Shown: positions 1 to 64,000 of the stretch, piece after piece
Position numbering within the stretch: position 1 is the first letter of the stretch
Layout: each line of letters starts with the position of its first letter
Assembly (NCBI GenBank): GCA_964504305.1
Contig: CAZDEB010000004.1
Span: 75,441 to 139,440, forward strand
Reading direction: 5' to 3'
Origin: an uncultured Candidatus Nemicrothrix sp.
GTDB lineage: Bacteria > Actinomycetota > Acidimicrobiia > Acidimicrobiales > Aldehydirespiratoraceae
Length of the DNA stretch: 64,000 nt
Notes under the pieces: generated by a model
What the model saw: the letters and a program-made list of their open reading frames with translations, nothing else
Database searches by the model: none
What the model was told of the DNA's origin: nothing
Made by a program: the position numbers and the translations under genes

Positions 1-24
1 GACGTTCGACGCCGCTGCCAACAG

Positions 25-1188
25 TTAGTGCCGGCCCCGCCGTTGCGCCGATTCGGTGAGGGTTGCTTCCTCAACGTCGAAGTGTTGACGGTAGCCAGAG
101 GCGAACGCTTGGGCGGTTGCCGCGAAGGGCAAAGCGAGCAGCGCTCCGACAACGCCGAGTAGTGCCGCGCCGGCGATGACCGCTCCGTAGGCGACGGCCA
201 CGTGGATCTGCATGGTGTGAGCGGTGACTCGGGGGGCGAACACGTAGTTCTCGACCTGTTGGTAAATGATGATGCCAATCGCCACGAACAGGCCGGTCTT
301 GGGCTGATGCAAAAGGGCGATGAGGATCGGCAACGCTCCGGCGAAGTAGGTGCCGATAACGGGGATGAATTGGCTGACTACGCCCACCCAAAGTGCTAGA
401 GGTATCGGGAACGGCACGTCGAGCAGGCTGAAAACGACGTAGTGCGCGGCCGAGGACAAGATCGCCAGCACCGTACGTGAATAGATGTAACCGCCGGTCT
501 TTTCGATGGCAAGGTCCCAGACGTCCAATACCATTTGTTGGCGCTTTGGTTGGAGGAACGAGCACACGTTTCGCCGTAGCTGTGGCCCTTCGGCGACCAG
601 GTAGAAGGTGAACAGCAACACCGTGAATGTTTGGAACAAGACGTTGAGGACGGTGGTGCCGAGGTTGACGACGTCGTCGGCGAATCGGCTGGCTAGATCA
701 GAGACCCCTCCGCCGTCCACGAATTCGTTGCTGACCCGCTGCAAGTCGATGCTGCTGTCGACATTGCGTTGCAGCCAGGACTCGGTGTCGGTGATGTAGC
801 CCGGCGCCTGATCCACGAAACCTTGGATTTGGTCGGCCAATGCTGTTCCGATCGCCGCCGAAAACCCGACGAGGCTTATCAACATTGTGAGGTAGACGAT
901 CCAGACGCCGAGGCCCCGACGGATGCCCCATCGTTCGAGTCGGTTCACGGCTGGTTCGATGGCGAACGACAAGAACAGCGAGATGAGCACGACAATGAGC
1001 AATGACCGCAGTGACCTCAGAGCACCGGTACCCAGGTATGTGATCGCCCATCCGAGCCAGAACAGGGCGATTGCTTTGATCACCCATCGGGGGACCTTGG
1101 TGCCACCGGGGATAACGATCGTGCCACCGGTTGATTCGGGGACTGGTTCGTCGTCGGTCATGCGCGGGACGCTAGTCCCGGATGGCAA
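25..1188 (-). CDS. AI-2E family transporter (PerM/UPF0118-like permease)
   Basis: 387-aa ORF with many hydrophobic helices and the family-typical block PLALWVGVVSQFIPVIGTYFAGALPILIALL. Recognised by eye, no search run. Confidence 0.7.
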   Translation of the reverse strand: MPSGTSVPRMTDDEPVPESTGGTIVIPGGTKVPRWVIKAIALFWLGWAITYLGTGALRSLRSLLIVVLISLFLSFAIEPAVNRLERWGIRRGLGVWIVYLTMLISLVGFSAAIGTALADQIQGFVDQAPGYITDTESWLQRNVDSSIDLQRVSNEFVDGGGVSDLASRFADDVVNLGTTVLNVLFQTFTVLLFTFYLVAEGPQLRRNVCSFLQPKRQQMVLDVWDLAIEKTGGYIYSRTVLAILSSAAHYVVFSLLDVPFPIPLALWVGVVSQFIPVIGTYFAGALPILIALLHQPKTGLFVAIGIIIYQQVENYVFAPRVTAHTMQIHVAVAYGAVIAGAALLGVVGALLALPFAATAQAFASGYRQHFDVEEATLTESAQRRGRH

Positions 1189-1246
1189 ATGTGGGAGGGA
1201 CCCGGTTGGTTCGCGAGGGTCGTGCCGTTAAGCTTTCAACTTCGTG

Positions 1247-1352
1247 CTCTCAGGTATCTGAGAGTCCGCAATCGATGTCTGTGAAGGCCCTCCGGGGAAC
1301 CACACGGCAAAACCGAAACAACGCTCCGCCGGGTTCGCCTGTGCGGAGCGTT
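1247..1352 (+). promoter_or_regulatory. Structured 5' leader upstream of rplC (two perfect hairpins)
   Basis: CTCTCAG-GTAT-CTGAGAG at 1247-1264 and AACGCTCCGC-N13-GCGGAGCGTT at 1320-1352, both inside the 208-nt non-coding gap before rplC. A regulatory role is inference. Confidence 0.3.
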
Positions 1353-1396
1353 CGCGTGAGCAGCAGCTCCCGCGACGGCAACCACAGGAAGCAACT

Positions 1397-2035
1397 ATGG
1401 CCACCAAGGCGATCGTCGGCGAAAAGGTCGGCATGACGCAGGTCTGGGATGAAGAGAACCGCATCGTCCCGGTCACTGTTCTGCGCGTCTCCCCTTGCCG
1501 TGTCGTGCAGGTAAAAACACCTGAGAGCGACGGCTACAGCGCCATCCAAGTCACGCGAGGCGTGCGGGATGCGAGCAAGTTCAACCGGCCCGAGACCGGA
1601 CACTTCGACAAGGCCGGTGTCGATCCGGGCCGCACGCTCGTTGAGCTGCGTCTCGACGACGTCAGCGAGTTCAGTGTCGGTCAGGAGATCGGCGCCGATG
1701 TGCTCGCACAAGGCGAACTGGTCGACGTCACTGCCGTTTCACGCGGCAAGGGCTTCGCCGGAGCGATGAAACGGCACGGGTTTGGTGGTGCGCCAGCCAG
1801 TCACGGTGCCCATAAGAACCACCGCAAGCCCGGATCGGTGGGCCAGTGCGCTACTCCGAGCCGAGTTTTCCGAGGCAAGAAGATGCCTGGCCGTATGGGC
1901 AACGACAAGGTCACCACGCTCAACCTCTTGGTTGTCAAGAGCGACCCCGAGGCCGAGGTCTTGTTGGTCCGCGGCGCGGTACCTGGTGCCCGTGGCGCCA
2001 CGGTCGTCATTCGCGATGCTGTGAAGGGAAGCTGA
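1397..2035 (+). CDS. rplC: 50S ribosomal protein L3
   Basis: 212 aa. MATKAIVGEKVGMTQVWDEENRIVPVTVL is a typical L3 N-terminus. First gene of the conserved L3-L4-L23-L2 order. Confidence 0.97.
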   Translation: MATKAIVGEKVGMTQVWDEENRIVPVTVLRVSPCRVVQVKTPESDGYSAIQVTRGVRDASKFNRPETGHFDKAGVDPGRTLVELRLDDVSEFSVGQEIGADVLAQGELVDVTAVSRGKGFAGAMKRHGFGGAPASHGAHKNHRKPGSVGQCATPSRVFRGKKMPGRMGNDKVTTLNLLVVKSDPEAEVLLVRGAVPGARGATVVIRDAVKGS

Positions 2036-2036
2036 C

Positions 2037-2738
2037 ATGGCAAACGTCACCATGAAGACTCAGGCTGGCAAGAAGGCCGGCAGTGCCGATCTGGCGGCGG
2101 GCGTTTTTGGCATAGAGCCGAACATGTCCGTTATGCATCAGGTTGTCACTGCTCAGTTGGCCGCTCGCCGTGCTGGTACCCACTCCACCAAGACCCGTCG
2201 CGAAGTGTCGGGCGGCGGTGCGAAACCGTGGCGCCAAAAGGGCACCGGCCGGGCTCGTGCCGGCACGACTCGGGCGCCGCACTGGCGTGGTGGCGGTATT
2301 GCTCATGGCCCCAAGCCTCGCGATTACAGCCAGCGCACCCCCAAGAAGATGATCAAGCTCGCCCTCAACTCGGCTCTTTCCGACCGGGCCAGCGAAGACA
2401 AGGTCATCGTGGTCGACCAGTGGTCGTTCGAAACTCCCAAGACGTCCGACGCCAAGGCGGCGCTTGCGGCGATCGGCGCCGAGGGCAAGGTGTTGATGGT
2501 TCTCGGCGACGAGGACACGAACGCCTACAAGAGTTTCCGTAACCTCACCAATGTGCATTGCTTGCATGTCCGTGAGCTCAACACTTACGACGTGCTTGAT
2601 AGCGACGTTGTTGTGTTCACCGAAGCGACGTTGCCGTCGGTACCCGCTGATGACGGATCCGGCGCGGGTTCAACCGAGTCGGTACCCGCTGATGACGGAT
2701 CCGGTGCGGAAGTCACCGGAAGTGAAGGAGAGTCCTGA
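2037..2738 (+). CDS. rplD: 50S ribosomal protein L4, with acidic repeat-containing C-terminal tail
   Basis: 233 aa. Has the L4 core ([25 protein letters not shown]). The tail carries VPADDGSGA twice. Confidence 0.95.
2640..2723 (+). repeat. 42-bp in-frame tandem duplication in the rplD 3' end
   Basis: GTACCCGCTGATGACGGATCCGG occurs at 2640 and again at 2682. The rest of each unit has diverged. It encodes VPADDGSGA(G/E). Confidence 0.8.
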
Positions 2739-3028
2739 TGCAGGATCATCGCGACGTACTTATCCGTCCTGTTGTTTCCGAGAAGTCTTATGGGCTCCTT
2801 GAGCAGAACGTCTACACGTTCGTTGTTAGCCCGGGTGCTTCTAAGCCCGAGATCCGCGACGCGGTCGAAGCGATCTTTGATGTGTCGGTGCTCAAGGTCA
2901 ACACTCTCAACCGCAAGGGCAAGCGTAAGCGCAATCGCCGCAACGGCGGTTGGGGCTCCAAGCCCGACCAGAAGCGGGCCCTCGTTACTCTCGCCGAGGG
3001 TGACTCGATCGAATTGTTCGAGAACTGA
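2738..3028 (+). CDS. rplW: 50S ribosomal protein L23
   Basis: 96 aa. [22 protein letters not shown] is an L23 signature. ATGA overlap with rplD. Confidence 0.95.
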
Positions 3029-3030
3029 TC

Positions 3031-3867
3031 ATGGCTATTCGTAAGCGCAAGCCCACAAGTCCTGGCCGCCGATTCCAGACGTCGTCGGATTTTTCCGAGA
3101 TCACCTCGACGACTCCCGAGAAGAGCCTGGTTGGTCCGAAGTCCAAGACTGGTGGCCGCAACAATCACGGTCGCAAGACTTCTCGTCACCGTGGTGGCGG
3201 TCACAAACAGCAGTACCGAGTGATCGATTTTCATCGCAGCAAGGACGGCGTGCCGGCCACGGTCGCGACGATCGAGTACGACCCGAATCGCACTTGCAAT
3301 ATCGCATTGCTGCACTATCACGACGGCGAGAAGCGTTACATTCTTGCGCCCCGCGAGTTGCAGGTTGGCGACAAGCTCGAGTCTGGTCAAGGCGCCGAGA
3401 TCCGTCCCGGCAATTCGTTGCCGCTGCGTTACATCCCGGTGGGTACCACGATTCACAACGTCGAGCTCAAGGCTGGCGCTGGCGCCAAGTTGGGTCGGTC
3501 AGCTGGTACTTCTATCCAGCTGGTAGCCAAAGAGGGCGATTTCGCCACGGTGCGTCTGCCGAGCACGGAGATGCGCCGAGTGCCGATCGATTGCCGAGCC
3601 TCGATTGGCGAGGTTGGCAATGCCCAACACGAACTCATCAAGATCGGCAAGGCCGGCCGTAACCGCTGGAAGGGCGTTAAGCCTCAGTCCCGCGGCGTGG
3701 TCATGAACCCGGTCGATCATCCTCACGGTGGTGGTGAAGGCAAGACTTCGGGTGGTCGTCACCCGGTCTCTCCTTGGGGTAAGCCCGAGGGCCGCACTCG
3801 CCGTGCCAACCAAGAATCCGACAAGCTGATCGTGCGCCGTCGCCGGACGCGCGGTTCGCGGAGGTAA
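3031..3867 (+). CDS. rplB: 50S ribosomal protein L2
   Basis: 278 aa. [15 protein letters not shown]...[14 protein letters not shown] are L2 hallmarks. Confidence 0.98.
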
Positions 3868-3872
3868 CTGTT

Positions 3873-4151
3873 ATGCCGCGCAGCCTCAAAAAGGGCCCAT
3901 TCGTTGACGATCACCTTCTGAAGAAGGTTGATGCGCTCAACGAGTCCGGAGACAAGAAGGTCATCAAGACCTGGTCTCGTCGCTCCACCATCATTCCGGA
4001 CATGATTGGTCACACGTTGGCCGTTCACGACGGTCGCAAGCATGTCCCGGTGTATGTCACCGAATCGATGATCGGGCACAAGCTTGGCGAGTTCGCTCCC
4101 ACCCGTACGTTCAAGTTCCACGCGGGTCAAGAACGAGGAGCTCGTCGCTGA
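3873..4151 (+). CDS. rpsS: 30S ribosomal protein S19
   Basis: 92 aa. [19 protein letters not shown]...[13 protein letters not shown]. Confidence 0.98.
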
Positions 4152-5041
4152 TGACCGCTAGCCAAACCTCTTCTCGCAAGACCAACGAGCGCCCTGGCAC
4201 CCGTGCCAAGGTTACGTTCGTCCGAAGCTCGGCCTATAAGGCCCGCGAGATCCTTAACCAGATCCGTGGCAAGTCCTACGCCGAAGCGGCCGAGATCCTC
4301 GCGTTCTCCGAACGTGGCGTTTCTGAAGACATCGCCAAGGTTCTCGATTCTGCGGTGGCCAACGCCGAACACAACGACCATCAGCTTGCTGAGGAGTTGT
4401 TTGTGTCGGCTTGTTATGCCGACGAGGGTCCGACGCTCAAGCGTTGGCGCCCGCGTGCTCGTGGCCGCGCCACCAGCATCCGCAAGCGCACTTGTCACAT
4501 CACTGTGATTGTGAGCAGGTACGACGAGGCGACTCTCGAGCGTCTTCGCGAACGCGAAGAGGCGAGCGGTCGTTCCGGTAGCACTCAGGTTGCTGAGGCT
4601 CGCCGGGCCCGTGTGGCTCAGTCCAAGGCCCGTCAGGCCGAACGTGACGCCGAGCACGACCATGATCACGATCACGACCACGATCATGAGGAGCCCAGCG
4701 TCGAGGCGCAAGCGGCCGACGTTGTGGCCGCGACCGAGGCTGCTCTCGACGAAGAGGGTTACGACGCCACCACGGCGGATTCCGATGCCGATTCGGTTGT
4801 CGACGCCGAGGACGCCACTCCGTTTGGTCCGCTTAGTCATGCACCGCTCGACGATGTGCACGAGGCCCCGGACGGATACCCGATCAAGGGCAACGCCGAC
4901 TCGATGAAGTACCACCAGCCCGAGGGCCGTTGGTTCGAGAACACGGTTGCCGAAGTTTGGTTCGCCACCACCGACGCGGCCGAGGCCGCGGGCTTTACCG
5001 AGGCTGGTACCAAAGCCTCCGACGCAGGCGAGGAAGAGTAA
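4151..5041 (+). CDS. rplV: 50S ribosomal protein L22 with ~174-aa C-terminal extension
   Basis: 296 aa. The L22 core runs to about residue 122 ([24 protein letters not shown]). It is followed by an acidic tail with an [12 protein letters not shown] run and a terminal IKGN..S.KYH.P...W...T.AE.WF.T...A..AGF block. Confidence 0.93.
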
Positions 5042-5043
5042 CA

Positions 5044-5946
5044 ATGGGACAAAAGGTCAACCCGTACGGCTTCCGCCTGGGTATCACCACCGATTGGAAG
5101 AGTCGTTGGTTCGCTGATCGTGAGGAGTATTCCGACAACGTGGTCGAGGATTGGAAGATCCGCGATTTCTTGTTGTCCGAACTGCCTCACGCCGCGATCA
5201 GCCGCGTCGAGGTCGAACGCACCCGCGAACGGCTTCGGGTCGATGTTCACACTGCTCGTCCTGGCATCGTTATTGGTCGCCGCGGTGCAGAGGCTGACCG
5301 CCTCCGGGCCGGTCTCACCGACATCAGCGGCAATGCCAAGGTTCAGCTCAACATTCAAGAGATCAAGCAGCCCGAACTCGATGCTGCTTTGATCGCTCAA
5401 GGCGTCGCCGATCAGCTTGCTGGTCGTGTGGCTTTCCGCCGGGCCATGAAACGTGCAGTCCAGAACGCTCAAAAGGCCGGTGCTCTCGGCATTCGAGTCC
5501 AGTGCTCGGGCCGCTTGGGTGGCTCCGAAATGGCTCGTACCGAGTGGTACCGCGAAGGTCGAGTGCCGTTGCACACGCTTCGCGCCGATGTCGATTACGG
5601 CTTCCGCGAAGCCAAGACCACCTACGGCCGTATCGGCGTGAAGGTCTGGCTGTACAAGGGCGACATCCTTCCCTACAAGACGCAGACCGACGACAAGGCC
5701 ACACTCGAAGCCGCCATGGCTGCCGGAGAGACCTCTGGTCAAGCCAAGCCGCGCAAGATTGTGTCGAGCGCCGCAGCCCGCAAACGCGTCTCTACTCCCG
5801 ACACCGATCCCGAGGTCGATGAGACTCCGGCGCCGTTGGTCAAGAACGCCGATCCCGAATTCGAGAAGTTGCTCGACGACGAGGAAGCCATCGAGGCTTC
5901 TACGCGTGAGCAGAGCGAGACCCCGAACTTCCGGGCGAACGACTGA
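5044..5946 (+). CDS. rpsC: 30S ribosomal protein S3 (acidic C-terminal extension)
   Basis: Start set at ATG 5044 ([23 protein letters not shown]), 2 nt after the rplV stop. The track ORF beginning at 4930 is an upstream read-through. 300 aa. Confidence 0.96.
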
Positions 5947-5956
5947 GGTTGCTGAC

Positions 5957-6373
5957 ATGTTGATGCCAAAGAAGGTCAAGCACCGTAAACAACATCGTGG
6001 ACGTACCCAAGGACTTGCCAAGGGTGCGACAGAAGTTACCTACGGTGATTTCGGGATCCAGGCTCTCGAACCGGGCTGGATCACAGCCCGCCAGATCGAG
6101 GCTGCTCGTATCGCCATGACCCGCCACATCAAGCGTGGCGGCAAGGTCTGGATCAATGTTTTTCCCGACAAGCCGGTCACCAACAAGCCGGCCGAGACCC
6201 GTATGGGTTCGGGCAAGGGCAACCCCGAGAAGTGGGTTGCGGTAGTTCGCCCCGGTCGGATCATGTTCGAGTTGTCCTATCACGACGAGACAATCGCTCG
6301 TGAGGCAATCGACCGCGCTATTCAGAAGCTCCCTATCAAGGCGCGCTTCTTGGCTCGTGAGGAGGGCTTCTAA
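5957..6373 (+). CDS. rplP: 50S ribosomal protein L16
   Basis: Start set at ATG 5957 ([16 protein letters not shown]). 138 aa. Confidence 0.96.
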
Positions 6374-6606
6374 TGGCTAAGACCAAGTCGCTCGCCGATC
6401 TAGGCGACGTCGAACTCTTGGAGAAGCTGGCCGAATCCAAGGAAGAGCTGTTCAATCTGCGCTTCCAGTTCGCTACCGGCCAACTCGAGAACTCGGCCAA
6501 CATGAAGCTGGTCAAGAAAGAAATCGCCCGCATGCTCACCGAGTTGCGGGCCCGCGAAATTGCCGACGCCGAAGCGGCGGCAGGCGGAGAGGACAACAAT
6601 GGCTGA
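6373..6606 (+). CDS. rpmC: 50S ribosomal protein L29
   Basis: 77 aa. [27 protein letters not shown]. Confidence 0.93.
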
Positions 6607-6871
6607 GCAGCCAACAACCCGTGACAACGCTCGCAAGGTTCGCGAAGGCGTCGTCGTTTCGGACAAGATGGACAAGACCGCGGTAGTCGAGGCCACCGAT
6701 CGCGTTCGGCATCGCCGCTACGCCAAGACGGTGCAGCGCGCCAAGCGTCTTCACGTTCACGACGAACTCAACACGCTCAATATTGGCGACCGAGTCCGTG
6801 TTCAAGAGACTCGCCCGATGTCGAAGAACAAGCGCTGGCGCCTCGTCGAGGTTCTGGAGCGTGCGAAGTGA
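6599..6871 (+). CDS. rpsQ: 30S ribosomal protein S17
   Basis: Start set at ATG 6599 ([27 protein letters not shown]). 90 aa. Short overlap with rpmC. Confidence 0.93.
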
Positions 6872-7236
6872 TCCAGCAAGAATCACGCCTACGCGTCGCC
6901 GACAACTCGGGCGCCAAAGAGGTCTTGTGTATCAAGGTCCTCGGTGGCTCGAAGCGTCGTTATGCCTCGATCGGCGACATATTTGTCGCCGCGGTCAAGG
7001 ATGCGACCCCTGGCGCACAGGTCAAGAAGGGCGATGTTGTCAAGTGCGTCGTCGTTCGTGTCAAAAAAGAGAAGCGTCGTCCGGATGGCAGCTATATCCG
7101 GTTCGACGAAAACGCTGCGGTGCTGATCAACGATCAAAAGCAGCCGCGCGGAACCCGAATCTTCGGCCCGGTTGGTCGTGAATTGCGTGACAAGCAGTTC
7201 ATGCGGATCGTGTCGTTGGCTCCGGAGGTCCTCTAA
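6868..7236 (+). CDS. rplN: 50S ribosomal protein L14
   Basis: 122 aa. [33 protein letters not shown]. Confidence 0.98.
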
Positions 7237-7544
7237 TGAAGATCATCAAAGGCGACCGTGTGGTCGTGCTTACTGGCAAAGACAAGGGTGCTGAAGGCAT
7301 CGTTGAACGGGCGATTCCCGAGACCGGCAAGGTCATCGTGGAGGGCGTCAACGTCGCCAGGAAGCATCAGGCTCCGACTCGCCAAGACCAACAAGGCGGC
7401 ATCATCGATAAGGCGATGCCTCTCGACGTTTCCAACGTTGCGGTGGTTAGCCCCAAAGATGGCAAGGCCACCCGCGTGGGCTATCGGATCGACGACCACG
7501 GCATCAAGGTCCGAATTTGTCGGCGCACTGGAGTCGAACTCTGA
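7236..7544 (+). CDS. rplX: 50S ribosomal protein L24
   Basis: 102 aa. [21 protein letters not shown] is a KOW motif. Confidence 0.95.
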
Positions 7545-8110
7545 TGACCACTACTACTTACGTGCCGCGGCTTCGTGCCAAGTACAACGAAGAGATTCGT
7601 GGCGCTCTCAAAGAGCAGCTCGAACTGCCCAACATCATGTTGGTGCCAAAGATCGAGAAGATTGTGCTCAACATGGGGGTCGGCGAAGCCGTCGCTCAGG
7701 CCAAGCTTCTCGAGGGTGCGCTCTCCGATATGGAGATCATCGCCGGCCAGAAGCCCGTTATTACCAGGGCCAAGAAGTCCCTCGCCAGCTTCAAGCTGCG
7801 TGAAGGCCAGGCCATTGGCTGCAAGGTCACGCTACGCGGCGACCGCATGTACGAGTTCTTCGATCGCCTCGTCTCGCTGGCGATCCCCCGAATTCGAGAC
7901 TTCCGAGGGTTGTCGCCCAAGTCCTTTGACGGCAACGGCAACTACACCTTCGGTGTCACCGAACAACTCATGTTCCCCGAGATCGACTACGACAACGTGG
8001 TCACCACTCGTGGAATGGACATAACGATTGTCACCACGGCGAAAGAAAACGACCACGGGCGTGCATTGCTCGCGGCGTTTGACTTCCCGTTCCGACGCGA
8101 GGGGCAGTGA
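7544..8110 (+). CDS. rplE: 50S ribosomal protein L5
   Basis: Start set at ATG 7544, overlapping the rplX stop (TGATG). [19 protein letters not shown]...[15 protein letters not shown]. Confidence 0.95.
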
Positions 8111-8113
8111 CCC

Positions 8114-8299
8114 ATGGCTAAGAAAGCACTACGCGAAAAGCAGCAGCGCACCCCAAAGTTCAAGGTGCGTGCCTACACCCGATGCCGTCGATGCGGTCGT
8201 CCGCATTCGGTGTACCGCAAGTTTGGTCTATGCCGAATTTGCTTGCGCAAGATGGCCCACGCCGGCGAGTTGCCGGGCGTGAAGAAGGCGAGCTGGTGA
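8114..8299 (+). CDS. rpsN: 30S ribosomal protein S14, zinc-binding type Z
   Basis: 61 aa with [20 protein letters not shown] (CxxC...CxxC). Confidence 0.95.
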
Positions 8300-8312
8300 G
8301 GGGAGCACGACA

Positions 8313-8717
8313 ATGACGATGACAGATCCGATTTCGGACATGCTGACCCGCATTCGCAACGCCAACGTTGCGATGCACGACGAGGTATCCATGCCTTCGT
8401 CGAAACAAAAGATTGCTCTGGCCAAGGTGCTCGAGACCGAGGGGTACATCTCCTCGTTCGCCGAGGCCGACAACGGCGAGAAGCCCGGCAAGACGCTGAC
8501 CATCGAGATGAAGTACAGCCCCGAACGGGCTCGTGTCATCTCCGGTCTGAAGCGTGTATCCAAGCCCGGTTTGCGCATTTACCGTCAACGCAACGAGATC
8601 CCCCGTGTTCAGGGTGGCCTCGGTGTGGCGGTTGTGTCGACCAACAAGGGCCTGATGTCTGACCGAGAAGCGAGGAAGAACCGCATGGGCGGCGAAATCC
8701 TTTGCTTCGTTTGGTGA
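8313..8717 (+). CDS. rpsH: 30S ribosomal protein S8
   Basis: 134 aa. DPISDMLTRIRNANVAMHDEV. Confidence 0.96.
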   Translation: MTMTDPISDMLTRIRNANVAMHDEVSMPSSKQKIALAKVLETEGYISSFAEADNGEKPGKTLTIEMKYSPERARVISGLKRVSKPGLRIYRQRNEIPRVQGGLGVAVVSTNKGLMSDREARKNRMGGEILCFVW

Positions 8718-8727
8718 GGGAGCAGCA

Positions 8728-9267
8728 ATGAGCCGTGTAGGCAGTTCACCCATCACAGTCCCCGCCGGCGTCGACGTTTCCATCAATGGCGCGTCGGTCA
8801 CCGTTACCGGGGCCAAAGGCACCCTGGAGCGCGAGCTCCCGGGCGGCATCACGATGTCTCTCGAAGACAGCGTGCTCACCTTGGAACGTCCCGACGACTC
8901 GGGAGGCGCCAAGGCATTCCATGGCCTGTCTCGTTCGTTGGTGCAGAACATGATCACCGGTGTTTCTGAGGGCTTCGTCAAGGAGTTGCAGATTCTCGGC
9001 GTTGGTTACCGTGCTACCGCCAAGGGCCCCAACGCCCTCGAGTTGGCGCTCGGTTACAGCCATCCGGTCAACATCACCGCACCTGACGGCATCGAGTTCG
9101 ATGTTCCGGTTCAGACCCAGATTTTCGTCAAGGGAATCGACAAGCAGCTGGTTGGTCAGGTTGCCGCCGACATCCGTAAGTGGCGCAAGCCCGAGCCTTA
9201 CAAGGGCAAGGGAATCCGCTACAAGGACGAACGCGTTATCCGCAAGGCCGGAAAGGCAGCGAAGTAG
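8728..9267 (+). CDS. rplF: 50S ribosomal protein L6
   Basis: 179 aa. [33 protein letters not shown]. Confidence 0.96.
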
Positions 9268-9269
9268 TC

Positions 9270-9635
9270 ATGGCAGTTTCAGCAAAGAAGCGTCGCGACG
9301 ATCGCATCCGCCGCCATCGTCGGGTTCGTAAGAACGTCCGTGGTAGCGCCGAGCGTCCCCGTGTCGCCGTATTTCGTTCGAACAAGCACATCTCCGCTCA
9401 GGTCATTGACGACCTCACGGGCGCGACTCTTGCTTCGGTGTCGACCACCGAAGCAGCGCTGCGTGGCGATGTAAACAGCAATATCGAAGCAGCGGCCAAG
9501 GCCGGAGCGCTCTTGGCCGAACGGGCCAAGGCCGCGGGCATCGAAGCGGTTGTTTTTGATCGTGGTGGGTTCCGCTACCACGGCCGGGTTGCGGCGCTTG
9601 CCGAGGCAGCCCGTGAGGGAGGATTGGTCTTCTAA
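9270..9635 (+). CDS. rplR: 50S ribosomal protein L18
   Basis: Start set at ATG 9270 ([23 protein letters not shown]), 3 nt after the rplF stop. Ends [26 protein letters not shown]. Confidence 0.95.
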
Positions 9636-10231
9636 TGGCGTACCAACGAAACGAACGTGAGCCGAACCCACGTGATGGTGGCGAAGGCCTCCGCGAATCG
9701 CGGGTCATAAACATCAACCGCGTGGCCAAGGTCGTCAAGGGCGGTCGTCGCTTCAGCTTCACCGCTCTTGTGGTGATCGGCGACGGCGCCGGCAAAGTCG
9801 GGCTCGGCTATGGCAAGGCCAAAGAGGTCCCGCTGGCTATCCAGAAGGGCACCGAAGAAGCTCGACGTAATCTGTTCTCCGTGCCGATGGCCGGCAGCAC
9901 GATTGTCCACGAGACCATCGGCGAACTTGGTGCCGGGCGAGTAATGCTCAAGCCCGCTGCTCCCGGTACTGGTGTTATTGCTGGTGGTGCCGCTCGCGCG
10001 ATTCTCGAAGAGGCTGGCGTGCACGATGTCTTGTGCAAGTCGCTTGGCTCGCCCAACCACATCAACGTTGCCCGAGCAACGATCGAAGGTCTCAAGGGTC
10101 AGCGTCGTCCCGACGAAGTCGCCCGCCTTCGTGGTCTTGACCCCGAAGAGTTCCTTCCCGGCGCTCTTTGGACCGCCTACCAGGCCAGCGAACGCGGCGA
10201 GCAGAAGCCCGCGGCTGCCGAGGAGTCCTGA
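9635..10231 (+). CDS. rpsE: 30S ribosomal protein S5
   Basis: 198 aa. [38 protein letters not shown]. Confidence 0.97.
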
Positions 10232-10428
10232 TGGCTATCAAGGTCACTCAAGTAAAAAGCAACATTGGCTGTAAGCCCAAGCAGCGTGGCACCCTTCGTG
10301 CCCTTGGTCTGCGCGGCATCGGCCGTTCCAACACCCTTCCCGATCGTCCCGAGATCCGGGGCATGATTGCCCGGGTTCCTCACCTGGTTTCGGTCGAAGA
10401 GGGCGTGTCCGAAGGAGCAGACGAATGA
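10231..10428 (+). CDS. rpmD: 50S ribosomal protein L30
   Basis: Start set at ATG 10231 ([31 protein letters not shown]). 65 aa. Confidence 0.93.
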   Translation: MAIKVTQVKSNIGCKPKQRGTLRALGLRGIGRSNTLPDRPEIRGMIARVPHLVSVEEGVSEGADE

Positions 10429-10916
10429 TCAAGCTTCACGATCTCGAGCCAGCTGATGGTTCGAACAAGCGTGGCAAGCGCAAAGCTCGCGGTATCGGCG
10501 GCAAAGGCGGCAAAACCGCGGGCCGCGGCACCAAAGGCCAACGCGCTCGTAACACCGTGCCGATTGGGTTCGAGGGTGGCCAGATGCCGCTGCTCCAGCG
10601 GGTTCCGAAGCTGCGAGGTTTCACCAACCCGTTCCGGGTCGAGTACCAGGCCATCAATCTCGACACCATTGCCGACTCGGGCCTCACCGAGATTTCACCC
10701 GAAACTCTGTTGGAGCGCGGGCTTGTCGGCAAGGGTGCGCTGGTGAAGATTCTTGGTCGCGGCGAACTTTCGAGTGCTGTCACCGTCAAGGCCCATGGGT
10801 TCTCGAAATCCGCCGAAGCAGCTATCACCGCAGCAGGCGGTACTGTCGAGAAGCTCGATCTGCCGTGGGGCGTTCGCCCTGCACACGGCAGCTTCAACCA
10901 ACACACCAACCGATGA
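10425..10916 (+). CDS. rplO: 50S ribosomal protein L15
   Basis: 163 aa. KRGKRKARGIGGKGGKTAGRGTKGQRAR. Confidence 0.96.
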   Translation: MIKLHDLEPADGSNKRGKRKARGIGGKGGKTAGRGTKGQRARNTVPIGFEGGQMPLLQRVPKLRGFTNPFRVEYQAINLDTIADSGLTEISPETLLERGLVGKGALVKILGRGELSSAVTVKAHGFSKSAEAAITAAGGTVEKLDLPWGVRPAHGSFNQHTNR

Positions 10917-10981
10917 TCTTTGGTGGGCGCCGCATGGTGCCCACCACGGTCAACTGACCGGCCCTACGAGGAGAACGACAC

Positions 10982-12307
10982 GTGCTGCAACGAGTTCTAA
11001 ACATGTTCCGGGTCGCCGACCTTCGCGGCAAGATCCTGTTCACGCTGTTCGTAATAGGGCTGTATCGCCTTGGTGCGTTCGTGCCCGCTCCCGGTGTCGA
11101 CGTCGAGGCGGTGCAGTTGCTTCGCGATCAGGCCAACGAGGGCGGGATTTTGGGCTTCATGCAGCTCTTCTCGGGTGGTGCCCTCACCCAGTTTGCGGTG
11201 TTCGCGCTCGGGATCATGCCCTACATCACGTCGTCGATCATCATGCAGATCCTCGGCGTCGTGATCCCCAAGATCGAACAGTGGCAAGAGCAGGGGGCGG
11301 TCGGTCAACGAAAGATCACCCAGTGGACTCGTTACCTCACGGTGACGATTGCGTTGGTGCAGTCGACCTCGTTTGCGTTCTTGTTCCACCAGGGAAACTT
11401 GGTGGGCAACGTCGACCTTCTCCCCGATTTCAACGCTTGGACAGTGTTTGTGGTCGTGCTCACTCTCACCAGTGGCACCGCCCTACTGATGTGGATGGGC
11501 GAAGTCATCACCCAGCGCGGGGTCGGCAACGGCATGTCGCTGCTTATTTTCGCTTCGGTGGTATCGAGCCTGCCGGCTCAGGGCGCATTGGTGAAGGCCG
11601 AGAACGGCAACTTCGCATTGGGTGCGCTGATTGCCGTGGCGGTGTTGTTGCTGGTCGCGGTCGTATTTGTCGAGCAGGGTCAGCGTCGTATCCCGGTCCA
11701 GTTCGCCAAGCGTGTCGTCGGCCGGCGCATGTATGGCGGGCAGAGCACCTACATCCCTCTGAAGGTCAACCAGTCCGGCGTGATCCCGATCATCTTCGCG
11801 AGCTCGGTTCTTTATTTGCCGAACCTCGTTGCGGTTGCGCTACCCGACCAAGGGGTTGGCGGCAGTATCCAGCGCTGGGTAAGCGCTCACCTGGCCACGC
11901 CGAGTGATCCGATTTACTTGATCTTCTTTGGTTTGTTGATTATCGGCTTCGCCTACTTCTACACCGCCATAAGCTTCGATCCGGCCAAGCAGGCCGACAC
12001 TATCCGCAAGCAGGGTGGCTTTATCCCCGGTATCCGCCCAGGTCCGCAGACCGAGCGCTACTTGGCTCGCATCTTGTCTCGTATCACTTTCCCTGGGGCT
12101 TTGTTCATTGCCGGCGTGGCACTGATCCCTTCAATTCTCATCTCTGCCACCTTGGGTAGTGCAGGCAGCGGGGGCCACGGTGGCGGCGCGGGTAGCTTCG
12201 CGTTTGGTGGCATCTCTTTGCTGATCGCCTCAGGTGTTGCGCTCGAAACAATGAAGCAGATCGATAGTCAGCTCATGATGCGAAACTACGAAGGCTTCCT
12301 CAAGTAA
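10982..12307 (+). CDS. secY: Preprotein translocase subunit SecY
   Basis: 441 aa, 10-TM-like profile. LRGKILFTLFVIGLYRLGAFVPAPGVD...GIMPYITSSIIMQIL. Canonical position after rplO. Confidence 0.97.
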   Translation: MLQRVLNMFRVADLRGKILFTLFVIGLYRLGAFVPAPGVDVEAVQLLRDQANEGGILGFMQLFSGGALTQFAVFALGIMPYITSSIIMQILGVVIPKIEQWQEQGAVGQRKITQWTRYLTVTIALVQSTSFAFLFHQGNLVGNVDLLPDFNAWTVFVVVLTLTSGTALLMWMGEVITQRGVGNGMSLLIFASVVSSLPAQGALVKAENGNFALGALIAVAVLLLVAVVFVEQGQRRIPVQFAKRVVGRRMYGGQSTYIPLKVNQSGVIPIIFASSVLYLPNLVAVALPDQGVGGSIQRWVSAHLATPSDPIYLIFFGLLIIGFAYFYTAISFDPAKQADTIRKQGGFIPGIRPGPQTERYLARILSRITFPGALFIAGVALIPSILISATLGSAGSGGHGGGAGSFAFGGISLLIASGVALETMKQIDSQLMMRNYEGFLK

Positions 12308-12309
12308 TT

Positions 12310-12882
12310 ATGGGCGCGCTTCGTATGGCGATTCTTGGCCGTCAAGGATCAGGCAAGGGAACTCAGTCGCTGCGCATCGCCGAGCGGTACGGCTGCGTGC
12401 ACGTTTCGACTGGTGATGTCTTGCGAGCCGCTGTCGCCGATGGCACCGAACTAGGACGCCAGGCTTCGGCCATCATGGAGTCGGGCGGTTTGGTCGGCGA
12501 CGACATCATGAACGGCATCGTCGCCGAGCGTCTCGCTCAGGCCGACGTTGTCGAGCGGGGTGTCTTGCTCGACGGATTTCCGCGCACCGCCGATCAGGCC
12601 GATGCGCTCGAACAAATTCTCACCGATCTCGACCACAGCCTCACCATCGCGGTGAACCTAGAAGTGGCTGTCGAAGAGGTCACTCAACGGATGATGGCTC
12701 GTGGTCGTTCCGACGACACCGAAGAAGCCATTGCTCGTCGGTTGTCGCTCTACGAAGAGCAAACCGCGCCTTTGTTGTCTTGGTTTTCCGACCGCGGCCT
12801 GCTGGCCACGGTGGATGGCCTCGGCGAAGAGGACGAGGTCTTTGCTCGTCTGCAGACGACTATCAACGGACGTCTTCAGTGA
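12310..12882 (+). CDS. adk: Adenylate kinase
   Basis: 190 aa. P-loop-like GRQGSGKGTQ and VLLDGFPRTADQADAL. The start could instead be ATG 12325 (MAILG). Confidence 0.93.
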   Translation: MGALRMAILGRQGSGKGTQSLRIAERYGCVHVSTGDVLRAAVADGTELGRQASAIMESGGLVGDDIMNGIVAERLAQADVVERGVLLDGFPRTADQADALEQILTDLDHSLTIAVNLEVAVEEVTQRMMARGRSDDTEEAIARRLSLYEEQTAPLLSWFSDRGLLATVDGLGEEDEVFARLQTTINGRLQ

Positions 12883-12973
12883 TGAAGGCGTACGGGTTGG
12901 TCAGCTCCGGTGCGTCCGGTAGCGTAGTTGACTGGCCTGTTCCAAGGTCACCACGCGGCGCCATTGTTACCGC

Positions 12974-13219
12974 GTGTTTTCAGGAGGTTTAACTCTGCCG
13001 AAGCCTAAAGAAGATGCAATCGTCCTTGAGGGCGCCGTTACCGAGTCGTTGCCGAACGCCATGTTCCGGGTCGAGTTGGAAAACGGGCACCAAGTCCTCG
13101 CGCACATCAGCGGCAAGATGCGGATGCACTACATCCGGATCCTTCCGGGCGATCGCGTTCAGGTGGAGCTGACCCCCTACGACCTCCAACGAGGCCGTAT
13201 CACCTATCGCTACAAGTAA
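12974..13219 (+). CDS. infA: Translation initiation factor IF-1
   Basis: [50 protein letters not shown]. The ORF-track start is GTG 12974. AGGAGG at 12983-12988 lies inside that reading and sits 6 nt before CTG 12995, which would give a canonical 74-aa IF-1. Confidence 0.93.
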
Positions 13220-13305
13220 CTCCCGGCATTCCGGCCGGGGGACACAACGATCGGCCGGATTTCTCGGCCAACAAATTTGCGGCTGCACGAGCAGCCGGGA
13301 GCAAC

Positions 13306-13419
13306 ATGAAGGTTCGACCAAGCGTCAAGAAGATCTGTGACAAGTGCAAGGTGATTCGTCGCCACGGCCGCGTCATGGTCATCTGCGAAAACCCGCGTCA
13401 CAAGCAGAGGCAAGGCTGA
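13306..13419 (+). CDS. rpmJ: 50S ribosomal protein L36
   Basis: Not in the ORF track because it is under 60 aa. Hand translation gives [37 protein letters not shown]. Canonical position between infA and rpsM. Confidence 0.95.
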
Positions 13420-13420
13420 A

Positions 13421-13798
13421 ATGGCACGCATTAGCGGTGTAGATATTCCGCGAGACAAACAGGTAGGCATCAGCCTTACCTACATCTATGGCATCGGCCG
13501 TACGGTTGCTCTTCACGTTTGTGAAGCCACCGACATCGATCCCACCACCAGGGTTCGCGAGCTGACCGACGACGAAGTCGCTCGTCTTCGTGCCTACATC
13601 GACTCCGACCTCAAGGTCGAAGGCGATCTGCGTCGCCAGGTGTCTCAAGACATCAAGCGCAAGATGGAGATCGGCTGTTACCAGGGTTTGCGCCACCGTC
13701 GTGGCTTGCCAGTTCGCGGCCAGCGCACCCACACCAACGCTCGTACGCGCAAGGGTCCCAAGAAGACCGTTGCCGGTAAGAAGAAGGTCACGAAGTAA
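13421..13798 (+). CDS. rpsM: 30S ribosomal protein S13
   Basis: 125 aa. [26 protein letters not shown]. Confidence 0.97.
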
Positions 13799-14196
13799 TG
13801 GCTAAGCCAGCTGCAGGAGGCCGTCGGCCTCGCAAGCGCGAGCGTAAGAACGTCACCCACGGGGTGGCGCACATCAAGAGCTCGTTCAACAACACAATCA
13901 TTTCGATCACCGACCAGCGTGGCGATGTCATTGCGTGGGCTTCGGCCGGCAATGTCGGGTTCAAGGGTTCGCGCAAATCGACTCCGTTCGCCGCACAGTT
14001 GGCGGCCGAGCAGGCCGCGCGTCGAGCTATGGAACATGGCGTGCGCAAGGTTGATGTTCAGGTCAAGGGTCCGGGTTCGGGCCGCGAGACCGCTATTCGT
14101 TCGATCCAGCAGGCTGGTATCGAAGTCACCGGAATCAAGGATTGCACCCCGATTCCTCACAACGGCTGTCGCCTCAACAAGCGTCGGAGGGCCTGA
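13798..14196 (+). CDS. rpsK: 30S ribosomal protein S11
   Basis: 132 aa. [30 protein letters not shown]. Confidence 0.97.
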
Positions 14197-14198
14197 GC

Positions 14199-14813
14199 AT
14201 GTCTCGTTACACCGGACCCCGAGCACGCGTTTCGCGCCGTCTCGGCACCAACATCTGGGGCACCAAGGGCGAAACCATCGCTCTGGACAAGCGCCCGTAT
14301 CCTCCTGGCGAGCACGGCCGGTCGCGTCGCCGCGGCTCCGTGTCTGAGTACTTGTTGCAGCTTCAAGAGAAGCAGAAGGCTCGCTTCTCCTACGGACTCA
14401 CCGAGCGTCAGTTCCGCAACATCTTTGCCGAGGCCAGCCGTCGTCAGGGCGTGACCGGCGAGAACATGCTTCAGTACCTCGAGTGTCGTCTCGACAACGT
14501 CATTTACCGCGCTGGCTGGGCGGCAACTCGTCCCCAGGCCCGTCAGTTCGTTGGCCACGGTCACGTGAGCGTCAACGGTCGTCGGGTTGATATCCCGAGC
14601 TACCGCGTCCGCAAGGGCGATGTAGTCGAATTGCGCGAGTCGGCACGCGACTTCACTGTTGTCCAGTGGAACCTCGATGTTCTCGACCGTACGCCTCCGG
14701 CGTGGCTCGACCGCAACGAGCAGTTCCAGACCACCGTCCGCGAGCTGCCCATTCGCGAGCAGATCGACATCCCCGTCCGCGAACAGCTCATCGTTGAGCT
14801 GTACTCGAAGTAA
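14199..14813 (+). CDS. rpsD: 30S ribosomal protein S4
   Basis: Start set at ATG 14199 (MSRYTGPRARVSRRLG). 204 aa. Confidence 0.95.
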   Translation: MSRYTGPRARVSRRLGTNIWGTKGETIALDKRPYPPGEHGRSRRRGSVSEYLLQLQEKQKARFSYGLTERQFRNIFAEASRRQGVTGENMLQYLECRLDNVIYRAGWAATRPQARQFVGHGHVSVNGRRVDIPSYRVRKGDVVELRESARDFTVVQWNLDVLDRTPPAWLDRNEQFQTTVRELPIREQIDIPVREQLIVELYSK

Positions 14814-14825
14814 CAGAGGTATCTG

Positions 14826-15764
14826 ATGCTTGTCATTCAGCGCCCAGCCGTCGAGGCGATCGACGAGGCTGAGGGGAATCTTCAGCGCTTTTCGGTCGGC
14901 CCGCTCGAGCCTGGCTTTGGTCACACAATCGGCAATTCGTTGCGTCGCACGTTGCTGTCATCGATCCCGGGAGCTGCGGTTACGCAGGTTCGTTTCGATG
15001 ACGCGCTTCACGAGTTCGACACCATTACCGGTGTCGCTCAGGATGTGACCGACATTATCTTGAACCTCAAGGACCTTGTCCTCGTTGTTCACACCGACGA
15101 GCCAGTAACGTTGCGCCTTGATGCTCGTGGCCCGGCCGAGGTGACTGCGGCGGATATTCAGCCCCACCCCGATGTCGAGATCCTCAATACCGATCTCGAT
15201 CTGGCGTCGCTAAACGGCAAGGGTCGCCTTGCGGTCGACCTCACCGTTGCGACCGGACGGGGCTACGTGTCGGCCGATAAGAACAACACCAGCTCCACCA
15301 TCGGCGTGATTCCGATCGATTCGATCTACTCGCCGGTTCGGCGCGTATCGTTCCAGGTCGAGGCCACCCGGGTCGAGCAGTCCAACAACTTCGACCGTCT
15401 CATTCTCGAAATCGAAACCGACGGTTCGATCAGCCCTCGCGAAGCGCTGGCATCAGCCGGTGGCACTTTGCGGGCCTTGGTACAGTTGGTCGAAGAGATG
15501 AGCGACGAGCCACAGGGTCTCGAGCTCGGCGAAGCTATTCAGGTCGCGACCGGTGGTCCCGACATGGAACTACCCATCGAAGATCTCGAACTGTCCGAGC
15601 GTCCCCGTAACTGCCTCAAGCGGGCCCAAGTCAATACTGTGGGCGAGCTGTTGCAAAAGAGCGAGGACGATCTCTTGGCCATCACAAACTTTGGTCAAAA
15701 GAGCCTCGACGAAGTTATCGAGAAGCTTGACGAGCGAGGCCTCTCGCTCCGGAATCGAGACTAA
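14826..15764 (+). CDS. rpoA: DNA-directed RNA polymerase subunit alpha
   Basis: 312 aa. [29 protein letters not shown], and C-terminal [22 protein letters not shown]. Confidence 0.97.
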
Positions 15765-15766
15765 TC

Positions 15767-16120
15767 ATGCCCGCAACTCCACGCAGGGGTCGCCGCTTTG
15801 GCGGCAGTTCTGCTCACCAGAAATCGATGATGGCCAACTTGGTTGCTTCGTTGATCGCCGCCGAAGGCATCACAACTACCGAGGCCAAGGCCAAGGCGGT
15901 TCGTCCGATTGCCGAGAAGATGATCACCAAGGCCAAAAAGGGCGGCCTGCACAACCATCGCAACGTCGTCAAGTTCCTTGGCGATCGCGAGATGGCAAGC
16001 AAACTGTTTGACGAGATCGGCCCTCGTTACGAGGATCGAGCCGGCGGTTACACTCGCATTATCAAGCTCGACCCTCGTTCGGGCGACAATGCGGCGATGG
16101 CCCGCATCGAACTGGTCTAG
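15767..16120 (+). CDS. rplQ: 50S ribosomal protein L17
   Basis: 117 aa. Ends [25 protein letters not shown]. Confidence 0.95.
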
Positions 16121-16241
16121 TCAGACCCCCCGGTGCCGGCGAAACCGCTGGCCTCTTCTTTAGATTCTGCTCCATGGTCCGGCCAGCTAATGCTGAGTCG
16201 GACTTTGGCCTTTTCGGGCGAGGTCTCTAGCCTCGTACGTC

Positions 16242-17045
16242 GTGACAATCCGCCTGCCGCCTCCACCACCCCCCGGCTTTGGTCGGGTGCGGGCCACGAT
16301 TGCCTACGATGGCGCGCCGTTTCACGGCTTTGCCTCCAATCCCGAAGTTGTCACGATTCAGGGCGAGATCGAGCGCGCCCTCACAGTTGTGTTGCGACAT
16401 CTCGTCCAAATCGGTTGTGCCGGTCGCACCGACCGCGGCGTGCACGCTCGTGGGCAGGTGATTTCGTTCGACGCCGATCTTGGTCACTTCGAGCCGGTGG
16501 CTTTGACGCGCGCGTTTAATCGAATGCTCGACCCGTCGATAGTCATGCGTGACGTAGAACTGGTCGACGACACCTTCGACGCCCGGTTGTCGTGCATCGG
16601 GCGGTCCTATCGCTACCGGATTCTCAATAGCAAGGTGCCCGATCCGTTGCTGACGGATTTGGTTTGGCATGTACGCGACGAGCTCGATCTGCGAGCAATG
16701 AACGTTGCCACAGATCGCATTTTGGGTCTCCACGACTTCTCTACGTTCAGTAAGCGAAACAAGTCGCGCCCCACCGAGACCTTTCTGCGCCGCGTTCATC
16801 ATGCTCAGTGGCGGCGATTTGGCGAGACCGTGCAATTCGACATCACCGCCAATGCTTTCACCCATCAGATGGTGCGGACCCTGGTTGGGTACTTCGTCGA
16901 CATCGGCTTGGGTCGACGTCGGGCCGCCGATCTCGGCGCGGCTTTGGCGGCGATGGACCGCGCCGTGGTGGGTTCGCCGGCGCCACCGCACGCTTTGATC
17001 TTGTGGAGCGTGAAGTACGGCGATGGACCGGTTGTTAAGCCCTGA
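16242..17045 (+). CDS. truA: tRNA pseudouridine(38-40) synthase TruA
   Basis: 267 aa. IAYDGAPFHGFASN...AGRTDRGVHARGQV contains the catalytic Asp motif. Confidence 0.9.
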   Translation: MTIRLPPPPPPGFGRVRATIAYDGAPFHGFASNPEVVTIQGEIERALTVVLRHLVQIGCAGRTDRGVHARGQVISFDADLGHFEPVALTRAFNRMLDPSIVMRDVELVDDTFDARLSCIGRSYRYRILNSKVPDPLLTDLVWHVRDELDLRAMNVATDRILGLHDFSTFSKRNKSRPTETFLRRVHHAQWRRFGETVQFDITANAFTHQMVRTLVGYFVDIGLGRRRAADLGAALAAMDRAVVGSPAPPHALILWSVKYGDGPVVKP

Positions 17046-17177
17046 CCCACGCCGCCAAGAAATCGCGGCGACGCGCGATTGTTGTTGGTCAATGCTGGGC
17101 CTAGGCTTGTCCGCTGGTCCTGATGCCCCTTTCCGGCATCGACCGTCTTGATCTTTTCGAACTTCCGCGGAGGAAGC

Positions 17178-17633
17178 GTGTCCACCTACACCCCAAAGGC
17201 CAGCGAGATCACCCGCTCCTGGCATGTCGTCGACGCCGAAGGCCTTGTCCTTGGTCGTCTTGCCACCGAAGTTGCCAACATCTTGCGCGGCAAGCACAAG
17301 GCGACGTTCACGCCGCACATGGACATGGGCGACCATGTCATCATCGTGAACGCCGACAAGGTGGTTCTGACCGCCGGCAAGGCCGAGAAGAAGATGGTTT
17401 ACCGTCACTCGGGATTCCCCGGCGGAATCAAGTCCGAAACCTATGCCGCCAAGCTTGCTCGTAAGCCCGAGCAGGCCGTGCTCGACACCGTTCGGGGCAT
17501 GTTGCCCAAGACCCGTCTCGGACGGGCGCAGATCTCCAAGCTCAAGGTCTACGCCGGTCCTACTCATCCGCACTCGGCGCAGAATCCTCAGCCGCTCGAG
17601 ATTGCCCACGCCAAGTTCCAGGCTCGCGCCTGA
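17178..17633 (+). CDS. rplM: 50S ribosomal protein L13
   Basis: Start set at GTG 17178 ([22 protein letters not shown]), preceded by GGAGGA. The track start at 17148 adds 10 non-homologous residues. Confidence 0.94.
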
Positions 17634-17647
17634 TTAGGAAGAATCCG

Positions 17648-18040
17648 ATGACTACTCCGATCACTCAAACTACTGGCCGACGTAAGCGCTCTGTCGCTCG
17701 TGTCCGCTTTCGCAGCGGCGAAGGCGTTGTCACCGTCAACGGCCGCCCAGTCGACGACTACTTCCCGGCCATGACTCACCGCATGGCGTTGCTCGAGCCG
17801 CTCGAAGTAACCGAGACCATCGGCACTTACGACATCGACGCGACGATTCATGGCGGCGGCACAACCGGCCAGGCCGGTGCGTTGCGGCTGGGCATTGCTC
17901 GTGCGCTGGTCGAGATCGATCCGGAAAACCGCGACACCCTCAAGAAGGCTGGCTTTCTTACTCGCGATCCTCGCAAGAAGGAATCCAAGAAGTACGGCCT
18001 CAAGAAGGCCCGCAAGGCGCCTCAGTACAGCAAGCGCTAA
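17648..18040 (+). CDS. rpsI: 30S ribosomal protein S9
   Basis: 130 aa. [17 protein letters not shown]...[27 protein letters not shown]. Confidence 0.97.
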
Positions 18041-18082
18041 CCATTTGCTGTCGGCCACCGACATTGTGCCGATGGTGATGTC

Positions 18083-19408
18083 GTGACTCTCAAATTCGGG
18101 ACTGACGGCATGCGGGGCGACGCTCGCACCGAACTCACGGCCGAGGTCGTGAGTTCGCTCGCGTATGCGGCGGCTTTAACGCTCGGGGTCGATGGTTTTG
18201 TGGTGGGCCGTGACACTCGTGAGTCGGGGCCCGTTTTGGCGGCCGCGGTGCGTAGAGGTGTTACGGCCGCAGGTGGGAACTGTGTCGACGTTGGCGTGGT
18301 GCCAACACCGGCCGTCGCGTTGTGGTGTGCCCAACACAATGTGGCTGGGGCCATGATTTCGGCCTCTCACAATCCTTGGTACGACAACGGCATCAAGTTC
18401 TTTGCCGCTGGCGGGCTGAAGCTCTCCGACGCGGTTCAAGCCGACATCGAAGCTCGTTTTGACGAGGTTCATTCTGGTGGCTCGGTGCCGGTCGATTCCG
18501 ATGCGGCAGTGGAGCGCGCCGATGCCGCGGCGCCTCACGTCGACGGGGTCGTGTCGAGTATCGATGGTCGGTCGTTGGCGGGGTTGCGGGTTGTTGTCGA
18601 TGCCGCGAACGGTGCGGCGTTCGAAGTTGCGTCCGATGCGTTGGTTCGCCTTGGTGCCGATGTGGTGCTGATGCACGCGTCGCCTGATGGTCGCAATATC
18701 AACGAGCAATGCGGTTCGACTCACCCCGAGAGCCTGCAGGCTGCCGTTGTGGCCCAGAACGCCGATCTGGGGGTCGCCTTTGACGGCGATGCCGACCGCC
18801 TGCTCGGCGTCGACCACCGCGGCGCGCTGATTGATGGCGACGAGATAATCGCAATTTGCGCACTTGACGCCCACCGACGGGGACAGCTGACCGGCGATGC
18901 CGTCGTGGTGACGGTCATGACCAATCTGGGCTTCCGGCGTTCGATGGCGAGCGCCGGGATTGAGATAGTCGATGTTGGTGTCGGTGATCGCTACGTGCTC
19001 GAAGCGCTCGATCAGCGTGGTCTGGCGTTAGGCGGGGAGCAAAGCGGACATGTGATCTTTCGAGACCTGGCGACGACCGGCGATGGATTACTCACCGCGG
19101 TGCAACTGCTCGACGTGGTTGTACGAACTGGTTCGTCACTTGCCGAGCTCGCGGCCGCGTCGATGTCTCGGCTGCCCCAGGTGCTGAAGAACGTGCGACT
19201 GGCCAGTCGTCGCCATGATTTGGACGAGGTTCTCGCCCCGCTGATAAACGCTGCCGAAATGAGGCTTGCCGGTCGGGGTCGTGTGCTCATCCGGGCCTCG
19301 GGCACTGAACCGCTGGTGCGGGTGATGGTCGAGGCCGAGACCGATGCCGAGGCCGCGATGGAGGCCGAAGCGCTGGTCGCGGCCGTTCAAGGGCTGCTCG
19401 GTGCCTAA
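18083..19408 (+). CDS. glmM: Phosphoglucosamine mutase
   Basis: 441 aa. FGTDGMRG and the active-site loop ISASHNPWYDNGIKFF. Canonical position after rpsI. Confidence 0.95.
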   Translation: MTLKFGTDGMRGDARTELTAEVVSSLAYAAALTLGVDGFVVGRDTRESGPVLAAAVRRGVTAAGGNCVDVGVVPTPAVALWCAQHNVAGAMISASHNPWYDNGIKFFAAGGLKLSDAVQADIEARFDEVHSGGSVPVDSDAAVERADAAAPHVDGVVSSIDGRSLAGLRVVVDAANGAAFEVASDALVRLGADVVLMHASPDGRNINEQCGSTHPESLQAAVVAQNADLGVAFDGDADRLLGVDHRGALIDGDEIIAICALDAHRRGQLTGDAVVVTVMTNLGFRRSMASAGIEIVDVGVGDRYVLEALDQRGLALGGEQSGHVIFRDLATTGDGLLTAVQLLDVVVRTGSSLAELAAASMSRLPQVLKNVRLASRRHDLDEVLAPLINAAEMRLAGRGRVLIRASGTEPLVRVMVEAETDAEAAMEAEALVAAVQGLLGA

Positions 19409-19510
19409 CGCCGAGCGTGGCGCGACCCAGCCTCGTCACCTCAGAGCCTAAACTGCCGTAGCCCGGCAGCCGACGGGGAAGCAACCCCCTCTTGCCTCGT
19501 GGAGGAAACC

Positions 19511-22500
19511 ATGTGCGGGATTATCGCGGTCGCACGCCGCCCATCTAGTCGATCAACTCCTACAGCCGACGAGGTCACCGATCTGGTCGCGGGCCTGGCC
19601 GAGACTTTGGCGGTGTCCGACGATGCCTTGACGGCTGGTCTTTCAGCCGCGGCCGACCGGCTCAGCCGCGCCGACGCGCTACTGCGCGGCGTACCGGGTC
19701 TGCGTTTGATGCTCGCCGACCGCAACATCGCGGCGGCGCTTACTCATCACTGTGACGAGATTTTGGCCGCCGTCGAAGCCGAGGAGCAACGTCTCGAATC
19801 GGGCAGCCACCTCGATTCGGCTGCTCTCGAAGCACGCAATCAGATGCTGATTCGTGTCCGTGATGGCGTATGGGCGATCACCAGAGATCGCCTTCGGGCG
19901 GCGACGGTAGTAGCGGAGTTGTCCGGCGGCGCCACCAGCGCGGGTGCCCTCGAAGCATTCTTGTCGATTCATCAGGCGCTCTCGGCGGTCGACCGTCTGG
20001 AGGTTCGGGGCCGAGACTCCGCGGGGTTGCACGTGTTGGTTCACGACCATGCTCTCGACCTCAGCGACCCCGTAACTTTGGCCGCGATCGAACGGCGTTC
20101 CGGCGATGCGAACTTTGGGACCGGTTCGGTTCGGGTGGTTGACGGAGTCCTCAGCGTTGTTCACAAGGTCGCAGCCGAGATCGGCGAGCTCGGCGATAAC
20201 ACGGCAGTGATCCGCGCCGCGTTTGCTGCCGACGAATTGTTGCGAGACGCATTGGCCAACGACACGGCTCGCACTCTGGTCTTGGGCCACACTCGGTGGG
20301 CATCGATCGGAATTATCAGCGAACCCAACGCTCATCCGCTCAACAGCGAGCTTCTCGATGCGGAGGGCCCTTACGTCGTTGGTGCGCTCAATGGCGATGT
20401 CGACAACTTTGCCGATCTGATAGCCGAAGAGGGCGTCACGATTACCCCGTTGATCACGACTGATGCCAAGGTCATCCCCAGTATCACCAGTAGGCGCCTG
20501 TCCGAGGGCCTCGATTCCGCCGAGGCGTTTCGCCGGACGGTCGCGACCTTTGAAGGCTCCGTGGCCATTGGTGCTTGCACTGCGGCGGCTCCCGACCGTC
20601 TTCAACTGGCGCTTCGCGGGAGCGGACAAGCGCTCTACATTGGACTGGCCGAGGACTGCTACATAGTGGCGAGCGAGCCCTACGGCGTGGTTGAGGAGAC
20701 TGCCAACTATCTCCGTATGGACGGCGAGACGCCGGGCAATCCCGAAAACCCCAATGCCAGTCGAGGTCAGATCGTCGAGTTGGACGCCAATCTGGCTGGT
20801 TCGATCGAGGGGATTTTGCGTAGGTCCTATGACGGTACCGACTTGCCGGTAACCGACGATGACATCGGCGTCGCGCAGATCACTACACGCGACATCGACC
20901 GCGGCGACAACCCCCACTACTTGATGAAGGAAATTGGTGAGGCCCCGACCTCATTTCGCAAGACCCTTCGAGGAAAGGTCATCGAGAGCGATGACGGGCC
21001 TCGGGTCTCGCTCGGACCGGCGGTCATCCCGGTCGATCTGCGGGCCGATATCTCGGCCGGAAGGGTCAGGAGAGTGTTGGTAATCGGCCAGGGGACGGCG
21101 GCTGTGGCTGGTCAGAGCCTCGCGGCGGCGCTCGATGCACTCATCCCCGACGCCAAGATCGAAGCCGAGTCAGTGCTGGCGACGGAACTCTCGGGCTTTC
21201 AGTTGCGTTCAGACATGACCGACACGCTCATTGTTGCGGTGAGTCAGTCGGGAACTACCACTGACACCAACCGAACAGTCGACATCGTGCGCAATCGTGG
21301 CGCGAAAGTCATCGCCATCGTGAACCGTCGCGGTAGCGATCTGACCGATCGTGCCGACGGGGTTCTTTACACGTCTGATGGCCGTGACGTCGAGATGAGC
21401 GTGGCTTCGACAAAAGCGTTCTACAGCCAGATCGCGGCCGGGTTACTGCTCGCCGTCGCCATTGCTGACGAAGTCCTTGGCGAACAAGGAGTTGACGATC
21501 GGCGCGCGCTGGTGCGCGAGATCACCAATATGCCGTCGGCGATGGAGACAGTGATTTCTCGCCGCGACATCATCGGTGAAGCGGCCCGACAGTTTGCTCC
21601 GAGCCGTCGCTACTGGGCGTTGGTTGGCAACGGCCCCAATCGTATTGCGGCCCAAGAAGTCAGGATCAAACTGTCGGAGCTCTGCTACAAGTCGATTGCC
21701 GCCGACTCCACCGAAGACAAGAAACACATTGATCTCTCCTCGGAGCCGCTAATTCTTGTTTGTGCCGCCGGTCTGACCGGGTCGACCGCCGACGACGTTG
21801 CCAAAGAGGTGGCAATTTTCAGAGCCCACAAGGCTGCTCCGATCGTGATTGCCGATGACGATCAGGACCGGTTCAACAGCGCCCTTGCTGTGCTGGCGGT
21901 TCCCGCGGTCGATCCTCGGCTCGGATTTGTCTTGTCGGCGATGGCCGGTCATCTATTTGGTTACGAGGTTGCGTTGGCGATCGATGCTCAGGCGATGCCT
22001 TTGCGCGAGGCCCGCAGTGCGATCGAGCAGGCTGCATCCAGCTCCAGCCTGAACGGCGAACAAGCTCTCGAGTCGGTCAGGCCCGTCTTGGAGCGCGCCG
22101 GCGCGGCGTTCTTCGACGGTGTGCGCACTGGTTCGCTGAACGGACACCTCGAGGCATCCACGGCGGTGCGGATAGCTTCGCTGCTTCGGTTCGCCTTGGG
22201 ATCCACGGCCTTTGAGGCTTATCAAATTGAGTACGGCAAAGTCGGCACGCCGGCCGTCGTTCTGGACGATCTGGCATCGGCTCTCACTATTGGTATCGAA
22301 GAACTGACTCGGCCTATAGATGCAATCAAACACCAAGCCAAGACGGTTACGGTCGGAATCTCTCGCTCGGACGAGACCTTGCTCGAGATTCCGTTGGCTC
22401 GGGCCGCTCTCGACGCCGGCGCTCCCCGCGATCGCCTCAGTTATGCGTCGCTGCGCACTTTGGCCGATCTTGATCCCGCGGTCGCCGAGGTGCTGGGTTA

Positions 22501-22945
22501 CACCCGATACCGCATCGAGGGCCTCGGGACTGACGCCGAAACTCCCACCGTGTTCGTGGTTGATCGGGGTGGGATATCTCGCAACATCCCGTCTCGTGCC
22601 GACCGATCGCCAAGTCTCAAAGGCACCAAACACCAGGTCGCTCTTGAGCGGCGAGTGTTTGTGGCCAGGGGCCGCAGCGATGACCGAACAGTCGTGATTA
22701 TTCCCGAGGTCAAGGACAGCGTCACGACCGGCCTCACTCTCTTGCAGGTTCGGTTCTCAGACGAACTTTCGACCGCTGGCGCCCGTGGCGTGCTGCAGGG
22801 CTACCGCAACCGCTACTCCGCGGTGCGTGACGCGGTGACCGAAACCGAGCCGACGTTTCGTGAAGACCTACTGGCGGCCCAGAGCGTGAGCGACTTGCTG
22901 ACGTTGCCGATCAACGACCTGGCTGATCGTTGGCGCACAAGCTGA
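19511..22945 (+). CDS. Giant GlmS-like glutamine-fructose-6-phosphate aminotransferase homolog (class-II GATase plus 2 SIS domains plus large insertions)
   Basis: Start set at ATG 19511 so that the Ntn Cys follows Met (MCGIIAV). GlmS blocks appear in order: RLEVRGRDSAGL, GHTRWASIG..NAHP, SQSGTTTDT, VASTKAF, AKTVTVG. Length is 1144 aa versus about 600-625 aa for canonical GlmS. Confidence 0.8.
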   Translation: MCGIIAVARRPSSRSTPTADEVTDLVAGLAETLAVSDDALTAGLSAAADRLSRADALLRGVPGLRLMLADRNIAAALTHHCDEILAAVEAEEQRLESGSHLDSAALEARNQMLIRVRDGVWAITRDRLRAATVVAELSGGATSAGALEAFLSIHQALSAVDRLEVRGRDSAGLHVLVHDHALDLSDPVTLAAIERRSGDANFGTGSVRVVDGVLSVVHKVAAEIGELGDNTAVIRAAFAADELLRDALANDTARTLVLGHTRWASIGIISEPNAHPLNSELLDAEGPYVVGALNGDVDNFADLIAEEGVTITPLITTDAKVIPSITSRRLSEGLDSAEAFRRTVATFEGSVAIGACTAAAPDRLQLALRGSGQALYIGLAEDCYIVASEPYGVVEETANYLRMDGETPGNPENPNASRGQIVELDANLAGSIEGILRRSYDGTDLPVTDDDIGVAQITTRDIDRGDNPHYLMKEIGEAPTSFRKTLRGKVIESDDGPRVSLGPAVIPVDLRADISAGRVRRVLVIGQGTAAVAGQSLAAALDALIPDAKIEAESVLATELSGFQLRSDMTDTLIVAVSQSGTTTDTNRTVDIVRNRGAKVIAIVNRRGSDLTDRADGVLYTSDGRDVEMSVASTKAFYSQIAAGLLLAVAIADEVLGEQGVDDRRALVREITNMPSAMETVISRRDIIGEAARQFAPSRRYWALVGNGPNRIAAQEVRIKLSELCYKSIAADSTEDKKHIDLSSEPLILVCAAGLTGSTADDVAKEVAIFRAHKAAPIVIADDDQDRFNSALAVLAVPAVDPRLGFVLSAMAGHLFGYEVALAIDAQAMPLREARSAIEQAASSSSLNGEQALESVRPVLERAGAAFFDGVRTGSLNGHLEASTAVRIASLLRFALGSTAFEAYQIEYGKVGTPAVVLDDLASALTIGIEELTRPIDAIKHQAKTVTVGISRSDETLLEIPLARAALDAGAPRDRLSYASLRTLADLDPAVAEVLGYTRYRIEGLGTDAETPTVFVVDRGGISRNIPSRADRSPSLKGTKHQVALERRVFVARGRSDDRTVVIIPEVKDSVTTGLTLLQVRFSDELSTAGARGVLQGYRNRYSAVRDAVTETEPTFREDLLAAQSVSDLLTLPINDLADRWRTS

Positions 22946-22980
22946 CGGTTGCGTGGCGTTACGCCCGGTAGTGTCCGGTC

Positions 22981-23352
22981 GTGCTCGGAATCGGTACTGA
23001 CCTGGTCGACGTTGATCGCTTTCGTGCCGTGCTGGAACGCACGCCAGGAATGCGCGACCGCCTATTCACGGTTGGCGAGTTGGCCTACGCCGACACGTCG
23101 GGTGATCCAGCTCGCCCACTGGCGGCGAGATTCGCGGCCAAGGAAGCAGCGTTGAAGTCGTTGGGTGTGGGTCTTGGCTCGATGCGGTTTGTCGAGATCG
23201 AGGTGGTGCGTCACGAGAACGGGCGACCCGAGTTGGTTCTGCACGGTGACGCGGCGTCGTTCGCGGCTACGCGCGGGGTTTCGGGATTTCTGGTTACGTT
23301 GAGCCACACCGACACTTTGGCTCAGGCCGTAGTTGTCGCGTCGGCCTCGTGA
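22981..23352 (+). CDS. acpS: Holo-[acyl-carrier-protein] synthase
   Basis: 123 aa. MLGIGTDLVDVDRFRAVL...FAAKEAALKSLG. Confidence 0.92.
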   Translation: MLGIGTDLVDVDRFRAVLERTPGMRDRLFTVGELAYADTSGDPARPLAARFAAKEAALKSLGVGLGSMRFVEIEVVRHENGRPELVLHGDAASFAATRGVSGFLVTLSHTDTLAQAVVVASAS

Positions 23353-23365
23353 GCGGTCCACCACC

Positions 23366-24460
23366 ATGACCGTGTACGCCGACATCGATCTCGACGCGGT
23401 GCGACACAACATTGCGAAGGTGAGCGAGGTCGCCCAGACCCCGATCTGTGCCGTCGTGAAGGCCGATGGCTACGGGCACGGAGCGTTGCCGGTTGCCGCC
23501 GCCGCCGTCGAAGCTGGCGCCACTTGGCTCGCGGTGGCAACGGTTTCCGAAGCAGTTGCGGTCAGCGCTACCAACCCGCTGATCCCAGTGCTGGTCTTGT
23601 CCGAACGCCCCGCTGTCGAGCTGAACGAGTTCGCCGGTCGCCTGCCCGACAACATCCGACTCACCGTCGCCACCGAGCGAGGGGTTCGCGCCTGCACCCG
23701 GCTTGGCGCCCGAGTTCGCCTCCATCTAAAGATCGACACGGGGATGCATCGCATGGGGGCCGATCCGGCCGAGGCGGTCGAGATAGCGCGCCTGATCGAA
23801 TCGTTGCCGCAGGTCGAACTCGAGGGGGTCTGGACTCACCTCGCCCAAGCCGACAACGGGGTAGCCGAACCCTCTGATGCGCAGCTCGTTCGGTTTGAGG
23901 AGGTGCTCGGGCGCTTGACCGAGGCCGGAATCTCCCCGCCGATGCGCCACGTTGCAAATTCCGCAGGCACCCTCGCTCACCCCGCGAGCCGTCACGATCT
24001 GGTTCGAATCGGGATCGCTATGTACGGCGTTGCTCCTTCGGAACACTTCGAGGGCGTGATCGGCCTGAGGCCGGCGCTACGCCTCTCGACCTCGGTATCG
24101 GCGGTGCGAGATGTGCGTGCGGGAGAATCGGTTTCCTACGGCGGTCGTTGGAGTGCCACCGTTGCTCAACGGGTTGCGACTCTTCCTGTTGGCTACGCCG
24201 ATGCGGTCAGGCGAGATTCTGGTCTCCACGGCGTTGAGGTCCTTATCGGGAGCCGTCGCCGTCGGATTGTGGGCAACGTCACGATGGATCAAACGATGGT
24301 CCTGGTTGATGAGCATGTGCTTACCGGCGACGAGGCGGTCTTGATTGGCGATCAAGGTCAGGAGGCGATCGGGGCCAACGATGTGGCCCGTCACCTCGGC
24401 ACGATCGGCTACGAGGTGCTGACCAGTATCGGGCCACGAGTCGTGCGGCGTTACGGGTGA
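23366..24460 (+). CDS. alr: Alanine racemase
   Basis: Start set at ATG 23366 (MTVYADIDLDAVRHNI). The PLP-lysine motif VVKADGYGHG is present. Confidence 0.93.
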   Translation: MTVYADIDLDAVRHNIAKVSEVAQTPICAVVKADGYGHGALPVAAAAVEAGATWLAVATVSEAVAVSATNPLIPVLVLSERPAVELNEFAGRLPDNIRLTVATERGVRACTRLGARVRLHLKIDTGMHRMGADPAEAVEIARLIESLPQVELEGVWTHLAQADNGVAEPSDAQLVRFEEVLGRLTEAGISPPMRHVANSAGTLAHPASRHDLVRIGIAMYGVAPSEHFEGVIGLRPALRLSTSVSAVRDVRAGESVSYGGRWSATVAQRVATLPVGYADAVRRDSGLHGVEVLIGSRRRRIVGNVTMDQTMVLVDEHVLTGDEAVLIGDQGQEAIGANDVARHLGTIGYEVLTSIGPRVVRRYG

Positions 24461-25569
24461 CCAAACAGGTCTTGTTGGTAGAACCGTTTCTGGGTGGTTC
24501 GCATCAGCAGTGGGCGACCGGTTGGCGGGCCAACTCGCGCCACTCGATCGAAATCATCGGCCACGCCGGCGACTCGTGGCGATGGCGGATGAGGGGAGGC
24601 TCGGTGAGTCTGGCTCGACAAGCCGCCGAGATAGTCGCTCGAGAGGGAATCCCGGATGTGGTGATGAGTACCGACATGCTCGATCTCGCCAGCTTCGCTG
24701 GAATATCTCGAGGATGGAGCGGTGGCGTGGCGCTTGTTCACTATCTGCACGAGAACCAACTGACGTATCCTCGCCAGCCGGGCGAACCCGTCGACGTTGG
24801 ATTGGCGTGGATGACTTGGCGTTCGTTGGTGACCGCTGACGAGATCTGGTGCAACTCGACGTTTCATCGCGAGGCCCTCCGTGGCGCGCTCGACTCGTTC
24901 GTGCATGAAGTGCCCGACGAGTCGCACGAGGATGAGTTGCGACAGGTAGGCACGAAGTTGGTCACGATGCCGGTGGGGGTCGACAGCTTGCGACTCATCG
25001 CTCGATCCAGCGGACCCGCGAATCGGCGTCCTCTGGTGATATCGAATCAACGATGGCACCACGACAAAGATCTTGGCTCGGTGCTCAGAGCCTTGGTGAA
25101 GGCCAGCGAGGCGGGGCACCAGTTTGATGTTGCACTGCTGGGCGACGACACCGGTGGGGAGGCTGAAACGCTCGCCCCTCTGGTGGAGCGGCTCGGGGAC
25201 CGAGTGATTGCCCGTGGGCACTTGCCGCGGCCCGACTACGAGGACATGTTGGCCCGCGCCGATGTTGTGGTGTCGGCGGCGCGAAACGAGTTCTTCGGCA
25301 TAGCGGTTGTCGAGGCGGTCGCGGCGGGCGCATGGCCCGTGCTTCCCAACTCGTTGGCCTATCCCGAGATCATCGAGTCGCCGTTTCATCAGTTGTCGCT
25401 GTACGAACCAGGAGGTTTGGGTGTCCTTCTGCGCTCGGCGCTCACCAAGGCAGCGGCGGGGGAGCGGCCGCCAAGCGCGCTCAGCGAGTCGATGGCCAGG
25501 TTCGATTGGTCGATAGTTGCCGCGGCTTATGACGACCGAATCGACGAGCTGAGCGCTGCCCGAACCTGA
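24457..25569 (+). CDS. Glycosyltransferase, GT4-like with DUF3524-type N-terminus
   Basis: 370 aa. The N-terminus VLLVEPFLGGSHQQWATGW resembles the DUF3524/GTDC1-like family as I remember it. The C-terminal EFFGIAVVEAVAAGAWPVLPN is a GT-B nucleotide-sugar-binding motif. Confidence 0.6.
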   Translation: MTKQVLLVEPFLGGSHQQWATGWRANSRHSIEIIGHAGDSWRWRMRGGSVSLARQAAEIVAREGIPDVVMSTDMLDLASFAGISRGWSGGVALVHYLHENQLTYPRQPGEPVDVGLAWMTWRSLVTADEIWCNSTFHREALRGALDSFVHEVPDESHEDELRQVGTKLVTMPVGVDSLRLIARSSGPANRRPLVISNQRWHHDKDLGSVLRALVKASEAGHQFDVALLGDDTGGEAETLAPLVERLGDRVIARGHLPRPDYEDMLARADVVVSAARNEFFGIAVVEAVAAGAWPVLPNSLAYPEIIESPFHQLSLYEPGGLGVLLRSALTKAAAGERPPSALSESMARFDWSIVAAAYDDRIDELSAART

Positions 25570-25588
25570 TCCAACTATTGTCGGCGGC

Positions 25589-26455
25589 GTGAACGTTGAT
25601 CTGCCAGGGGTAACCATCGGCCACTGGACCGACCGGCCCGCTCGTACTGGGTGCACGGTGATTCGTTTGTCCCCGGCGGCGGTTGCCTCGGGCGAAGTCC
25701 GTGGTGGCGCTCCGGCGACGCGCGAGTTCGAATTGCTCGACCCGACCCGTCATGTCGAGCGCGTCGATGCGATTGTGCTCAGCGGCGGCTCGGCCTTCGG
25801 TCTGGCGGCTGCCGACGGGGTAACTGCGGCTTTGGCCGACGCCGGCGTCGGCTTTGCGACCGCCCACGGTCCGGTCCCGATTGTTGTGGCCATGAGCCTT
25901 TACGACCTCGGAGTGGGCGACCCGTCGGCTTACCCGAACGCCGCTTCGGGGCAGGCCGCTCTGCAAGACGCCAGCAACAATCCGTCGATCGGCGCGGTGG
26001 GGGCGGGAGCGGGTGCGACCGTGGGCAAGTGGCGAGGCCCCGCGGGGCGGCGAGACGCCGGTTTCGCGATCGAGGTGTTGCGCGACGGTGCGCTCGTGGT
26101 GGTCGCGGCGGTGGCCGTAAACGCGGCAGGCGACATCGACGACGGTCAAACGGTTTCGGCCGCCAAGGCGGGCGAGCCGTTGTGGCCCTCAGACGACGCA
26201 CCGTTTGGCAACACGGTTATCGGGGCGGTGCTGACCAACGCCAAACTCGACAAGACGGGTTGTCTGGTCGTAGCTCAGGGCGGCCACGACGGGTTGGCCC
26301 GAGCGGTTATGCCGCCGCACATGCGCGCCGACGGTGATGCCTTTGTCGCTGCCTCCACGGGCGTTGTAGAGGCGCCTCTCGACCATGTTCGGTTGATGGC
26401 GGTAGTGGCGACCGAGACGGCCATCCGATCGAGCGTCGATACGCTTTCGGCGTGA
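25589..26455 (+). CDS. P1 (S58, DmpA/BapA-like) family peptidase
   Basis: 288 aa. GVTIGHWTDRPARTGCTVI...LSGGSAFGLAAADGV...FGNTVIGAVLTNAKL fits the family pattern. Confidence 0.7.
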   Translation: MNVDLPGVTIGHWTDRPARTGCTVIRLSPAAVASGEVRGGAPATREFELLDPTRHVERVDAIVLSGGSAFGLAAADGVTAALADAGVGFATAHGPVPIVVAMSLYDLGVGDPSAYPNAASGQAALQDASNNPSIGAVGAGAGATVGKWRGPAGRRDAGFAIEVLRDGALVVVAAVAVNAAGDIDDGQTVSAAKAGEPLWPSDDAPFGNTVIGAVLTNAKLDKTGCLVVAQGGHDGLARAVMPPHMRADGDAFVAASTGVVEAPLDHVRLMAVVATETAIRSSVDTLSA

Positions 26456-26474
26456 CGAAACTGGTAGTTGCATC

Positions 26475-26960
26475 GTGATTCGGTGCTCGACGGCTGCGCC
26501 CGAGCAGACCAAGCGTCTCGCCGCGGCAGTGGCCTTGGCTGTGGTCGACGGCGATCTGCTTGTGCTCGTGGGCGATCTGGGCGCGGGCAAGACGGCCTTT
26601 ACCCAAGGGTTCGCGGCGGCGCTCGGAGTTGCCGACTCGGTGACGAGTCCGACGTTCACGCTGGCCAATCGTTACGAAGGTTCGGTGGTTCTCAATCACC
26701 TCGATGCCTACCGGGTCGAGGACCTGTCGGAGGCCGAACACCTCGCGCTACCCGAACTGCTCGACGATGGAGTGACCGTCATCGAGTGGGGCGACAATAT
26801 TTTGGGGGCGCTACCCAGCGACCGGCTCGAAATTCGCATCACCCTCGGGTTCAACGACGACGACCGCGATCTCGAGCTTTCGTGCCTGGGTCCTACTTGG
26901 GTCGCCCGTCGAGATGCGCTGGCGGTCTCGCTGAGCCAGTGGGGTTCGAAGTCGTGCTGA
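26475..26960 (+). CDS. tsaE: tRNA t6A37 biosynthesis ATPase TsaE
   Basis: 161 aa. GDLGAGKTAFTQGFAAALG...SPTFTL...HLDAYR. Confidence 0.9.
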   Translation: MIRCSTAAPEQTKRLAAAVALAVVDGDLLVLVGDLGAGKTAFTQGFAAALGVADSVTSPTFTLANRYEGSVVLNHLDAYRVEDLSEAEHLALPELLDDGVTVIEWGDNILGALPSDRLEIRITLGFNDDDRDLELSCLGPTWVARRDALAVSLSQWGSKSC

Positions 26961-27652
26961 TCCTCGGAATCGAGTCGGCGACGTCGCGAGTTGGCTGCGC
27001 TATTGGTGGCCACGAAGGGGTAATTGCATCGGTTCATTCGTCGCGTGGTCGACGTCATGCCGAATCTCTTGCGCCTCAGATCCAATTTGCTTGCGACCAA
27101 GCCGGCGTGGCGCTGCGCGAAATAGGTGTGGTGGCGGTCGATGTGGGTCCGGGGCTCTACACCGGTCTTCGGGTTGGGGTAACCACGGCGATGGCGTTGG
27201 CTCAGACGCTTCGTGTTCCCATGATCGGGGTTTCGTCGCTTGACCTCCTGGCGTTTCCGGCCGCTCACACCAGCCGGGTGATTGTGGCGGCTATCGACGC
27301 GCGTCGAGGTGAGGTATTCCACGCCAGCTATCGGGCGGTGCCCGGCGGCGTGCAGCGAATCACCGAGCCTGCGGTGGATCGCCCCGGCGACTTGTGCTCG
27401 GCTATCGAGGCCAACAATGACGACGTCTTGTTGGTTGGTGATGGGGCCTTGCAATACGGCGACAATTTCGAGGGAGTGAGCGGCATCGAGGTTGCCGACC
27501 GGAGCCTCGCGTTTCCCTCGGCCGACGCTCTCGTGAGCCTTGCCCACGCCCGAGCGCTGCGTGAGGAGTTCGTTAGACCCGACCAAATCGAGCCGCTGTA
27601 TCTTCGCCGCCCGGATGCCGTGGCCAAATGGGACGATCGGAACAAGTCGTGA
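26954..27652 (+). CDS. tsaB: tRNA t6A37 biosynthesis protein TsaB
   Basis: Start set at GTG 26954, overlapping the tsaE stop. LILGIESATSRVGCAIG...VDVGPGLYTGLRVGVTTAMALA. The 394-aa track ORF starting at 26468 is a read-through. Confidence 0.88.
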   Translation: MLILGIESATSRVGCAIGGHEGVIASVHSSRGRRHAESLAPQIQFACDQAGVALREIGVVAVDVGPGLYTGLRVGVTTAMALAQTLRVPMIGVSSLDLLAFPAAHTSRVIVAAIDARRGEVFHASYRAVPGGVQRITEPAVDRPGDLCSAIEANNDDVLLVGDGALQYGDNFEGVSGIEVADRSLAFPSADALVSLAHARALREEFVRPDQIEPLYLRRPDAVAKWDDRNKS

Positions 27653-28170
27653 CTCCGACCGTGATCAACGACATGGCATTGGCCGACATCGCAGCCGTTA
27701 TCAAAGTCGATCGTGTGTGCTACCCGGACCCTTTCGACGAGGCGGCTTGGCTTCGAGAATTCGAAGCGCCCAACCGCTGCCATCTCGTGGCCATGATTGG
27801 CGGCGAGATCGTCGGTCATGCTGGGTCATTACAGGTTGTAGATGAGACCCATGTCGCGACGGTGGCCGTAGCCGCCGCTCACGAAGGTGCCGGCATTGCC
27901 ACGCGGCTCGTCGCCGAGTTACTCCGTCGGGGCGTCGGCTCGGGTGCGTTGGCGGCGACTCTCGAGGTGCGGGTTTCTTCGATGCGGGCGCAACGTCTCT
28001 ACTCGCGCCTTGGTTTTGTGCCTGCGGGAGTGCGTTCGAACTATTACTCGAATCCAACCGAGGATGCCTTGATCATGTGGTTGTACGACCTTCAGTCGCG
28101 TTCGGCCCAGGATCGGCTGGGGCGAGTCGTGGCCGAGCTCGACCTTTCTTCATCGCGAGGTTCAAGATGA
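27628..28170 (+). CDS. rimI: Ribosomal-protein-alanine N-acetyltransferase RimI (GNAT)
   Basis: 180 aa. GNAT core VAVAAAHEGAGIATRLV...LEVRVSSMRAQRLYSRLGF. Position between tsaB and tsaD. Confidence 0.85.
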   Translation: MGRSEQVVTPTVINDMALADIAAVIKVDRVCYPDPFDEAAWLREFEAPNRCHLVAMIGGEIVGHAGSLQVVDETHVATVAVAAAHEGAGIATRLVAELLRRGVGSGALAATLEVRVSSMRAQRLYSRLGFVPAGVRSNYYSNPTEDALIMWLYDLQSRSAQDRLGRVVAELDLSSSRGSR

Positions 28171-29171
28171 CCGCCGACCGAATCCTTGGTATCGAGACGT
28201 CGTGTGACGAAACAGCCGCGTCGATCGTCAACCGCGGCACCGATGTGATGTCCTCGGTGGTCGCTAGCCAAATAGAGATCCACGCGCGGTACGGCGGTGT
28301 CGTCCCCGAGGTGGCCAGCCGTGCTCATGTCGAGACGATCATGCCGGTGATTGCTCAGTCGATCGTCGAGGCCGGAGTCCAAGACGCGCAAATCGAAGCG
28401 GTTGCCTCAACGTACGGTCCCGGACTTGTGGGGGCGCTGTTGATCGGGGTGTCGGCTGCGAAGGCGATGTCGCTCGTTTGGGATGTGCCATTCGTGGCCG
28501 TCAACCATCTCGAAGCTCACTTGTATGCCGCGTTTCTCGAAGAACCCGATCTCGAGATGCCGTTGGTGATCTTATTGGTCTCGGGTGGTCACACGATGCT
28601 GATCGTCATGGAAGATCACCTCCGCTATCGCGTGCTGGGAAGCACTCTCGACGACGCGGCCGGCGAGGCCTTCGACAAGGTTGCTCGTTACATGGATCTC
28701 GGCTATCCGGGCGGTCCGGTAATCGATCGCCTGAGTGTCGACGGCGATCCTCAAGCGATTCGGTTCCCGCGGGCCATGGCCAGCGACGGCTGGGACTTCT
28801 CGTTCAGTGGGGTCAAGACCGCGGTGGTCAACCACGTTCGCAAGAACCCCGGTGTCGAGGTTCACGATGTTGCGGCATCGTTTCAGGAGGCCGTTGTGGA
28901 CGTGCTCATAAGAAAGGCTCGCAAGGCCGCGCAAGAGGTCGGAGCAAAAGGTCTGTGTCTCGCAGGCGGTGTGGCGGCGAACTCGCGTTTGCGCGAACGG
29001 TTGCTCGATGTTTGCGTGGCCGACGGCTACCGGGCATTTCTCCCCAGCCGGTCGATGTGCACCGATAACGCGGCGATGGTGGCGGCAGCAGCGTGGTGGC
29101 GGTTGCAGGCCGATGGTCCGTCTCCGCTCGACATCGGCGCCAATCCCTCTTTACGACTACCAGTGGTGTAG
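28167..29171 (+). CDS. tsaD: tRNA N6-adenosine threonylcarbamoyltransferase TsaD
   Basis: Start set at ATG 28167 (ATGA overlap with rimI). ILGIETSCDETAASIV...VNHLEAHLYA...LLVSGGHT. Confidence 0.95.
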   Translation: MTADRILGIETSCDETAASIVNRGTDVMSSVVASQIEIHARYGGVVPEVASRAHVETIMPVIAQSIVEAGVQDAQIEAVASTYGPGLVGALLIGVSAAKAMSLVWDVPFVAVNHLEAHLYAAFLEEPDLEMPLVILLVSGGHTMLIVMEDHLRYRVLGSTLDDAAGEAFDKVARYMDLGYPGGPVIDRLSVDGDPQAIRFPRAMASDGWDFSFSGVKTAVVNHVRKNPGVEVHDVAASFQEAVVDVLIRKARKAAQEVGAKGLCLAGGVAANSRLRERLLDVCVADGYRAFLPSRSMCTDNAAMVAAAAWWRLQADGPSPLDIGANPSLRLPVV

Positions 29172-29252
29172 TTGGGCCATCTGGCCCTATCACCTCTGAC
29201 CTTGGTCGTTACGGGCTGAACTGACTCTCGGAGCACGTCGACGCTTCTATTA

Positions 29253-30968
29253 ATGAAGAAGGTGCTCGGGCGTCGATTGACGCGAGAACAGAACTTCACG
29301 ACCCGGATGCGCCGCGGCATCAGAGCGGGGTTCGCGGTTGTACTGATAATCGCCGTTGCCGTAGCGATCTTGGTCGAGTCGGTGGCCGCCGATGCTGACT
29401 CCGATCTCGCTGCGCTCGAGGTGGTCGAAGAGCAGCGCTTCGCTTTGATGGAGCTAAGAGCTGATCTGTCTGAGCTTGTCGATGTAACCGATCCCAGAGA
29501 TGCTGCCGAACATCGTTTGGCGGTGGGTGTTTTGATGCACGACATCAACGCGCGTCAGGTTGACCTGTTGATCGTTGCGCCCTCCGCGGGGAGTATTCGC
29601 ATCGATTTCTTAGCGAACCCCGTGAGCTTGACCGAGATGGTTCATACAACCCTCGACTCTGCTCAAACCGTGATCGACCGGGTCTCGTCGGATCCGTCCT
29701 CGGCTGGCGTTGGTATTGCTTTGCAACAAGCTCGACACAATCTCGAGTTGCTTCAACCGGCTTTTCAGACAATGGAACTCGAGCACACAACTGACCTCGC
29801 CGCGGCGGCTTCGAAGTTGCGCTTTGCGGGCCGCATCATCGTTGTCGTCGCGCTACTTGCTGCTGTTGTACGTCTGTTTGTGCTCGGTCGGCCGCTTCTC
29901 AATCAGCTTTTGCGGATCGAGAAGGAACACGAGGAGTCGCGCCAGCAGCACCAACAAGAGGGCGTGCGACGTGATCTTGCCTCTCGGCTGGCCGAGGGCC
30001 TCGAGACCGCCGAGAGCGAAGCTGGGGTGTGTCAGGTTGTTGAACGAGCTCTTGGTCAAGTCGCCCATGACCATCCCGCCGAATTGCTGCTGGCCGACTC
30101 GTCCAAGGCTCGACTTTCTGCCGCGGCCACGAACACCAACGCCCCGGCCCCGGGCTGTGGCGTTCAGTCGCCGTGGTCGTGTCCGGCGGTTCGACGGGCC
30201 GTAACGATGCACTACCCGGATTCGGATTCGGTTAGGGCGTGCCCTCACCTCGCTGATCGTCAGGACCGTGCTCGAGGGGCCGTCTGCGTCCCGGTGTCTT
30301 TCATGGGCGACGCTATGGGAGTCTTGCACGTGACTGGTGAGGCCGGCTGGGAACCCACCGCGCTTGAGGTCGAGAGGTTGGAGATCCTGGCCGGAAACGC
30401 CGCCGTTAGGTTGGGTTCTATCCGGTCCTTCATGAAGGCCGAGATCCAGGCATCGACCGACGCGTTGACCGGTCTCGCCAACCGGCGAGCGACCGAGGAC
30501 TTTGTTGGCGATGCGCTCGGCTCGGGTGGTTGTGGGTCGGTGGCCATCGCCGATCTTGACCATTTCAAGCGCTTGAACGACAGCCTTGGCCACGAGGCGG
30601 GGGACCGGGCGTTGCGAATGTTTGCCGATGTTGTTCGTGACTCCCTTCGAGACAACGACTGGTCAGGTCGCTGGGGTGGCGAAGAATTTGTGATCTATCT
30701 GCCGGAGTTGTCGGCTCGCGAATCGGTGGCGGTACTCGATCGCGTCCGCGAGAACCTCGCCTCTGTGTGTGCGCGAGCCGAGATACCCGAAGTCACTGTT
30801 TCGATCGGCGTGGTCGACACCAACGCGTCTCGTTCGCTCGAGGAGTTGGTGGCGATGGCTGACGATTGCCTGTATTTCGCGAAGGAGAACGGCCGCGACC
30901 AAGTAGTCGTCGGCCCAGTTCCGATCGCATCTGAATCCGATCCAACCAGCCCGAAGGTCCGCTCATGA
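29253..30968 (+). CDS. Membrane diguanylate cyclase (DGC-A): TM, helical ectodomain, TM, Cys4 GAF-like module, GGDEF (GGEEF, intact RxxD I-site)
   Basis: 571 aa. TM segments at about residues 25-45 and 193-212. Cys302/310/330/345 lie in ELLLADSS...GCGVQSPWSCPAVRR...CPHL...AVCVP...GVLH. GGDEF core ADLDHFKRLND...RDNDWSGRWGGEEF, with GGEEF at nt 30675-30689. Confidence 0.88.
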   Translation: MKKVLGRRLTREQNFTTRMRRGIRAGFAVVLIIAVAVAILVESVAADADSDLAALEVVEEQRFALMELRADLSELVDVTDPRDAAEHRLAVGVLMHDINARQVDLLIVAPSAGSIRIDFLANPVSLTEMVHTTLDSAQTVIDRVSSDPSSAGVGIALQQARHNLELLQPAFQTMELEHTTDLAAAASKLRFAGRIIVVVALLAAVVRLFVLGRPLLNQLLRIEKEHEESRQQHQQEGVRRDLASRLAEGLETAESEAGVCQVVERALGQVAHDHPAELLLADSSKARLSAAATNTNAPAPGCGVQSPWSCPAVRRAVTMHYPDSDSVRACPHLADRQDRARGAVCVPVSFMGDAMGVLHVTGEAGWEPTALEVERLEILAGNAAVRLGSIRSFMKAEIQASTDALTGLANRRATEDFVGDALGSGGCGSVAIADLDHFKRLNDSLGHEAGDRALRMFADVVRDSLRDNDWSGRWGGEEFVIYLPELSARESVAVLDRVRENLASVCARAEIPEVTVSIGVVDTNASRSLEELVAMADDCLYFAKENGRDQVVVGPVPIASESDPTSPKVRS

Positions 30969-32680
30969 AGAGCCTCCGCCGTTCTCGTACCATCCCCCTG
31001 CACGTTCGTTTCGCGCGCGGCTATCAAATCGGGTTCATTATCGCCATCTTGGCCGCCGCGACAGTGTGGGTAACGACCCAATCTGGGATGGACGAGGTCG
31101 AAGCGCGGACCAATTCTGCACGCGATGCCGCCGAACTCGTAGAAGATGTACGTCAGTCGGCCAACTTGTTGGACGAAATTTCTGATTCGCCCATGTCGCT
31201 GTCGGTAAGGTCCGACTTGACCCGAAAGATCAATGAGACGGCGGCGAGTTGGCGGTCGGTTTCGACCGCCAACGATATGCCTGACGCGGTCATGGTGCAG
31301 GTCTCGGGTCGGCGCGGGCTCGAGGGCGAGTTTGACATCTTTTTGAATCAGGCCGCAGCCTTGGCCGCCATCGGCAATGAAGGGCGTGACGCATTATCGA
31401 CCACGGATTCGGTGACCGCCGCGACTCTCGAGTCCAAGGCCGATGACCTCGCCGACCGGGTTGGGTTGGTTCTGGCGGTCTACAACGCTGAGACCGATGC
31501 CGCTTCGGCCGGTATCCGTGCGACCACGACGACGGCGACGCTTGTGTCGCTCGCGATGGTTGCCGCATTGATCGCCATATTGCTACGGCCGTTACGCCGG
31601 TTGATGGAGAGGGACAGCCGGGCTCTAAGCGCCGCACATCAACAGCATCGTGACGAGTCGGACCGTCGAGATCTGGCCAGCCACTTGGCCGATGGACTCG
31701 AAGCAGCGGAATCCGAAGACGAGACCCATCGGGTGGTCGAGCGGGTGTTTCTGCGGCTGTTGCCAAATACCGCCGTCGAGCTCTTACTTGCCGATTCGGC
31801 CAAAGGCGCGGTGAGTCGGGCGGTGACTCACCCGACGGCCGGTGGGCCCGGTTGTGACGTTGACTCGCCGTGGTCCTGCCCGGCTGTGCGTCGCGGCCGC
31901 ACCATGGTCTATGAGGACTCTGAGTCGATCAATGCGTGCCCCCATTTGAGTAACCGGCCCGGCGGAGCGTGCTCGGCGACCTGCGTCCCGCTGTCGTTCA
32001 TGGGCGACTCAATGGGCGTGGTCCACACGGCTGGACCGGTCGGTCAGGTTATGGAACCAGCTGCGGTTGATTTGCTGGGCTCGATCGCATCTCAGGTTGC
32101 GGTTCGGATTGGGACTATTCGTTCGTTCAAGCAGGTTGAGCTACGGGCATCTACCGATCCGTTGACCGGGCTTCCGAACCGTCGGGCTACCGAGGAGCAG
32201 CTGCGACGGTTGGTCAACGATACCGAAACGGGAGCGGTCGTGATGGCCGACCTTGATCGCTTCAAGCAGTTGAACGACAAGTACGGCCACGAGGCCGGCG
32301 ACCGTGCTCTTCGCCTGTTTGCCGATTCGGTACGCCAGGCCTTGCGCGATCAGGACTGGATAGGTCGCTGGGGCGGCGAAGAGTTTGTTCTTGCCTTGCC
32401 CGCCATGACCGCGCCGATGGCCAAGGAAGCTCTGGACCGGGTCCGAGAGCACCTGGCCGATGCCTGTTTACGGGCCGAAGCGCCAACCGTCACCGTATCG
32501 ATGGGGGTTGTTGACTCGACCGCGGCGGTTGCCTGCGACGAACTGATACGCCTTGCCGATGAAGCCCTCCTGGCGGCCAAGACCCAAGGTCGCGACCGGG
32601 TTGTGGTTGGGCCGGTGGTTGTGACAGAGATGGTTGGTTTCTCCGAGGAAACAACCGACAAGTCTGCCGAGACGGCTTGA
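30965..32680 (+). CDS. Membrane diguanylate cyclase (DGC-B), paralog of DGC-A
   Basis: 571 aa. ATGA overlap with DGC-A. Cys297/305/325/340 in the same motif. ADLDRFKQLND...RDQDWIGRWGGEEF. Confidence 0.88.
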   Translation: MKSLRRSRTIPLHVRFARGYQIGFIIAILAAATVWVTTQSGMDEVEARTNSARDAAELVEDVRQSANLLDEISDSPMSLSVRSDLTRKINETAASWRSVSTANDMPDAVMVQVSGRRGLEGEFDIFLNQAAALAAIGNEGRDALSTTDSVTAATLESKADDLADRVGLVLAVYNAETDAASAGIRATTTTATLVSLAMVAALIAILLRPLRRLMERDSRALSAAHQQHRDESDRRDLASHLADGLEAAESEDETHRVVERVFLRLLPNTAVELLLADSAKGAVSRAVTHPTAGGPGCDVDSPWSCPAVRRGRTMVYEDSESINACPHLSNRPGGACSATCVPLSFMGDSMGVVHTAGPVGQVMEPAAVDLLGSIASQVAVRIGTIRSFKQVELRASTDPLTGLPNRRATEEQLRRLVNDTETGAVVMADLDRFKQLNDKYGHEAGDRALRLFADSVRQALRDQDWIGRWGGEEFVLALPAMTAPMAKEALDRVREHLADACLRAEAPTVTVSMGVVDSTAAVACDELIRLADEALLAAKTQGRDRVVVGPVVVTEMVGFSEETTDKSAETA

Positions 32681-34302
32681 ACGTGTCGTCGCCTCTTGCC
32701 TTGCGGTCGCGGTGGGCCAAGACCACCCGGTACCAGCGGCTGAACTTTGCCGTCGTGGGCTGTTTGGTGGTGATGTTTGCTCTAGTCGTCGCGCTCGTGG
32801 CGACCGTGCGGATTGTCGATCGCCGTGCTGGCGAATTGCTGGCCGAAGCTCAACATTTGACGGCGACGGCGGCGGACGCGCGTGACGCATCGACGGCCTT
32901 GCTGACTTGGCAGGGCGGTTCCAACGACGCCCGTGTTGCCCTTGCCAATGCCCGTGACATGATGAATTCGCACCTCGCTGAAGTGGACACCTTTGCATCT
33001 CCTGATGAGCGTCAGGAATTGCAACGTCTCAATGATCAACTAGCAAAGCTGGTAGACGCTTCGGCCGGGGTCGCGATTTCGTCGACTACCGAAGCGGCAA
33101 GGCTCAGCGCCGACTACGAGGTTCTCGCTCAACAGTTTGCCAACCGCGGCCAAGACGTGTCCGAGCGGGCCCTCGGTGACCTTGACGGATGGTTCTATGG
33201 GATACAACTTGTGGCGGCGGTCGCGGCGGCGGTGTTCTTGATGATCGTCTTGTCGGTGATTTTGCCGCTCAGTCGGTCGATCGAGCGTTCGCTGAGCAAA
33301 CTGCAGGACTGGCGTGATCGTTCGGCTCGCGAGAGTGCGCGGCGTTTGTTGAACAGCCAGGTTTCCGATGGTCTTGATGTCGCTGACGAAGAGGGAAAGG
33401 CTCGCGCCGTCCTCGAGAGAGCGCTCAGAGTTGCTGCCCCGGACTTGCGGGCCGAACTCTTACTGGCCGATTCCTCGAAAGCTCACCTGCGGGTTGCGGT
33501 CGAGCATCCTGATCACGGCCGGGCCGGATGTGGTGTTGTTTCGCCGTGGTCGTGTCCAGCGGTGCGCAGGGGTACGACCATGGTCTTCGAGGACTGGTCT
33601 TCGATTCGGACCTGTCCTCACCTCGCTCGCCACGAAGACCCCTGCTCGGCGGTATGTAGCCCGCTGACCTTCATGGGCGAACCAATGGGTGTACTGCACA
33701 CAACCGGGAAGGTCGGGGAACCTCCGAGTCAAGAAGTCGTCGAGGACCTGTCGATGATCGCCGCCGAGAGCGCAACTCGTCTGGGAACGCTTCGAGCGTT
33801 CGCTCGAGCGGAGTTGCAGGCCTCCACTGACGTGTTGACAGGCCTGCCGAATCGTCGATCGACTGAAGACTGCATCCGCCATGCCATCGACTCGGTTTCG
33901 GGTGGGGCGATTGGATTGTTCGAAATCGAAGGCCTCATTGATCTCAATGACCGGTTGGGCAAAACAACTGGCGACAGGGCGATCAAGGTTGTGGCCGAGT
34001 CGCTCCAGTTCTCGAATCGCGACGCTGATTTTATTGGCCGCTGGGCTGGTGCGGAGTTTGTAGCTGTCTTGGCGGATAAAGCCTCAAATGAGGCGCGGTC
34101 GGTTATCGATCGCATCCGGCATGAACTCGAAGAATCGTTGGCGGCCGCCGACATATCGGGGTTGGTGGTCTGGGCCGGAATCGCCGACACCAGACACGAG
34201 AATACGGTGCGAAGTCTTTTGCAGTCGGCCAGCGACCAGATCATGGCCGCCAGGAGTGGTTTGGAGCATCACGTCGTGAGTTCGGCTTCGACACCTGAGT
34301 AG
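32677..34302 (+). CDS. Degenerate GGDEF paralog (DGC-C): same architecture, AGAEF in place of GGEEF, I-site retained
   Basis: 541 aa. TTGA overlap with DGC-B (GTG 32683 is an alternative start). Cys285/293/313/327 are conserved. The active site is degenerate: FEIEGLIDLND, and RDADFIGRWAGAEF at nt 34045-34059. Confidence 0.85.
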   Translation: MNVSSPLALRSRWAKTTRYQRLNFAVVGCLVVMFALVVALVATVRIVDRRAGELLAEAQHLTATAADARDASTALLTWQGGSNDARVALANARDMMNSHLAEVDTFASPDERQELQRLNDQLAKLVDASAGVAISSTTEAARLSADYEVLAQQFANRGQDVSERALGDLDGWFYGIQLVAAVAAAVFLMIVLSVILPLSRSIERSLSKLQDWRDRSARESARRLLNSQVSDGLDVADEEGKARAVLERALRVAAPDLRAELLLADSSKAHLRVAVEHPDHGRAGCGVVSPWSCPAVRRGTTMVFEDWSSIRTCPHLARHEDPCSAVCSPLTFMGEPMGVLHTTGKVGEPPSQEVVEDLSMIAAESATRLGTLRAFARAELQASTDVLTGLPNRRSTEDCIRHAIDSVSGGAIGLFEIEGLIDLNDRLGKTTGDRAIKVVAESLQFSNRDADFIGRWAGAEFVAVLADKASNEARSVIDRIRHELEESLAAADISGLVVWAGIADTRHENTVRSLLQSASDQIMAARSGLEHHVVSSASTPE

Positions 34303-34348
34303 TTCGCCCGCGATTCGGGGTTGTCCCTCAGCGGTGCTGGTTCTATCG

Positions 34349-34375
34349 TTAGCACTCGGCACATCAGAGTGCTAA
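34349..34375 (+). promoter_or_regulatory. CIRCE operator (HrcA binding site) upstream of groES
   Basis: TTAGCACTC-GGCACATCA-GAGTGCTAA is a perfect match to the CIRCE consensus TTAGCACTC-N9-GAGTGCTAA. It lies 24 nt upstream of the groES ATG. Confidence 0.92.
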
Positions 34376-34398
34376 CGAACACGATCTCGGAGGATCGA

Positions 34399-34686
34399 AT
34401 GAATCTGCAGCCACTTGAGGATCGCATCGTGGTCCGCTCCAGCGAAGCGGAATCCACCACCGCCAGCGGCCTCGTCATTCCAGACAGCGCCCAAGAAAAG
34501 CCTCAGCAAGGTGAAGTCCTAGCGGTGGGTCCCGGCCGTCGTTCCGACGCTGGCGACCTCATCCCTGTCGATGTCGCCGTTGGCGACGTTGTCGTCTACA
34601 GCAAGTACGGCGGCACCGAAATCACCAGCGAAGGCGAGGATCTTCTCATCCTCAACGCACGCGACGTGCTTGCCAAGGTCGGCTGA
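34399..34686 (+). CDS. groES: Co-chaperonin GroES
   Basis: Start set at ATG 34399 ([46 protein letters not shown]). 95 aa. The track ORF starting at 34321 would run across CIRCE. Confidence 0.96.
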
Positions 34687-34691
34687 GGTAA

Positions 34692-36344
<1,653 letters not shown>

Positions 36345-36374
36345 CCCTTCGGCTACCACTCCCAAAAATTGTGC

Positions 36375-36402
36375 AACGACCCGGGCTTGGGCCCGGGTCG
36401 TT
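36375..36402 (+). terminator. Stem-loop terminator candidate after groEL
   Basis: AACGACCCGGGC-TTGG-GCCCGGGTCGTT is a perfect 12-bp GC-rich stem, 30 nt after the groEL stop. The T-tract is short (TTT). Confidence 0.6.
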
Positions 36403-36427
36403 TCGCGTCCGGGGTTACGCTCGGTCG

Positions 36428-36850
36428 ATGAAGACCGGGAGACATCTGCACCGAGCTGCGGTCGCGGCCGCGGCGGGTGCGGTGGGCCTGCTTTTTGCTC
36501 CGTGGGGGCGTTCGGGCGAGGTGGGTCGATCGAGCATCCAGTTATTACGTTCGGCGACCGTTCTCGACGTGCTGAGCGACATGGAGCGCATTGCGTTGTT
36601 GTTGCTGTGGCTGGCGGTCATTGTCGCGGTAGCCGGCGCGTTGGTGGCATCTTCGTGGGGGCGACCCCGATTGGTTGCCGGTCTGCTGATCCCGCTCGGA
36701 CCGACGCTGGTATTTGCCGCCTTGGTTGTAAACCGGTCGCCGTTAAACGTTGAGTGGGGAGCCGGTGCAAGCGCAACGTTGGGCCTGACGGCGTCCGCGC
36801 TTGCTGGTCTGATATTCATAAGCAGTGCATCTGGCGGAGGACGATCATGA
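36428..36850 (+). CDS. Hypothetical membrane protein (about 4 TM)
   Basis: Start set at ATG 36428, downstream of the terminator hairpin. Four hydrophobic segments. No recognisable family. Confidence 0.5.
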   Translation: MKTGRHLHRAAVAAAAGAVGLLFAPWGRSGEVGRSSIQLLRSATVLDVLSDMERIALLLLWLAVIVAVAGALVASSWGRPRLVAGLLIPLGPTLVFAALVVNRSPLNVEWGAGASATLGLTASALAGLIFISSASGGGRS

Positions 36851-36881
36851 CAACTAACCCCCGAAGCAATGGCAGCCACCG

Positions 36882-38891
36882 ATGACTGACGACAACGCTG
36901 GCCTGTGGGGTCCGCGGTCAAACGACGACGAATCGATTCCGGCCGCGCCGGCTGCGCCAGCCGCCCGCTCGACCTCGCAGTGGGCCCCACCACTGGCACC
37001 GTCGGCCGCGGACCCTGGTCGCCATGGCGGGGATGGATCCTCCGATGGTGACGAGCTCGTCTTTGTGCCGGAGTCGATCGAGATCGCTCCCGTAGTCGCC
37101 GAGGTTCGCAAGGCCAGCAAGGTGGCGACGCGAATTGTCGCCGCGGTCATCGCCGCGGCGATGGTTGGTGGCGGCGCCCTCTTGGCGTTTGATGCGGGCA
37201 GTGCCGACGGCGGCGCCGCTTCGCCCGAGGAGGCTTTCGAGGTCCTTCTAAGCGCGGCCGAGGCCGGCGACGTTTTGGCCATCGCCGAAATTCTCGAGCC
37301 AACCGAACGAGAGACTCTCCTGGATGCCGGGGTAGATATCGCGTCCGAACTGTCTCGTCTGGGGGTGTTGTCGACCGACCTTGATCTCTCGGCGGTGAGC
37401 GGCGTCCAACTCGAGTTGGGCGGTTTCGAACCCAGAGTCGAGCGTCCTCGCTCGGGTCTGGCCCACATCTACGCCGGGAAAGGGGTTGTGACGGTCGCGG
37501 TGGATGGCGCCGAACTGCCTTTCGGGTCGCTGCTCACCGATGACCTGTTTCCTCTCGACTATTCGTACTCTTCGACCGATTTGGTCGAACCGCAACAGGA
37601 CCCGATTGTGGCGGTCCAACGCAACGGTCGGTGGTACCTGAGTGTCTGGTACAGCGTTGCCGAACTGGCCCGGTTGACTCTCGATAAACCTTTGCCCGAT
37701 CTGGGGCGACGTCCCGCCAGCATCGGTGGCCCCACCCCCGAGGCCGCGGTCCGGTCCTTTCTCGACGACGCTCTTCGCCTGGATGTTCGTCGAATGATCG
37801 GTGGTCTTGATCCCAACGAGATGGCCGCGCTTTACGATTATGCGCCGCTGTTTCTCGACTCGGCGACTGCTTCGGCCAACAACACACTTCAGAGCCTCGA
37901 GGACGATGGTTGGGTATGGGGGCTAGACCAACTCGAGTTGGCCTCCGAAACCGACGGCGACGTAGCCCGCGTGCAACTCGTGTCGGCCTCATTTTCTGCT
38001 TCGGGTGATCGTGGCACCATCAGCGTCTCGGTTGGTGCCGAGGCCGTTGTTGTCGATGCCCGCACCATCGATCCGTTCTTCGGTGACGAGACCACCAGCC
38101 ACTTCGAGTTCGGCGGGGACTGCTTCTCTGCTTCTTTCGATGACGGCTCGGGTCCACACACCGAGCAGTACTGCGGCTCGATCAACGAGTCGGTGCCGTT
38201 CATCGCCGGCGGAATCGGTTCGCTTGGTTCGCTCGGGCTCGCCGACTCGCTGACGGTTGTCACCCATCTGGTTGACGGCCAGTGGTATATCTCGCCGGTT
38301 CGCACCGGCCGCGACGCGATCGTTCGTTCTCTGGAGATGATCGAACCAGATCAACTCTCGGAGTTCATCGACTCGCTCGACTACGTTGCGGGTGCTGTTC
38401 GTGGTTCTGATGGCGGTTTCGCAACGGTCGGGGCCTCGGATTACGGATCGACCGACTCAGGAGCATTCGGCCCGGCGATCCCGATCGTCGCCGACAACCT
38501 GGCTTTGCTGGCACCGGGTCTCGATCCGCTATTTGCCTACGATCTCGATGCCCAAAACTACACGTACGAAGTCGACTATTTTGCGCCGGCGCTCGGGTCC
38601 GACTTGGATGTGGTGGCCGGCTTGTACGCCTCGGTTGATTCCCCGTCGGGTGAGGTAGCGGTGGTCGTACTCGGCCTTGCCGACTCGATCGATGCCACCA
38701 GCTTGTTCGATCCTTTGATTGCCGGTCATCCCGAAGCCGTCGGGTCACACGATGGTCAACGGCTGTCGATCACCAGTGCTGCGGGCCAGTCCGTCGTTGT
38801 GCACGTTGACGGCTCGCGACTACTAATTGTGGGTGGCTATGGTGCCAGCGCGCTAGACGTGGCCGCCGCTGCCGATATTCAGCTGGGCTGA
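36882..38891 (+). CDS. Hypothetical single-pass membrane-anchored protein with large extracytoplasmic region
   Basis: 669 aa. Pro/Ala-rich N-terminus, one TM (RIVAAVIAAAMVGGGALLAF). Two internally similar modules end in NGRWYLSVWY and DGQWYISPVRT. No family recognised. Confidence 0.6.
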   Translation: MTDDNAGLWGPRSNDDESIPAAPAAPAARSTSQWAPPLAPSAADPGRHGGDGSSDGDELVFVPESIEIAPVVAEVRKASKVATRIVAAVIAAAMVGGGALLAFDAGSADGGAASPEEAFEVLLSAAEAGDVLAIAEILEPTERETLLDAGVDIASELSRLGVLSTDLDLSAVSGVQLELGGFEPRVERPRSGLAHIYAGKGVVTVAVDGAELPFGSLLTDDLFPLDYSYSSTDLVEPQQDPIVAVQRNGRWYLSVWYSVAELARLTLDKPLPDLGRRPASIGGPTPEAAVRSFLDDALRLDVRRMIGGLDPNEMAALYDYAPLFLDSATASANNTLQSLEDDGWVWGLDQLELASETDGDVARVQLVSASFSASGDRGTISVSVGAEAVVVDARTIDPFFGDETTSHFEFGGDCFSASFDDGSGPHTEQYCGSINESVPFIAGGIGSLGSLGLADSLTVVTHLVDGQWYISPVRTGRDAIVRSLEMIEPDQLSEFIDSLDYVAGAVRGSDGGFATVGASDYGSTDSGAFGPAIPIVADNLALLAPGLDPLFAYDLDAQNYTYEVDYFAPALGSDLDVVAGLYASVDSPSGEVAVVVLGLADSIDATSLFDPLIAGHPEAVGSHDGQRLSITSAAGQSVVVHVDGSRLLIVGGYGASALDVAAAADIQLG

Positions 38892-40042
38892 GCGACCGGG
38901 GTTAGTTGGCGAAACAGTCGGCCGCCGACCGATATGAATCCGGCGGCGACCGCCGCGGCTACGGCACTCACAACCCACGCCCACCGAAAGCCGGCGTTGT
39001 CGGCGACTACGCCAAAAATCGCCGGCCCGGCGGTTGCCCCGACAAACATGCCGGCCTGCAACACTCCGCTCGCACCGCCGGGAGTGTCTCGGTGCTGTTC
39101 GACCACGCCCAGGTGCAAAACGCCGGGGAATGACCACGCCGCGGCGTAGGCGAGGAGGGCTCCGACGACCATCCACGCGTGATTGCCCGACCCGAGCATC
39201 GGGAACGCAAACGCGCCGACCGCCAGCAGCCCGACCGAGAACTGGAATCGATCGATTGGGCGACGATCCATCAAAGCCCCCCAGCCCACTCGGGTGGCGA
39301 TGAGGGCGACGCTTCCCCCAAACTGAAGCAGGCCGGCCCGACTCGGACTGAATCCCGCGTCTTCGAGCGATCGCACCAGAAAGGCGCCAATAGAGGCCAC
39401 CGCCGCGGCCCCCGCGCCCGCACCGACCGAGATCAGTAGCAAGGCTCGCGATGGATGATGGGTGCGTTGCGGGCTGGGCGGTTTTGATGAGCTCTCCACA
39501 ACGGGGAGCGAGACCAAGGCAACTGCTCCAACCGTTATGGCGTAGAGGTACGCCCACCTCCAGTCGATTCGGTTGGTGATAAGGGGTAGCGCCAGGCCGG
39601 CGAGCGCGGTGGAGATCGGTATGGCCGATTGCTTGAGCCCCAGCGCAAGACCCCGGCGTTGGGTCGGGACACCCGCGTTGATGATGGTGTTGTTACCCGG
39701 TTGGCTTATGGCATTGCCGACGGCCGCGACCCCGAACGCCACTAGCACCATCAGATAAGAGACCGACAACATCAGGGTGGCCGCGCCGATTATCGACATT
39801 GCCGCCGCGCCCCGAAGGGCCGGGGTTGGTCCTATCCGGTCGGTGAGTGCGCCGCCCCACGACGCCAGCAGCGCCGAGACCGCAAAGAAGAGGGCGACGG
39901 CGAGACCCTGCGCGGTGTCGCCAAATCCGAACTCGCGTTGCAGGCTCGGGGAGAGCGCACCAAACAGATGCACCGGAGCAACGGCGGCGACCATGGAGGC
40001 CATCGATGCACCGGTGACGTGAGCCGGCCGCGGGGTGGTCAT
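38879..40042 (-). CDS. MFS transporter
   Basis: Start set at ATG 40042 (MTTPRPAHV...). 387 aa, about 12 hydrophobic helices, MFS loop motif GGALTDRIGP. The track ORF extends further 5' without support. Confidence 0.75.
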   Translation of the reverse strand: MTTPRPAHVTGASMASMVAAVAPVHLFGALSPSLQREFGFGDTAQGLAVALFFAVSALLASWGGALTDRIGPTPALRGAAAMSIIGAATLMLSVSYLMVLVAFGVAAVGNAISQPGNNTIINAGVPTQRRGLALGLKQSAIPISTALAGLALPLITNRIDWRWAYLYAITVGAVALVSLPVVESSSKPPSPQRTHHPSRALLLISVGAGAGAAAVASIGAFLVRSLEDAGFSPSRAGLLQFGGSVALIATRVGWGALMDRRPIDRFQFSVGLLAVGAFAFPMLGSGNHAWMVVGALLAYAAAWSFPGVLHLGVVEQHRDTPGGASGVLQAGMFVGATAGPAIFGVVADNAGFRWAWVVSAVAAAVAAGFISVGGRLFRQLTPVAQPS

Positions 40043-40075
40043 CGGACAAGTGTGCCCGGTCGATAGCCTCGCCCC

Positions 40076-40225
40076 ATGGAAAAGCCGACACCCGATGCAT
40101 CCAAGCTGCTCGCCCAATGGGAAGAGTGGGAGCGAGGCGAAACTCCGCCCGGCAAGGTCATGAGCAACCTGAAGACCGGTGGGCTGCCCGACCTGTTGCG
40201 GACCCTCACCGAGTCCGACTCCTGA
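40076..40225 (+). CDS. Candidate small protein (49 aa), unannotated in the ORF track
   Basis: Hand translation gives MEKPTPDASKLLAQWEEWERGETPPGKVMSNLKTGGLPDLLRTLTESDS*. Third-position G/C bias matches neighbouring genes. The overlapping track frame (40117...) is Arg/Pro-rich noise here. Confidence 0.4.
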   Translation: MEKPTPDASKLLAQWEEWERGETPPGKVMSNLKTGGLPDLLRTLTESDS

Positions 40226-40311
40226 GCAAGCCAAACCAAACGGGGAGCTGGTGGGCTCCGCCTACGGGCCGGGGCGGGCCTCAACACATCCCGCGGCCGC
40301 CCGCCGCTCGA

Positions 40312-40950
40312 TTGGGTGGTCCGCCGCCGTGGTCGGGGCTTCGTGCCCAAGACCGAGTTGCTCGACTCGATCAGTTAATCGAGCGCTTGGCCACTCGTTC
40401 TGCGCAAGTCGTCGAAGGGGGGCCAACCGCGGCGACCGCCTCGGCGGTGTTGTGTGTGCTGTACGAGGACGAGGGCGAACTCCATGTCGTGCTGACTCGG
40501 CGTTCGCCCAACATGCGTCACCATGCGCACGAGATTTCGTTCCCCGGGGGGCGTCAAGATCCATCCGATGCCGACTTGTGGGCTACCGCGTTGCGCGAGT
40601 CGGCCGAAGAGATCGGGTTGGATCCCGGCACGGTCGTTCCGGTCGGGCAACTCGACAGCTTCGTAACCGTCGGGTCGCGTTCGCTGATTCATCCCTTTGT
40701 CGCCGTGTGCGCCGGGCGGCCTGTTGTAGAGGTGGCGTCGCCCCGCGAGGTCGAAGCGGTTGTCCACGTGAGCCTGGCCGAGCTGCTGAGCGACGAGGTG
40801 TGGCGTGAGGAGATTTGGCAGTTCGACGATCGGGGCGAGAGAGCTCTTACTTTCTTCGAGATCGTCGGAGACACGATTTGGGGGGCGACTGGCGCAATGT
40901 TGCGCCAGCTTCTCGCAATAGCTACCGATACTGAGGCCCAGTCTGGCTGA
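40312..40950 (+). CDS. Nudix hydrolase (CoA pyrophosphatase-like)
   Basis: Nudix box GGRQDPSDADLWATALRESAEEIGL. The start is uncertain: TTG 40312, TTG 40387, or the unlikely track start at 40117. Confidence 0.75.
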   Translation: MGGPPPWSGLRAQDRVARLDQLIERLATRSAQVVEGGPTAATASAVLCVLYEDEGELHVVLTRRSPNMRHHAHEISFPGGRQDPSDADLWATALRESAEEIGLDPGTVVPVGQLDSFVTVGSRSLIHPFVAVCAGRPVVEVASPREVEAVVHVSLAELLSDEVWREEIWQFDDRGERALTFFEIVGDTIWGATGAMLRQLLAIATDTEAQSG

Positions 40951-40959
40951 CCGCGGTGG

Positions 40960-42738
40960 TTGGTGTCCTCAAATTCGGGTCGCGCCAGCCGACAAGTTCG
41001 TATGCCTTCGAATATCGGTCGTCCCGCGAGAGAGCGCAAACGGGTTCACCTAGCGCCGTACCAGCGGGTCGTCACACTCTCGCTGTCGTTGTTGCTGCTG
41101 ATGACGCTGATCGTTGGGCTCGGCACTTTAGGGGTGCATCACATGCGGTCCGACTTCGATGATTTGGTCGCCGAGGACCTTCCCCGCTTTGACGCGTTGT
41201 TGCATCTCGACCGCGACCTGTTCAGGGCCCAACTGGCGCTCGAAAACGCAATGCTCGCCAGCAACGCAAACCAACGTTTCGAGAGCCTGGCGGAGTACCA
41301 GAATCAGGTTGATCGTACCGAGAATCGTTGGCTCGCATACCTTGACGTGAGCGCCGGAGGTTCCCAAGAACTTCAGTGGCAGTCCGACTACGACGCGGCG
41401 CGAGCTCGATGGCTTGCTTCTTCGGCGGCCCTCGCGGCGCTTATCGAAGCAGACGGCGGTAGCGACTTACACCTCACGACCGAACTTGCATTGGCCCAGG
41501 CCGACTTTGTGACCATGCGCGATGTTGTCGATCACCTGGAGGAGGACATCGCCGAACCTCTGATCGACGCGTCGACTGCGTCGGTCACCGATCAAGCCGA
41601 TACCACCACCAGCGATCTCACCACCCTTCTCGCGATCGGGCTCATGCTGGGCGCGGGGATTTCGTTCACCACCTATCGGGCCGCTCGCCAACAGCATCGC
41701 CAGTCAGGGCGCAGCGAGGCCGAGCAAGCCGCCGACACGGCGCGGGCGCTGTTCGAGGCCGAACTTGGCCAAGCCCTCGATATGGCCCAAGACGAGATGG
41801 GGGCCACCCACGCCGTCGAATTGGTGCTGGCCGCTGAGCTTCCGGGCCGTCCCGCCGAACTCTTGTTGGCCGATTCGAGCCACGCCCATCTCACCCAGGC
41901 GCTTACTACCGACAAGGAGCACGGCGGTCCGGGTTGTGGCGTCTTCGAGCCGGGCGATTGCCCGGCGGTTCGTCGCGGTACCACCCTGACCTTTGACGAC
42001 AGCGAGGCTTATTCGGCCTGTCCGTACCTTCGTGGCCGAGACATCGGCCCGACTTCGGCAGTGTGCGTTCCGGTGAGCGTCGCTGGTCGTTCGGCAGGAG
42101 TGTTGCACTCGACGGGCGAGGTGAACGCCGTCGCTAGCGGTGTGGTCGTGCACAAGCTCGAAGAAGTGGCCGACCGCGCCGGCGATCGCATCGGGGTGAT
42201 CCGAGCGTTCGCTCAGTCCCAAACATTGGCGTCAACCGACGCATTGACGGGACTAGCCAACCGGCGGTCGTTCGAGAACGAAGCCAACAGTCGGCTTCGT
42301 TCCGGTAGTAAGCTGGCCTTTGTTTACGGCGATCTAGATCATTTCAAGTTGCTAAACGACAAACATGGCCACGACGCCGGGGATCGAGCTCTGCGCTTGT
42401 TCTCTCGAGTGCTGAGCGAATCGATCCGTGAAACCGACATGGCCGCTCGTTGGGGCGGTGAAGAGTTTGTGCTCATGTTTGCCAACGCCGACACCGAAAT
42501 TGCGGTGCGGCTGATCGAGCGCATCCGCGAGAACATGATCTTGGCCCAGGCCGCATCGACCACGCCGCCGTTTACGGCCAGCTTTGGTGTCTCTGATACG
42601 TCGATGGCCGAACACCTCGACGAACTGGTCAACTTGGCCGACGAATCGTTGCTCGAAGCCAAGAAGCGCGGTCGCAACTGCACGGTGGTGTCGCAGGGCC
42701 ATCTTGGCGAGGCTGATCCCGAACCGGTCGAGGCCTGA
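40960..42738 (+). CDS. Membrane diguanylate cyclase (DGC-D), fourth Cys4 GAF-like/GGDEF paralog with 4HB-type ectodomain
   Basis: 592 aa from GTG 40960 (alternative ATG 41002). Cys326/334/354/369 lie in ELLLADSS...GCGVFEPGDCPAVRRG...CPYL...AVCVP...GVLH. GDLDHFKLLND...RETDMAARWGGEEF. Confidence 0.87.
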   Translation: MVSSNSGRASRQVRMPSNIGRPARERKRVHLAPYQRVVTLSLSLLLLMTLIVGLGTLGVHHMRSDFDDLVAEDLPRFDALLHLDRDLFRAQLALENAMLASNANQRFESLAEYQNQVDRTENRWLAYLDVSAGGSQELQWQSDYDAARARWLASSAALAALIEADGGSDLHLTTELALAQADFVTMRDVVDHLEEDIAEPLIDASTASVTDQADTTTSDLTTLLAIGLMLGAGISFTTYRAARQQHRQSGRSEAEQAADTARALFEAELGQALDMAQDEMGATHAVELVLAAELPGRPAELLLADSSHAHLTQALTTDKEHGGPGCGVFEPGDCPAVRRGTTLTFDDSEAYSACPYLRGRDIGPTSAVCVPVSVAGRSAGVLHSTGEVNAVASGVVVHKLEEVADRAGDRIGVIRAFAQSQTLASTDALTGLANRRSFENEANSRLRSGSKLAFVYGDLDHFKLLNDKHGHDAGDRALRLFSRVLSESIRETDMAARWGGEEFVLMFANADTEIAVRLIERIRENMILAQAASTTPPFTASFGVSDTSMAEHLDELVNLADESLLEAKKRGRNCTVVSQGHLGEADPEPVEA

Positions 42739-42753
42739 CGCTACAGTCAGGGC

Positions 42754-43134
42754 ATGCCGGAGATCCGTTTCAACGCCGACACCCACCCCGAACTCGTCCA
42801 GCAGGTGCGAGTTTGGCTCGAGTCTGCCGAGGCCGAGCGCACCGCGGTCGACGTTGTCAGCGCCAGCGCCGAGCTGACCAAAGACGCCTTGCGGCTCATC
42901 GCCGCATCAGCGCCGGCTCCACTCGCCGACAGCGAACTGGTCAGCGGCCTTACCGCCCTCGGGCATCGTGCGACCGATGCCAGCCGAGACGCAGTGATCG
43001 CCGGGCTCGATGGCCTGGCCGCGGTTACCGACGGTCGGTTGGTTCGCAAGGTTGGCGAACAAGGAGCCAAAGCGGCGTACGAAATGAACAGTGCGACGGC
43101 CAAACAGCTCCTGAAGTCCCTCTTGGGCGGCTAA
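42754..43134 (+). CDS. Hypothetical protein
   Basis: 126-aa Ala-rich ORF, 16 nt after DGC-D, with coding-like codon bias. No family recognised. Confidence 0.5.
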
Positions 43135-43192
43135 CATCGCTTCTTTCTCGGGAGGCTTCCGAGTCCCCGTTTGCAGCGAGAGGCAACGCATC

Positions 43193-44755
43193 ATGAACGC
43201 GGCCGCACCGGGCTCTGACGGCACCTTCGACACAGTTGTGGTGGTCGATTTCGGCGCCCAATACGCGCAACTTATTGCTCGGCGGGTGCGCGAGGCTCAC
43301 GTCTACAGCGAAATCGTCGCCCCCACCATTTCGGCGGCCGAGCTCGAGGCAAGGCAACCGGCGGGCATCATCTTCAGTGGTGGCCCCGATTCGGTGCACG
43401 CCGAAGGGGCGATTGCCATCGACCCCGACGTTTACGACCTCGGCATCCCGATCCTCGGCATTTGTTACGGAGCACAGCTCATTGCCCAACAAAATGGTGG
43501 ACGGGTTGGGCGAACCGAACGAGGCGAATACGGCCGCACCGTCCTAACCGTCGCCGCCGATGGTGGTTGCCTTCTGACCGACACGCCCCCGACTCAAAAT
43601 GTCTGGATGAGCCATTTCGATGCCATCGTCGAGCCGCCGATCGACGTCCGGGCCACGGCCTCGACTCCCGACGCTCCGGTCGCGGCTTTCGAGGGCCGCC
43701 AGCGGGGGCTGTACGGCGTGCAGTTCCATCCCGAAGTGATGCACACCCAACACGGTCAGCAAGTGATCGAACGTTTCCTGCGTGATGGTTGTGGCATCGA
43801 AGCCAATTGGACCATGGCATCGATCATCGACACGTCGGTCGAACAAATCCGCAACCAGGTTGGCGACCGTAACGCCATCTGCGGACTGTCCGGGGGTGTC
43901 GATTCGGCGGTCGCGGCGGCGTTGGTTCACAAAGCCATCGGCGATCAGCTCACGTGCGTGTTCGTCGACACTGGTCTGATGCGGCTCGACGAGGGTGCCC
44001 AAGTGGTCGAAACCTTCGAACGCAACTTCGGGGTGCGGCTCATTCATGTCGATGCCGGCCAACGATTCTTTGCTGCCCTGTCCGGCATCACCGAACCCGA
44101 GGCCAAACGCAAAGCGATCGGCGAGTTGTTCATTCGAGTGTTCGAGGATGCAAAAGCCGACGTGGCCGACGCCGATTTCCTTGTTCAAGGCACGTTGTAC
44201 CCCGACGTGATCGAATCGGGCAGCGAGCACGCGTCGACCATCAAGAGCCATCACAATGTCGGGGGCCTGCCCGATGACATCGACTTTGCGTTGGTCGAAC
44301 CGTTGCGCAGTCTCTTCAAAGACGAAGTCCGCCAGGTTGGGTCAGAGCTCGGGTTGCCCGACGAAATCGTGCAGCGTCAGCCGTTCCCCGGCCCGGGATT
44401 GGGTGTGCGGATAATTGGCGAAGTCACCCCCGACAAGGTCGCGACTTTGCAGCACGCCGACTTCATCGTGCGCGAAGAGTTGCGATTGGCGGGCCTCGAA
44501 CGCGAGATCTGGCAGTCCTTTGCCGTGCTTCCCGATATTCGAAGCGTGGGGGTGATGGGGGACGAACGCACCTACGGCCACCCGATCATCATTCGTGCCG
44601 TCACCAGCGAAGACGCCATGACCGCCGACTGGGCTCGTATTCCCTACGACGTTCTCGAAACAATGAGCAGCCGCGTCATCAACGAAGTCGCGGGAGTCAA
44701 CCGTGTCGCCTACGACATCACGTCAAAGCCGCCGGGGACCATCGAATGGGAGTAG
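43193..44755 (+). CDS. guaA: GMP synthase (glutamine-hydrolysing)
   Basis: 520 aa. [19 protein letters not shown]...ILGICYG...[11 protein letters not shown]...ends PGTIEWE. Confidence 0.97.
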
Positions 44756-45327
44756 CACTCGACGCTGCGGCCTATCAGCAAGCGGCCGCGATCATGGGCG
44801 AACTGGTGGTGGGGCTCTCTGACGACGAGTGGGGTCTTGTCACCCATCCCGACGATTGGACGGTGGTTACCACCGTTGCCTGGGTTGTGGTTGGCGATTC
44901 GCAGTTGCGCAACGGCGCCGAGGGCGAACCGCTGGTCCGCATCGGCGATTTTGATGCCGCGGTCTTGGGGCCCAACCCGGTGGCTGCTTGGCGCGGCACT
45001 GCGGTTGGAGTACTCAAGGCCCTCGAAGGGTCGTCGCTCGACCATCAAAGCGTTGATCACCCCGACGGCACCGTCGCTCTGGCCGACCTTGTCGCTCAGC
45101 GGGTGAGCGAAAATTTGTTACGGGCGTGGGATGTTGGTCAGGCAGTACGACGTCCGGTCGAGTTGCCCGTCGATCTGGCCGACGCGTGCCTCGATTTCTG
45201 GGCCAGTCACGCCGATGCTGTACTTGGCGGCAACATCTTGGCCGACCAACCGGTCGAACCGGCCCCCGGCGCTGGTGCCGTCGAGCGGTTCCTTGGCTTG
45301 ATGGGCAGGGACTCGATCACACCGTGA
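44746..45327 (+). CDS. DinB/mycothiol-dependent maleylpyruvate isomerase-like family protein
   Basis: 193 aa. The N-terminal helical region with ..[14 protein letters not shown].. resembles the TIGR03083/03086-type actinobacterial family as I remember it. Confidence 0.45.
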
Positions 45328-45365
45328 CGGCGTCGGATTAGCGGGCGCCTTACCCGGCGGTGCTC

Positions 45366-45409
45366 GTTTACCCAGTGTTCAGGTTGTTGGTCGTCGTTGT
45401 TCAGCCGAA
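45366..45409 (+). promoter_or_regulatory. Candidate PHO box (four 11-nt direct-repeat units) upstream of pstS-1
   Basis: GTTTACCcagt GTTCAGGttgt TGGTCGTcgtt GTTCAGCcgaa, with units starting at 45366/45377/45388/45399. Matches the GTTCACC-type 11-nt repeat architecture of actinobacterial PhoP sites. Confidence 0.55.
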
Positions 45410-45449
45410 GGCAAATTGATGGTCAAGTCGGCTTCGTACGGTCGGCGTC

Positions 45450-46544
45450 ATGAAAACAACTTCTAGACGTTCAAGAAATCTTGTCCTTGCTGCTCTGGTC
45501 GCCACCTTCGGATTGCTGGTCGCGGCCTGCGGCGGGTCCTCAGACGCGACTGCCCCCACGCAGGCCCAAGACAGCGCTGCTGTCGATGGGACTGCGCCGC
45601 TGGAAGGTGAGTTCCTGGTGTCGGGCTCTTCGACCGTCTACCCGATCGTTCTACGCCAGGCCGAGGCTTTTGGTGGGGTCAACACCGGCGTCGCAATATC
45701 GGTCGAAGGACCCGGATCTGGTGACGGTGCGCAGAAGTTCTGTGCCGGCGAAGTCCCGATCGCCAACGCCTCACGTCTTTACAAGGACGCCGAAGTCGAA
45801 ACCTGTCAAGCAAACGGCGTCGAGTTCATCGAGTTGCGCCGCGGCATTGACGGAATCTCGGTTGTCACCTCGCCTGACAACGACCAGATCGAATGCGTCT
45901 CGTTAAACGACATCTACTCGATCGTGAGCGAAGAAGCCTTTGGTTTCGAGAGCTGGGCCGACGCCAATGCTCTTACCGCCACTTGGGACGGCACCGAGTT
46001 TGCCGACACCGCACTCGACATCTTTGGCCCCGGTGAGGAGTCGGGCACATTCGACTCCTTCGGAGAGATCGTGATCGAATCAGTTGCCAAAGGCAAGACG
46101 GGACTGGACCCCGAGTCGCGCGAGTTCGTCAAGACGATTCGCCCCGACTACACCTCGTCCCCTGACGACAACATCATCATCGAGGGCGTCGGCTCGAGCC
46201 AGTACTCGTTTGGATGGGTGGGGTACGCCTACGCCCAAAGCGCTGCCGATGCCGGTGACGTCAAGCTGGTTGCCGTTTCCAAGGAGGACGGCGGCGACTG
46301 CGTTACCCCGAATCCCGAAACGATTGCGTCGGCCGAGTTCCCGATCTCGCGATTCTTGTACACCTACGTGAACGCCGAAGCGGCCGCCAATGACCCGGCC
46401 GTCTCGGCATTTGTCGACTACATGATGTCTGACGAAGGGCTTACCGCGGTGACCGCCGCAGGTTACGTCGACCTTTCCGCCGCCGATCAGACGTTGAGCC
46501 AGGGCATCTGGGCCAACCGGTCGACTGGCCGTAGCTGGGGTTAG
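45450..46544 (+). CDS. pstS: Phosphate ABC transporter substrate-binding lipoprotein PstS (copy 1)
   Basis: 364 aa. Lipobox LLVAAC. SGSSTVYPIV...VEGPGSGDGAQKF is a PBP-like-2 phosphate-binding pattern. Confidence 0.85.
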   Translation: MKTTSRRSRNLVLAALVATFGLLVAACGGSSDATAPTQAQDSAAVDGTAPLEGEFLVSGSSTVYPIVLRQAEAFGGVNTGVAISVEGPGSGDGAQKFCAGEVPIANASRLYKDAEVETCQANGVEFIELRRGIDGISVVTSPDNDQIECVSLNDIYSIVSEEAFGFESWADANALTATWDGTEFADTALDIFGPGEESGTFDSFGEIVIESVAKGKTGLDPESREFVKTIRPDYTSSPDDNIIIEGVGSSQYSFGWVGYAYAQSAADAGDVKLVAVSKEDGGDCVTPNPETIASAEFPISRFLYTYVNAEAAANDPAVSAFVDYMMSDEGLTAVTAAGYVDLSAADQTLSQGIWANRSTGRSWG

Positions 46545-46587
46545 TCGTCGATGCCAGTTTGGCCACTTCGAGTTTCGAGTAGCGGTA

Positions 46588-46628
46588 CAGAATTGCCCGG
46601 GGCCGACTTTCGTCCCCGGGCAATTCTG
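46588..46628 (+). terminator. Stem-loop terminator candidate after pstS-1
   Basis: CAGAATTGCCCGGGG-N11-CCCCGGGCAATTCTG is a perfect 15-bp stem, 44 nt after the stop. No clear T-tract. Confidence 0.55.
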
Positions 46629-46773
46629 ACTGCGTGAACTAACGGACATGACTTTCTAGGTCGACGTGCAACTCTGATGCTTGCTCCCGGAGTTGTGTCG
46701 CGGCGGCATCGTCGTTTGAGCCCGGCACGACGAGATGCCCGACTAGCCCGCCCCGACGCGATTGGTCCGCCGC

Positions 46774-46817
46774 GTTTACCCGTTGTTCACTTTGATGAAG
46801 CCAGTCGTTCACCTGAG
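46774..46817 (+). promoter_or_regulatory. Candidate PHO box (four 11-nt direct-repeat units) upstream of pstS-2
   Basis: GTTTACCcgtt GTTCACTttga TGAAGCCagtc GTTCACCtgag, with units at 46774/46785/46796/46807. Same unit pattern as the pstS-1 site. Confidence 0.6.
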
Positions 46818-46893
46818 CGAAGCAGGAGTCCATCCGGCCTCCGTATCGTGCGCGGGCGTGACTGAAATTCTCCCAATATCTCGGGCCGATCGA

Positions 46894-47988
46894 GTGCGAA
46901 GCGTTGTTGTGCTGCTTGGACTATTTGCCGGTTTCGCGGGCGTCGCGGCCGCGGTCGATTCGGTTCAGGCCGAACCGGTTCGGGTTGCGGTCCAGTCGGG
47001 GGTGGCGTTGGATAGCGCCGACGTTTCGGTCGAGCCGACGGTTGTCGAAGGAGACTTTTTGGTGTCGGGCTCCTCGACGGTTTACCCGATCGTGCTTCGC
47101 CAGGCCGAACAATTCGGTGCGCTGAACGCCGGGGTCGCAATCTCGGTAGAAGGCCCCGGGTCCGGTGACGGGGCCAAGAAGTTCTGCGCTGGCGAGGTGC
47201 CCATCGCCAATGCGTCGCGGCTCTACAAGGACGCCGAGCGCGCCGCGTGCGCCGACAACAACATCGACTACATCGAGATCCGTCGGGGAATCGACGGCAT
47301 CTCGGTGATTACGTCGCCAGAGAACGACCTCATCGATTGTGTGTCGTTCAACGATTTGTACTCCCTAGTCTCCGAAGAGGCGCTCAACTTTCACAAGTGG
47401 TCCGATGCCAACGTCTTGACGTCAGCCTGGGGTGGCACCCAGTTCCCAGACGTCGATCTTCAGATCTTTGGTCCCGGCGAGGAGTCCGGCACCTTCGACT
47501 CGTTCGGCGAGATCGTTGTGGAGTCGGTGGCCAAGGGCAAGACCGGCCTCGACCCGGCCTCGCACGACTATGTCAAGACGATTCGTCCCGATTACACGTC
47601 GAGTCCTGACGACAACGTGATTCTCGAAGGTGTCGGCTCGTCCCAGTACTCGATTGGATGGGTCGGCTACGCCTTTGCCAAGGAAGCCGAGACGGCCGGG
47701 CGGGCCAAGTTGCTCGATGTGTCGTTTGGCGATGACGATTCGTGCGTCACTCCGACTCCGGAGACGATTGCCTCGGCCGACTTCCCCATCGCTCGCTATC
47801 TGTACACCTATGTGAACGCTGACGCCGCAGCGACGGACCCGTCGGTGGCGGCGTTTGTCGACTACATGATGTCCGACGTCGGGCTCGAGTCCGTGACCGA
47901 GGTTGGATATGTCAGACTCGCTGAGGCCGATCAGCTTCGCGCTCACGCAGTGTGGAACAACCGGATTACCGGGCCTTCGTGGGAGTAG
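46894..47988 (+). CDS. pstS: Phosphate ABC transporter substrate-binding protein PstS (copy 2, Sec-type signal, no lipobox)
   Basis: Start set at GTG 46894 (VRSVVVLLGLFAGFAGVAAAVDSVQA), giving 364 aa like copy 1. The track start at 46762 would run through the PHO box. Long identical blocks with copy 1. Confidence 0.85.
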   Translation: MRSVVVLLGLFAGFAGVAAAVDSVQAEPVRVAVQSGVALDSADVSVEPTVVEGDFLVSGSSTVYPIVLRQAEQFGALNAGVAISVEGPGSGDGAKKFCAGEVPIANASRLYKDAERAACADNNIDYIEIRRGIDGISVITSPENDLIDCVSFNDLYSLVSEEALNFHKWSDANVLTSAWGGTQFPDVDLQIFGPGEESGTFDSFGEIVVESVAKGKTGLDPASHDYVKTIRPDYTSSPDDNVILEGVGSSQYSIGWVGYAFAKEAETAGRAKLLDVSFGDDDSCVTPTPETIASADFPIARYLYTYVNADAAATDPSVAAFVDYMMSDVGLESVTEVGYVRLAEADQLRAHAVWNNRITGPSWE

Positions 47989-49406
47989 CGCAGGTCTCAC
48001 CCGACAGGCCAGTGACGCTTGCGCCCATTGGTGGGCGGGCCGTTGGGGCCCTCGCTGAGGCGGTTCTGTTCGTAGTGATCGCGGCGGCCGTGGCGGTCGT
48101 CGAGTATTTTGTCAGCGGCCCAATCGGCTCATTTGGGCCGTCCAATTTTTGGATTGCGTTGGTGATCCTGGCGTTGTGGAGCGCCTGGTATTGGCCGAGT
48201 GGTCAGACCCTGGGCGCAGTGTTGACCGGTCGATACGTTTCGATGCCTGACGGCCGCCCGGCCGCCCCATTGACCATGGCGGCGAGGGAACTCAGCCGCT
48301 TTGGCCTGCTGTACGCCCTGCCGCTGTTGGCCTTCGGGCTCAATGTCGGGTGGACGGCTGTAATCGCGGCGATCGTCGGCGGGCTGATCGCGGTTCGTGG
48401 CGATCGCCGAGCGCCGTGGGACTCTCTGCTTGGCACCACCGTGGCGACCGCCGCGGGAACGTCGACATCACCCGTCACGGCGCCGGTCCGATCGGTACAG
48501 GACCTAAAACTGGATCCTCGACGCACCGCCCAAAACGTTCGGGCCCGCCGGTTGCTGTTTGGCTTTGCCATGTCGTCGGTGGTTATCAGTGTGTTGATCA
48601 TGTGGAACATGTTCAGCGAGGCTTTCGACTTTGTGGCCGCTGAGGAGTTCTCGTGGCAGTCGTTGACCGACATTGGGTGGTTTCCACGCCGGGGTTTGTT
48701 CGACCTGTCGACGCTGTTTGTCGGGACCTTGTGGGTAACGGGTATTGCTATTGCTTTGGCCGGTCCGGTGGGTCTTGGTGTGGCGTTCTATTTGTCGGAG
48801 TATGCGTCGCCGCGGGTGCGGGGGTTCGTCAAACCACTGATCGAAACCCTAGCCAGCATCCCGTCGGTCGTGCTCGGTTTGTTTGCCATCAGCTTCATAG
48901 CTCCGACGATTCTGCAGCCCGTCGATGCCAGCATCGGCATCTTTTCGTTGCTGGCGGCCGGTCTCGGGGTTGGAGTTTTGACGGTGCCGATCGTGGCATC
49001 GATTTCCGAAGATGCTCTGCGGTCGGTTCCCCGCGAACTGCGAGAGGCCTCGTTTGGGCTCGGTGCCCGCAAGGCCACCACGGCTCTGAGGGTGGTTTTC
49101 CCGGCGGCCCTGTCGGGGATCTCTGCCGCGTTCATCGTGGCGATCTCGAGAGCCATCGGCGAGACGATGGTCGTTTACATCGCCGCAGGCGGCTCGGGCG
49201 GCGCGGTATTCGAGGTTGATCCCCGCCAAAGCGGGCAGACCCTCACCGCGGCGATGGCCTCTTTGGGCGCCGGCACCGACAGCGTGGCCGGTGTCGGTAT
49301 TGCCTTCCAGAGTTTGTATTTCCTCGGTGCGGTTTTGTTCGTGATCACCATGGTGCTCAACGTGTTGTCCGACGTTGTGGTGCGCAGATTCAGGCAGGTG
49401 TACTGA
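47952..49406 (+). CDS. pstC: RDD-domain::PstC fusion (phosphate ABC permease with about 170-aa N-terminal RDD-like membrane domain)
   Basis: 484 aa. The C-terminal ~310 aa is PstC (LSEYASPRVRGFVKPLIETLASIPSVVLG). The N-terminus has RDD-like features (GGRAVGALAEAVLF..., SGQTLGAVLTGRYVSMPDG, RRAPWDSLLGTTV). GTG 47979 is an alternative start. Confidence 0.85.
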   Translation: MEQPDYRAFVGVAQVSPDRPVTLAPIGGRAVGALAEAVLFVVIAAAVAVVEYFVSGPIGSFGPSNFWIALVILALWSAWYWPSGQTLGAVLTGRYVSMPDGRPAAPLTMAARELSRFGLLYALPLLAFGLNVGWTAVIAAIVGGLIAVRGDRRAPWDSLLGTTVATAAGTSTSPVTAPVRSVQDLKLDPRRTAQNVRARRLLFGFAMSSVVISVLIMWNMFSEAFDFVAAEEFSWQSLTDIGWFPRRGLFDLSTLFVGTLWVTGIAIALAGPVGLGVAFYLSEYASPRVRGFVKPLIETLASIPSVVLGLFAISFIAPTILQPVDASIGIFSLLAAGLGVGVLTVPIVASISEDALRSVPRELREASFGLGARKATTALRVVFPAALSGISAAFIVAISRAIGETMVVYIAAGGSGGAVFEVDPRQSGQTLTAAMASLGAGTDSVAGVGIAFQSLYFLGAVLFVITMVLNVLSDVVVRRFRQVY

Positions 49407-50323
49407 TGCCAGCACCTACACAAATCAGACTCGACCAATTGCGCCGCCGTAAGGGGGCCGACGTCTTCGGCCAGGTGTTTCTGCTGTTGTTGTTGACGTC
49501 GGTGATCGTCGCCTTTGCGATGGTTGGTTCGGTGATCTGGGATGTCCTGGTAGAGGCCTGGGACCTGATCAGCCACGACATCTGGAACTTCGTTTCCTCC
49601 GCGTCGTCCTCCGAGGCGTCCAAAGCGGGCGTTGCTCAGGGAATCCGCGGCACGCTGATGATCGCCGGGATCGTGATCTTGACCTTCCCAATCGGTATTG
49701 GATCGGCGATCTATCTCGAAGAGTACGCCGACGACACCCGGGCGTCCCGGCTGATTCAAGTGACCGTGCGCAACCTCGCTGGTGTGCCATCGATTGTTTA
49801 CGGCCTGCTGGGGTTGGCGGTCTTCGCAAAGTCCTTGGGCGGTCTCACCGGCGGTTCGAGCGTTATCGCGGCTGGGCTGACCTTGGCCGTCCTCGTTCTT
49901 CCGGTTGTGGTGATCACCGCCGCCGAAGCAATCAGAGCGGTGCCGTCGTCATTACGCGACGGAGCGTACGGACTCGGCGCGACGCAGTGGGAAGTGGTGA
50001 AGACGCAAGTTGTCCCGGCCGCGCTCCCCAGCATCCTGACCGGCACCGTTCTGGCCATCGCCCGAGCTCTGGGCGAAGCTGCACCGTTGTTGGTCATTGG
50101 CGCCGTTGGCTTTTACACCACCGGCAACAACGACTTTGTCGAACAACTCCAAGGGGCGTTCACCGCCTTGCCCATGAACATCGCCAATTTCGCTCGACTG
50201 CCGGCCGATACGTGGCGTGGCCACGCCGCGGCGGCCAGTCTCGTGCTGTTGGCCTTGGTATTTATGATCAACCTGGTGGCGATCATCGCCCGTTCCCGCA
50301 TCTCGAAACGCCTTGGGCGCTGA
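49406..50323 (+). CDS. pstA: Phosphate ABC transporter permease PstA
   Basis: 305 aa. ATGA-type junction with pst[30 protein letters not shown]. Confidence 0.9.
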
Positions 50324-50339
50324 GGCAGAGAAGACGTCT

Positions 50340-51176
50340 ATGACCGGTCCAAACATTCGTTCCCTCGCCAGCTCTTCGGAGCCGCTCGACGACACCGCTG
50401 ACGTGGTGTTCGAAGTCGAGGGACTCAACGTCCTCTACGGCGATCACCGGGCGGTCGGCGACGTCGACATCACTATCCGCGAACGGGAGATCACCGCGTT
50501 CATTGGTCCTTCGGGCTGTGGCAAATCCACCGTTCTGCGCTGTTTCAACCGAATGAACGATCTGATCGATATCGCTCGGGTTGAAGGGTCGGTCAAATAC
50601 CACGGAATCGACCTGTACGACCCGCAGGTAGACCCGGTGGCGGTTCGTCGGCGGATCGGCATGGTGTTTCAAAAGCCCAACCCGTTCCCCAAGTCGATAT
50701 TTGACAACGTTGCCTACGGCCCTCGCGTGGGCGGACAGCGCAGTGGGCTCGACGAGGTCGTCGAACGTTCGTTGCGTAGCGCCGGACTGTGGGAAGAGGT
50801 GAAGGATCGCCTCGACACTTCGGCGCTCGGAATGTCGGGTGGTCAACAACAACGTCTGTGCATCGCCCGGGCCATTGCCGTGAACCCCGACGTGTTGTTG
50901 ATGGACGAACCTTGTTCGGCTCTTGACCCGATCGCCACGGGTCGCATCGAGGAACTCATGAAGGAGATCCAGAACGAGTACACGATCGTCATCGTGACCC
51001 ACAACATGCAACAGGCTGCTCGGGTGAGCGACCGCACTGCCTTCTTTACCGCCGAAGTTGATGCGCACAGCGGGCAACGGCGAGGCAAACTCGTTGAGTT
51101 CAACGAGACTGGCACGATCTTTTCGAACCCTGATGACGAACGAACCGAAGCGTACGTCACGGGCCGGTTCGGATGA
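50340..51176 (+). CDS. pstB: Phosphate ABC transporter ATP-binding protein PstB
   Basis: Start set at ATG 50340. Walker [10 protein letters not shown], signature [14 protein letters not shown], PstB-typical ending [10 protein letters not shown]. Confidence 0.95.
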
Positions 51177-51240
51177 CTTCTGAGGTTCGGAACCGGGCGT
51201 TTTGGCTGCGGCTGACGTACCGTCGAGAGGAAAACTGGTC

Positions 51241-52695
51241 ATGGAGAAGAACGTGAACGAAATTCGATCACAACTCGATGAACGGCTTGGTCTGATCGAG
51301 CAGCGCCTGCTCGAGATGGTCGAGTTGGTGGCAACGCGTGTCGGCGAGGTCACCACTGCGATGCTCGAGGGCGATGTTGCCTTGGCCGACACTTTGGTCG
51401 CGGGTGACGACGATATCGACCTCTTGTCGCTGCAGGTCGAAGAAGGTTGTGTCGATACGTTGGTGCGCGAGCAGCCCGTCGCGTCGGACCTGAGGTTCGT
51501 GGTCGCGTCGATGCACATGAACAGCGATATCGAGCGCAGCGGCGATCTCGTCGTCAACATTGCCAAGGCGGTCGGTCGACTTCAGGGCGCCCATCCCGAC
51601 GATCATGTCCGGGAGTTGGTGGCGCGTATGTCGGCTCTTGCGCAAGAACTGCTTCGCCGGGCCGCCGAGGCCTTCGAGAACCGCGACGCCCAACTAGCGG
51701 AGTCGATCGACGAGCTTGATGACTTGCTCGACGACATGCACTATCGCTATATCCAGTACGTCATCCAGGATGCTCGCCGTGGGGCGCTCGACCCTCAACA
51801 ATCGCTACAGCTAGCCCTGGTTGGTCGGTTCTACGAACGCATCGGCGATCACGCCGAGAACTTGGGTGAGCGGGTCCGTTACATCGTCGACGGTTGGTTG
51901 CCCGAGACCCAAGCCGCCGAGCGGGCCCGGGCTCGGGTTCAACTCGACGAGCCCCACACGAGCCGAGGACTCGCGGTGATCGACACCATTGCCGAAGAGC
52001 GACGAATCGACGCGATCCGGCGCGACTTTGTGGCCAACGTTTCTCACGAGCTCAAGACCCCGGTCGGGGCTATGAGCCTGTTGGCCGAAACGCTCACCGC
52101 AGAGTCCGAGACCGCCGATCGCGAACGTTTGGCTTCGTTGCTTCGGAAAGAAGCCAAACGCGTCGAGGACATCATCGATGATCTGCTCGAACTCACCCGC
52201 CTCGAGGAAGCCGAGAACGAGCTTGAGACCTTGTCGATCGGCGATCTAGTGGCGAGATCGGTCGAAAAGGTCGCCACTTTGGCCGGTGGTTTGCGAGTCG
52301 AGGTGGCCACTGTTGGGTTGCCTTGCGACACCGAAATCCAGGGCGACCGGCGAGCGTTGGTTCGGGCTATCACCAACCTGATAGACAACGCGGTCCGTTA
52401 CTCAGAACCCGAGCAACAGGTGACGGTCTCGGTTGAGGCCCGTGCGGAATCGGTCGCAGTCGCAATCCGCGATCATGGCGTGGGTATTCCGCGGGCCGAG
52501 CTCGAACGGGTCTTCGAGCGGTTCTATCGCGTTGATCGGGCCCGGAGTCGAGAGACCGGCGGCACCGGTCTGGGGCTGGCCATCGTGCGTCACGTCGCCG
52601 AGAATCACGGCGGGCGGGTGCTGGTCGAGTCGAAGCCCGGCGATGGGTCCACGTTCTCCATCGAATTGCCAAGGGCAGACGCAGAAACGCTGTGA
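51241..52695 (+). CDS. PhoU-domain::sensor histidine kinase fusion (soluble SenX3/PhoR-like kinase)
   Basis: Start set at ATG 51241. 484 aa with no hydrophobic TM segment. Two PhoU repeats (SDIERSGDLVVNIAK; FYERIGDHAENLGERV), then HisKA (FVANVSHELKTPVG) and HATPase_c (NLIDNAVRY...GGTGLGLAIV). Confidence 0.85.
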   Translation: MEKNVNEIRSQLDERLGLIEQRLLEMVELVATRVGEVTTAMLEGDVALADTLVAGDDDIDLLSLQVEEGCVDTLVREQPVASDLRFVVASMHMNSDIERSGDLVVNIAKAVGRLQGAHPDDHVRELVARMSALAQELLRRAAEAFENRDAQLAESIDELDDLLDDMHYRYIQYVIQDARRGALDPQQSLQLALVGRFYERIGDHAENLGERVRYIVDGWLPETQAAERARARVQLDEPHTSRGLAVIDTIAEERRIDAIRRDFVANVSHELKTPVGAMSLLAETLTAESETADRERLASLLRKEAKRVEDIIDDLLELTRLEEAENELETLSIGDLVARSVEKVATLAGGLRVEVATVGLPCDTEIQGDRRALVRAITNLIDNAVRYSEPEQQVTVSVEARAESVAVAIRDHGVGIPRAELERVFERFYRVDRARSRETGGTGLGLAIVRHVAENHGGRVLVESKPGDGSTFSIELPRADAETL

Positions 52696-53384
52696 GCGGC
52701 CCGGTTACCGTCCTCGTCGTCGATGACGAACCTTCCTTTCGAGAAGGCCTCCGTCACGCGCTCAAACAGGAAGGATTTGTGGTGCACCTGGCCGCTGACG
52801 GCCGAGAGGCTCTCGAAATGTTTGACGCCCATCGCCCTGATCTGGTGCTGCTTGACGTGATGTTGCCCCGATTGTCCGGGCTTGATGTTTGCCGCAAAAT
52901 CCGAGCCGACCACCAAACACCGATCATCATGGTGTCGGCTCGCAACGAGGAAATCGACGCAGTCGTCGCCTTGGAGGTCGGTGCCGACGACTATGTTGCG
53001 AAGCCGTACCGGGTGCGCGAGTTGGTCGCCCGGATGCGCACCGTCTTGCGTCGTTCCGGGACACCCAACGAGACCACCGAGTCGAACCATCTCGTTGTTG
53101 GGGCGATCGTGCTCGACAAAGAACGCCACGAGCTCGAGATAGATGCGGTGCCAGTGCAACTCCCACTGAAGGAATTCCAGTTGTTGGCCTTGCTGATGGA
53201 GAACGCCGGCATTGTTGTGACCCGTCAAACCCTCATCGATCGGGTGTGGGGTTATGACTATGTCGGCGACACCAAGACGCTGGATGTGCACATCAAACGG
53301 CTTCGGGCCAAGGTCGAGCCCCATCCCGATTCGCCCGAACGCATTGTGACGATCCGCGGGTTGGGTTACAAGCTCAACGCCTGA
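52692..53384 (+). CDS. OmpR/PhoB-family response regulator (RegX3/PhoP-like)
   Basis: 230 aa. VLVVDDEPSF...DLVLLDVMLP... winged-helix end TIRGLGYKL. GTGA overlap with the kinase. Confidence 0.92.
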   Translation: MSGPVTVLVVDDEPSFREGLRHALKQEGFVVHLAADGREALEMFDAHRPDLVLLDVMLPRLSGLDVCRKIRADHQTPIIMVSARNEEIDAVVALEVGADDYVAKPYRVRELVARMRTVLRRSGTPNETTESNHLVVGAIVLDKERHELEIDAVPVQLPLKEFQLLALLMENAGIVVTRQTLIDRVWGYDYVGDTKTLDVHIKRLRAKVEPHPDSPERIVTIRGLGYKLNA

Positions 53385-53411
53385 CCTGCGCTGTCGTCGC
53401 TCGTCGCTAAG

Positions 53412-55622
53412 GTGACCGAGATGTCTGAGTCGCCCCTGCTTGCCGGGCTCAATCCGGCCCAATACGACGCGGTCCTGCACCGTGGCGGCCCGTTGCTGGT
53501 GGTTGCCGGAGCCGGTTCGGGCAAGACCCGCGTCCTGACTCACCGGATCGCCCAGTTGATCGACGACGGCTTGTCGCCGTTCGAGATTCTTGCCATCACG
53601 TTCACCAACAAAGCCGCGGGCGAGATGAAATCTCGGGTTGGCGGGTTGGTTGGCCCCGTCGCCGAGAAGATGTGGGTGTCGACTTTTCATTCTGCTTGTG
53701 TGCGCATTTTGCGCCGCGATGTCGACCGGCTGGGGTTCCCCGGTCGTTTCTCGATCTACGACCAGGCCGACGCGGTGCGTCTCACCGGGTACGTGATCCG
53801 CGACCTCAATCTCGACCCCAAACGGTTCCCGCCTCGTTCGGTTCACGGTGCGATCTCGGCGGCCAAGAACGAAAACATCGGCCCCGAGCTCTACGCCGAG
53901 CAAGCCGAACAGATCTTCCAACGCAAGCTGTCCGATGTCTACTTCGAGTATCAGAAACGTCTGCTCACCGCGGGCGCGATGGATTTCGACGATCTGCTCA
54001 TGCGCACCTGCGAACTGTTTCGTACCCATCCCGACGTGCTCGACAGTTGGCGTCGGCGCTTTGGCCACGTACTCGTCGACGAGTACCAAGACACCAACCC
54101 GGTGCAAAACGATCTGGTGCTGATGCTGGCCGAGGAGCATCGCCAAGTAACGGTGGTGGGCGACTCCGACCAGAGCGTCTATTCGTTCCGCGGCGCCGAT
54201 ATCCGCAACATTCTCGATTTCGAAGAGGCGTTCCCCGACGCGAGCGTGATCGTGCTCGAACAGAACTACCGATCAAGCCAGTCGATCCTCGATGCGGCCA
54301 ACGCGGTCATTGCCAAAAACCTCGGGCGCAAACCCAAAGAGCTGTGGACCGATCAAGGGGCCGGCGAACAGATCACCCGTTATCACGCCGACGACGAGTC
54401 CGACGAAGCTCAGTTCGTGGCCAACGAGCTGGCCAAGCTCCACGACCACGAGCACATGCGATGGGGCGAGATGGCGGTTTTTTACCGAACCAACTCGATG
54501 TCGCGTGTCATCGAAGAGTTCCTCGTACGCGTCGGTATCCCTTACAAAGTGGTGGGCGGCACCAGATTCTACGACCGCCGCGAAATCAAGGATGCCATCG
54601 GCTATCTGCGAGCCATTGTCAACCCGACCGACGAAGTCAGCGTCAAGCGGGTCATCAACGTGCCCAAGCGTGGGGTTGGCGATACCTCGATTGGCAAGCT
54701 CAACGCGTGGGCGTCGGCTCATGGCGAGTCGTTCGATCAGGCGGTCTTGCGCTTCGACGAAGCTGGTGTCCGCGGCCAGGCCGCGACCGGCATCGAGAAG
54801 TTCTTGGTCATGACCTCCGAGATCCGCAAACTCAACGCCGGGCCCGCCACCATCATCGAAGAAGCGTTGGAACGCTCCGGCTATCTCGAAGAGCTCCAAA
54901 CCGAAAGGTCGGTCGAGGCCGAAGGACGCCTCGAAAACCTGTCCGAACTGGTCGGCATGGCCCGCGAGTACGAGACGGTCGACGAGTTTCTCGAGCAAAT
55001 CAGTTTGGTGGCCGACACCGACGATCTCGACGATGACGAATCAAGCGTCACCCTCATGACCTTGCACGCCGCCAAGGGGCTCGAATACCCGGTGGTGTTC
55101 CTGATCGGTATGGAAGACGGGGTGTTCCCTCACATCCGAGCGTTGGGGGAGCCGGCCGAACTAGAAGAAGAACGCCGCCTCGCTTATGTGGGTATCACTC
55201 GGGCCATGCAACGGCTCTATCTCACTAGTGCGTGGAGCCGGATGATGCACGGAACCACCCAGTACAACCCGCCGAGTCGGTTCATCGACGAGATCCCGTC
55301 GGAGTTGATCGACGAAATCGGCGGCGCGCGCATGTTGCGATCTCGACGCGATCGCTCCGGTTACGGCGGCGATCGTCAGCGAGTGGCCAGACACCGCGAG
55401 TCGATCGTCGATCAGGCTATGGCTGCGGCACAGCGCCCTTCGCCGTCGGGGGCCGAACAGATGGGGTTGCGTATCGGCGACGATGTGCGTCACAGCCAGT
55501 GGGGCGAGGGCGTCATTGTCGATATCGAGGGCATCGGTGACAAAGCCGAAGCGTCGGTGTATTTCGCCTCCGAAGGCGAAAAGCGGTTGTTGCTGAGTTG
55601 GGCGCCGCTCGAGAAGATCTAG
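53412..55622 (+). CDS. pcrA: ATP-dependent DNA helicase PcrA/UvrD
   Basis: 736 aa. LNPAQYDAV...AGAGSGKTRVLTHRIA...VDEYQDTN...TLHAAKGLEYPVVF. Confidence 0.93.
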   Translation: MTEMSESPLLAGLNPAQYDAVLHRGGPLLVVAGAGSGKTRVLTHRIAQLIDDGLSPFEILAITFTNKAAGEMKSRVGGLVGPVAEKMWVSTFHSACVRILRRDVDRLGFPGRFSIYDQADAVRLTGYVIRDLNLDPKRFPPRSVHGAISAAKNENIGPELYAEQAEQIFQRKLSDVYFEYQKRLLTAGAMDFDDLLMRTCELFRTHPDVLDSWRRRFGHVLVDEYQDTNPVQNDLVLMLAEEHRQVTVVGDSDQSVYSFRGADIRNILDFEEAFPDASVIVLEQNYRSSQSILDAANAVIAKNLGRKPKELWTDQGAGEQITRYHADDESDEAQFVANELAKLHDHEHMRWGEMAVFYRTNSMSRVIEEFLVRVGIPYKVVGGTRFYDRREIKDAIGYLRAIVNPTDEVSVKRVINVPKRGVGDTSIGKLNAWASAHGESFDQAVLRFDEAGVRGQAATGIEKFLVMTSEIRKLNAGPATIIEEALERSGYLEELQTERSVEAEGRLENLSELVGMAREYETVDEFLEQISLVADTDDLDDDESSVTLMTLHAAKGLEYPVVFLIGMEDGVFPHIRALGEPAELEEERRLAYVGITRAMQRLYLTSAWSRMMHGTTQYNPPSRFIDEIPSELIDEIGGARMLRSRRDRSGYGGDRQRVARHRESIVDQAMAAAQRPSPSGAEQMGLRIGDDVRHSQWGEGVIVDIEGIGDKAEASVYFASEGEKRLLLSWAPLEKI

Positions 55623-56509
55623 CTCTCGGCTTCGTCGTGATGGCGGCGAATCACGTACACAAACGTTTCGCCCACAAACGGGGGTGTGGGCCGCAACCGC
55701 GCAACTAGCCGTGACCACATCGGCGGTTCGATCGATACTGGTTCGATTTGCGAAACACCGCTGGGGGCGAAGCCGGTTGCTTGCCAGAACGAACCGCGGA
55801 GCCACCGCTTGAATCGTGCAACCAAAGACCCGGTTCGGCGAGCCGCGATGGTGGTGAACGCCGCGCTTAGGACCAGGCCGTGACGCTCCGCCAGTTCGGC
55901 TATGCCGCTGGGAAAGGCGTAGCTCACGTGGTCGACGTTTTCCCACACGATGCCTCGCTGGCCGGCCCGGACTCGCTGAGGCGCGTAAGGATTGGGGGTG
56001 GTGAGGATCAGCTCGCCGCGCCCACTCAACCCTTCTTCGGCCACCGCAAAGAGCATGTCGAGATTGGCGACGTGTTCGATCAGTTCGCCGGCGGTGATGA
56101 GGTCGAACGGACCTCGTTGCGCGAGCGGACCGAGCCCAGCGGAGAGGTCGTGAGCCACGGCATCGAAGCCGCGGTCGACCATGGCCCGAACGCCTGCCTC
56201 GAGGATGTCGACGCCCACACACCGGTCGGCGGCGTCGGCTATCTGACGATGCAGCCAATCGGGCGACTCCATTCGTGCTTCGTCATGGGCCACACAACCA
56301 ATGTCGAGCACGTTGCGGCCGCGGGCCCGCTCAACCAGGAATTCGTGGCGACTCCGGATCGGCGGCCGCCACGCCGATGCCAACCGTCTGGCGCGGTGGG
56401 CGACCGCATCAATGTTGTTTGGATCAGAGGCCGCGTCGCTCCAACGGGCAACTCGGGCTGAAGATTGCGCCGCGGCATCGAACGCCGCGGCACGGTTGTG
56501 GCGGGCCAT
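55619..56509 (-). CDS. Class I SAM-dependent methyltransferase (putative)
   Basis: 296 aa. Motif-I-like NVLDIGCVAHDE and post-I/II spacing (CVGVDIL...FDLITAGELIEHV). Substrate unknown. Confidence 0.6.
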   Translation of the reverse strand: MARHNRAAAFDAAAQSSARVARWSDAASDPNNIDAVAHRARRLASAWRPPIRSRHEFLVERARGRNVLDIGCVAHDEARMESPDWLHRQIADAADRCVGVDILEAGVRAMVDRGFDAVAHDLSAGLGPLAQRGPFDLITAGELIEHVANLDMLFAVAEEGLSGRGELILTTPNPYAPQRVRAGQRGIVWENVDHVSYAFPSGIAELAERHGLVLSAAFTTIAARRTGSLVARFKRWLRGSFWQATGFAPSGVSQIEPVSIEPPMWSRLVARLRPTPPFVGETFVYVIRRHHDEAES

Positions 56510-56534
56510 GGTTCACAACCTAGGCCGAACGGTC

Positions 56535-57779
56535 TCAGGCCGGGGTGAACTCGCATTCCAAGTGTTTGACCCCGTTGATGAAGCTGGAACGAAGCCGATC
56601 GGGCTCACTGACGGCGTGAATATCTGGGACTCGCGTCAACAGTTCGCGATACATCTCGGTGATTTGGCGACGAGCGAGATGGGCGCCGAGACAGAAGTGG
56701 GGTCCCGGCCCGCCAAATCCGACGTGCGGGTTGGGGTCGCGGGTGATGTCGAATTGATCGGGCCGATCGAACACGGTTTCGTCGCGGTTGGCCGAGTTGT
56801 AAAACAGCACGATCTTGTCGCCTTCGTCGAAGGTGTGGCCCGCGAGTTCGGTCCCGTCGGCGGTGACGGTGCGCCTGAAGTGAATGACCGGCGTCGCCAT
56901 GCGGACGATTTCTTCGACCGCCCCGGCGATGTGGGCGTCGAAATCGGCGGCCAGCAGATCTCGTTGATCCGGGTTGTTGGTCAGGTAGTGCAGACCCCAC
57001 GCGATCGCGTTGCGGGTGGTCTCGCTGCCGGCGGCACACAACAGTACGAAGAAGCTTTGGATTTCTTCGACGGTCAGCCGGTCGCCGTCGATCTCGGCGT
57101 TGACCATTGCTGTTGTGAGATCGGCACGGTCTCGACCTCGACTGCTTTCGGCGATCTCGTTTATGAGCATGGCCAGAGCAGCGCCGGCCTCGAGGAACGC
57201 TTCGAGCGGATTCTTGTCTTCGGGGATGAACTCGGGGTCGCCGTTGCTCAAGATGATGTTGGTCTGATCAAACACATAGCCGTACTGGCTCTCGGGTATG
57301 CCCATCATGTCGCAGATGATCTTGACCGGTAACCAGCCCGCGACGTCGTTGACAAAATCGCATTGCCCTTTGTCGATGACGCGGTTCACGATTTCGTGGG
57401 CACCAGAACGAATATCGTCTTCCATTTTGGACAACATCCGCGGCGTGAAACCAGCCGATACCAGACGGCGAAGTCGGGCGTGACGAGGGTCGTCCATGTT
57501 GATCATCGAACCGAAGAAGTCGTTGAATTCGGCGGGAAGATCAGGAACGTTGGTGCCTTGGCCCGAACAAAACAATTCGGGTTTGCGGCTGGCCTCGACT
57601 ATGTCGGCGTGGCGGGTTATTGCCCAGTAGCCGGGTCCGGGCGGGAGGTATTCGGTTTCGTACTCCTCGAAGTGGATTGGGGCTTGCTGGCGAAGGGCGG
57701 CAAACGCGGCCTCTCGATCGGTCATCGGCAAGGTCCAGAAACCTTCGATATCCGAAAGGTTGATGTCGGCGAGATCCAT
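56535..57779 (-). CDS. Cytochrome P450
   Basis: 414 aa. Heme-thiolate loop FGGPGPHFCLGAHLAR, I-helix AGSETT, ExxR (EEIVRM). Confidence 0.93.
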   Translation of the reverse strand: MDLADINLSDIEGFWTLPMTDREAAFAALRQQAPIHFEEYETEYLPPGPGYWAITRHADIVEASRKPELFCSGQGTNVPDLPAEFNDFFGSMINMDDPRHARLRRLVSAGFTPRMLSKMEDDIRSGAHEIVNRVIDKGQCDFVNDVAGWLPVKIICDMMGIPESQYGYVFDQTNIILSNGDPEFIPEDKNPLEAFLEAGAALAMLINEIAESSRGRDRADLTTAMVNAEIDGDRLTVEEIQSFFVLLCAAGSETTRNAIAWGLHYLTNNPDQRDLLAADFDAHIAGAVEEIVRMATPVIHFRRTVTADGTELAGHTFDEGDKIVLFYNSANRDETVFDRPDQFDITRDPNPHVGFGGPGPHFCLGAHLARRQITEMYRELLTRVPDIHAVSEPDRLRSSFINGVKHLECEFTPA

Positions 57780-57840
57780 GACCTGACCCTAGATCGTCAT
57801 GGTTCGGCTGGCGAAAAGAGGTCGGTCAACTGCAAGGGGC

Positions 57841-58560
57841 TCAGTCGGCTAGTCGAATTCGCAGACGTTTGTTGCCTTTGCCTTTGGATTCGGTCTTGAT
57901 GACCTCGAACCGACCCACTTCGCCGGTGCGGGCCACGTGAGTGCCGCCGTCGGCTTGTTTGTCGAGCCCGACAATGTCGACTACCCGGATCTCGGTGACG
58001 CTGTCGGGGATCAGGTTGACTTTGGTGCGGATCAGGTCGGCATCGCCAAGCGCGGTGTCGCGTGGCAAGAAGCTCACTTCGATTGGCCGGTCGGCGGCGA
58101 TTTCGGTGTTGACAAGTTGAGTGACTCGTTGCGCGAAACCTTCTGGTAGCGGGTTGAACTCGAAGTCCATGCGGGCTGACAACGGTTCCATGTTTCCGCC
58201 GGTAACCGGCTTGCCCCACTCGTTCCAGATCACTCCGCACAAGATGTGCAGCACGGTGTGGGTGCGCATCAGTTGATGTCGGCGTTCCCAGTCGAGGGCC
58301 GCGGAGATTTCGGTGCCTACCGGTGGCGGGGAGCCGTCGACGGTATGAAACACCGTGGGTCCCTGGCTGCGCACATCGGTGACGGTGGCCGTTTCCGAGT
58401 CCCAGGTGAGCAGGCCGGTGTCGTGGGGCTGTCCGCCACCGGTCGGGTAGAACGCGGTGCGGTCGAGTTCGATGCGGCCCTCGTCGTCGATGTTCACCAC
58501 GGTGGCAGTGAACTCGCGAAGTTGAGCGTCGCGAAGGTAGAGGCGATCGGTAAGCGACAT
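57841..58560 (-). CDS. Alanyl-tRNA editing protein (AlaX-like, AlaRS second-additional-domain family)
   Basis: Start set at ATG 58560 (MSLTDRLYLRD...). FYPTGGGQPHDTG, the HxxxH zinc motif (HTVLHILCG) and GGTHV. Confidence 0.8.
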   Translation of the reverse strand: MSLTDRLYLRDAQLREFTATVVNIDDEGRIELDRTAFYPTGGGQPHDTGLLTWDSETATVTDVRSQGPTVFHTVDGSPPPVGTEISAALDWERRHQLMRTHTVLHILCGVIWNEWGKPVTGGNMEPLSARMDFEFNPLPEGFAQRVTQLVNTEIAADRPIEVSFLPRDTALGDADLIRTKVNLIPDSVTEIRVVDIVGLDKQADGGTHVARTGEVGRFEVIKTESKGKGNKRLRIRLAD

Positions 58561-58565
58561 CGGTG

Positions 58566-59081
58566 TCAGCTCCCCGCGTCGGAGTCGAAGTTGATATCGA
58601 CGTGGACGCGGTCGGATTCGTCGATCGTGACCGGATAGGTGGTGATCAACTCGCCGGTCGATAGTCGGCCGGTTTCTGTCATGGTCACCGATGCACAAAC
58701 CTCGTCAGTACTCGTCCCCAGCTCGAAGCGCCCGGCGCCGGGGTTCCATGTGAAGAAGCAGTCGCGAGGTTCGCCGACCGGTCGGGCGTTGAAGGCGTAC
58801 CAGCCCGCTTCGGGGTCGTCGCCGATGTGCTGCAAGATGATGTCGCGACTACGGCCGGCGACGTCGGAATACAAGATGGGGCCACGGTCGGCGATCTCGG
58901 TCGAGATACGACCAATCTGGCCGGCGTCGAAGTCGGTGTCGCCCAGCTGTACCTCGACTTCGCCGCCGCTGCTGGCCAACCAAACAACGCCAGCGCCGAG
59001 TAGTAGGGCGATCATTACCGCGGTGAGGCCAACCAGAACGGCGCTCCTGGCGTTCATTTGAGGGCCGCGGGCGACAGGCAT
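58566..59081 (-). CDS. Hypothetical membrane-anchored/secreted protein
   Basis: 171 aa. N-terminal TM or signal segment (AVLVGLTAVMIALLLGAGVVWLA). No family recognised. 5 nt upstream of the AlaX-like gene. Confidence 0.55.
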   Translation of the reverse strand: MPVARGPQMNARSAVLVGLTAVMIALLLGAGVVWLASSGGEVEVQLGDTDFDAGQIGRISTEIADRGPILYSDVAGRSRDIILQHIGDDPEAGWYAFNARPVGEPRDCFFTWNPGAGRFELGTSTDEVCASVTMTETGRLSTGELITTYPVTIDESDRVHVDINFDSDAGS

Positions 59082-59154
59082 GTGTTCTCCACGTGGGGGT
59101 AGACGATTCTTGGTGCCTAGTATTCCAAGGTCCGCTATCCGGGAGGCAAAACCG

Positions 59155-60294
59155 GTGGATCTCTTCGAACATCAAGGCAAAGAATTCTTTGCACGCTATG
59201 GCATGCCGGTTAGTCCCGGCGAAGCAGTCTTCGACGTCGATGGCGCCGTTGCTGCTGCGGAAAGACTCGGTACGCCGGTCATGGTCAAGGCTCAAGTGCA
59301 CGCCGGTGGCCGCGGCAAAGCGGGCGGGGTCAAGTTTGCACCCGACATCGACGCGGTTCGTGAACATGCCGGCAATATCTTCGGTCTCGACATCAAAGGC
59401 CACATCGTCGAACGAATCTGGATCGAAAAGGCGTCCGATATCGCCGAGGAATACTACGCGAGCTTCACCCTCGACCGTTCGGCCAAGAAACATCTGGGGA
59501 TGCTGTCCAAAGAGGGTGGCATCGAGATCGAGACGGTCGCCGAAGAGAACCCTGACGCCATCGCCAAAATATGGATCGACCCCGTCGACGGCCTCAGCGA
59601 TGCCGACTGCCGCGAGTGGGTAGCGGCGGCCAACCTCCCCGACGCAGCATTTGAGGGGTGCGTCGATATCTTGTCGAAGCTCTACACGGCCTACACCGAC
59701 GGAGACGCCGACCTAGTCGAGATCAATCCGCTGATCCTTACGCCCGAGGGTCAGGTGCACGTTCTTGATGCCAAAGTCACCCTCGACGGCAACAGCGAGT
59801 TTCGCCACGAGGACTACGCCCAGTACGACGAGACACAACCACGTGACGAACGCGAACAAGCCGCTCATGCCAAGGGGCTGCAGTACGTCGGCCTCGAAGG
59901 CTCGGTTGGCGTGATCGCCAATGGGGCCGGGCTGGCCATGAGTACGGTCGATGTTGTCAACCAGGTCGGCGGCAGTCCAGCCAACTTCCTCGATATTGGT
60001 GGCGGCGCCAACGCCGACGTAATGGCTGGCGCCCTGCAAGTGATCAACAACGACCCGGCAGTCAAGTCGATCTTCATCAACATCTTTGGTGGGATCACCC
60101 GAGGCGACGAAGTCGCCAACGGGATCGTCGAGGCCATGAAACGGGTTGCGATTGATTCTCCGATTGTTATTCGTCTCGACGGTACCAACGCTGACGAGGG
60201 CCGGGCCATTCTCGCTCCGAGCCTCAACGACAAACTGATGATGGAAGACACCATGCTGGATGCGGCCCGCAAAGCCGTCGAACTGGCGAGCTGA
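59155..60294 (+). CDS. sucC: Succinate--CoA ligase subunit beta
   Basis: Start set at GTG 59155 (VDLFEHQGKEFFARYGMPV), preceded by GGGAGG at 59141-59146. The track start at 59080 adds non-homologous residues. Confidence 0.95.
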   Translation: MDLFEHQGKEFFARYGMPVSPGEAVFDVDGAVAAAERLGTPVMVKAQVHAGGRGKAGGVKFAPDIDAVREHAGNIFGLDIKGHIVERIWIEKASDIAEEYYASFTLDRSAKKHLGMLSKEGGIEIETVAEENPDAIAKIWIDPVDGLSDADCREWVAAANLPDAAFEGCVDILSKLYTAYTDGDADLVEINPLILTPEGQVHVLDAKVTLDGNSEFRHEDYAQYDETQPRDEREQAAHAKGLQYVGLEGSVGVIANGAGLAMSTVDVVNQVGGSPANFLDIGGGANADVMAGALQVINNDPAVKSIFINIFGGITRGDEVANGIVEAMKRVAIDSPIVIRLDGTNADEGRAILAPSLNDKLMMEDTMLDAARKAVELAS

Positions 60295-60304
60295 GGAATC
60301 AACA

Positions 60305-61189
60305 ATGAGCATTTTCGTAGACGAAAACACCAAGGTGATCTATCAGGGTCTTACCGGCTCTCAAGGTAGTTACTACGGTCGCCTCAATCGCGAGTACGGC
60401 ACCCAGGTCGTAGCCGGAACCCACCCCAAAAAAGCCGGAACCGAAGTCGATGGCGTTCCCGTGTACGCCAACGTCGCGGAGGCGGTGGCGGCAACCGGAG
60501 CGACGGCCAGCTGCATCTTCATCCCGGCACCGGGAGTTCGAGGCGCAGTGATGGAAGCGGCCGAAGGCGGCGTCGAGTTCATCGTTGCCATCACCGAGGG
60601 TGTCCCGGCCCACGACGAGGCGTACTTTTACAACGACCTCAAACGCAACTTCCCCAACGTGCAACTGTTGGGTCCGAACTGTCCTGGCATCATCAGCCCC
60701 GGCAAGTGCAATATCGGGATCACCGCGGGCCACATTGCCAAAGAGGGCGGACCGGTCGGCATCGTGAGTCGGTCTGGCACCCTCACCTATCAGGCCCTGT
60801 ACGAACTGAAACAAAAGGACATCGGCGTCACCACGTGTGTTGGTATCGGCGGCGACCCGGTTCCGGGCACGTCGTTTATCGATTGTCTCAAAGCGTTCGA
60901 AGCCGATCCCGCCACCAAGGCCGTCATGATGATCGGCGAGATCGGCGGATCGGCCGAAGAAGAAGCGGCCGAGTTCATCAAGAACCACATGACCAAACCG
61001 GTGTCGTCCTACATCGCTGGCGTCACGGCCCCTCCCGGCAAGAAAATGGGCCACGCGGGCGCCATCGTCTCGGGCGGCAAAGGCACTGCCGATGCCAAGA
61101 TGGCGGCCCTTGCCGACGCCGGTGTGCGGGTTGGACACAACCCCACCGAGGCGGGGGAGTTGATGGCCGAGATCGTCGCTGGTTTCTAA
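60305..61189 (+). CDS. sucD: Succinate--CoA ligase subunit alpha
   Basis: Start set at ATG 60305 (MSIFVDENTKVIYQGLTGSQG). Phosphohistidine loop MGHAGAIVSGGKGTA. Confidence 0.96.
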   Translation: MSIFVDENTKVIYQGLTGSQGSYYGRLNREYGTQVVAGTHPKKAGTEVDGVPVYANVAEAVAATGATASCIFIPAPGVRGAVMEAAEGGVEFIVAITEGVPAHDEAYFYNDLKRNFPNVQLLGPNCPGIISPGKCNIGITAGHIAKEGGPVGIVSRSGTLTYQALYELKQKDIGVTTCVGIGGDPVPGTSFIDCLKAFEADPATKAVMMIGEIGGSAEEEAAEFIKNHMTKPVSSYIAGVTAPPGKKMGHAGAIVSGGKGTADAKMAALADAGVRVGHNPTEAGELMAEIVAGF

Positions 61190-61262
61190 CCGCTACGTCC
61201 TTGTCGTTTATAAATCATCGACCTGCCACCACTCGGCGGCAGGGGTTTGGCACCGTTGGGGG

Positions 61263-62354
61263 ATGAAAATCCCCCACGTGGCCGTTTTGGCCACGGTTCT
61301 TCTTGGCGCGTCGTGTGCAACGTCGTCGGTCTCGCTCGACCCCGAGACCGAAACCAGTTCGGTGACCGCACCGTCGTCGAGCACCACCAGTACGACGAGC
61401 ACCAGCCCATCGACTACCAGCCCGTCCACCACCAGCACGACAACGACCAGCACTACCACTACCAGTACGACAACCACCAGCATGCCGGCACCGCCCGATC
61501 TGGTCTTCGACGATGACGGCGTGCCGGTCAACGGTCAAACCGACGGTCTCTTGGTTACCAACACCGGCTGGCTCACTCCGATTCTGGGCCCAACGCCCAC
61601 TGGGCACTCGGTGTGGACCCCGTGCGGGCGTCAAGCCGACATTGGTGGTGGTCGGGTAATCGACTATGCCGACTTTGTGCTCGACCCCGGACATGGCGGG
61701 TCCGAGACAGGAGCGGTCGGGAAGGGAGGTTTGGTCGAGGCCGACCTCAATTTGGCGGTTGGGCTCAAGATCAGAGACGCGCTTGTTGGTGCGGGGTATT
61801 CGGTCGTGATGACTCGCCAAACCGACATCAGAGTCCCGATCGCGACGCGAGCCGAAATCGCCCACGCCCTCGACCCTGTCGCCTTCATCTCGATTCACTT
61901 CAATGCCGGCACCGAGGAGCCGAGCGAGATACCGGGTACCGAGATGTACCATCAGATCGAGTCGGCCGACTCCAAACGTCTAGCGGGTCTGCTTTACGAA
62001 GAGGTGCGATCGGTGCTCGATCAGTACTCGATCGGGTGGGTGGCTATACCCGATGCCGGAGCGCTGTTTCGCCCCAACCGCGAGGGGACGGACTACTACG
62101 GAGTCCTCCGTCGACCGAGCCCGATTACGAGCGTGCTCACCGAGTTCGCCTATCTATCGAATCGAGCCGAAGAAGAGCTGGTGAGCCAACCTGATGTACA
62201 GGACCAGTTGGCCCAGGCGGTTCTGGCCGCGGTTCGTCGGTTTCTCGACACCAACGACCCGGGGTCGGGGTTTATTACCGATCCGATGTTCCGGGGCTAC
62301 GGACCGTCCGGAGCGGGGGGTACCGGCAACTGCACTGACCCGGTTCTCGAATGA
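61263..62354 (+). CDS. N-acetylmuramoyl-L-alanine amidase (Amidase_3) with signal/lipobox-like N-terminus and Ser/Thr-rich linker
   Basis: 363 aa. LLGASC, then a run of about 35 S/T/P residues, then the catalytic domain with LDPGHGGSETGAV, SIHFNAG and TEFAYLSN. Confidence 0.85.
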   Translation: MKIPHVAVLATVLLGASCATSSVSLDPETETSSVTAPSSSTTSTTSTSPSTTSPSTTSTTTTSTTTTSTTTTSMPAPPDLVFDDDGVPVNGQTDGLLVTNTGWLTPILGPTPTGHSVWTPCGRQADIGGGRVIDYADFVLDPGHGGSETGAVGKGGLVEADLNLAVGLKIRDALVGAGYSVVMTRQTDIRVPIATRAEIAHALDPVAFISIHFNAGTEEPSEIPGTEMYHQIESADSKRLAGLLYEEVRSVLDQYSIGWVAIPDAGALFRPNREGTDYYGVLRRPSPITSVLTEFAYLSNRAEEELVSQPDVQDQLAQAVLAAVRRFLDTNDPGSGFITDPMFRGYGPSGAGGTGNCTDPVLE

Positions 62355-63346
62355 CCCCTCGGCGCGCCGTTCTGGCTGCCGTTGCGGCCCCGGTTGTCGC
62401 GATGATGTTGGCCGCTGGTTGCGGGACCACCGACCGGTCCTTCGGCATCGAAGAGTCGACGGTTCCGCTCTTCGACGACGAGGGGCCGGATCAGACAGAT
62501 CTCCCCACGTCGACCCCGTCTTCGGCGGGCGTTCACGAGGCGCCGGCGTTGAGGGTAGAGGACTTGCCAGCCCCGAGAACCGGCGTCAGCGGAGTCGTTG
62601 TTGTTGACGACGTGCTGTTACCCGTCGAGGTCTCCGACGAGGGTCTTGTTGCGGTTGGACCGTGTGGACAATCCGTTGTGGTAGAGCAGCAACCCCAGCG
62701 AGACCTGCTGGTGATCCTCGACCCGGTCGGCGAAACCGAAGCGTTCGCTCTGGTCGAACCGATCATGGCATTAGCGGCTGAGCGCCTTAACGCGGCCCAG
62801 ATAAGAGCCACGGTCACTCGAAGTGATTCGACGGTCGTAGCCGCACCCACCCGAGCCGCGGCTGCGGTGGCGAGCGGGGCGCGGTTGCTGGTGTCTATGG
62901 GCCTACAGGAGGTTGCCGATGAGACTGCCGCGGGCCAACACCTCGCGATCGACGTCTTCCATCAGATCGACAGTTCGCAGAGCCGACGCTTCGGCGGTTT
63001 GCTGCACGAAAACATTCAATCGGTCCTCGAGACCTACGACGTTTCGTGGTTGGCGGCGTCGGGGTCTGGCGTGCGGCCACTGCTGAACCAGCGGGGCACC
63101 GACTTCTACACCATGTTGCGCGACACCGAAGAGATCGACAGCGTTGTCGTGCTCCTGGGCGGGCGGGCCGCCGACACCGAAACGTTGCTTGGTTCAGCCA
63201 GCGGCCGCTCTGAACTCGCCGATGCGTTGGTCGACGCGATTGTTCGCCAGTTCATGACCAACGATGTGGGCGGCGGCTACATCCAACCATCCGAAACGGT
63301 CAGGAACGCTCCCACCGCCGACGGCGCCCCGGAGTGTGGCAGCTAG
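62351..63346 (+). CDS. Amidase_3-like lipoprotein lacking the catalytic/zinc residues (pseudo-amidase paralog)
   Basis: 331 aa. ATGA overlap with the amidase. Lipobox LAAGC. The C-terminal domain aligns by eye with the upstream amidase, but it reads LDPVGETEAF for LDPGHGGSETG, SMGLQEV for SIHFNAG, and VVLLGGRA for TEFAYLSN. Confidence 0.65.
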   Translation: MTPRRAVLAAVAAPVVAMMLAAGCGTTDRSFGIEESTVPLFDDEGPDQTDLPTSTPSSAGVHEAPALRVEDLPAPRTGVSGVVVVDDVLLPVEVSDEGLVAVGPCGQSVVVEQQPQRDLLVILDPVGETEAFALVEPIMALAAERLNAAQIRATVTRSDSTVVAAPTRAAAAVASGARLLVSMGLQEVADETAAGQHLAIDVFHQIDSSQSRRFGGLLHENIQSVLETYDVSWLAASGSGVRPLLNQRGTDFYTMLRDTEEIDSVVVLLGGRAADTETLLGSASGRSELADALVDAIVRQFMTNDVGGGYIQPSETVRNAPTADGAPECGS

Positions 63347-63347
63347 C

Positions 63348-63758
63348 TCAGAACTCGATGGGCGGAGATTGTTGCGATTCTTCGTTGAGGTCGATCCATG
63401 CGCCAGCAATGATGGCGACCGCCGCGAGCCATCCGATCAGGATCCCGGTCCCGGTGTTGTCGATGAACTCGACGGGGAACAACATGAAAAAGGAGATGAG
63501 GCCGAGGACCAAGTTTAGTTGGTCTTGGCTGAAACCAAGGATGCTTTCTGGCGCGGTCAACTCGCCGAAAGTCGTGCTGATCACGCTGATCGTCAGCCCC
63601 AGACTTATGGCCGCCAAGATGATGCCCATCGTGCCGAAATTCTCGGTGCTCCAACCGTTGACCGAGGCGTCGTCGGTCCAGTCGAGAAAGGTTGACACGA
63701 ACAGTGCGATCCCTCCACCGATCAGTAGGAGCGTGCTTGGTTTTATGTCGTTGTCCAT
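63348..63758 (-). CDS. Hypothetical small membrane protein (about 4 TM)
   Basis: 136 aa with four hydrophobic segments. No family recognised. Confidence 0.55.
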   Translation of the reverse strand: MDNDIKPSTLLLIGGGIALFVSTFLDWTDDASVNGWSTENFGTMGIILAAISLGLTISVISTTFGELTAPESILGFSQDQLNLVLGLISFFMLFPVEFIDNTGTGILIGWLAAVAIIAGAWIDLNEESQQSPPIEF

Positions 63759-63832
63759 AATTCCTCCGGGACCGTCACAAGGCGCCAGAATAGTGCGATT
63801 CTTGCTCCGTCCGGTGCGGTAGGTTCGACCTG

Positions 63833-64000
63833 ATGAGCTTTGAGAACGGCCAAACCCGACGAGCGCTGTTGTCGGTTTACGACAAACGCGGGATTGTCGA
63901 ACTGGCCCAGGGCCTCGCCGGCCTCGGATGGGAACTGATTTCCAGTGGCGGCACGGCTCAGGTCATTGCCGATGCTGGGCTAGCGGTCACCGACGTGGCC
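63833..64000 (+). CDS. purH: Bifunctional AICAR transformylase/IMP cyclohydrolase PurH (5' fragment, runs off the window)
   Basis: [42 protein letters not shown] is the MGS-like PurH N-terminus. Confidence 0.9.

Follow-up and report, generated by a model that had tools for sequence, protein, structure and literature searches.

Genes and domain layout of the DGC locus

The 64,000-nucleotide stretch of DNA that we analysed (the window) contains three consecutive paralogous genes on the plus strand, DGC-A, DGC-B, and DGC-C, and a further paralog, D. DGC-A (29253..30968) and DGC-B (30965..32680) are of the active type: both have the motif GGEEF, and their metal and substrate blocks read ADLDHFKRLND and ADLDRFKQLND, respectively. 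D (40960..42738) also has GGEEF, together with GDLDHFKLLND. DGC-A overlaps DGC-B by ATGA, and the stop codon of DGC-B overlaps the TTG start codon of DGC-C (TTGA, 32677-32680). DGC-C itself (32677..34302) encodes 541 aa when read from the TTG at 32677; the JGI gene call (P0001) uses an alternative start, GTG 32683, which lies two codons downstream and gives 539 aa.

The order tsaE-tsaB-rimI-tsaD-A-B-C-groES-groEL was found in seven genomes, i.e., in the window and in L001, L002, L004, L007, L009, and L014. Wherever gene calls were mapped (L001, L004, and L014), the called B and C genes share 4 nt. DGC-C appears to be co-transcribed with DGC-A and DGC-B, probably with translational coupling. 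That DGC-C works with DGC-A and DGC-B is supported by the conserved order and by the overlap of stop and start codons, with the proviso that adjacency and overlapping codons are a sign of co-expression, not of physical association. We found no promoter-like sites in 28900-34800, and the terminator-like matches fell within genes; the scan was thus uninformative for this high-GC genome.

DGC-C is predicted to span the membrane twice, with an extracytoplasmic loop between the two segments; its cytoplasmic part comprises a GAF domain that has four invariant cysteines, followed by a signalling helix and a GGDEF domain. All of these are encoded on the plus strand. The transmembrane segments (aa 24-42, 32746..32802, and aa 178-196, 33208..33264) were predicted with a 19-residue Kyte-Doolittle window, with scores of 3.03 and 3.06, and flank the putative extracytoplasmic loop domain (aa 43-177, 32803..33207). 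This N-terminal part of the protein (aa 1-205) is weakly conserved, with a mean identity of 0.33 inside the clade formed by DGC-C and its orthologs (the C clade). The GAF-fold sensor domain (aa 238-351, 33388..33729) is supported by Foldseek and by AF2 modelling (pLDDT 95.2), and is linked to the GGDEF domain by a long signalling helix (aa 352-382, 33730..33822, DSSP helix 151-181 of the AF2 model). This helix carries two conserved substitutions specific to the C clade, E364 and A374, where A and B have Q and S, respectively. The degenerate GGDEF domain (aa 382-526, 33820..34254) matches the Pfam profile PF00990 with 74.9 bits (cut-off 23.8), compared with 118 for DGC-A and 131 for DGC-B, and the profile TIGR00254 with 71.7 bits (cut-off 37.4).

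The AF2 model of DGC-C (pLDDT 94.1) has the canonical GAF-helix-GGDEF arrangement. Its GGDEF part matches those of PleD, WspR, GcbC, and DgcB with a Foldseek probability of 1.0 and, for isolated GGDEF domains, target-normalised TM-scores of 0.7-0.8; in this predicted model it also superposes on the c-di-GMP-bound GGDEF structures 5euh, 3ign, and 6tts. For the sensor domain, the match to the Pfam profile GAF_2 (20.8 bits) is under the cut-off of 28.6. The modelled fold matches the GAF domains of Lcd1, DosS/DosT, PtsP, and fRMsr (TM-scores 0.6-0.73, Foldseek probability 1.0). There are five cysteines in this domain, of which C285 (33529-31), C293 (33553-55), C313 (33613-15), and C327 (33655-57) are invariant across the family and C323 is variable; the sequence-only reading had described four sensor cysteines as kept in DGC-C. 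The label ‘Cys4 sensor’ is apt as a description: the fold is that of a GAF domain, and four of its cysteines are invariant. When the cytoplasmic fragment was searched against the PDB by sequence, the GGDEF half alone matched and there was no solved homolog of the Cys4 GAF part; the solved GAF domains found by this search and by Foldseek include no four-Cys counterpart. Our literature search on a link between GAF domains, Fe-S, and diguanylate cyclases found nothing relevant. The Cys4 GAF could possibly be a redox or metal/Fe-S site.

Active site and I-site of the GGDEF domain

The sequence-only reading had proposed that DGC-C is a degenerate GGDEF protein that keeps its I-site, and both halves of this proposal hold up at the level of sequence in a set of 24 orthologs from Acidimicrobiales MAGs. 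In DGC-C, the A-site reads AGAEF (34045..34059) where A, B, and D have GGEEF, so that the catalytic Glu, equivalent to PleD E370, is replaced by Ala. The sequence FEIEGLIDLND (33919..33951) was also recovered in place of the DxDxFKxLND metal and substrate block; in PleD numbering, D327 is changed to E and K332 to I, and N335 is kept. The third replacement that had been described, of VSIGV by VWAGIA, needs a qualification: VWAGIA is present at 34168-34185, but the exact VSIGV occurs only in A, the corresponding motifs being VSMGV in B and ASFGV in D.

These changes are features of the whole clade. The PleD E370 equivalent is A in 19 orthologs, S in 4, and G in 1, and never D or E. The K332 equivalent is lost in all 24 (I, V, A, S, R, or L), as is that of R446 (E530 in DGC-C), while the equivalent of D327 is E in 23/24 and that of K442 is R in 16/24 (R526 in DGC-C). 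All five positions (D327, K332, E370, K442, and R446 equivalents) are invariant in 25 A and B sequences. The first position of the motif requires more caution, since Ala there is by itself insufficient as evidence of inactivity: the AGDEF enzyme VCA0965, which keeps the acidic residue, has activity (PMC3974145). At this position, G is found in two C orthologs (GGAEF and GGAQF); engineered GGAEF mutants are without activity (PMC3229569). Because the Mg2+-binding catalytic Glu and the phosphate-binding Lys and Arg are gone, the GGDEF domain of DGC-C is expected to be unable to make c-di-GMP. As far as sequence analysis goes, the data support the view that DGC-C is a catalytically dead copy of a diguanylate cyclase.

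The primary I-site shows the opposite pattern. RDAD (aa 448-451, 34018..34029) lies exactly five residues ahead of A457, the GGDEF-motif position, as previously noted; the whole segment from RDAD through AGAEF is RDADFIGRWAGAEF (nt 34018-34059). Both R448 and D451 of RxxD are invariant in 24/24 C orthologs. R479 (34111..34113), the equivalent of the secondary I-site Arg of PleD (R390), is kept in 16/24 and lost in 8/24. Among the 43 GGDEF columns that are invariant in A and B, 33 are variable in the C clade, and only six are invariant with the same residue in A, B, and the C clade. Two of these six are the I-site R and D, whereas the chance that six columns drawn randomly from the 43 include both is 0.017. 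The RxxD motif appears to be under selection in the C clade, being invariant in a faster-evolving domain. Overall, RxxD is present in merely 44-57% of GGDEF domains (PMC3974145). It is invariant in 120/120 members of this family among the matches listed, and its retention in DGC-C could therefore be due in part to a structural requirement specific to the family and not to ligand binding. A natural contrast is provided by L013: only a decayed, frameshifted remnant of the array is left there, and its RxxD has lost the R (GPGD). Since the residues listed above for catalysis and for metal and phosphate binding are absent, the I-site of DGC-C cannot serve for product inhibition of a catalysis of its own.

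The C clade is monophyletic with a bootstrap support of 100, and A, B, and C group together with a support of 99. These trees suggest that the catalytic loss was a single ancient event and not a one-off decay. The 24 orthologs have intact ORFs down to 38% identity. The GGDEF domain evolved about 1.5 times faster in C than in its paralogs, with a mean pairwise identity of 0.42 vs 0.63 in A and 0.67 in B; the GAF domain is as conserved in C (0.68) as in A (0.65) and B (0.60). The ratio dN/dS was 0.153 for the GGDEF domain of C, 0.091 for that of B, and 0.045 for the GAF domain of C, all from the closest pair of genomes, L002/L004 (dS ~0.87), because more distant pairs were saturated (dS >1.5) or undefined. 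At these values, purifying selection continues to act on the degenerate GGDEF domain.

A probable pseudoenzyme among active-type paralogs

To our knowledge, there is no experimental study of c-di-GMP signalling in Acidimicrobiia. The reading that we consider best, and reasonably probable, is that DGC-C, anchored in the membrane, is a pseudo-diguanylate-cyclase whose I-site binds c-di-GMP and which regulates the co-expressed active paralogs or relays from them. This agrees with the sequence-only reading, in which DGC-C probably senses the product made by A and B and feeds back on them or relays to an output. The RxxD motif is kept, together with the secondary Arg in most orthologs, so DGC-C most likely binds c-di-GMP there. 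The protein would then act on or with DGC-A and DGC-B through non-productive GGDEF-GGDEF pairs, or would relay the level of c-di-GMP, and this action would be modulated both by c-di-GMP at the I-site and by the input to its own sensor domains. We infer both the identity of the partner and the direction of the regulation. The family-wide invariance of RxxD and the loss of the secondary Arg in 8/24 orthologs count against this reading. So does the lack of a c-di-GMP output component in the window, where a six-frame motif scan found no PilZ, EAL, or HD-GYP motifs and an Rfam scan found no riboswitch. A bolder version of the reading, which makes A, B, and C the subunits of an obligate heteromeric complex with three inputs, seems rather unlikely. 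In such a complex, the pseudo-cyclase C would be the product-sensing subunit, and its extracytoplasmic and Cys4-GAF domains would decide when c-di-GMP at the I-site cross-links and silences the catalytic subunits. If true, a cyclase complex conserved across a clade of Acidimicrobiia would contain a dedicated receptor subunit of its own.

Alternatively, DGC-C could be independent of c-di-GMP and act as a dominant-negative partner or scaffold, pairing with A or B through the signalling helix and blocking a catalysis that needs two active half-sites; its own sensor would set the timing, and RxxD would be kept for the fold or the interface and not for ligand binding. This is compatible with the signalling helix, which is 84-89% conserved inside each clade and closely resembles its counterparts between A, B, and C, with the multiple heteromeric contacts made by the GGDEF domain of CdgI, and with the family-wide invariance of RxxD if one assumes a family-specific structural coupling. 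The GAF domain of C is also the most constrained part (dN/dS 0.045), which argues that sensing matters. However, RxxD is missing from about half of GGDEF domains and is therefore dispensable for the fold, both I-site residues stayed fixed when 33 of 43 once-invariant positions of C were released, and two thirds of the orthologs have retained the secondary Arg as well. We regard this scheme as improbable. Much less probable still is a sensor of GTP or GDP that uses the remnant of the substrate pocket, in the manner of degenerate GGDEF domains that bind GTP and exert allosteric control over a partner domain. The equivalent of the guanine-contacting D344 is invariant in 24/24 orthologs, that of N335 is kept in 18/24, those of R366, G369, and F372 are kept, and that of D327 is a conserved E. 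Yet none of the residues for phosphate and Mg2+ (K332, E370, K442, and R446 equivalents) is left, one whole subclade has T or S at the position of N335, and DGC-C has no fused enzymatic domain to control.

A residual diguanylate cyclase activity, weak but present as in VCA0965, would be compatible with Ala at the first motif position, where two orthologs even have G. It would have to be reconciled with a third position at which none of the 24 orthologs has D or E, with the inactivity of engineered GGAEF mutants, and with the loss of the K332 and R446 equivalents and the mostly R state of that of K442, and we consider it highly improbable. Finally, the faster evolution of the GGDEF domain of C (0.42 identity vs 0.63 and 0.67) and the decayed array of one MAG (L013) might suggest a functionless duplicate in the course of decay. 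This explanation is effectively refuted by the data on selection and conservation: the orthologs are intact and monophyletic down to 38% identity, dN/dS amounts to 0.15 for the GGDEF and 0.045 for the GAF domain, and the operon position is conserved.

Comparison with known degenerate and active GGDEF proteins

A c-di-GMP-sensing regulatory partner remains the most likely role of DGC-C, which would be a well-supported further case of a protein type that is already known and leaves current concepts unchanged. The locus is a clean natural example: of its three co-expressed sensor cyclases, which are paralogs, one turned into a pseudoenzyme a single time and has been maintained since. It suits tests of an idea put forward for CdgI, namely the control of active cyclases by degenerate GGDEF proteins via GGDEF-GGDEF contacts that c-di-GMP modulates.

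CdgI (YeaI) of E. coli appears to be the closest precedent. This stand-alone GGDEF protein is attached to the membrane and combines a degenerate A-site with an intact I-site. It binds c-di-GMP, and among the contacts of its GGDEF domain are several other GGDEF domains (PMC5635695). Its N-terminal domain is of a type common to active DGC paralogs, and it was proposed to be a DGC inhibitor modulated by c-di-GMP; the protein escaped detection under standard conditions, and its role in the cell was then still open (PMC5635695). DGC-C shares with CdgI the combination of a degenerate A-site, a retained I-site motif, and membrane attachment, its binding of c-di-GMP being only predicted. Unlike CdgI, to which it is not orthologous and which has another sensor architecture, DGC-C has a Cys4 GAF domain and is encoded in a conserved, probably translationally coupled array of three genes with active paralogs.

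PopA of Caulobacter, PelD of Pseudomonas, and CdgA of Bdellovibrio are cited in PMC3974145 as degenerate GGDEF proteins that bind c-di-GMP and are part of regulatory cascades; the paper on CdgA is PMC3271064. DGC-C resembles the class of PopA, PelD, and CdgI in pairing a degenerate A-site with an intact I-site. The domain contexts of PopA, PelD, and CdgA are other than that of DGC-C, and each of them has a defined downstream process, whereas the identifiable output of DGC-C is at most its paralogs. With the active, I-site-regulated enzymes PleD, WspR, GcbC, and DgcB, DGC-C has in common the GGDEF fold and an RxxD five residues before the signature motif, but not the catalytic, metal-binding Glu or the phosphate-binding Lys and Arg. 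The order of sensor, long helix, and GGDEF domain in its cytoplasmic part is that of Dcsbis/PA2771 (4zmu) and IsPadC (5llw); these are active enzymes, in contrast to DGC-C, whose GAF domain is set apart by four invariant cysteines.

Genomic context of the cyclase array

The genes DGC-A (29253-30968), DGC-B (30965-32680) and DGC-C (32677-34302), hereafter A, B and C, are tandem paralogues on the forward strand. A and B overlap by ATGA. The TTG start codon of C shares bases with the B stop; a JGI call (protein P0001) gives C the alternative start GTG at 32683. The array is flanked in the window by tsaE-tsaB-rimI-tsaD on one side and groES-groEL on the other. The order tsaE-tsaB-rimI-tsaD-A-B-C-groES-groEL is also found in six related loci (L001, L002, L004, L007, L009, and L014, a 4.48-Mb contig of GCA_033344915.1), with a 4-nt overlap between the B and C gene calls in L001 (GTGA), L004 (ATGA) and L014. 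Thus, C is co-encoded and consistently co-located with the active paralogues A and B, to which it is probably translationally coupled. A perfect CIRCE inverted repeat (TTAGCACTC-N9-GAGTGCTAA; 34349-34375), the operator of HrcA, lies between the C stop (34302) and the groES ATG (34399). Therefore, groES-groEL probably has its own heat-shock-regulated promoter, distinct from that of the cyclase genes. An Rfam scan of the window matched no family.

Downstream of groEL, two ORFs (36371-38891) encode proteins of 159 (hydrophobic) and 669 aa; both are retained at the corresponding place in L005, L006, L007, L009, and L013 (34-45% identity). The fourth paralogue of the window, DGC-D (D; 40960-42738; GGEEF and RETD), is not a member of the A/B/C clade and clusters with an Iamia-like sequence. 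Its neighbours are guaA (43193-44755) and, on the other side, the gene of a NUDIX hydrolase (40117-40950). In the related genome L014, groEL is followed by genes for a NUDIX protein and an IMPDH-like protein and by guaA, with no copy of D.

Catalytic and inhibitory sites of DGC-C

All four proteins have two strongly hydrophobic segments. Those of C (aa 24-42 and 178-196) enclose a loop of ~135 aa and are followed by a cytoplasmic part with a Pfam GGDEF domain and a GAF_2 match below threshold. The sequence-only reading regarded C as a degenerate GGDEF protein that keeps the inhibitory c-di-GMP site (I-site, here RDAD). We reproduced exactly the motifs and coordinates it gave for C: RDADFIGRWAGAEF at 34018-34059, including AGAEF at 34045-34059, FEIEGLIDLND at 33919-33951, and VWAGIA at 34168-34185. 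GGEEF and (A/G)DLDxFKxLND are common to A, B, and D; the sole inaccuracy concerned VSIGV, attributed to the active paralogues and literally present in A alone. The Pfam GGDEF profile scores 74.9 bits in C versus 118 in A and 131 in B. Every active-cyclase model scores C far lower than A and B. The LapD c-di-GMP-receptor model (NCBIfam NF045673) gives 52 bits for C versus 33 for A and 41 for B, a mere curiosity given that all are far under the cut-off of 1020.

A protein search yielded the window protein and 24 relatives, full-length or nearly so (38-55% identity), from Acidimicrobiales/Actinomycetota MAGs. All relatives have non-canonical signatures (AGAEF, SGAEF, SGSEF, TGSEF, AGGEF, GGAEF, NGAEF, AGAQF, GGAQF, ADAQF, or HGAQF) preceded by RxxD at five residues. 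We then compared, column by column, 24 C-clade with 25 A and B sequences (catalytic and guanine positions in PleD numbering). A and B have the PleD residue at each of the positions that follow. In the 24 C sequences, the equivalent of D327 is E in 23, that of K332 is I, V, A, S, R or L, and that of E370 is A (19), S (4) or G (1). E371 corresponds to E (17) or Q (7), K442 to R (16) or K (5), and R446 is never R; of the guanine contacts, N335 is N in 18 and D344 is D in all 24. Among the 43 GGDEF-domain columns invariant in A and B, 33 vary in the C clade and only six retain the same invariant residue: D433, R448, D451, R455, W456, and F461. Both I-site residues (R448 and D451) are among these six, which has a probability of 0.017 by chance. 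The window protein also has the secondary I-site arginine (R479, equivalent to PleD R390), as do 16 of 24 orthologues. Position 3 of the signature is never acidic and R448/D451 are invariant (24/24), which bears out the earlier description of a degenerate domain retaining its I-site. The weight given to these two traits agrees with the literature: GGAEF point mutants are inactive (PMC3229569), AGDEF with its acidic residue intact is active (PMC3974145), and only 44-57% of GGDEF domains have RxxD (PMC3974145). C lacks a normal active site and, judging from these substitutions, is very probably catalytically inactive.

Neighbour-joining of the cytoplasmic regions placed the C-type sequences in one clade (bootstrap 100) on a long stem, with the A (99) and B (97) clades as sisters (99 for A+B+C). 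This single clade indicates that catalysis was lost once in the C line, before these lineages diverged. Two B-clade relatives from ENA assemblies (P0033 and P0035) have GGEAF instead of GGEEF and are otherwise near-identical to active-looking relatives, which reflects natural variation or sequencing error.

Sensor domain and selection

In the AF2 model of C (aa 202-541; 89-sequence alignment; pLDDT 94.1), a first helix precedes a GAF-like alpha/beta domain, which a 31-residue helix joins to the GGDEF domain. Foldseek matched this model to sensor-helix-GGDEF cyclases (IsPadC 5llw, Dcsbis 4zmu, DosP) and to c-di-GMP-bound GGDEF domains (GcbC 5euh, 3ign, DgcB 6tts, PleD). Modelled alone, the sensor (33388-33729; pLDDT 95.2) has a GAF fold, nearest to Lcd1 (cAMP), DosS/DosT (heme), PtsP, and free Met-sulfoxide reductase (TM-scores 0.6-0.73). 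Of its four cysteines, two belong to 'CP' motifs that open a helix; all four have equivalents in A, B, and D and are invariant across the 120 homologues listed, including HAMP-GAF-GGDEF proteins of other Actinobacteria; 'Cys4 sensor', as it had been labelled, is a fair description. We found no counterpart of this four-Cys GAF among solved structures or in a literature search. Candidate cofactor chemistries are Zn, Fe-S, or a disulfide.

Mean pairwise identity of the GGDEF domain is 0.42 in C versus 0.63 in A and 0.67 in B, whereas the GAF domain of C is as conserved as in its paralogues (0.68 versus 0.65 in A and 0.60 in B). In L002/L004, the sole genome pair with unsaturated synonymous sites (dS ~0.87), dN/dS is 0.153 for the GGDEF domain of C, 0.091 for that of B, and 0.045 for the GAF domain of C. 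The degenerate domain is relaxed relative to B, yet clearly constrained, and selection maintains the I-site and sensor domains of C. An example of real decay, subject to MAG assembly quality, is found in L013 (Acidimicrobiia MAG SZUA-87, QIIW01000134.1, 9550-10763), where the tsaD-groES interval has only a frameshifted array remnant of ~1.2 kb with a 30-aa deletion over the Cys region and GPGD in place of RxxD. With the same caveat, A, B and C all seem to have disappeared from this genome as a unit.

Possible roles and known precedents

GGDEF catalysis needs a dimer of two substrate-loaded domains, and intercalated c-di-GMP dimers are the ligand of RxxD. Judged by its sequence, C does not qualify as an active DGC and does qualify as an I-site-bearing degenerate GGDEF receptor. 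The retained I-site suggests that C probably binds c-di-GMP at RxxD. It might then contact A and B, through GGDEF-GGDEF or helix interactions, and act by feedback or as a non-productive heterodimer. Alternatively, C would pass the signal to some other partner; a motif scan for c-di-GMP outputs revealed no EAL, HD-GYP or PilZ motif in the window. We regard A and B as possible direct partners, although with less than even confidence. On the signalling helix, C has two conserved substitutions of its own (E364 and A374) that, speculatively, could tune partner choice.

The interpretation of C as a candidate receptor or regulatory subunit is supported to the limit of comparative sequence analysis. 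As such, C would add one further case to an already known type of degenerate GGDEF receptor: its closest precedent is CdgI (YeaI) of E. coli, and further degenerate GGDEF c-di-GMP receptors include CdgA (PMC3271064), PopA, and PelD (all three in PMC3974145).

Follow-up and report, generated by a model that had tools for sequence, protein, structure and literature searches.

The PstSCAB-PhoU-PhoR-PhoB system of Escherichia coli and Salmonella consists of a Pst transporter, PhoU, a bifunctional HisKA-type kinase and an OmpR/PhoB-family regulator, and these components have their counterparts at the locus described here. In those bacteria too, phoU follows pstB, and PhoU makes direct contact with the kinase (PMC4423584). 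The E. coli PhoU is however a separate protein of 241 aa, and PhoR carries two transmembrane (TM) helices together with a PAS domain, the binding site of PhoU. PhoU binds PstB as well as PhoR, A147/R148 are required for its contact with the PhoR PAS, and signalling requires both PhoU and PstSCAB (PMC4423584).

The mycobacterial SenX3-RegX3 system with PhoU1/PhoU2 (PhoY1/PhoY2) comes from the same phylum as our locus and shares with it the alpha6 motif RxxERxxD(R/H), which has been proposed as a Pi site (PMC12301784). The membrane anchor of SenX3 is dispensable; PhoU and Pi drive its phosphatase mode, and purified PhoU1 plus Pi moves TM-less SenX3 into that mode (PMC12301784). The conclusion drawn for M. 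smegmatis is that Pi inside the cell is sensed by PhoU, whose effect on SenX3 does not depend on Pst (PMC12301784). The mycobacterial genes are separate and unlinked and the PAS is essential to Pi sensing, whereas it is deleted in the clade studied here. Phosphate perception in Pho signalling is disputed, one position being that PstSCAB flux is relayed by PhoU to the PhoR PAS and the other that PhoU senses cytoplasmic Pi.

Fusions of PhoU to other proteins are known from Na/Pi cotransporter-PhoU proteins (YjbB/NptA type) and archaeal AbrB-PhoU proteins (Pfam architectures). The PhoU bundle serves in these as a portable regulatory module on phosphate-related effectors, namely transporters or DNA-binding domains; in neither case is the partner a histidine kinase. 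BceS, a membrane protein that touches its permease, differs from the protein described below also in having nothing fused to it, and we know of no PhoU-like adaptor in BceS-BceAB systems. The likeness lies in a kinase that has no sensory domain of its own and receives its signal from transporter machinery (compare bioRxiv 10.1101/2020.02.28.969956).

Here we describe a gene from marine Acidimicrobiales whose product is PhoU fused to the catalytic core of a Pho-regulon sensor kinase, with neither membrane anchor nor PAS. In contrast to E. coli, PhoU is covalently attached to DHp-CA, and TM and PAS are both missing. Full-text searches of the openly accessible literature found no description of a PhoU-kinase fusion.

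A PhoU-kinase fusion gene in a pst operon

The window, by which we mean the whole stretch of DNA that was analysed (64 kb), carries the following features.

45366..45381 (+): PHO-box-like direct repeat pair GTTTACCCAGTGTTCA, 84 nt upstream of pstS1 (pattern scan)
45450..46544 (+): pstS1, phosphate-binding protein (Pfam PBP_like_2, E 2.4e-33)
46588..46628 (+): hairpin with 19-nt arms between pstS1 and pstS2 (inverted repeat, 95% complementary, 3-nt loop)
46774..46789 (+): second PHO-box-like pair GTTTACCCGTTGTTCA, ~120 nt upstream of pstS2 (pattern scan)
46909..47988 (+): pstS2, second phosphate-binding protein (Pfam PBP_like_2, E 2.2e-31; L001 gene call)
47979..49406 (+): pstC (BPD_transp_1 at residues 274-481)
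49406..50323 (+): pstA permease (Pfam BPD_transp_1)
50340..51176 (+): pstB ATPase (TIGR00972, 380.3 bits against a cut-off of 343.2; L001 gene call)
51241..52695 (+): fusion gene, single 484-aa ORF
51241..51894 (+): PhoU module, two PhoU repeats as a predicted six-helix bundle (aa 1-218; Pfam, TIGR02135, AF2)
51895..51942 (+): PhoU C-terminal tail helix (aa 219-234, GWLPE..AAERARAR; AF2 helix 221-234)
51943..51966 (+): variable disordered linker marking the fusion junction (aa 235-242; pLDDT <50, length variation in the family)
51967..52017 (+): remnant of the last PAS strand (RGLAVID) and helix into DHp (aa 243-259; junction alignment)
52018..52209 (+): HisKA/DHp with phospho-acceptor His269 in SHELKTP (aa 260-323; Pfam HisKA, E 4.9e-16)
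52225..52680 (+): HATPase_c with N/G1/F/G2 boxes (aa 329-480; Pfam E 2.4e-32, match 368-479)
52692..53384 (+): OmpR/PhoB-family response regulator (Response_reg E 4.3e-35, Trans_reg_C E 4.9e-29)

The fusion gene begins 64 nt past the end of pstB, and its translation is free of internal stops. A GTG at codon 5 (51253) is an alternative start that would give 480 aa and better matches the family N-terminus 'MNEIR'; a Shine-Dalgarno-like purine run stands 5' of both candidate starts. Where a free-standing PhoU is ~210-240 aa long, the module here runs without a stop into the histidine kinase. The start of the regulator gene overlaps the fusion-gene stop by 4 nt and, judged from this overlap, the regulator is translationally coupled to the fusion. 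When the family HMMs were run against the six-frame translation of the 64-kb window, the fusion gene was the only hit and neither a second PhoU nor a similar kinase was found.

For the start of pstS2, and hence its ~120-nt distance from the repeat pair, we relied on how the gene is called on the identical contig L001. PstC has an N-terminal membrane extension of ~170 aa that is RDD-like (RDD 23.2 bits, slightly below the 24.1 cut-off) and is restricted to loci of the fused clade. Over the 64 kb the pattern GTTYACnnnnnGTTCA has exactly two occurrences where 0.06 are expected, and none of 100 shuffles reached that number. Most related loci have the same motif in front of pstS or pstB, and the pairs at the pst promoters are putative operators for the regulator. 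Scans of the window with Rfam and for sigma-70 promoters gave no matches, and a terminator scan returned only weak hairpins that were not clearly above shuffled sequence, one of them between pstB and the fusion gene.

The N-terminal half scored 117.5 bits with Pfam PF01895 PhoU (cut-off 23.5, E 3.3e-34, in two stretches) and 166.6 bits with NCBIfam TIGR02135 phoU_full over residues 11-218 (cut-off 130.25). AF2 predicts this half to be a six-helix bundle, that is two three-helix bundles, with helices at 2-43, 46-76, 81-113, 121-147, 150-179 and 185-217 and a pLDDT that is high across residues 2-217 and mostly ~90. Identity to E. coli PhoU is 26%. The E98-R99-x-x-D102 and alpha6 (R196-x-x-E199-R200-x-x-D203-H204) motifs both show no variation across 26 members of the family and 53 standalone relatives. 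Six surface positions (G112, Q115, E206, D161, D165 and H167) are invariant in the fused PhoUs and differ or vary in the standalone ones; R213 is likewise an invariant residue specific to the clade. E. coli A147/R148 align to E146/N147; these columns vary in fused and standalone Acidimicrobiia PhoUs alike, so no argument about relaxed constraint can be drawn from them. The tail helix is ancestral because standalone PhoUs of the sister lineages carry the same tail.

The kinase half resembles the cores of HK853, WalK and CusS in a Foldseek search of the PDB, which gave no matches beyond this half and hence nothing on domain packing. The H-box from S268 to P274 is invariant in the family alignment, as are N379/N383, D411-x-G-x-G, F425-R430 and G440-L446 of HATPase_c. 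Also invariant is the H-E-x-x-T motif beside His269, which is associated with phosphatase activity in HisKA kinases. The protein stayed below the PhoR equivalog TIGR02966 (241.1 bits, cut-off 334.2) and the PnpS equivalog NF046044 (253.4 bits, cut-off 400), and both matches begin only past the PAS part of the models. The N-terminal membrane anchor of the PhoR/SenX3 type is absent: the highest Kyte-Doolittle 19-residue mean (KD19) is 1.26, against 2.57 in PstC and 2.77 in PstA of the same operon. The cytoplasmic PAS that precedes DHp in PhoR and SenX3 is absent as well, with no Pfam PAS match in the protein.

At least 120 protein clusters, formed at 90% identity and reaching down to 60% identity with the query, share this single-ORF architecture, which also occurs at 27 loci from species-representative Acidimicrobiia genomes; we refer to this window clade as class A. 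A family alignment of 26 sequences has a mean column identity of 71%. The regulator lies directly downstream of the fusion at all 27 loci. These results bear out what an earlier note had read from the letters of this DNA, namely one 484-aa ORF directly after pstB with two PhoU repeats (its quoted motifs SDIERSGDLVVNIAK and FYERIGDHAENLGERV are both in the ORF), HisKA (SHELKTP) and HATPase_c behind them, no hydrophobic segment, no PAS, and an OmpR-type regulator overlapping the stop. Its doubt whether the N-terminal half matches PhoU HMMs is removed by the scores given above.

Proposed signalling by the fused kinase

We think it probable that the gene encodes a soluble Pho-regulon sensor histidine kinase with PhoU as its input domain, working in the following way. 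The product comprises the PhoU six-helix bundle followed by the tail helix of PhoU, 10-30 residues of flexible linker, the vestigial PAS strand, DHp with His269, and CA. When phosphate is sufficient, the PhoU module would be in an 'on' state that arises when the invariant E/DxxxD and RxxERxxDH motifs bind Pi or metal, with contact to PstB as a possible reinforcement. PhoU in this state would dock to the DHp-CA of its own dimer and hold it in the phosphatase state, leaving the regulator unphosphorylated. When phosphate drops, the module would release the core, His269 would be autophosphorylated, and the phosphoryl group would pass to Asp55 of the downstream regulator, which would then switch on the operon by way of the GTTYAC/GTTCA repeats that precede pstS1 and pstS2. 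Expression of the kinase and the regulator themselves may rise too, because both follow pstB with no strong terminator between and are presumably co-transcribed with it. The direction of this regulation, in which PhoU 'on' means phosphatase, is inferred by analogy with E. coli, Salmonella and M. smegmatis.

The PAS could be dispensable in such a protein because the tether makes the encounter of PhoU and kinase obligatory. A kinase that lacks the PAS needs another interface with PhoU. The AF2 model is confident for both the PhoU bundle and the DHp-CA core, with pLDDT <50 in the connecting segment; it has no inter-domain contacts and a pTM of only 0.50, and no such interface was seen in it.

A further-reaching form of this proposal, which we put forward tentatively and regard as somewhat improbable, is that PhoU-DHp-CA is a complete cytoplasmic Pi sensor, in which PhoU binds Pi (with metal) and gates the core without PAS, membrane complex or PstB. 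If true, PhoU and not the Pst transporter would be the primary phosphate receptor of Pho signalling, the PAS being merely an adaptor, and there would be one soluble polypeptide with which to decide, by structure and in vitro assays, what PhoR/SenX3 systems sense.

The kinase could instead report on the state of the transporter, as the earlier note had proposed: PhoU would dock to the PstB dimer and recruit the kinase to the membrane, the conformational or ATPase state of PstB would be the sole signal, and the protein would not sense Pi itself. Gene order lends this some weight. In 20 of the 24 informative class A loci pstB is directly upstream of the fusion, and four of these (L017, L018, L019 and L024) have kept pstB with the fusion and the regulator while pstS, pstC and pstA are absent from the locus, leaving an 'orphan' pstB; L018 is flanked by guaA and DinB-like genes, just as the window locus is. 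In E. coli, moreover, PhoU binds PstB, and PhoU and PstSCAB are both required (PMC4423584). The adjacency of pstB is however ancestral and therefore may be mere inheritance, and at four class A loci the fusion has no pstB next to it (L015, L025, L032, where it is 2 kb away, and L022, where it is divergent). M. smegmatis, the closest studied relative, senses Pi through PhoU/SenX3 without PstB, and in vitro PhoU1 and Pi alone suffice (PMC12301784). The proposed Pi-binding alpha6 motif, furthermore, is invariant in our family. On this evidence we hold a pure transporter-state sensor to be unlikely.

Origin of the fusion

In sister Acidimicrobiia lineages the genes have the order pstSCAB-phoU-HK-RR with a separate phoU (53 loci), and in 49 of the 53 the standalone phoU is followed by a kinase core on the same strand and a response regulator. 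The phoU and kinase genes adjoin or overlap. A PAS region was present in the sister kinases inspected, most of which also have one TM helix (KD19 2.0-3.4); this is the layout of SenX3 (one TM, PAS, DHp, CA). The kinase cores of the window clade and of the sister loci are homologous (hk.hmm, 115-310 bits), and by sequence and position the fusion kinase descends from the Pho kinase of these related genomes, whose place in the operon it occupies.

Comparison of these loci shows, as a reconstruction, an ancestral Acidimicrobiia operon pstSCAB-phoU-HK-RR whose kinase was of the SenX3/PhoR type with one TM, PAS, DHp and CA. Since the sister loci have a separate phoU and a TM-PAS kinase, the window protein is a fusion of two neighbouring genes, which the same comparison places as an in-frame joining in one clade. 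About 150 codons were lost at the fusion, and with them the stop, the TM helix and almost the entire PAS. The junction alignment has a ~110-residue deletion precisely at the position of the PAS of the relatives, and RGLAVID aligns with the final PAS beta-strand of the sister kinases and of fusions that retain the PAS. The gap between PhoU and kinase core is 11-32 aa in the window clade; in the window protein only ~30 nt separate the two matches and the sequence coding for TM and PAS is physically missing. The earlier note had called the protein a Rosetta-stone fusion in which PhoU replaces the kinase's input domain, and the sister loci and the junction agree with this, the part replaced being the N-terminal TM and PAS region.

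Because the two genes adjoin or overlap in the sister lineages, fusions are easy, and one could suppose that PhoU is a passive tether, which only brakes Pst transport via PstB while the core is otherwise controlled or constitutive, the fusion being a neutral loss of a stop codon. The singleton L086 (P0294), with PstB, PhoU and HK in a single ORF, indicates that read-through products, or artefacts, do occur. Plain stop loss would have left the TM helix and the PAS in place, but both are cleanly removed. The result is moreover conserved clade-wide, as seen in the column identity of the family; the fusion has recurred, in at least three classes; the six surface positions listed above became invariant after fusion; and the kinase is otherwise sensorless, having no other input domain. 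We consider a passive tether very improbable.

PhoU-kinase fusions occur outside the window clade. Class B is a second PAS-less class, two clusters of which are labelled 'Acidimicrobiales' and 'Actinobacteria' in NCBI records. Class C, with the order PhoU-PAS-HisKA-HATPase_c and no TM helix, is represented by P0124, P0127 and at least 18 more clusters from metagenomes; its proteins have 574-609 aa and are encoded in pstSCAB-(fusion)-RR operons. They are like the window protein in operon position, PhoU module, disordered linker and kinase core, but they keep a complete PAS. Pfam PAS scores were below threshold for the class C inserts and for the sister kinases (E ~1e-3), and the identity of the PAS was therefore set by BLASTP homology to sister PAS regions (1e-8 to 1e-21) and by the PAS fold of the AF2 model, in which strand E340-349 corresponds to the RGLAVID remnant.

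In a PhoU tree (neighbour-joining, simple distances, 60 bootstraps), class A was monophyletic in 55/60 bootstraps, classes A and B were grouped together in 0/60, and class C was polyphyletic and interleaved with standalone PhoUs. This topology indicates that several PhoU-kinase fusions arose independently, and the class C proteins look like parallel or intermediate stages. The L086 triple fusion was set aside as evidence, its contig also having pstS and pstC in a single ORF, which suggests indel errors.

With its halves separate elsewhere and the fusion conserved and recurrent, the protein family supports, in the Rosetta-stone sense, a functional link between PhoU and kinase. The covalent joining of the two, several times over, is an independent line of evidence, from evolution, for a direct action of PhoU on the kinase. 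Two classes do without the PAS, a domain regarded as indispensable in E. coli and M. smegmatis, and this suggests that PhoU can control DHp-CA with no intrinsic need for a PAS. From separate genes through PhoU-PAS-kinase to PhoU-kinase, nature provides a graded, soluble set that suits structural and in vitro work.

An artefact can be dismissed, whether a stop or frameshift overlooked at the boundary of two distinct phoU and kinase genes or a chimera made in assembly: the window locus gives no sign of it, the sole suspicious case being the unrelated L086, the frame and architecture are shared by the class A clusters and genomes, the identical protein lies on 7 contigs from several sources, and the TM and PAS coding DNA is gone, all of which also excludes the sequencing error hiding a stop that the earlier note had considered. 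NCBI and JGI name the fusion proteins 'PhoU', and through this label the host genomes seem to be without a Pho sensor kinase, which is a matter of annotation.

Domain architecture of the fusion protein

The open reading frame at 51241-52695 (+) comprises 484 codons and its translation contains no internal stop. The earlier note had described it as two PhoU repeats followed by HisKA and HATPase_c in a single protein of 484 aa, and the profile searches agree with this reading. Pfam detected PhoU in two stretches (E 3.3e-34), HisKA at residues 260-323 and HATPase_c at residues 368-479. A failure of the N-terminal half to match PhoU profiles had been considered; residues 11-218 matched the full-length PhoU model TIGR02135 (NCBIfam) at 166.6 bits, above the cut-off of 130.25. 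The kinase half best resembled the PnpS and PhoR models of NCBIfam, falling below their thresholds because the alignment begins only at the end of their PAS regions. The gene directly follows pstB (TIGR00972, above cut-off) with a gap of 64 nt. The overlap of its stop with the regulator gene had been noted; it measures 4 nt, and the start codon of this OmpR/PhoB-type regulator is GTG.

The maximum Kyte-Doolittle 19-residue hydropathy mean (KD19) of the fusion is 1.26, and the neighbouring PstC and PstA reach 2.6-2.8. This predicts a soluble protein, consistent with the proposed absence of a transmembrane (TM) segment. Its true start may be the GTG at codon 5, since most relatives in the family alignment begin with 'MNEIR'. 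In a 26-sequence alignment of the family the catalytic motifs are all invariant (H269 in SHELKTP, N379/N383, D411xGxG, FERFYR and GGTGLGL), as are the H-E-x-x-T beside the phospho-acceptor His and the PhoU motifs, including R196xxE199R200xxD203H204. The single segment of variable length lies between the end of PhoU and the conserved 'SRGLAVIDSIAEERRIDAIRRDF'. AlphaFold2 (AF2) modelled residues 2-217 with confidence as a six-helix PhoU bundle and 221-234 as a tail helix; a low-confidence stretch (235-264, pLDDT below 50) is followed by DHp (255-323) and CA (329-480) domains. In structure comparison the solved HK853, WalK and CusS cores matched the kinase half of this model.

Distribution and origin

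The identical protein was present on seven contigs from several archives, and at least 120 clusters (90% identity) combine PhoU, HisKA and HATPase_c, down to 60% identity to the window protein. A sequencing error hiding a stop codon between the two halves, which would have undone the earlier reading, is thereby ruled out. Where named, these clusters are labelled Acidimicrobiales, Acidimicrobiaceae or Actinomycetota MAGs. The name that the fusion proteins have at NCBI and JGI, 'phosphate signaling complex protein PhoU', conceals the kinase half.

For a locus survey, one genome per species was scanned with an alignment of PhoU halves and the best 80 loci were compared. The fused group comprises 27 loci with PhoU at least 58% identical to the window PhoU, in one ORF with 11-21 residues between PhoU and the kinase core. 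In the other 53, among them loci of Poriferisodalis, Poriferisocius, Ilumatobacteraceae, Microthrixaceae and Rhabdothermincola, phoU is its own gene and its product is at most 49% identical to the window PhoU. No second PhoU or senX3-like kinase was found in the 64-kb window besides the fusion, and the best 80 genome matches included no second close PhoU from fused-clade assemblies. All but one of the 80 loci are named Acidimicrobiia or Actinomycetota. The exception, a fusion locus of the window clade (L025, CAXMSE010000014.1), is in a MAG titled 'uncultured Gammaproteobacteria bacterium'; because all other members are named Acidimicrobiia or Actinomycetota, this title is probably a binning or labelling error.

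At 49 of the 53 standalone loci, phoU has a kinase core and then a response regulator after it on its own strand, and pstSCAB comes before it wherever upstream DNA is available. The kinase gene begins no more than about 30 nt from the phoU stop, or overlaps it. The separate kinases that we inspected have a PAS region with a SenX3/PhoR-like signature, and in most there is a single helix of strong hydrophobicity (KD19 about 2.0-3.4), which those of a few freshwater lineages lack. Standalone and fused PhoUs share the tail 'GWLPEHxGAxRAxAR', after which the standalone proteins end in a short acidic tail. In the junction alignment the window protein lacks about 110 PAS residues, retaining the last strand (RGLAVID) and the helix running into DHp. 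The protein is thus PAS-less, as had been claimed, apart from this remnant, and the separate phoU of the 53 sister loci, together with the alignable junction, bears out the proposed Rosetta-stone fusion. The simplest history is that a deletion of about 150 codons brought two neighbouring genes together in frame.

Two further arrangements were observed. At four loci (L077, L078, L080 and L084) an OmpR-type regulator directly follows phoU with no kinase gene between them, and the 8 kb upstream of phoU contain no pst genes; by record names, several of these MAGs are from lake or river samples. Six loci of sister lineages (L042, L049, L056, L057, L059 and L063) have two tandem phoU genes, one of them divergent, between pstB and the kinase gene.

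Fusion classes

Only a few clusters in a search of 1.84 billion representatives (50% identity) contained both PhoU and kinase halves, and two of these (P0124 and P0127, 577-585 aa) have an additional segment of about 120 residues. A second homologue search gave three classes, told apart by how far the kinase core lies from the end of PhoU.

Classes of PhoU-kinase fusion
Class A: window clade; gap 11-32 aa; PAS lost
Class B: P0123/P0299-like clusters, 494-540 aa; gap 20-34 aa; PAS lost
Class C: at least 20 clusters, 574-609 aa; gap 104-130 aa; PAS kept

By BLASTP (1e-8 to 1e-21) the insert of the class C proteins is a homologue of the sister kinases' PAS region, and AF2 modelled it as a canonical PAS fold of five strands and flanking helices (pLDDT 83-92), with a disordered linker before it and a continuous DHp helix after it; Pfam PAS models matched it below threshold only. 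The order pstSCAB-(fusion)-response regulator was found at the class B locus examined (P0299; L087, L088) and at a class C locus (L005, P0127). At the P0124 loci L003 and L004 a short pstB-like ORF stands alone upstream of the fusion. This ABC_tran ORF encodes only 137 aa, is preceded by opposite-strand genes and may be a pstB remnant.

In a coarse neighbour-joining tree of PhoU domains, class A was monophyletic in 55 and class B in 41 of 60 bootstraps, and the two grouped together in none. Class C was never monophyletic, its members being interleaved with standalone PhoUs of different lineages. This pattern points to several independent PhoU-kinase fusions, the expectation for a true functional partnership. 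A full-text literature search found no description of such a fusion, and in databases the architecture is visible only under the name 'PhoU'. Its parts and the logic of the Pho system are all already known; new are the covalent arrangement of PhoU with the kinase, the loss of the TM region as well as PAS, and a natural series that starts with separate genes, passes through PhoU-PAS-kinase and ends in PhoU-kinase.

Two atypical ORFs were also recovered. A singleton of 823 aa (P0294; L086, 6001-8472) joins PstB, PhoU, HisKA and HATPase_c; its contig also has a 696-aa pstS-pstC ORF and adjoins ppk. Assembly indel errors are its probable source; a genuine ORF of this composition would be a three-way Rosetta stone. 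P0128 (396 aa, on an NCBI contig of 3.6 kb) has one hybrid PhoU repeat, in which the 'EIER.GD' motif of repeat 1 is apparently joined by internal deletion to the 'GDHAVN' motif of repeat 2, and may be a genuine variant or result from a collapsed assembly.

The pst operon and the signal to the kinase

Two matches to GTTYACnnnnnGTTCA precede the pstS genes:
45366-45381, PHO-box-like pair 1, upstream of the first pstS
46774-46789, PHO-box-like pair 2, upstream of the second pstS

These are the only copies in 64 kb (0.06 expected; 0/100 shuffles reached 2), and most related loci also have the motif before pstS. Actinobacterial PHO boxes are direct repeats of 11-nt units with a GTTCACC core, which we take the pair to resemble. 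Both sites probably serve the downstream regulator as PHO boxes. Between the tandem pstS paralogues (45450-47988), each with a PHO-box-like site of its own, lies a hairpin (46588-46628) whose arms are 19 nt long; with this layout the binding proteins could be expressed differently from the rest of the operon.

In Mycobacterium smegmatis the membrane anchor of SenX3 is dispensable, its PAS domain is essential and Pst is not required (PMC12301784). Purified PhoU1 with Pi drives SenX3 to phosphatase mode, and the alpha6 motif of PhoU is the proposed Pi site (PMC12301784); R196xxE199R200xxD203H204 of the fusion matches this motif. Regulated docking is favoured over signalling by a rigid helix because the linker is variable and disordered. 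The tethered PhoU module, Pi-loaded and perhaps engaged with PstB, would dock on the DHp-CA core and favour the phosphatase state, the tether doing for local concentration what PAS binding does elsewhere. Under Pi limitation the module would be released, allowing autophosphorylation, regulator activation and expression of the pst genes, and of the kinase and regulator genes too if, as their close spacing suggests, they share a transcript with pst. Several PhoU positions, among them G112, Q115, E206, D161, D165 and H167, are invariant after fusion and different or variable in standalone PhoUs, where G112 is mostly R, Q115 mostly Y and E206 is V in 53/53; they are candidates for a new interface.

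The signal could come from PstB, as the earlier note proposed. In 20 of the 24 class A loci whose upstream sequence is long enough, pstB is the gene directly before the fusion, and four of these (L017, L018, L019 and L024) retain an orphan pstB in a pstB-fusion-regulator unit without pstS, pstC or pstA, with a PHO-box match just before pstB in the first three. L018 shares the guaA and DinB-like flanks of the window, so pstSSCA left this locus and pstB stayed with the fusion. Such keeping of pstB speaks for PstB as the source of the signal. Alternatively, the signal could be Pi bound by the PhoU module itself, as the M. smegmatis data (PMC12301784) and the four class A loci without adjacent pstB (L015, L022, which is divergent, L025 and L032) would support. 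Both could be true.

At its N-terminus the product of pstC (47979-49406) is extended by about 170 aa of membrane sequence that includes two or three hydrophobic segments, and on this extension the Pfam model RDD scored 23.2 bits, just under its cut-off of 24.1. The extension and the PstC core share one ORF at 15 of 16 fused-clade loci with pstC; at the sixteenth (L014) the extension is split by a stop across two neighbouring ORFs. It was absent from all ~35 standalone-phoU loci, and pstC at class B and C loci is of normal length (316-321 aa). The clade without a kinase anchor thus gained a membrane domain on its permease, in a single event given that the fused clade is monophyletic.
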